A stretch of DNA of 52,333 bases, the filler included, from Sphacelaria rigidula (taxonomy: Eukaryota), in NCBI GenBank assembly GCA_964200075.2. It is 4 parts of 4 records of this genome, joined end to end, with 100 filler letters (N's around TTAATTAATTAA, not from the genome) between each part and the next. Parts side by side here need not be neighbours in the genome. Positions count along the whole stretch, not along the records: positions 39,327 to 52,333 come from CAXNAA020003235.1; 3 more parts are not named here. The stretch is one strand, 5' to 3'. A program made the position numbers and the translations under genes. The notes below the pieces were generated by a model that had not been told where the DNA came from, made no database searches, and saw nothing but the letters and a program-made list of their open reading frames with translations. Positions 1 through 52,333 of the stretch are shown one piece after another; the first letter of the stretch is position 1, and each line of letters opens with the position of its first letter.

Positions 1-26559: not shown

Positions 26560-26698
26560 CACCCTGGACAAGGGATTACAATGTCAAAAAATGTACTGCG
26601 TGAAGTATGGAACCTAATTGTCTTCTGCAGTAGATACATTAGTTGATACTGTGCGCAGTACTACTATTTTTTACAGTGAAATCTATTGCCCAGGGTGT
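26560..26698. mobile_element. Short palindromic MITE family; copies at ~27743-28014 and ~29556-29680
   Basis: ACCCTGGACAA...TTGCCCAGGGT termini with an internal inverted AATGTACTGCGT..AGTAT / ATACTGTGCGCAGTAC. Confidence 0.75.
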
Positions 26699-27039
26699 CA
26701 AAAGCACTCGAGGGGGTGGAGCGGGGGGCGTTACGAGCGCGTATGAAGACCCCTTCTGGGGTGTTCATGCACCAGTACCAACATCATGTAGCAGAGTCAT
26801 GCCGCGATAGCCCCCCCGCAAACAAGCCGCAAAACTGTCACGAAGAAAGGTTTTGAGACTGCATGGAGCCCCTCACATGGATGAACATTGGCGAAAACGA
26901 TCCTGTGAATGCAACTTCCCAGCTGCTCGGTGTGCTCGGCTTTTTCATCATTTGATTCATGTGTGGATTTTGACTCCTCAAAACCGTCCATTTTTCTTTC
27001 TGGGAAGGGCTATCACAGTATCGCTCAGCACTTTTTTTT

Positions 27040-27332
27040 CCCCCACACTTTTAACTCCTCCCCTTCCTCGGGATGGGTCCGTGGTCTCAAGGGATCATCC
27101 CATCTCTCCCCCGGTACGCGCCTTACACTTTGGTCTAGCGGATTGTGTCAGAACTCCCGCACCGCGCCAACTCACGTCAAACAAACCCAGTCGACAACTT
27201 TGTTTACTCACGTTCTCACGCATTCCACGGTGGAAATCATACATTACGAAGGAGAAAAAAAAACGAATCGGGAATCGAACCCTTGTTCTCTCCACCCAAA
27301 TGGCGACAGACGGACCATTACACCACCGGGGC
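27040..27332 (-). mobile_element. tRNA-derived SINE (family copy 2)
   Basis: Minus strand reads CCCCGGTGGTGTAATGGTCC..GGGTTCGATTCCCG (A and B boxes); the body matches 17043-17341. Confidence 0.85.
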
Positions 27333-28509
27333 GCGGCAGCTGGACGCCTACTAGCAGGATTGACAATGCGACAGGTGATTTTGGCTCTTCACGACGTTTG
27401 TGTGAATCAATGCAAAGGTAGGTGGTGTATGTATGTGTGTGTGTATATATATATATACATGAAATACTTCAACCAGAATGTGGGATTATCAGACCCGCGC
27501 ACGTGTGGGAGAGCCGAGAAGGGCACGCACTATTCGTCACATCGTTGTTCCTCGTACATGCATGCCAGCAGGCCGCGCGTCATCCTCTATACCCAATATT
27601 ACCAGCAACCAGCAATGGCGATAAAAACATAGTGCAGTAAGTAGTAGCAAATTAACACAAATTTCACAAGCGACGCTGTACTCCAGTCATTCATGGTCGT
27701 CCTTCGGTGCCTCGTGGTGCCCCGCCTACTGTGCCCGTATCACCTGGACAATGGATTATCTTCTAAAAAAATGTACTGCGTACAGTATGGAATCTATTGT
27801 CTATTGCGCCTATTGCAATAGACAATAGATTCCAAAATGTACTGCGTACAGTATGGAATCTATTGTCTATTGCAATAGGCNNNNNNNNNNCAATGGATTA
27901 TCTTCTAAAAAAACGTCCTGCGTACAGTATTGAATCTATTGTCTATTGCAATAGGCGCAATAGTTGATACTGTACGCAGTACACTTTTTGACTGTGTATT
28001 CAATTGTCCAGGGTATGGTCTGTATACGACGCACTCACGAGCTGTGCCGAAACAAACGATACTATTGTATATGTGGAAAAACACATGCTTGTTTCCTCAT
28101 GATTCATTTTGAACATGCCTCTCAACAATCCCTTCACTGATGTTTACGTACATATTTCGTATGTATAGTAGAGCACGACACAGCTGATCGCGGGTCATTC
28201 ACATGTTACAAGAGGTCTCGGTGTCGACATCAGATCATACTCAGCGCGGGCTGCAAGGGACGGAGAGTGAAGCCCTTGCATACAGCACATAATACATAGT
28301 TATGGCCATAGTTTGTGGCCATTCGTACTACCACGCATCGTGCACGGTGCTCTTCGGCAAGGGGGTTCGTGAGTTCGCAGTCCAGTCTTCTATGACGTGA
28401 CTGTTCTGACGGTCGTGAAAACAGATGCAACGCGCTGCAGGGGGTAACCGATTCCATCAAGGTGAAAATTTGTGTCACAAGAGATCTTACAGGCTGGTCT
28501 TCACGGGGT

Positions 28510-28670
28510 GTATTCACGACTAAAATAACGTGGACATGTCCTCCTTCGTCCTTCCTGAAGACGCAGGGGTCAGCTTGACTTCGCATAATTCCTAGATCTT
28601 CCACGAGTGTTTTACACTCAAGTAGGGACCTCTGCGTCCCTGCCTGCTTTACTCCACAGAAAGCCAAATT
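28510..28670 (-). mobile_element. Ty1/Copia reverse-transcriptase relic within the GRAM gene intron
   Basis: Translation FCGVKQAG...LVEDLGIMRSQADPCVFRK..VHVILVV resembles the Copia RT motif LYGLKQAGR..LGF.RS.ADPCVF...ILVYVDD; the catalytic DD is absent. Confidence 0.75.
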
Positions 28671-28694
28671 TCACAGATGACCAGAAGCACGCAC

Positions 28695-28791
28695 CCCTAA
28701 TCAACGCTCCCACATCGCCAAAGATCTGGTAGCAAATGTCCTCCCTCAACGCCAGGTCTTCCGGCGTAACATCCTTAGACTGTTTACCCCC
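28695..28791 (-). CDS. GRAM-domain protein upstream exon (GGKQSKDVTPEDLALREDICYQIFGDVGALIR)
   Basis: Pyrimidine tract plus CCCAG acceptor; phase-1 G|GTGCGT donor joins exactly to 26371, giving GALIR-DFSCAW. Confidence 0.8.
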
Positions 28792-28864
28792 CTGGGAGAA
28801 GCACACGAAAGACGAGTGAAAAATGACAAATGGCCATACAGAGGAGGCGGCGGTGATGATCGAG

Positions 28865-29545
28865 AGCAAGTCGACTTTTTTTCTTTTAAAGTTAGACTTT
28901 AGACTAGAAAAGGTATATATTCACGTTCTTCGTCCAGAGAAGGTACTATTCCTGACCGTGTGTGTAGAAGTGGAGAAACGCGCCAGAAAACACCGTTCTC
29001 AATTGGGATTATTCAGGCACATCAACTGGGAAGATATGCTGCGCCTGTACCTTGGAAAAACGAAATACCGGGGGGGGGGGGGGGCGCGTTTTCGCCTCGT
29101 ACGGGTCAAACGGAGCTTCTCCTCAAATCCACCCTGTACGTATTTTAGACTGGATCTGGCGTCTCTTTTTTTCTGGATACCTTTTCTAGACAGCACCCCC
29201 GACCTTCTCTGGTCGTGTACGGGTATGGTCCACCGAGGACATAATGTACCTCCATGCAGTCGACTCGTACCCCCCTGAACAAATCACCACCAACAGCAAC
29301 CGGTTCATTCGGCGTTCATCACACACAGCGACCAAATCCGGCGTGTTATTTTGGGAATAAAATTACGAGGCCCGGCCCACAAACAACTCCTCGCACCCTG
29401 GCTACTCCGACGGCGGTCTTGCCGCACTACAAACGCTCCGAACGAGATTTCCTGCGCACCGGAATCCAGGCGGCAACAACAAATCCGAATCCACAAGTTC
29501 TCTGCGTTTCAGGCGGGTTATCGCCTGTTTCTGGTTTTCGGTTCT
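28865..29545 (+). repeat. ~680-bp repeat, inverted copy at ~32110-32800
   Basis: CGACCAAATCCGGCGTGTT / AACACGCCGGATTTGGTCG, ATTTCCTGCGCAC.GGAATC / GATTCCCGTGCGCAGGAAAT and ATACCTTTTCTAGAC / GTCTAGAAAAGGTAT are collinear in reverse. Confidence 0.75.
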
Positions 29546-32500
29546 CGGCTTCACACACTGGATAATGACAAAAGGTTACATTGTTCAAAAAGTGTACTGC
29601 GTACAGTATAGACTATTGCGTCTATACAATATGCGATATATTCCATACTGCATGCAGTATATTTTTTTGACAATGCAGTCTCTTCATCTCGTGGCAAAGA
29701 CCGCCTGTTCTACCGATCTACACGCACAGGCGAATGCGCCCAATGCATGAAACGCACCAGCAATGCAGGAGACTGTTTTTTTTCGCTTTTTTCGCTTTCC
29801 CTGCTACCTTACCCCACGCGGTCAAGTAGCTGCACAGTGCTGTACCGTCACACGCCACGGCTTGCAGTGCCGTTCGCAGTAATGGCGTTGACACGCAGAT
29901 TGTTCGTACTGTTGATCGTGCTTTGGGCGTTATAAAAAAGTGAGCTGTACTGGCTGCGTTGCGCCTAACAGCATGGAGTGTAGACACCGTTTCTGGAGTG
30001 TAAAGTAGGCAGGGCAGTACAACGTCACAACATGATGAAAGTTATCCTTAATCCTTTTGGAACTCGCAATGGAAAATTGATCATTTGCAAGTGATGGTTT
30101 TTGAGCAAGATGTGGTGGTTGATGGTTCACAGCTTATACGCAACAATTTTGGCCCAACGCGTATTTTACAGACCCGTGCGAGTCACTAGTGGAACAAGAG
30201 AAGGTTTCCTAGTTTCTTGCTGCGGCGAGGTCTAGGACCCGTCGGCGTTTTATTCTACACTCATGAGCTCCTTCCCCGGCCACAGTGCGCGGCAAGTCTC
30301 TGTGAAGCATGCTTCCCGCCTGACCTGCACGCCGTTCCCGCTGCAGTTTATACTCTTTGCAGCGTCATAGCAACAAAGGCAACGCCGATGGCACATTCGC
30401 CATATTTATGAACTGGCAGTGTAATACAATCCCAGGCAGTCACCTCTCCGTGCCGCCGGGGGTGCTGCGATACTGCCCTGTACAGTGCTGGGTGTGTTTA
30501 CAGCAGTTTGGGTAATCTCGACTGCAGACTCATGTCATGCACAACATAGCGCTCATGCACGTTCCGACAGCACCATCTCGCCGTTTGAAAAAATGCGTGA
30601 AGGCGATGCAGACGTCATGTGCCCTGCAGTTATGCACCGTCACTGTGGTGTAGAGTCTGCCAAGTGCCGTCGCCCCAGGGGTGATGCCTTACTGCTTCGT
30701 GTTATGTCTATATTATATTTTTAAAATATAGCGTATTTCGAAAAAATCTCTGTAAAACGCGAGGCATGCACAGAACTGCACTCTGCCAAGTACGTGCCGA
30801 CAACATCATACTGCGGGTTGACTATTACACAGCGGCGTATCAACAGGCACATTTGCCTCACCACATCTATACCACGGGTTGATCGTTCCCGACCGTTGCA
30901 CAGACATACTTTATGCTGCATGAGATTCATGACGCCGGCTACCGCTATCGTCTCGTGCTGTCTATTCTCGTGGCCGACTTTTCACATGCTTGAATTTATT
31001 TCGCACGGAGTGTAACCGCAAGTCAATACTGTAACCTACTGTATTTACTGACTGTAGTGTTTTTCATCTGGCCTGATTACGGTAGGCGGTGCCCGTTGGC
31101 TCCCTCCCGTGTGCACGTATATCGCCTGTGCGGTCTTGCGATTACACCCGCCATGTACCGCCCACACAACCCACTGTGCCTTCCACATTTGGTGCCGGAA
31201 TTTCGCTGGGTTCAGCCATATTATGCTGTATGTACGGTGTGGCTTGGTAAACTCGCCACCCGATGCTGCAGCCTGTCAAAGCGGTGCTTCCATTATCTAC
31301 CAATGCTGATATACCGACGTGCCTGGTTGGACCCTGGAGCCCATTGCTGGTTTTTTACTGGAATGTTTCATAGTGGTTTTGCTGATTATTGTCGATGGAT
31401 ACGATTGGACACACTTCATCCGTTGCGTGGTATGATTGGACGAATGTTACCCAAATTCTCCAGGGAGGACATTCTTCTCCAGTCTTCCATTATAAAACTG
31501 GTTGCCGTCGGCCTATTCTGTTCCCATGTTTTCCTCTTCGTCAGGGCTTTTCATAATAAGGCGTTTGGCCAGGGGACAGGAGGGGAGGGTTCCAATTGGG
31601 TTAATCCTTGCAGCAACTGTGAAGCGTAACAAGAGATAGAGACAACACACAATTCGGCACTCATTTTATTACTATTATTATTTCCGCACATTAGTCCGAT
31701 CTCGCGAACCCGTGGTCACAGACGAGGCACTACCATACAAAATTTGCAAGAGCGGTAGTGCAGGTAGGACGGTATCGCAGTACCGACATCAGCATAGACC
31801 AAGACACGAACATTCTCGACGCATGGCAGCACGGCCACGAAAACATCGACGCCAGTACGGAAAAGATGAACATGGAGCGTTTTATTTGGGCGTATCGCCG
31901 CAGTACTTGTAGTGGGAGAGAGCGTGCACCAGTTGCAATGCATGGGCTCAACGAAATGGCAAGGCACCGGAAATGTACCCATGATTGAACGAAGATCCTA
32001 CGCATGCATGCCCTCCTCTCTCCATACAGGGGCTCGGCCAGAGTGGCTGGCTATACAAATAATGTGTGGTGTTGGGATGGGTTGGTTCTCGCGACGAGAT
32101 GAACAAGTCCATGAACCGAGAACCAAAATCAGGAGCATATCACATCCGCCTGAATCGCGGAGAACTGGTGGGTGTCAACATTCGGAATTGCCGCTGTGAT
32201 TCCCGTGCGCAGGAAATTTGAAATTTGCGTTTTGGAGTGTTCGGAGTGCGGAAAGACCGCCGTCGGGGTATCGGAATGAGGGGAGATAGTTTTCGGTAGA
32301 ACCTCGGAATTTCACGTCCAAAATAACAAAAAAAAACACGCCGGATTTGGTCGTTGTGTTTCAAGAATGGCGGATAAACTGGCGAGGGATCAAGTCTTCA
32401 GGTGCCATGGATGCTGTTGCTGGTGGCTTGGTTAGGGGTACGCGTGGACTGAGTGAGGTGCATTATGTTGTCGGTAGTCCACATTCGTACCAGACTGAAA

Positions 32501-33989
32501 ACGTTTGGGAGGTCCGTCTAGAAAAGGTATTCAGAAACACCCTCTCTTAATCCGGTATACCTTGGAGTTTACGTCTAGCGAGGATGGATTTGGGGAGAAG
32601 CTCCGTTTTGAGCATGGGCTATAGCAGGCGAGAACGCGTTTTTTCCCGTGTTTGTCATGGTAAAGGCGCAGCAAATGACTCCGGTCAAAAACGTGTTTCC
32701 TGGTGCATTATTCCACTTCCGCACATCTGGTTCGAAATAGTACCTTTTGCAGACGAGAAATGTGGAGGTATACTTTTGAAGTCTAACCCTCTCTCGAGTT
32801 TGAGCAAAAACGTTTTTCTGTAATTAGTTGCACGTACGCAGGAAAGTTCCTGTGTGTCGTGTTGTATTGTCACTCCATCTGTTCTGGACGCCAGTCTAAA
32901 CCGTTCGGTAGATGTGGGCGTATCAGCCAGAGTCGCACACGAGGAAGGTCAACACAGGAGCTTAAAAAAAAAACGTTTTTCCAGCTCGTCATGTTCCTTC
33001 TGCGATGTTTGCCTCACTTTTCATCACGAGAAGAGTTCTGAAGTCTCTTTTCCTAGTCGACCGTGGAGTTGAACTTTGTGTACCCACAACATAGTCGTTC
33101 TCCACTGCGAGTATTGAGCAGGAGGGCGCCCCAAAGTGCCTGCGGCGCTGCGGCAACGCAGATATTTAGGGAAATCTGCGCTGCGCGCAGAGCTCCGGCG
33201 GGCTCATGTGCGGTTTGCCGCGGAAAGAAATTGGCGCTGCAGGCTTTGCGCCGGAGGCGCAAAAAAATCTGCAGCCTCCTTGTCGCCTCAAGGCGACAAG
33301 GAAATTGGGGGGGGTCTTTTTATGTGCAGCATCCGGACAATTTTCGTCCACTTACGCACAACATCCCGTGCCTTGTTCATACTACTTTCTGGATGTACTA
33401 TTTTTGTGCGTCAAACAACGTCAAACCACTAGGAATGAGTTTTACCACGTACTAAAACCATCTTTTAACTGATTTTGGAGGGTATTTCGAGAGGAAAGGC
33501 CGAATTTTCAAGCTCCGCGGGCCCCCTCCGGGAACGGTCCTACGCGGGCGGCGTCCTACGGGGTCCCTCCCGGGGGGATCCTGCGGAGGGCTGCATATCG
33601 CCTTTGGCTCAAACCTCCGGGCTTTTTGACGCCCTGTTGAGCAGGGAATTCAGCATCATTTTTTATTTTCATCATCATTTCTGCACAGTTGTCCGATCTC
33701 CCGAACCCGTGGTCACAGACGTAGGCTAGTCTTTCCAATACAGTCCCTGCTATTCCTTTCAAGAATTGAGAGTCCTCTATCATTGTTTTCAAGACTTCAG
33801 CCTAATTACAAGAACAAACGCAATCAACTAACATATTACCAAAATGAATACGGCAGTGTGAGAAAAATCCCAGATCTTACGAATTGCAGACAGAAAATCC
33901 TCGTCCAGAACATGTTTTCGTAAAAAATCGACGCTTGGGCGTCGATTTAAGCTCTGCTAACGCACACCTTGACTACAAAACCCGTTCCA

Positions 33990-34090
33990 TCTCCCTTGCG
34001 CGAGGGTTCTCGTAAGCCTTGGGTCGGGGTTAGGGTTGGGGTTTGCGTTAGATTGGCGGCACCTCCATAGTACAAACCATTGCTTACGGA
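33990..34090 (+). repeat. Repeat carrying telomere-like GGGTT(A/G)GGG motifs; related copy at ~39620-39710
   Basis: Both copies read CCTTGCGCGAGGGTTCTC followed by TTGGGT.GGGGTT(A/G)GGG. Confidence 0.65.
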
Positions 34091-35863
34091 CATTTCTTTA
34101 GGCGGCCTCAAGAAAATGCAGATGTTTTATGTAGCAGCACACCGACTGTCGCTTTTTCACCTTCGCTCTTTGAGTTGCGCCGCAAAATTCAAAATACATC
34201 TTGGTAAACCACACATCATCGAACGCCCATGTTATTCCAACTGACCGTGCACTTGGAGGGATCTTGGGACCAACAGGTCGCCGTCTCGTGGGGAACGTGC
34301 CCAACATGAACGACTTGCCGCGACCTTCATTAAACCCGCTGTATCGCCATCCATACCGGTATTGTCCGCACGTAGATGCGACTGGTGAGATACGAGGGAG
34401 GGTGTGTGATGAATCGTTCTTCGCTTCAAGCGTACACACACAAGTGATGGAAGCTGACCTAACAAAATACACAAACTAGTGTTCATTACTGGGGTAGTGC
34501 AGCAACGAGGGGTCAAGTATCCACGCGTTCGCTACGGACTTTTCGACTGTAGTACTTATATTGTTGGCAGAAAAGCTACCCCAGTTCGCCGTGATGACAA
34601 ATCCATGCTTCTTCGACTTGACCCTTTGACCGCGAGGGTAGGCCACCTGCTGAGTTAGCATCCACACTCACTTGAAGAGGGAGTGCCTGATCCAGATGGA
34701 CTGACCGCACCAAGCGCTATTATAGCCAGCCCGGGATCACACACTATTGCGCTCGAATCGTCGCCGGCTGATTGATGTGGTACCAAGGATATATCTCCGG
34801 GACTCGAGACCCCTCTTTGCCCACAGGCTTTCGGTCTGCTCGGGGTTGGGCTCACGGTATGGATTTTAGGTCATGGTCGGGGTCTTGCAATTTCATATTC
34901 AGTGATCTGTGGACCACTTCCCAACAAGCTCGCGCTTACAAAGCAGACAGTACAGGATATAACCACCATCACCGCGCTTACTGCTGTGTGAACAGTAGAG
35001 ACAGCGTACCATGTATTCACCGTCGTCACTGGGTCAAGATTTCATCTGTGCCACGGGAGGATAGGGTTGGTTCCTGGGAGGTCGGGTTCAGTCTACGACT
35101 GCAATTGAACTACGTGAGACCGAAGCAAGCGATGTCATGTACCGAACACCATGGACAGATGTTGAGAGGTGGTGACTGATGAAGGATGGGATTGGCGCGA
35201 AGTACGTTGTGACATCGGCGATCCTATGCTGTCCATCGACGCTATGTGAAGATCGCTCAGTCGAGGGACGCTGAAACTGTTGAACTGTTGTACCGTGCGA
35301 GTCGTCACAGAACATTTTCCTTCGCTACAAACACCTGATCCGTCGGCTTCACAGCCCAAGCTTCGCACAGACAGTACTAGTATACTACCGTACAATTGTC
35401 CGTCTGGTCTGCATAGGGCGGTGCTGATTTGGCTTGGCGTCATCTTCTCCGTTGCCAGTTTAAAAATCCGGATCTTGGCATACGGTGAGCACACACACAC
35501 TACACACACACAAAAACTTGACTCAAGCGTGCCTGGGCGCGCTTTACGCTACCCCTGGGTCCGCTGGGTTCACCCAACATCGTCCGATACCATAAACTAT
35601 GAATAAACAGGCTGACAACCTGGACAACCTGGCAGCTGATGGAAATTAGATTTTTAAACGATCTGTCAGTACTGTCTGTACTACAGGCAATACTTCGGTC
35701 CGGTGCCGTGCGCAATTTCCCGCATGAAGTAAATGAGCTACACTGGTACTTATGACTAGGTAGCTGTATTCCTCTCAGCACTGCCATGATGCCAGCCACG
35801 CGGTAAGAGTCATACACAGGACGAGCGACAGTAAAATCGGAAACAAGCAGCCACGCGGCATAC

Positions 35864-36046
35864 CTCGGCAGCAGAGGATAGGCTATCTGCGATAGAATCT
35901 TTATGATGCTTAGATGTTGATCCTTCGACGACGCTGGTGCTGGTGGCGGTGCTGTTGCTACTGCCGCCATGATACTGGCGTTCTCTATGGTCGCCGTTGA
36001 CAGCCAAGCTGCTGGTGACTACCTCCTGTGATTGTGCATGAGCCAT
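35864..36046 (-). CDS. Probable first exon of a minus-strand gene, possibly the GRAM-domain gene (MAHAQSQEVV...SLSSAAE)
   Basis: ATG-initiated 61-codon Ser-rich frame ending at GAG|GTATGC. Candidate following exons lie at ~35140-35470 and ~34671-34820 (A|GTGAGT). The link to the GRAM exons is inferred only. Confidence 0.45.
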
Positions 36047-37029
36047 CTCTCGTCTCCTTCGATGCTAGCTATGGCACCATGCCCGCACCCGATCGAAGAG
36101 CTAGCAATTGTTGCTTGCTGTTTGTTCGATTGCCATTTTCGTATACAGTCGTACAGTAAGACAGCCACAGCTGTAGTACTGCACAGAACAGTACAAGTGT
36201 ACAAGTACATTTGCGGAGTCTCTTTTCGCACAAACTAAATATGGGTCATCATATTTTGATCGTTCTTTCCAGAGTGTTAGTCTTGGTCTTGCGCCAAAAT
36301 ATAGAAAACAAATATGTGTGTAGAAACTTTGTAGAAACCCGCATTATTTGTTGTCATTGCCTGTTGCAGGTTGTTCCATTGCTGTTGCTGTTGCTGTTGT
36401 TGTTGTTGTCGTTGTTGTCTTCGCCCGGACTTGGCCCGCACACAAAAATTATTGCACTTCTGAATAGAAACTTAGGGGATGGGGTGATAATAGCTTCCGC
36501 TTCATATTCCGAAAAAAATGTTCTGGCTCTGCGGCGTTCTTTCTCGATTTAACCAATGCTGTGTTTTTTTACCCGATGACGTTCAATAACACCCTCCTGA
36601 GAAACGAGGTCTTCACTCCCCATCAGTTCGACAACATGAAACTTGGGGGCTGTGTCCTGAACACGACCTGTTTATTTTGCCAATACTTATGGAATCGAGG
36701 ACCTTGAAGTTGTGGGAAAGAGTAACACGCGAAAAAATCAAATCATACACGCAATTATAAAGTTTGCTCAGGTTGCCCGCCGACTCCTGTACTGGCCCCG
36801 ATACACAACCGGACAACCCTACAAATGATCGCTTAGCTTTACCGACGGGTATCATGAAGTAGCCTAATATCAACAGCACAAACATGAAAAGGACGGATAG
36901 TTCAGCGGCGCCGATTGTCCTTGACAAGGCAAGCGGTGGCGCACTGCTCCTTTTACACATCCACTGCTCGGTGACCAGTGCCGCTTTGATTGGACTGATA
37001 TCAATCAAAATACATCACATCGTAAAAAG

Positions 37030-37170
37030 ATGGCTGCGAAACAAGATATCTCCCCAAAGGATACTGGTGTCAAGAACAACGGCCATATACCCACAAGTCT
37101 CAAGTTCGGAATAGCCGGTGCCAGCGGCGTCTCGGCATGGATGTTCGTCCACCCTATGGACGTGCTCAAG
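37030..37170 (+). CDS. Mitochondrial carrier (SLC25; 2-oxoglutarate/malate or dicarboxylate carrier-like), exon 1
   Basis: MAAKQ...KFGIAGASGVSAWMFVHPMDVLK| contains the start of signature PX[DE]XX[KR]; AAG|GTTGGC donor. Confidence 0.9.
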
Positions 37171-38151
37171 GTTGGCGCTTTTCATCGTTACGTTATACTG
37201 GTGGTTGTTCGTCTTTAGTTTTGTCACAGAAAATGGCGAGGTATCGCAATTTGAGCGTGGCGACAAGCTCTTCAGATGTTCCTCCAGTGAGAGATTCAGA
37301 CCGTGACTTAGCTATGAGAAACCATATCCTGAGTTGCACCTATTTCCTGGGGAACGAGGCTTGGGTAGGTGTACTTGTTAGGCGTGGAGATGTTCGTCGT
37401 ATGATGATTACAACTCACGCACCGAAGGGTACCAACAGTGCAGTTCTTGATTGTTCTGGCCCAGTCCATTTTTCTTCAACTCCGCTTCTGTCTGTGCGGC
37501 TACTGGCTCATGTGTACATGTTCCTCGTGGTGAGATGTCTTGGCCATGCTCCGCACTTACTATGCTGGTCCTGTTTCCAGTATTTCCAGTACGACGTGGA
37601 GGATTCGAGATGACGAAATAAGTCGGCCGGGGGAACACAGAGTTACCGTACTGTAGGCGTACGTACTGGATAGCCGTTGTTTCAAGACACCCCATCTCGT
37701 GAAAAGGGAGCGTAATGCTTATTGTATCCCGTGCTCTGCATTTAGGATGGTGGCTGCATCAGGTAGTTCAGCACAGCACAGGTCAGGACCGGTCAACATC
37801 TGACGGTTTTCGTCGCCATACCGTACTCGTACACCGCTGAGACGGCGTGGTTCAGTACAAACTGTACAAGGCAGGTCAACTACAAGTCATGTTGCCAAGA
37901 TATCACGGCGGCGACGAGCTGTCGAACAGAAGCCACAGATGCTGATTCCGCGCCAACAGCGAATACCGCCACCACAAAAGCGTCATGACAAGATAGGACA
38001 TGGAGTAGTTGCCACTCAAAATCATCTCTCTTCAAGTAGAGTACGGCAATACCCTTCGCCAACATGACCTCTGTGACAGTTGTTCGTATTCACCCGCACC
38101 ACATGCATCGTCCATCGACACCCTTTCCCCCCTTTCGTCGACCACGTCCAG

Positions 38152-38313
38152 GTTCGAATGCAACTCGGAGCCGGGGGCGCAAGCCCTGTAGCAGCCGCCA
38201 AGTTAGTGTATGGCGAGTCAGGCATGCGGGGGATGTACGCTGGGCTGTCGGCAGCAGTCACCCGACAGTGCGTGTACACAACGCTAAGGGTCGGGCTGTA
38301 TGACTGGATTCGG
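38152..38313 (+). CDS. Mitochondrial carrier exon 2
   Basis: VRMQL...GMRGMYAGLSAAVTRQCVYTTLRVGLYDWIR resembles OGC/DIC GLSA.L.RQ.TYTT.R.G.Y; CCAG acceptor, CGG|GTGAGA donor. Confidence 0.92.
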
Positions 38314-38780
38314 GTGAGAGGGGGTGCGGCGATGGCGAGTAGCTGCACGATTGCCGACCCTACGCTACTTGTGCGACCATCATGTTGTGATTTATCAAAC
38401 CAGAAGGGAGTAGCGATGCCGCAGACCGAAGATGCAACAATGGCCCTAGATTCCTCTTGCTTTGAAATCGGGCCTTGGGTTTGGCGCTGGGTTGATGCAA
38501 GCGCAGCTTGGCGATGTAAATGAGGGCGGTTATTGTGGGGATAACCCGTATTTTCGAGGATGAAGTCGAAGACCATGGAGCCAGCGTGGCGTGCATTCGC
38601 GCATTGCCAGTGCGTGTTCGGCACCATACGATAGGAGTTCAGCAAGAAATGCGCCGTTGCGATTGCGGAACGTCAATGGGTAGCTCCGACTGTACCCCGT
38701 TCCATTGAAACCAGCATCACGTTAGTGCGTCTTCGTTCCCGCGGCGATCCCCATGCCATGTATCTTCGTAACGGTTTCAG

Positions 38781-38891
38781 GATCACGTCATTGGCGCGTC
38801 GGTCAAGCCCACCGACATGACCATAATGCACAGGGCAGGGACGGGACTTACGGCCGGCGGCATAGCCTCCTTTTTGTGCTGCCCAGTTGAG
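38781..38891 (+). CDS. Mitochondrial carrier exon 3 (gene truncated by the scaffold end)
   Basis: DHVIGASVKPTDMTIMHRAGTGLTAGGIASFLCCPVE covers helix 3 and the second signature P.E; TTTCAG acceptor, GAG|GTATGA donor. Confidence 0.88.
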
Positions 38892-39226
38892 GTATGAAAC
38901 GGAGGGCAGACTGTGATTGCGTTGCGGATCATCCCATCATGCGCTCCATCTGCCTCGCGAAACAGCCCTTTTAAGTTATGACCTCTCGAGCGCGCACCAC
39001 CTTAGGGTGATTGTCGCTTCACCTCCTAACCCCATGTACCGCGTCTGCAATGTACACGCGTTCTATTTTATCCTCCACGGGTTCAATCTCATCCTTTTCT
39101 CTTGTTTCGTTTTCGATCCTCTCTCTCCCCCCCTCCCCCCTTGCTAGATTCTCCCCCCTCACCTCTAGACTCTTGGGTTGGCGTCGAGTGGCAACGGCGC
39201 TGTAAAACAAGCCACCAAAACCTAGA

Positions 39227-39326
39227 NNNNNNNNNNNNNNNNNNNNNNNNNNNNNNNNNNNNNNNNNNNNTTAATTAATTAANNNNNNNNNNNNNNNNNN
39301 NNNNNNNNNNNNNNNNNNNNNNNNNN
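39227..39326. other. Artificial scaffold-joining spacer
   Basis: 100 bp of N with TTAATTAATTAA. Confidence 0.97.
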
Positions 39327-40838
39327 TTTTTGAGTATTTGTGTGTCCTTGCTGTGGTGGGGGGGGGGAGGGGATTGTTGTGGGGGGGGGGGGGGGGGGGG
39401 GGGGGGGGGGCGCACACATTTGTTCAGTACATTTAACCGGCGATTTCATGGTTGAGTATTACTTGATCTGAGCGTGAACAATGAGCGTCGGAATTTTAGT
39501 GGGTCCGACAGTGCCGTGTGCTCCTCGCGTGCGCTGAACGCGTTTTCGATTAAATCGGCGCCACAGGCGCCGATTCGGGGTGTTACCAAGGCCACACCTT
39601 GCCTGTGTAACGTGTGTACCGTCCTTGCGCGAGGGTTCTCGGTATGCGTTGGGTTGGGGTTGGGGTTAGGGGTAGCGATAAACTGTGTCAATCATGGACA
39701 TTTGTAGCACAACGCTGGTAAACTAGCCTTTCATTTGCTGCTTGCCTTAGTCGTTGCACCTTCGACCACACATCCCTTCCCAGACGACTTTGCGCTTGCA
39801 CGCCTTAGCCAATAGGGAGGGAGGGGTAGAGAGAGATGTTGACTGGTGTTCTCATGACTCCTTCAAACCGGTGCCAGTCACGAAAGATAGAATGGATTCA
39901 TGAAACGTTGCCCTGAACCAGGGCTCACTTTCGGGGCACGCTACCGTGTGCAGCCACACCAGCAACGGTTCATGTGTGCTTTCGCCACCCCGCATGAGGG
40001 CTGCAGAGACACACGTTTATTGAGGAGTTCTTCACACGCCGCGACCATACTCACATACCATGCGCAACCGGCGGGGTATCAAAAGAAGGCTGGAGAATCC
40101 GTCTCAACAACGGAACCAGGTGACACGTCGAAACGTTCGACACATCGGACAGCTCATGCGCTACCCAAAATAATTAAATCGAAGATGGCTCCTAAATCCA
40201 CTGATCAAGGACACAAAATAAGTGATGGCAGGATCTGAGAAGCCAAAGCGCGACCTTTGAGCTACTCGACGTGCTCGGCGTCCAACGCTGTAGGGAGCAA
40301 ATGTGAAAAAATGAGCCAAACGATCTAGCCCATGATCCGAACCAGTACATTAATAAGAAGTAATATTCGGGGAGGTCATGAGCTGTTCGACGTGCGAGAC
40401 GTTCACAAGTCATTCTGCACTACAGACAGTAAGTAGGTCACAAAAGCAACGCACCATCAACGCCCCGAAGAACTGCGCAAGTTTCAATCGCGGCACGACA
40501 ACACCTCCTCCTCAAGAACAACGTATTTGCCATTCATACGATCTGATCGTCGAATAGCATTGCTGCTACATAATCTATCGCTGGGCCGTGTAGAGCAAAG
40601 GGGCCGGGCCGTAACCACACGTATTCTTCGTCGAGTGTTGCGACAAGGGCGGCGCTAGAGAGGTGACGAGACAGGTGGACTTCCGTTTCGAAAAAATAGA
40701 CCTCAACCGGTACGACCACGGACAACCGAGCTCGAGAGCGCGGGACGGCTGCATCACGAAGAAAACTGTTCGGAACTACAAGAGTCAAAATTCCGAACCC
40801 AGACCTATTTTTTTCCTCGCTAACATCCTAGATCTCAC

Positions 40839-41477
40839 TTGCAATCATGCGTCTTCGCCAGGTGTTCACGCAGCTGCCACTTCTTGGCAAAGGCCATGCC
40901 GCAAGTACGACTCCCCGCCCCAACGTCTCCTCCCTCCTTCACCCCCTCCCCCACCTTAGCTCCCGCAGCTCCATCATCACCAGCACTGCTTTCTCTATTC
41001 CTGGTCTTCTTCTGGGCGATGACATAGTTGCACTTGAACGGCCGAGGCCCCTCGTGGATAACCTTGACGTGACGCTTGAGATGATAGTTATCAAGGAAAC
41101 TCTTGCCACACTCCTTGCAAGCATGCTTCGACCGGATAGCCGCCGTCGCAGCATCCATCTTGTCGGCGGCGGCACAAGCCGCAGCTCCGGCCGCTGCATC
41201 AGGTTTTGATGCTTTCTCACCGGGCCGATCGCTCCCGTTTTGCGGCCCATCCTGTAGAGCCTGCAGCGGACCTTCAGCGGACGGTACCGCAACACGTTTT
41301 GACGCTCGCGAAGGCGCGGATGCACCTGATTCACTCACCGAGGCGCTCGAACGGCGGCTTCCCCCTCTCCTTCCCGAGACTGCGCCTGGCGTATCTGAGG
41401 CAGCGGATGCTCTCTTGAGGGAGTGAGAAAGGGAGTGCCGTGTCAACTTGTCCTTGGTGGCGAATGCCTTTCCGCAC
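40839..41477 (-). CDS. C2H2 zinc-finger protein, TFIIIA-like, exon 2 (fingers 2-4)
   Basis: CGKAFATKDKLTRHSLSH, CKECGKSFLDNYHLKRHVKVIH and C..CGMAFAKKWQLREHLAKTH; CTGCAG acceptor (phase 2) matches exon 1; AA|GTGAGA donor. Confidence 0.88.
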
Positions 41478-41669
41478 CTGCAGTTATTTGTTTTGAGTAG
41501 ATCGGGGCGGGCGGGCGGCGGCGGGGGGGGGGGGGGGGGGGGGGGAGGGGGGGGGAGGGGGAAATTTACCACGGGGGAGGGGCACCCCCACGGAAATGTT
41601 GAGGAGAAAAAGGGNNNNNNNNNNCTCTCTTCGTAGGTGGGCCGCTGCCCCCCGGGGGGGGTTTTGTGT

Positions 41670-41717
<48 letters not shown>

Positions 41718-41879
41718 GCAAGAGGTGTGAAGAGCGAAATTTACACAACGGCTAGAGTACACCACGGAATATTTCAAGAGTAACAAGGGTAAGCGTCATA
41801 GTAGGGTAGTGTAGGGCATACTGCGGTCGCGCCCGGTAGTCTGACTGGTTAGTCATTACTACTTTCTCATATGTCGCAC

Positions 41880-42272
41880 TTTGATCCCCTCCCCTTGCTC
41901 GGGACGAGGCTGTGGTCTCAAGGGATCATATCTAACATCTCTCCCCGGGACACGCCTTGCATTTTGGTCTCGCGGGTTGGGTCATGACTATCAGCACTCC
42001 CGCACCGCGTCAACTCACGTCAAACAAACTCAGTCGACTACTTTGTTTACTCACATTCTCACGCTTTCCACAGTGGAAAGCAGATACTAAGAAAAAACCC
42101 AACGCATCGGCAATCGGACCCTTGTTCTCTTCACCGTAACCCTTAGACAGCGAGGTTAGTCTTCTGTTGAATCGGCATCAATTTCAATTGAAAAGCAGTA
42201 TGCATGATCCAGAAAGACTAATCTCGCGGTTCAAGAGTTAATGGCGACAGTCGGACCATTACACCACCGGGG
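41880..42272 (-). mobile_element. tRNA-derived SINE (family copy 3), interrupted by a 98-bp insertion
   Basis: Same body and head (CCCCGGTGGTGTAATGGTCCG) as 27040-27332, with extra DNA at 42140-42237. Confidence 0.85.
42140..42237. mobile_element. 98-bp palindromic MITE with piggyBac-like ends
   Basis: GTAA|CCCTT..GCGAGGTTAGTCTTCTG...CAGAAAGACTAATCTCGC..AAGAG|TTAA; absent from the other two SINE copies. Confidence 0.65.
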
Positions 42273-43621
42273 CGACTGGTATACCTCCAAAACTAGTTGG
42301 AGCGGAGATTATGGCATGGTTCCAGAAAGATACGGGGGAGGGAGAGGGGTACTCATATGTTGCTTGCCTTGGCCATTTGACCAAATTGACCACCCATCCC
42401 TTTCAAGACGAAGCACCGTTCCTATTCCTCGTGAAAACAATTCCCAACGTTCGGGTGCTCATGACGTTCAATTCACACACTACACAAGAAACCCTATTAA
42501 CATATTTTATCTCCCTTGCTGTTTCGCCGCCTGTGGCCACCATCCATCTCCTTGGTACAGCGATCGTTTTTCTCGTTACTGTCTGCTGTACCAGACGATT
42601 TCACGCCACCTTCGTCTACCTCCCTCAGGGGGGACGGGGGACGGGGGACGGGGGACGGGGGGGTAGTCATGATCTACCATGCCGTAGTCATAATAACCAT
42701 TGACCTTACATCCCTACAAAACCGGGGCGGAGCACGGCTTTTCGCCAGACCAGGCTCGCACTGAATCACAAAGCGCCAACCGCCGTGGTGTGCTCGGCGA
42801 GTCGCATCCCCAGGGGCGGGGAGGGGCGGGGAGGAGGGGGTTGCGACACGTGTCTCATTTCAGTCGTTGAGGACGTGAGGAAGTGGGTAGCACAGAACAC
42901 GGGACGAAAGTCGGTGGGGGTTCGGAATGCTGATCCAATCCACCCAGCCAAATATCATACATGTACTGGGGGATAGATGAGTTGATTCCTCTCCACTATT
43001 GGCTCACCGTGAGGGAGAGGGAGGGGAGGGGAGGGGGGGAGCATGGTCTGCGGCTGATGAAGCCTTGCGGAATCCACCGAAATATCCAAATCAAGATATA
43101 AAAATATCATAGGTGGGACAGGTTTCAGCGATTCAGCTCCTTCTTGGCTACCTTTACTAATATACACTAAACTGAACTACTTCTCGAAGAATGAAATATT
43201 TTTCATACCTCCACCCGATTGTTATGTGAGTTCTGTAAGCCTCCCATACCGCTTTTGACAAGATACCCGGTTGCGGGTACGGTTTTCTGTGCAACATTCA
43301 TACCCCTACCCGACAGCTTTTGTGAGTTCTGTACAGAAAGTTTACCCGTACCTGGGGCGCGGGTATGCTGTTGAGGAAATAGCCGATTGCCGCTACGGTT
43401 TTTCTTCAAACCTCTCATTCCGTACCCGTCAAGTTCTGTAATTTCTTCAAGACTTTCAAACCGGTACCCGACAGTTTTGCAAATTCCGTGAGATTTTCAT
43501 ATCGGTGCCCGATATTTGTAAGTTCGGTGAGGAATCTCATACCCTACAGAACAGGTCCGTACCCTGCAGAACACAACCTTGGTATTTTCGGAGGGTCGAC
43601 ACGTTACACTCGTTGCGTTCA

Positions 43622-43780
43622 CGTTTCACGTCAAAAGTCATCAAAAGTTAAGCCAGGCTAGTACTACGGTGGGGGACTATGTGGGGAGCCCTGATTTGAC
43701 TTGATTTTCGAAAAGGGCTTCCCACCTGGTTCCCGTCCCCCACCGTTGTACTAGCCTATCTTAACTTTTGACGTGAAACG
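43622..43780. repeat. Palindromic element whose arms resemble the 5S rRNA internal control region
   Basis: Left arm AAGTTAAGCCAGGCTAGTACTACGGTGGGGGACTATGTGGGGAGCCCTG; the right arm is its near reverse complement. Resembles eukaryotic 5S GAAGTTAAGC...TAGTACTACGGTGGGGGACCACG.GGGAAGCCC (from recall, not aligned). Confidence 0.7.
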
Positions 43781-45749
43781 GGACACGACGCGGTACGCCG
43801 CGGGTCGTTCTTACTTTTGTGGGTGGAGAAAGAGCGGCGAACAGACTTCAAGCGAGCCCTCGGGGATCAGCCACACGGGACTCACCAAGTGAAGATGAGA
43901 GCAACCCCCCCACATCTCGTATAAACAGTCGCGTTGATTTGAACACACAACTCAGACCGTGTTTTCTCGAAAAAAATCGCATCGAAAAAAGTGCGGTGGG
44001 GAAGAAAAAATGCGATCTGATTGGTCGCCATATCAACGTACATGACGTGGACATGATGACGCGAACTGCCCTGACCCATCAGACCGGAATATTTCTTTTT
44101 CGCCACCCTTGTTCAGTCGAAAAATAATGAGCCAAGGGCGTGCCTCAGGCCGCTTCTCACAGACTGAAAAAATTCACAGAAGAAAGTTCGGGCGGACGAC
44201 TTCTCTCAGGTATTTTTTCAGAGAAGTCAGGTTCCAAAACCCCACCTCATCGTCTACGAAAAAATCCTGAGGATTTGTAGACCCGAGGTCATCATACAGC
44301 CTGCGTGCAGACGGTGGTGGTCATCATTTGCATGTTGTGCATATGCCACCTGCGGTAAACCAACACATAAATAATACCGTCAATGTACAGGATAGATGGG
44401 ATGGCACCACACACACGTAGTAGCTCCTGGCATAATAGGGATCAAAATGACAGGCGTATCAACTTTTATTTCAGCTGACCGCCGCTTGGTACAGTAGTAG
44501 TGTCGTAAGCTGTGACGTGTGCAGCCGCACACAACAAACTCACGTGACCAAGTCAGTAGCGCGGTATCAACCGTTTCAGTACACAGAGTACTACAGAGTT
44601 CACAATCGGTGGCGGGTACGGCGAGCATGAAACGATACGAGCAGTCAATACAGTCAGCAGGTGCGACACATTTAATAGAAGAGGATGCACCAAGTGCTGC
44701 AGCAGCTATGCTGTTGCTACGGTCCTGTGCATACAACATGCATAGCTACCTTTGCACTCACTGTACTACACTTGTATGCGAGGAGTGTGTGATGGAACGT
44801 CACTTTCCAGACCAAGCAAAGTCTCTGGGAACTGACGGCTTTTCCCACTGAGATTTGGAAAAATCTCGCTGTCTGGAAACGGGTGTCAGTTTCCAGAAAC
44901 TTTCTTCATGAAAAATGGCCTTTAAAGGTCGCGTTTTGAAAATTTTCTGCGGCGACTTTTTTCAGTCTTTAAAAAGCGCTCCAAGCACAGTTCTTTTCGG
45001 TCGGAAAAAATATGCGATAGATTTGATTTGTGCGAATTCGTTCGTTTTTCGCCAGCTCGGTCCAAGCGAATTCGCGAGCTTCCAATCGAAAAAAAGACAA
45101 GTGAAAATCGTGAAGCGGCACTTGTTTGCTTGTCCGCGGTACAGATGGTACGCCTGCACTATTTGAATACAGCGTGTCTTGAGTGTGTGGGTGTGCGTGT
45201 TTCGTACAGGAGGATGGGAAAGAGAAGCGGGAAACGTGCAGTACAGACAGCGCAGGATTATTTTTACTCTCTGCTTACGATGTCACGTGGAAAGCATCCG
45301 AACAACGTGCAGTTGTGTTGCTTGCGCTGTACATGACCGTGTTCGCAAGCCGGTCGCCCACCCTATCGCACAGTCAGTTCCGTCGCTGATTCCTACTCGT
45401 ACCATGAAAGAACATGAGGAACAGAAATGCTGTGGACCCATCGATCTACTTCTTCTTTTCTGCCGCACTTTTTCGATCGAAAAAAATGTGATGAGACACG
45501 CCCCGAGCACCTTGTTTTTCAATCGAAAAGGTGCGGTGGAAAAGAAAATAATCGATTTGATAGCTTTTGATTACAACAGAAACGACGTAGAGATGAATGA
45601 TGACCGATCCTGATATGTTGACCCTCTTGGGACCGGGCCTCCAGAACGACCAACGAGGCCGGTGAGGGATGACGCGTCCGGCGTCTGCACGAAACAGTGG
45701 CTTCATGTTGCTGAAACCCACGCATGTAACCGCAGGGTCAGGAGGGAGA

Positions 45750-46210
45750 CCGGAAGTTTCATTACGTAATACACATCTGATGCAACAAGCAGTATGAGTC
45801 GTCGTGGAGAGCTTTCGACAGGATGGGGGGACCGGCGGGCCGCCCGCCACTTGAGGCTTTGGATGATAATACTTTCCGCGTCACCTTGCCACACAGACCT
45901 TTGTGGTCGGGGTGAGCGGCAAATTGTCTTCGAAGGGTATGGGCGTTGAAGCGGCGCACATACATACAGTACAGTGCATGCAGTACGTCTCTCCGACTGC
46001 AGCAGCAGCTGCCGCTGCATACTCCCTTGCACGTTCTGGGCAGTTCTCAGCTACCGTGATCAACTGCCTGTATACCGCTGCTTCGTCCCCGCCCACTACA
46101 CAGATGTTTACGGTGTTCTGCAAGCCATCGGCAGAGGGACAGGCGAAACTCATGACTATAGCCCCTTCTCTCTTCCCACGGCCCAGCTGCGTTTAGTGCC
46201 CTCGAGAAAA
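45750..46210 (-). repeat. Dispersed repeat family A (inverted copy)
   Basis: Reverse-complement similarity to 24960-25400 and 51950-52333. Confidence 0.85.
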
Positions 46211-46274
46211 TAACCGCAACGTAGCATGTACGCTTTCCCTGGTTTCCCCCCCTTATCATGTGTTCGTGTAATTA

Positions 46275-46530
46275 CTACGTTTAGAATAGGCTGGCGACCC
46301 CGAAAAACATTCGGGAAATCACGGGAGCGCTATACTGACTGCAAGTAAAACAAGAAATCGTTGCCCGACCATCCGGGCTTTGCGCACCAGGGCAGGCTTC
46401 TCTGGGCCAGGGACAGGGCCCCCACACGATCTTGGCAGTGACTTCAAATTCGGTAACAATCCCCGCGCTGGTCGTTCGGATCTGGTCGATAAATTTCGCC
46501 TCGCCGTGATTGGGCAGTTCACTCCCTGAC
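46275..46530 (-). repeat. Repeat family B; inverted copy at ~50895-51150
   Basis: CGCTGGTCGTTCGGATCTGGTCGATAAATTTCGCCTCGCCGTGATTGGGCAG vs CTGCCCAATCACGGCGAGGCGAAATTCATCGACCAGACCCGAACGACCAGCG. Confidence 0.85.
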
Positions 46531-47750
46531 TTTTATTTTCTATTTTACCAACACATGGTCAACCCCGTGTTCGTTGGGGGGTCGGTCCCAAAAGGGTTAC
46601 GATCGGAATTTCGATTTTCCGCCTCGCCTTCCCGATCGAAAAATGTTTTGCCTGGACACGGCCCGAGACACAGCCTCAACAGAGCAAGCTAGTTGGTAAC
46701 ACAACCAAGCGCAACAGCAGCACACTACGTCACACACCTGTGTTCGGCCGTGTCTTAGCACATTATTTATCGATCGAAAAAGTCCCGATATGATGGGTCA
46801 TGTTTTCAACCATCTTCAAAGTTAACGACGATGGTTGAACTCACGACCCATAAGATCGGAATTTTTGCTTTCCACCGCACAATTTCGATCGAAAACGGAT
46901 GTGCGAAGACAGGCCATGACACCTGTGACACCTCATGGAATAGAAGTTCGCACGCCCTCCAAGCTGCGGGTACTCTGATTGGTTCATCTGAATTCCCGCT
47001 TCCAGCTGGTCCAAAACCTTTGGGACATATTTCTGCGAAACGGGATTCACATTCGCCGCCCGAATGGTACTTGTGTTGTGTCGTGTGTGTATGTACTATC
47101 TGCACAGCTAGCTACCTACAAAAGGGGTTTTTGATAAACCACATTTCCGACGAACTTTGGTATCTCTGGACCAGTCTGTTTCTAGACGGGATGGCCGGCT
47201 AATGAGTCATGTATCTGGAGAACACGTTCCATATCGGAGAACTTTCGTCCCCGAAATCTCAAAATGTAGTTTCGGACGAACTCACCCGAAAAAAAACGAC
47301 CGAAACTTTTCCAGCCTGAACTTTTCGGATTGTGACAACCGGTGTCACAGCACACCTACTGCTACCTGTTGTGGGTACGAGAACATGCAATTGCACCGCG
47401 CAACTCCAGTTCGCAATGTGTACAGCAATCAAGCGGCACGGCAGGCACCGGCAGTATAGCTCAAGGAGCGTGGGAATGACCTACGCTGGTAACAAGTCAG
47501 ATGGCGTACTTCTTTCATCAAGTGAAATGTTGATAAGTGACGCCTGCGGTGATCAACTACGCAACGCTAGTGGCCAAACTAAACGCCATGATATGTGATA
47601 GCCGTGATCGCTATATAGCAATATGATGGAACGATGAAAATACTAGGTACAGCAGGTAACAGGAGGGGCTGAGCGTCGCTTTTCAACACAGTTCGGGGCT
47701 ACACGCACGCACATCTTCACGCACGGAATCCACCCCTTTCTCCCGACTCA

Positions 47751-49519
<1,769 letters not shown>

Positions 49520-49577
49520 ATGTCTGGCATGCAAGTATCCACGTTCCATGGCGTGAAGATCTACAATCTCTCTTCAG
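49520..49577 (+). CDS. NOL10: Nucleolar protein 10 / Enp2 (SSU processome), exon 1
   Basis: MSGMQVSTFHGVKIYNLSSG| matches the conserved NOL10 N-terminus (MQVSSLNEVKIYSLSCGK); strong CAG|GTAAGC donor. Exon 2 was not found in the window. Confidence 0.75.
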
Positions 49578-50524
49578 GTAAGCCGTCTATTAATTATATG
49601 TCTGTTTGTCCTGTACAATGACATGCTACGTAGTACAACACCCCGGTGTTGTGTTGTTCAACCCTGTTGAACTCTCGACTTCCTCATAGCAGTACGATCC
49701 TGCGTCCCTGATCGCTCCTGATCATCAAAACTTATCGGATAGAACTTCCCATTACGTGATTCTAGTTAGTGTACCTCGTCCCTGTTTTCGAGGAATACCA
49801 AGGGTACGCTGGTACCTGTGCGCGTTTCCTTGAAATTTGGCCGTACATTCTGTTGTAGACACACATAGACGCGGCACACCGCAGCTCCGCATAGTTGTTC
49901 GGTACTCCCTGCACTGTCGTTACAGGACAAGAAAACTTAGACTGTACTAAGCGGAAGCATCACAGGCTGTTTGAGCAGCAGTAGCACGAGCATGTGTACC
50001 CGAGCGCAGCTGGCAGTCCCGTGGGTTGGCAATCTTGTTCCTTTCGGATGATATGTAGGCGTTCGTGCCGAAGATGTTACACGGACTGTAGGGCTCGAGT
50101 TGAAGCAGTCATGTTCCACAGTATCAATGGTATTGAGCCCACAGAAAAAAAAAACATACTGGCAATAGAGATTATCATAGTCAGCACGGACAGTTGGCTC
50201 AGCCGGCGTGGGTCGGCAGTGGAGGAATCAGCATGGAGAAGCGCAATCGGTTGCTGTTCGATACCTGTCCCTGTCCGGGAGTTACTGACTAAATTAGTAC
50301 TGCGTTGTCAGAGCTACGGGCGCCAGTCTGTACACACGAGTACTGCTGCTGACTTTGTATATCCATCACATCACGTGTCACTTCGTTGATGGGAAAATTA
50401 TGTTGAAAATAGAAAATACTCCGCAAAGCCTGGGGGAAGTGGAAGTTGGCTGATCACAATATTCCACACGTTGGACGAGTCATAACTCGTCGAAACCAGT
50501 GCCCTCGTGAATGTTTTTGAAAAC

Positions 50525-50825
50525 GCAACGAGCATGACTCGTGTGCTCGAGGCCTTTTTTTTGTTTTACAACGAGTAATCACTCGAGTCCTTGCCCTACG
50601 AGGTATTGACTTTTTCCACAACGAGCGATGACTCGAGTGCTCGCCCTATTAGTTTGTTTCCACCACGAGCAATGACTCCAGTGCTCGCCGTATTATTTTT
50701 TTTCACAACAAGCAATGACTCGAGTGCTTGCGCTATTATTTTTTATCCACAACGAGCAATGACTCAAGTGCTCACCCTAATAATTTTTTCCACAACGAGC
50801 AATGACTCGAGTGCTCGCCCTATTA
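50525..50825 (+). repeat. 43-44-bp tandem minisatellite (~7 units)
   Basis: Unit CCACAACGAGCAATGACTCGAGTGCTCGCCCTATTA(T)n; unit starts at 50621, 50665, 50708, 50752, 50795. Confidence 0.92.
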
Positions 50826-50894
50826 ACACTTTTGCATGGGACCGACCCCTCACTAACACAAGGTTGACCATGTCTTAGTGAAATAATATAATAA

Positions 50895-51150
50895 TAAGTA
50901 AGGGAGCGACCTGCCCAATCACGGCGAGGCGAAATTCATCGACCAGACCCGAACGACCAGCGCAGGGACTGTTGCTGAGTGTGATGTCACTGCAAAGATA
51001 GTGTGGGGGCCCTATCTCTGGCCCAGGTGAGCCTCCCCAGGTTTCTAAAGCCAGGGTGCTCGGAGCATGGCTTATCGTATTACTTGCATTCAGTATAGCG
51101 TTCCCGGGGTTTCCCAGGAGTTTTTTGGGGTCGCCAGCCTATACTAAAAC
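50895..51150 (+). repeat. Repeat family B copy
   Basis: Inverted match to 46275-46530. Confidence 0.85.
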
Positions 51151-51949
51151 GCACCGCTCTGGTCCGGACTATAGGGCCGTTCCAGAAAATCCAAAATATA
51201 AGGCCGATTGGGACTTTTGCGTGTACGTGACGTCCCAGCACTTGTATACGCGATGAAATGCATCTAAATAGTGTCAGGGGGGATGCGAGGGGAAAAAAAT
51301 GTCAAGGTGACCAGGGGACACCAGGAACCCATCCCCGAGTTTCTACTGTCTATAAGGCGAAAATGTCTGATCTGCTCCGTTCGGCCGTAATTTAAAATTG
51401 GCCGTTGATCTTCTCCAGGAACATTAACAAGCACGCACATGTTGGAACAGTGGGGATGCAATAACATGTTCCCCGGGGTGACCAGGGGATGACACAATAT
51501 CATCCCCGGGTTTCCAATGCAGCAAAGTCCCGCTGCAAAACACCGTTGTTGCTGCCTTGTAGGAGCTCATCTATCACTGCCCTTCGCTCATGCGGGTTGA
51601 GATTCTTTCTATTTGGGCTCTCGGCATCATTTTCAGCGCTAGACATGTCCCTTCACACCGTGGGAAGGTCTCCTACTGCCACTTTGAAGTTATCGAGCTC
51701 TCAGTACTGCTGCTGTGCGCTGGTGTATGTGTGCGGGACTGTGAGTTTTTTTCTAATACCCGCGCAAACGCACGCCCGCACACGCGGCGAGTCTAAAAAA
51801 AAACGGTTTAAAAAAAATCGGTCCCCAGCAGAAGTTATGCCGCAAAATGTCTGGAGCGGACCTATATTCCGGACCAGAGTGGTAGTAATTACACTAACAC
51901 AGGATGGCGTGGGAAAGCCGGGAAGGAGTGTACATGCCACAATGTGGTC

Positions 51950-52333
51950 ATTTTCACGAGGCACTAAACCCAGGTGGGCCGTGGAAAGACAAAAAGAGTT
52001 ACCGTTATGAATTCTGCTTATCCCTCTGCCGATGACTTGCAGCACACTGTGAACATGTATGTAGTGGGCGAGGATAAAAAAGCTGTGTATAGGCAGCTGA
52101 TCTCCGTCGCTGAGAACTGCTGCAGTGGGAGAGGCGTACTGCACTTACTGTACTGTACTGTACTGTACTGTACTGTACTGTACTGTACTGTACTGTACGT
52201 ATGTGCGCCGCAACGCCAATACCCTTTGAAGAGACTTTGTAGCATGCAACAAAGAGGGAAATGGCGGCCCACCCCGACCACAAAGGGCTGTGTGGCAAGG
52301 TGATGGGGCCATCATTACAATCCACGGCCACAA
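51950..52333 (+). repeat. Dispersed repeat family A copy with an expanded (TACTG)n tract at ~52146-52196
   Basis: Matches 24960-25400; the GTACTGTACTG motif is expanded to about 10 units. Confidence 0.85.

Follow-up and report, generated by a model that had tools for sequence, protein, structure and literature searches.

The question raised by this locus is why a palindrome that resembles 5S rRNA lies inside an intron of a TFIIIA-like gene of the brown alga Sphacelaria rigidula, and whether it forms part of a feedback circuit or came to rest there by coincidence. TFIIIA is the factor that switches on 5S rRNA genes. The palindrome is imperfect and occupies positions 43616-43787 (172 bp) of the window, by which we mean the whole stretch of DNA analysed (52,333 nucleotides, filler included). 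This stretch consists of four pieces of about 13 kb each that were artificially joined by three linkers of the form N44-TTAATTAATTAA-N44 (13012-13111, 26120-26219, and 39227-39326), and the element lies on the piece 39327-52333. Because of this joining, genes to the left of position 39327 are not neighbours of the zinc-finger gene, as is the case for a mitochondrial-carrier-like frame on the plus strand at about 37000-38500. The reading that we prefer, with middling confidence, is that the element is a decayed foldback in which a truncated 5S rRNA pseudogene was duplicated in inverted, tail-to-tail orientation and which would have no dedicated function.

The host of the element is a C2H2 zinc-finger gene on the minus strand. 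Its intron extends from 47751 down to 41478 on that strand (6,274 nt, GT..AG, phase 2), with the donor GTGAGT at 47751-47746 and an acceptor ..CTGCAG that ends at 41478, which bears out the proposal of the initial annotation that the element resides in a 6.3-kb first intron. The intron splits zinc finger 2 (..FACKEPG / CGKAF..), the next exon continuing as CGKAFATKDKL... A partial database protein of 444 residues from Sphacelaria rigidula (P0001), 100% identical, also joins KEPG to CGKAF, and the intron boundaries agree with tblastn of the orthologues. For the upstream coding exon (47752-48740, minus strand), the product is an acidic, low-complexity N terminus followed by finger 1 and by finger 2 up to the split; the downstream coding stretch (40847-41477, minus strand) encodes the second half of finger 2 together with fingers 3 and 4. 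The contig ends at 39327, so that the window lacks the counterparts of fingers 5-9 of the orthologues. The element is separated by 3,964 nt from the donor and by 2,138 nt from the acceptor, and the intron has one internal run of N (41615-41624).

Orthologues of the host protein were recovered by protein search from Pylaiella, Ectocarpus, and Hapterophycus, together with a EukProt entry. The orthologues P0002, P0003, and P0004 carry nine C2H2 fingers of the F-x-C-x3-G-C type, and the Hapterophycus orthologue is a fragment that starts exactly at the exon after the element-bearing intron. Among PDB structures, Xenopus TFIIIA (1tf6) was aligned with an E-value of 1.1e-19, its fingers 1-2 falling on the same two fingers of the query, and yeast TFIIIA (8ffz) with an E-value of 5.5e-17 over one stretch of about 145 residues (431-576 on 141-280), while generic poly-zinc-finger proteins outscored TFIIIA both in PDB and in the protein search. 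The top named ESM Atlas clusters were TFIIIA of chordates and streptophytes (score 0.96), and Pfam returned generic C2H2 families only. In the protein search all orthologues were named "unnamed protein product" and animal poly-zinc-finger proteins dominated beyond brown algae; as these names are uninformative, the TFIIIA identity rests on the nine fingers, the collinearity with the PDB structures, and the ESM Atlas clusters. The same three lines support the earlier designation of the host gene as TFIIIA-like, and on this comparison we consider it likely that the gene is a TFIIIA orthologue.

Gapped local alignment of the left half of the element with the reverse complement of the right half defined two arms, 43616-43692 and 43714-43787, with 60 identical bases out of 67 aligned. 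They thus differ by 7 substitutions, to which three indels of 1, 10, and 6 nt are added: a 1-nt gap, a tandem duplication of 10 nt in the left arm (about 43639-43648), and an insertion of 6 nt in the right arm (about 43729-43736, in the helix IV/loop D part). An inverted-repeat search returned inner arms at 43641-43677 and 43735-43771 (37 nt, 92% complementary, 57 nt apart) and outer arms at 43619-43638 and 43764-43783. At up to 3 mismatches, a 26-base core of the arms occurred twice in the whole window, for a chance expectation of 0.00. The minus-strand RNA of 43600-43800 folds as one long hairpin of -104.4 kcal/mol, compared with a mean of -57.3 +/- 4.6 for 200 shuffled sequences, none of which was equally good (z -10.3). 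The inverted-repeat search, the gapped alignment, and the fold all confirm the palindrome at the place where the initial annotation had put it.

That annotation had also claimed a likeness of the arms to 5S rRNA and had suggested comparing them with the Rfam model RF00001. At gathering scores, the whole window gave no match to Rfam. In a lax search of the region 43500-43900 (401 bases, 4227 families), RF00001 matched the plus arm (43633-43705) with 20.1 bits and an E-value of 0.098, which is below the gathering score of 38 bits; loop E with helices IV and V was aligned, and the helix II/III domain lacked 53 of its model positions. The minus arm alone had no match to RF00001 at E-values up to 10. 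With a plus arm under the cut-off and a minus arm without a match, neither arm is a 5S rRNA gene.

We also searched a metagenome collection for exact matches to GCTAGTACNACGGTGGGGGAC, a string of 21 bases common to both arms. It yielded 55 matches in 53 loci, and every one of the 53 carried RF00001 above gathering at the matching place (20/20, 20/20, and 13/13; 40-107 bits). The environmental 5S genes fished in this way end in T runs and, judged by their sequence, the 53 loci are eukaryotic nuclear 5S genes. In two of them (L029 and L032) the 5S gene lies just downstream of the 3' end of a eukaryotic LSU rRNA, in a third (L049) it adjoins a U6 snRNA gene, and in a fourth (L046) there is a tandem pair 727 bp apart. 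Aligned with the commonest environmental 5S gene, the left arm reads AAGTTAAGC (43645-43653, plus strand), then lacks 10 bases, and then continues with 24 identical bases (43654-43677). The AGTAC motif named in the initial annotation is present in the element.

A 5S profile built from 18 environmental genes detected both arms, and nothing else in 52 kb, when used with nhmmer. The plus arm (43634-43695) was matched to 5S positions 48-109 with an E-value of 8.2e-11, and the minus arm (43794-43712) to positions 22-108 with an E-value of 1.6e-8, its alignment having a gap of 10 bases and an insertion of 6; both E-values are inflated, because the profile genes had been chosen with the arms' own 21-mer and the test is partly circular. 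A flank-only profile, from which the 21 fished columns had been removed, placed the arms correctly and in the right order with E-values of 2.3 and 2.8, which are not significant alone. For this reason the homology of the part 5' of AAGTTAAG to 5S positions 22-48 is only suggestive, whereas that of the arms to positions of about 49-109 can, from the alignments, be taken as certain. The claimed 5S likeness was accordingly upheld, both by the 20.1-bit match of the plus arm and by the 53 of 53 fished loci that are 5S genes, and by sequence both arms are to be regarded as derivatives of 5S rRNA.

What remains of 5S in each arm is a fragment, roughly from position 30 or 49 to position 109 or so. Both arms lack helix I and the 5' strand of helix II, which make up the 5' third of 5S, and a deletion of 10 bases that is common to both corresponds to the 3' strand of helix II. 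The occurrence of the same 10-base gap in both arms indicates that the 5S fragment was damaged before it was doubled; neither the deletion nor a palindrome was present in any of the 55 environmental GCTAGTACNACGGTGGGGGAC matches. An RNA-aware excision, with the end of helix II as the exact starting point of the arms, had been considered; it was dropped because the outer alignment is weak and the start of the palindrome falls at about 5S position 29-30 and not at 22. When folded alone, the plus arm retains the helix V-loop E-helix IV hairpin, at an ordinary energy (z -0.40), and the minus arm adopts no 5S-like fold and is no better than its shuffles (z +1.13); a real environmental 5S sequence folded in the same manner gave the textbook three-way junction.

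The left arm has its 5S sense on the plus strand and the right arm on the minus strand. As the host gene is on the minus strand, the left (plus) arm is antisense to the gene and the right (minus) arm is sense to the host pre-mRNA. The right arm is the more decayed of the two. The spacer between them (43693-43713, no strand) runs into an exact palindrome of 10 bases, TTTTCGAAAA (43705-43714), which is centred between 43709 and 43710, and consequently each arm, read on its own strand, ends in four T. The left side of the spacer is longer by 13 bases (about 43692-43704), and these are similar to the 3' end of 5S.

In the preferred reading, the element would go back to a 5S fragment already without its 5' third and without the 10-base 3' strand of helix II. 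An inverted copy of this fragment would then have been made, with a centre of zero length (TTTTC/GAAAA), either by snap-back repair or replication, or else the fragment may have come in as a small mobile element of palindromic form; the zero-length centre, the common deletion, and the later drift fit with both a snap-back duplication and a mobile element of that kind. The two arms would then have diverged by the 7 substitutions in 67 bases and the three indels, and the relic would nowadays be transcribed within the intron, fold as a long imperfect hairpin, and leave with the intron. The 7 differences in 67 bases and the indels of 1, 10, and 6 nt argue that the arms are drifting, and that they are kept neither as a perfect hairpin nor as a 5S fold. 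If the relic is neutral, its location in the gene for a 5S-specific factor is a coincidence.

Linkers aside, about 7 distinct close-range inverted repeats were found in the 52 kb, so that small palindromes are ordinary in this DNA. Other palindromes are present in the same intron at 44818-44903, 45453-45546, and 46778-46866, two of which are mutually related, and within the 6,274 nt of the intron 1,428 bases correspond to repeats that also occur in other parts of the window, which indicates that this intron collects repeats. It is the decay of the arms, together with this abundance of palindromes, that makes us favour a neutral relic, at roughly even chances.

Further repeats were recorded in the window. 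The same intron contains short palindromic repeats with TCGATCGAAAA-type cores at 45453-45546 and 46778-46866 (and 46633-46927), with a part copy at 43981-44021. These repeats look like small foldback or MITE-like elements, and the centre of the 5S palindrome, TTTTCGAAAA, is similar in look to their cores. Larger palindromes are found on other contigs at 4189-4539 (148-nt arms, 86%) and 21959-22236 (135-nt arms, 72%), for neither of which did the 5S profile search reveal a relation to 5S. Dispersed repeats pair 46280-46532 with 50896-51148, 45786-46300 with 24860-25386 and 51882-52333, and 41869-42139 with 17073-17330 and 27046-27296; from sequence, repeats common to the intron and to unrelated contigs suggest that the genome has repeats of very high copy number. 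Homopolymer-like runs of G or C, 47-58 bases long, occur near the acceptor end of the intron (41504-41561 and 41670-41716), and others at 2442-2500, 11395-11499, and 39348-39430; open frames on the minus strand translate them into runs of proline.

The location of the element is the one thing that speaks for a function. A 5S-derived sequence inside the gene of the 5S-specific factor is the arrangement that land plants use for feedback, an analogy that is hard to dismiss and that stands as a counterpoint to neutrality. Were 5S-derived fragments scarce in the genome, it would be improbable for one to land by chance in a particular gene of some 10 kb. Assuming a genome of some hundreds of megabases, we estimate that the chance would be well below 1% for a few tens of such fragments, and would reach several per cent or more for thousands of them. 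The remaining 52 kb of the window contained no second copy of the element, while several other repeats of the intron recur there; this excludes only very high copy densities and is weak evidence against a family of very high copy number. Sequencing runs searched with an 801-base stretch gave 6 entries from 3 studies that contain part of it, with a best share of 0.68 and no RNA run among those listed. Neither a target-site duplication nor another mark of transposition could be established for the element. Of the two, a 5S-derived palindromic repeat that landed by chance, which the initial annotation itself had named as the alternative, is more likely than a feedback element, and we regard feedback of any kind as doubtful.

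One form that feedback might take is a DNA site. The TFIIIA protein would bind the 5S control elements in the arms, chiefly those of the plus arm, and an excess of TFIIIA would lower its own mRNA, either because Pol II is hindered in its own intron or through a Pol III complex with short transcripts that stop at the central T runs. Scoring of box A, the intermediate element, and box C against the consensus in PMC3369914 gave 0 mismatches in box A and 1 in box C for the plus arm, a further counterpoint to neutrality, and these values equal those of a real environmental 5S gene (L003; 0 and 1); a second environmental gene (L045) had 0 and 0. The spacing between box A and box C is 30 in both environmental genes but 20 in both arms, which counts against such a site, even though a deletion of 10 bp is about one helical turn and would leave both boxes on the same face. 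The segment from the intermediate element through box C (43654-43677) is identical over its 24 bases to the commonest environmental 5S gene, yet such identity to foreign 5S genes is expected regardless, since this is the most conserved part of 5S, with invariant columns. The minus arm has 1 mismatch in box A and 3 in box C, the latter being split by the 6-nt insertion, and the likeness of the arms in the box C part (22/25) is no higher than upstream of it, so that no local constraint is visible. With the box A and box C consensus, the four T after each arm on its own strand, and a TFIIIA-like host gene, a TFIIIA site and even a weak Pol III unit are conceivable, and binding of TFIIIA to the DNA of the plus arm is, from these motifs, possible; as an explanation of the element, feedback at the DNA level appears unlikely, whichever of the two routes is assumed. 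A plant-type RNA switch that evolved independently is highly improbable. In such a switch a 5S-like structure in the pre-mRNA would bind L5 or TFIIIA and alter the splicing of a poison exon or the retention of the intron, as has a precedent in land plants, where a suicide exon of TFIIIA harbours P5SM, to which L5 binds (PMC3378873). The element lies within a TFIIIA-like gene with one arm in the sense orientation, and there are candidate splice-like strings on the minus strand (CAG/GTGGGA in the minus arm and TTCTGCAG near 43565). Against the switch, the sense (minus) arm has neither an RF00001 match nor a 5S-like fold, helices I and II are missing from both arms, the antisense arm, only 21 nt away, would capture the sense arm in the -104 kcal/mol hairpin, the better copy of 5S (the plus arm) is on the wrong strand, and the element is remote from both donor and acceptor, at the distances given above, with no exon evidence. 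Of the P5SM-like feedback put forward in the initial annotation, the 5S-derived element in the first intron of a TFIIIA-like gene is supported, and the evidence tells against the RNA mimic in the pre-mRNA, in that the sense arm lacks an RF00001 match, folds no better than shuffles, and would pair with the other arm.

The hairpin itself has been weighed as a source of small RNAs: an intronic hairpin of about 80 bp would be diced into small RNAs of 5S sequence that act on 5S rDNA or 5S RNA, so that 5S silencing would be coupled to the transcription of TFIIIA, or it would be a plain miRNA-like locus. The hairpin is very stable on both strands and weak matches to miRNA precursors were obtained, of which mir-3158 scored 32 bits for a cut-off of 97 bits. 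All these matches are far under their cut-offs, however, and reflect hairpin shape only, and comparable palindromes are common in this DNA, so that we judge this source quite unlikely; assignment of the region to an miRNA family was rejected as a shape artefact. A different kind of alternative, rather unlikely in our opinion, is that the element is one copy of a dispersed mobile family of 5S-derived palindromes (MITE), which is a special case of the neutral relic with transposition in the place of local duplication. The palindromic shape, the size of about 172 bp, and the intronic site suit such a family, terminal inverted repeats are present in that the whole element is an inverted repeat, other small palindromic repeats recur in the same intron, and 5S-derived mobile elements exist in animals and plants (PMC10946416). 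It has to be set against this that no second copy occurs in the 52 kb and that the 6 bases GGGTCG, although they flank both sides, do so at unequal distances from fuzzy arm ends, which gives no clear target-site duplication. None of the 55 metagenome matches had the deletion or the palindrome, a weak point because these collections hardly sample brown algae. The junction string AAGTTAAGNNAGGCTAGTAC had 2 matches in prokaryote genomes and 1 in a viral contig, in collections where brown algae are likewise hardly sampled, and all were discarded as unrelated coding-like sequence without the rest of the arm.

The decayed foldback that we prefer can be placed next to several known systems. P5SM, the plant 5S rRNA mimic in TFIIIA pre-mRNA, was reportedly described in 2009 by Hammond and others and by Fu and others. 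It shares with the present element the presence of 5S rRNA-derived sequence inside the TFIIIA gene itself, although the lineage is here another one and the origin would be independent. P5SM is a single sense copy with a 5S-like fold that binds L5 and is placed in a conserved, alternatively spliced exon, a suicide exon of 175 nt according to PMC3378873, whereas the brown-algal element consists of two inverted fragments without helices I and II, its sense copy has no 5S fold, and no exon is known. The 5S-derived mobile elements given in Table 2 of PMC10946416, namely 5S SINEs (SINE3/AmnSINE1, OS, 5S-Sauria, and Ped-1), the Cassandra TRIMs of plants, and Ajax of ribbon worms, are similar to it in being dispersed non-coding DNA with part of a 5S gene that includes the internal promoter. 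In these elements the 5S promoter is at the head of the SINE or in direct LTRs, whereas in the 52-kb window the brown-algal element showed no tail, no LTR, and no second copy; that table has no stramenopile entry and no palindrome among the 5S-derived elements. With MITEs and foldback elements it has in common that it is an intronic non-coding palindrome of about 170 bp in a repeat-rich genome with small palindromes nearby, and it differs from them in that no clear target-site duplication and no family members were found in the window and that its arms come from a cellular RNA gene. Finally, 24 contiguous identical bases, box A, box C, and T-run features are shared with true nuclear 5S genes (RF00001), from which the element departs by its 20.1 bits for a cut-off of 38 bits, the absent 5' third, and the deleted helix II.

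In our literature search, which had most subscription journals outside its scope, TFIIIA genes with a 5S-derived element were reported from land plants only, and no paper joined TFIIIA, 5S rRNA, and a brown alga. The matches listed for exonized 5S rRNA or TFIIIA were all on plants or viroids or of a general kind. Papers on P5SM with TFIIIA dealt, among the matches listed, with plants, viroids, or synthetic biology, those on a 5S rRNA mimic with alternative splicing dealt with plants throughout, and for 5S rRNA pseudogenes with inverted repeats nothing among the matches listed was relevant by title.

The more far-reaching proposal, which we offer tentatively and think rather improbable, is that a 5S fragment was co-opted by brown algae, independently of land plants, to work as a feedback sensor within intron 1 of TFIIIA, with a design unlike the plant RNA switch. 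The sensor could take the form of paired convergent 5S control regions occupied by excess TFIIIA, perhaps with Pol III, or of a hairpin that yields 5S-directed small RNAs, forms to which the same reserve applies. If this were true, it would be a second, convergent case of control by the 5S system over its own transcription factor, exerted by a captured copy of the factor's target. Multicellularity arose independently in brown algae, and a functional element would thus mean convergent evolution of a feedback circuit in a lineage that became multicellular separately. With 60 new brown-algal genomes (10.1101/2024.02.19.579948), dozens of public genomes and transcriptomes of brown algae make the question answerable. 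If the element is instead a fossil, it would be the first palindromic 5S-derived repeat noted for a stramenopile in the literature searched, and a warning that suggestive locations arise by chance.
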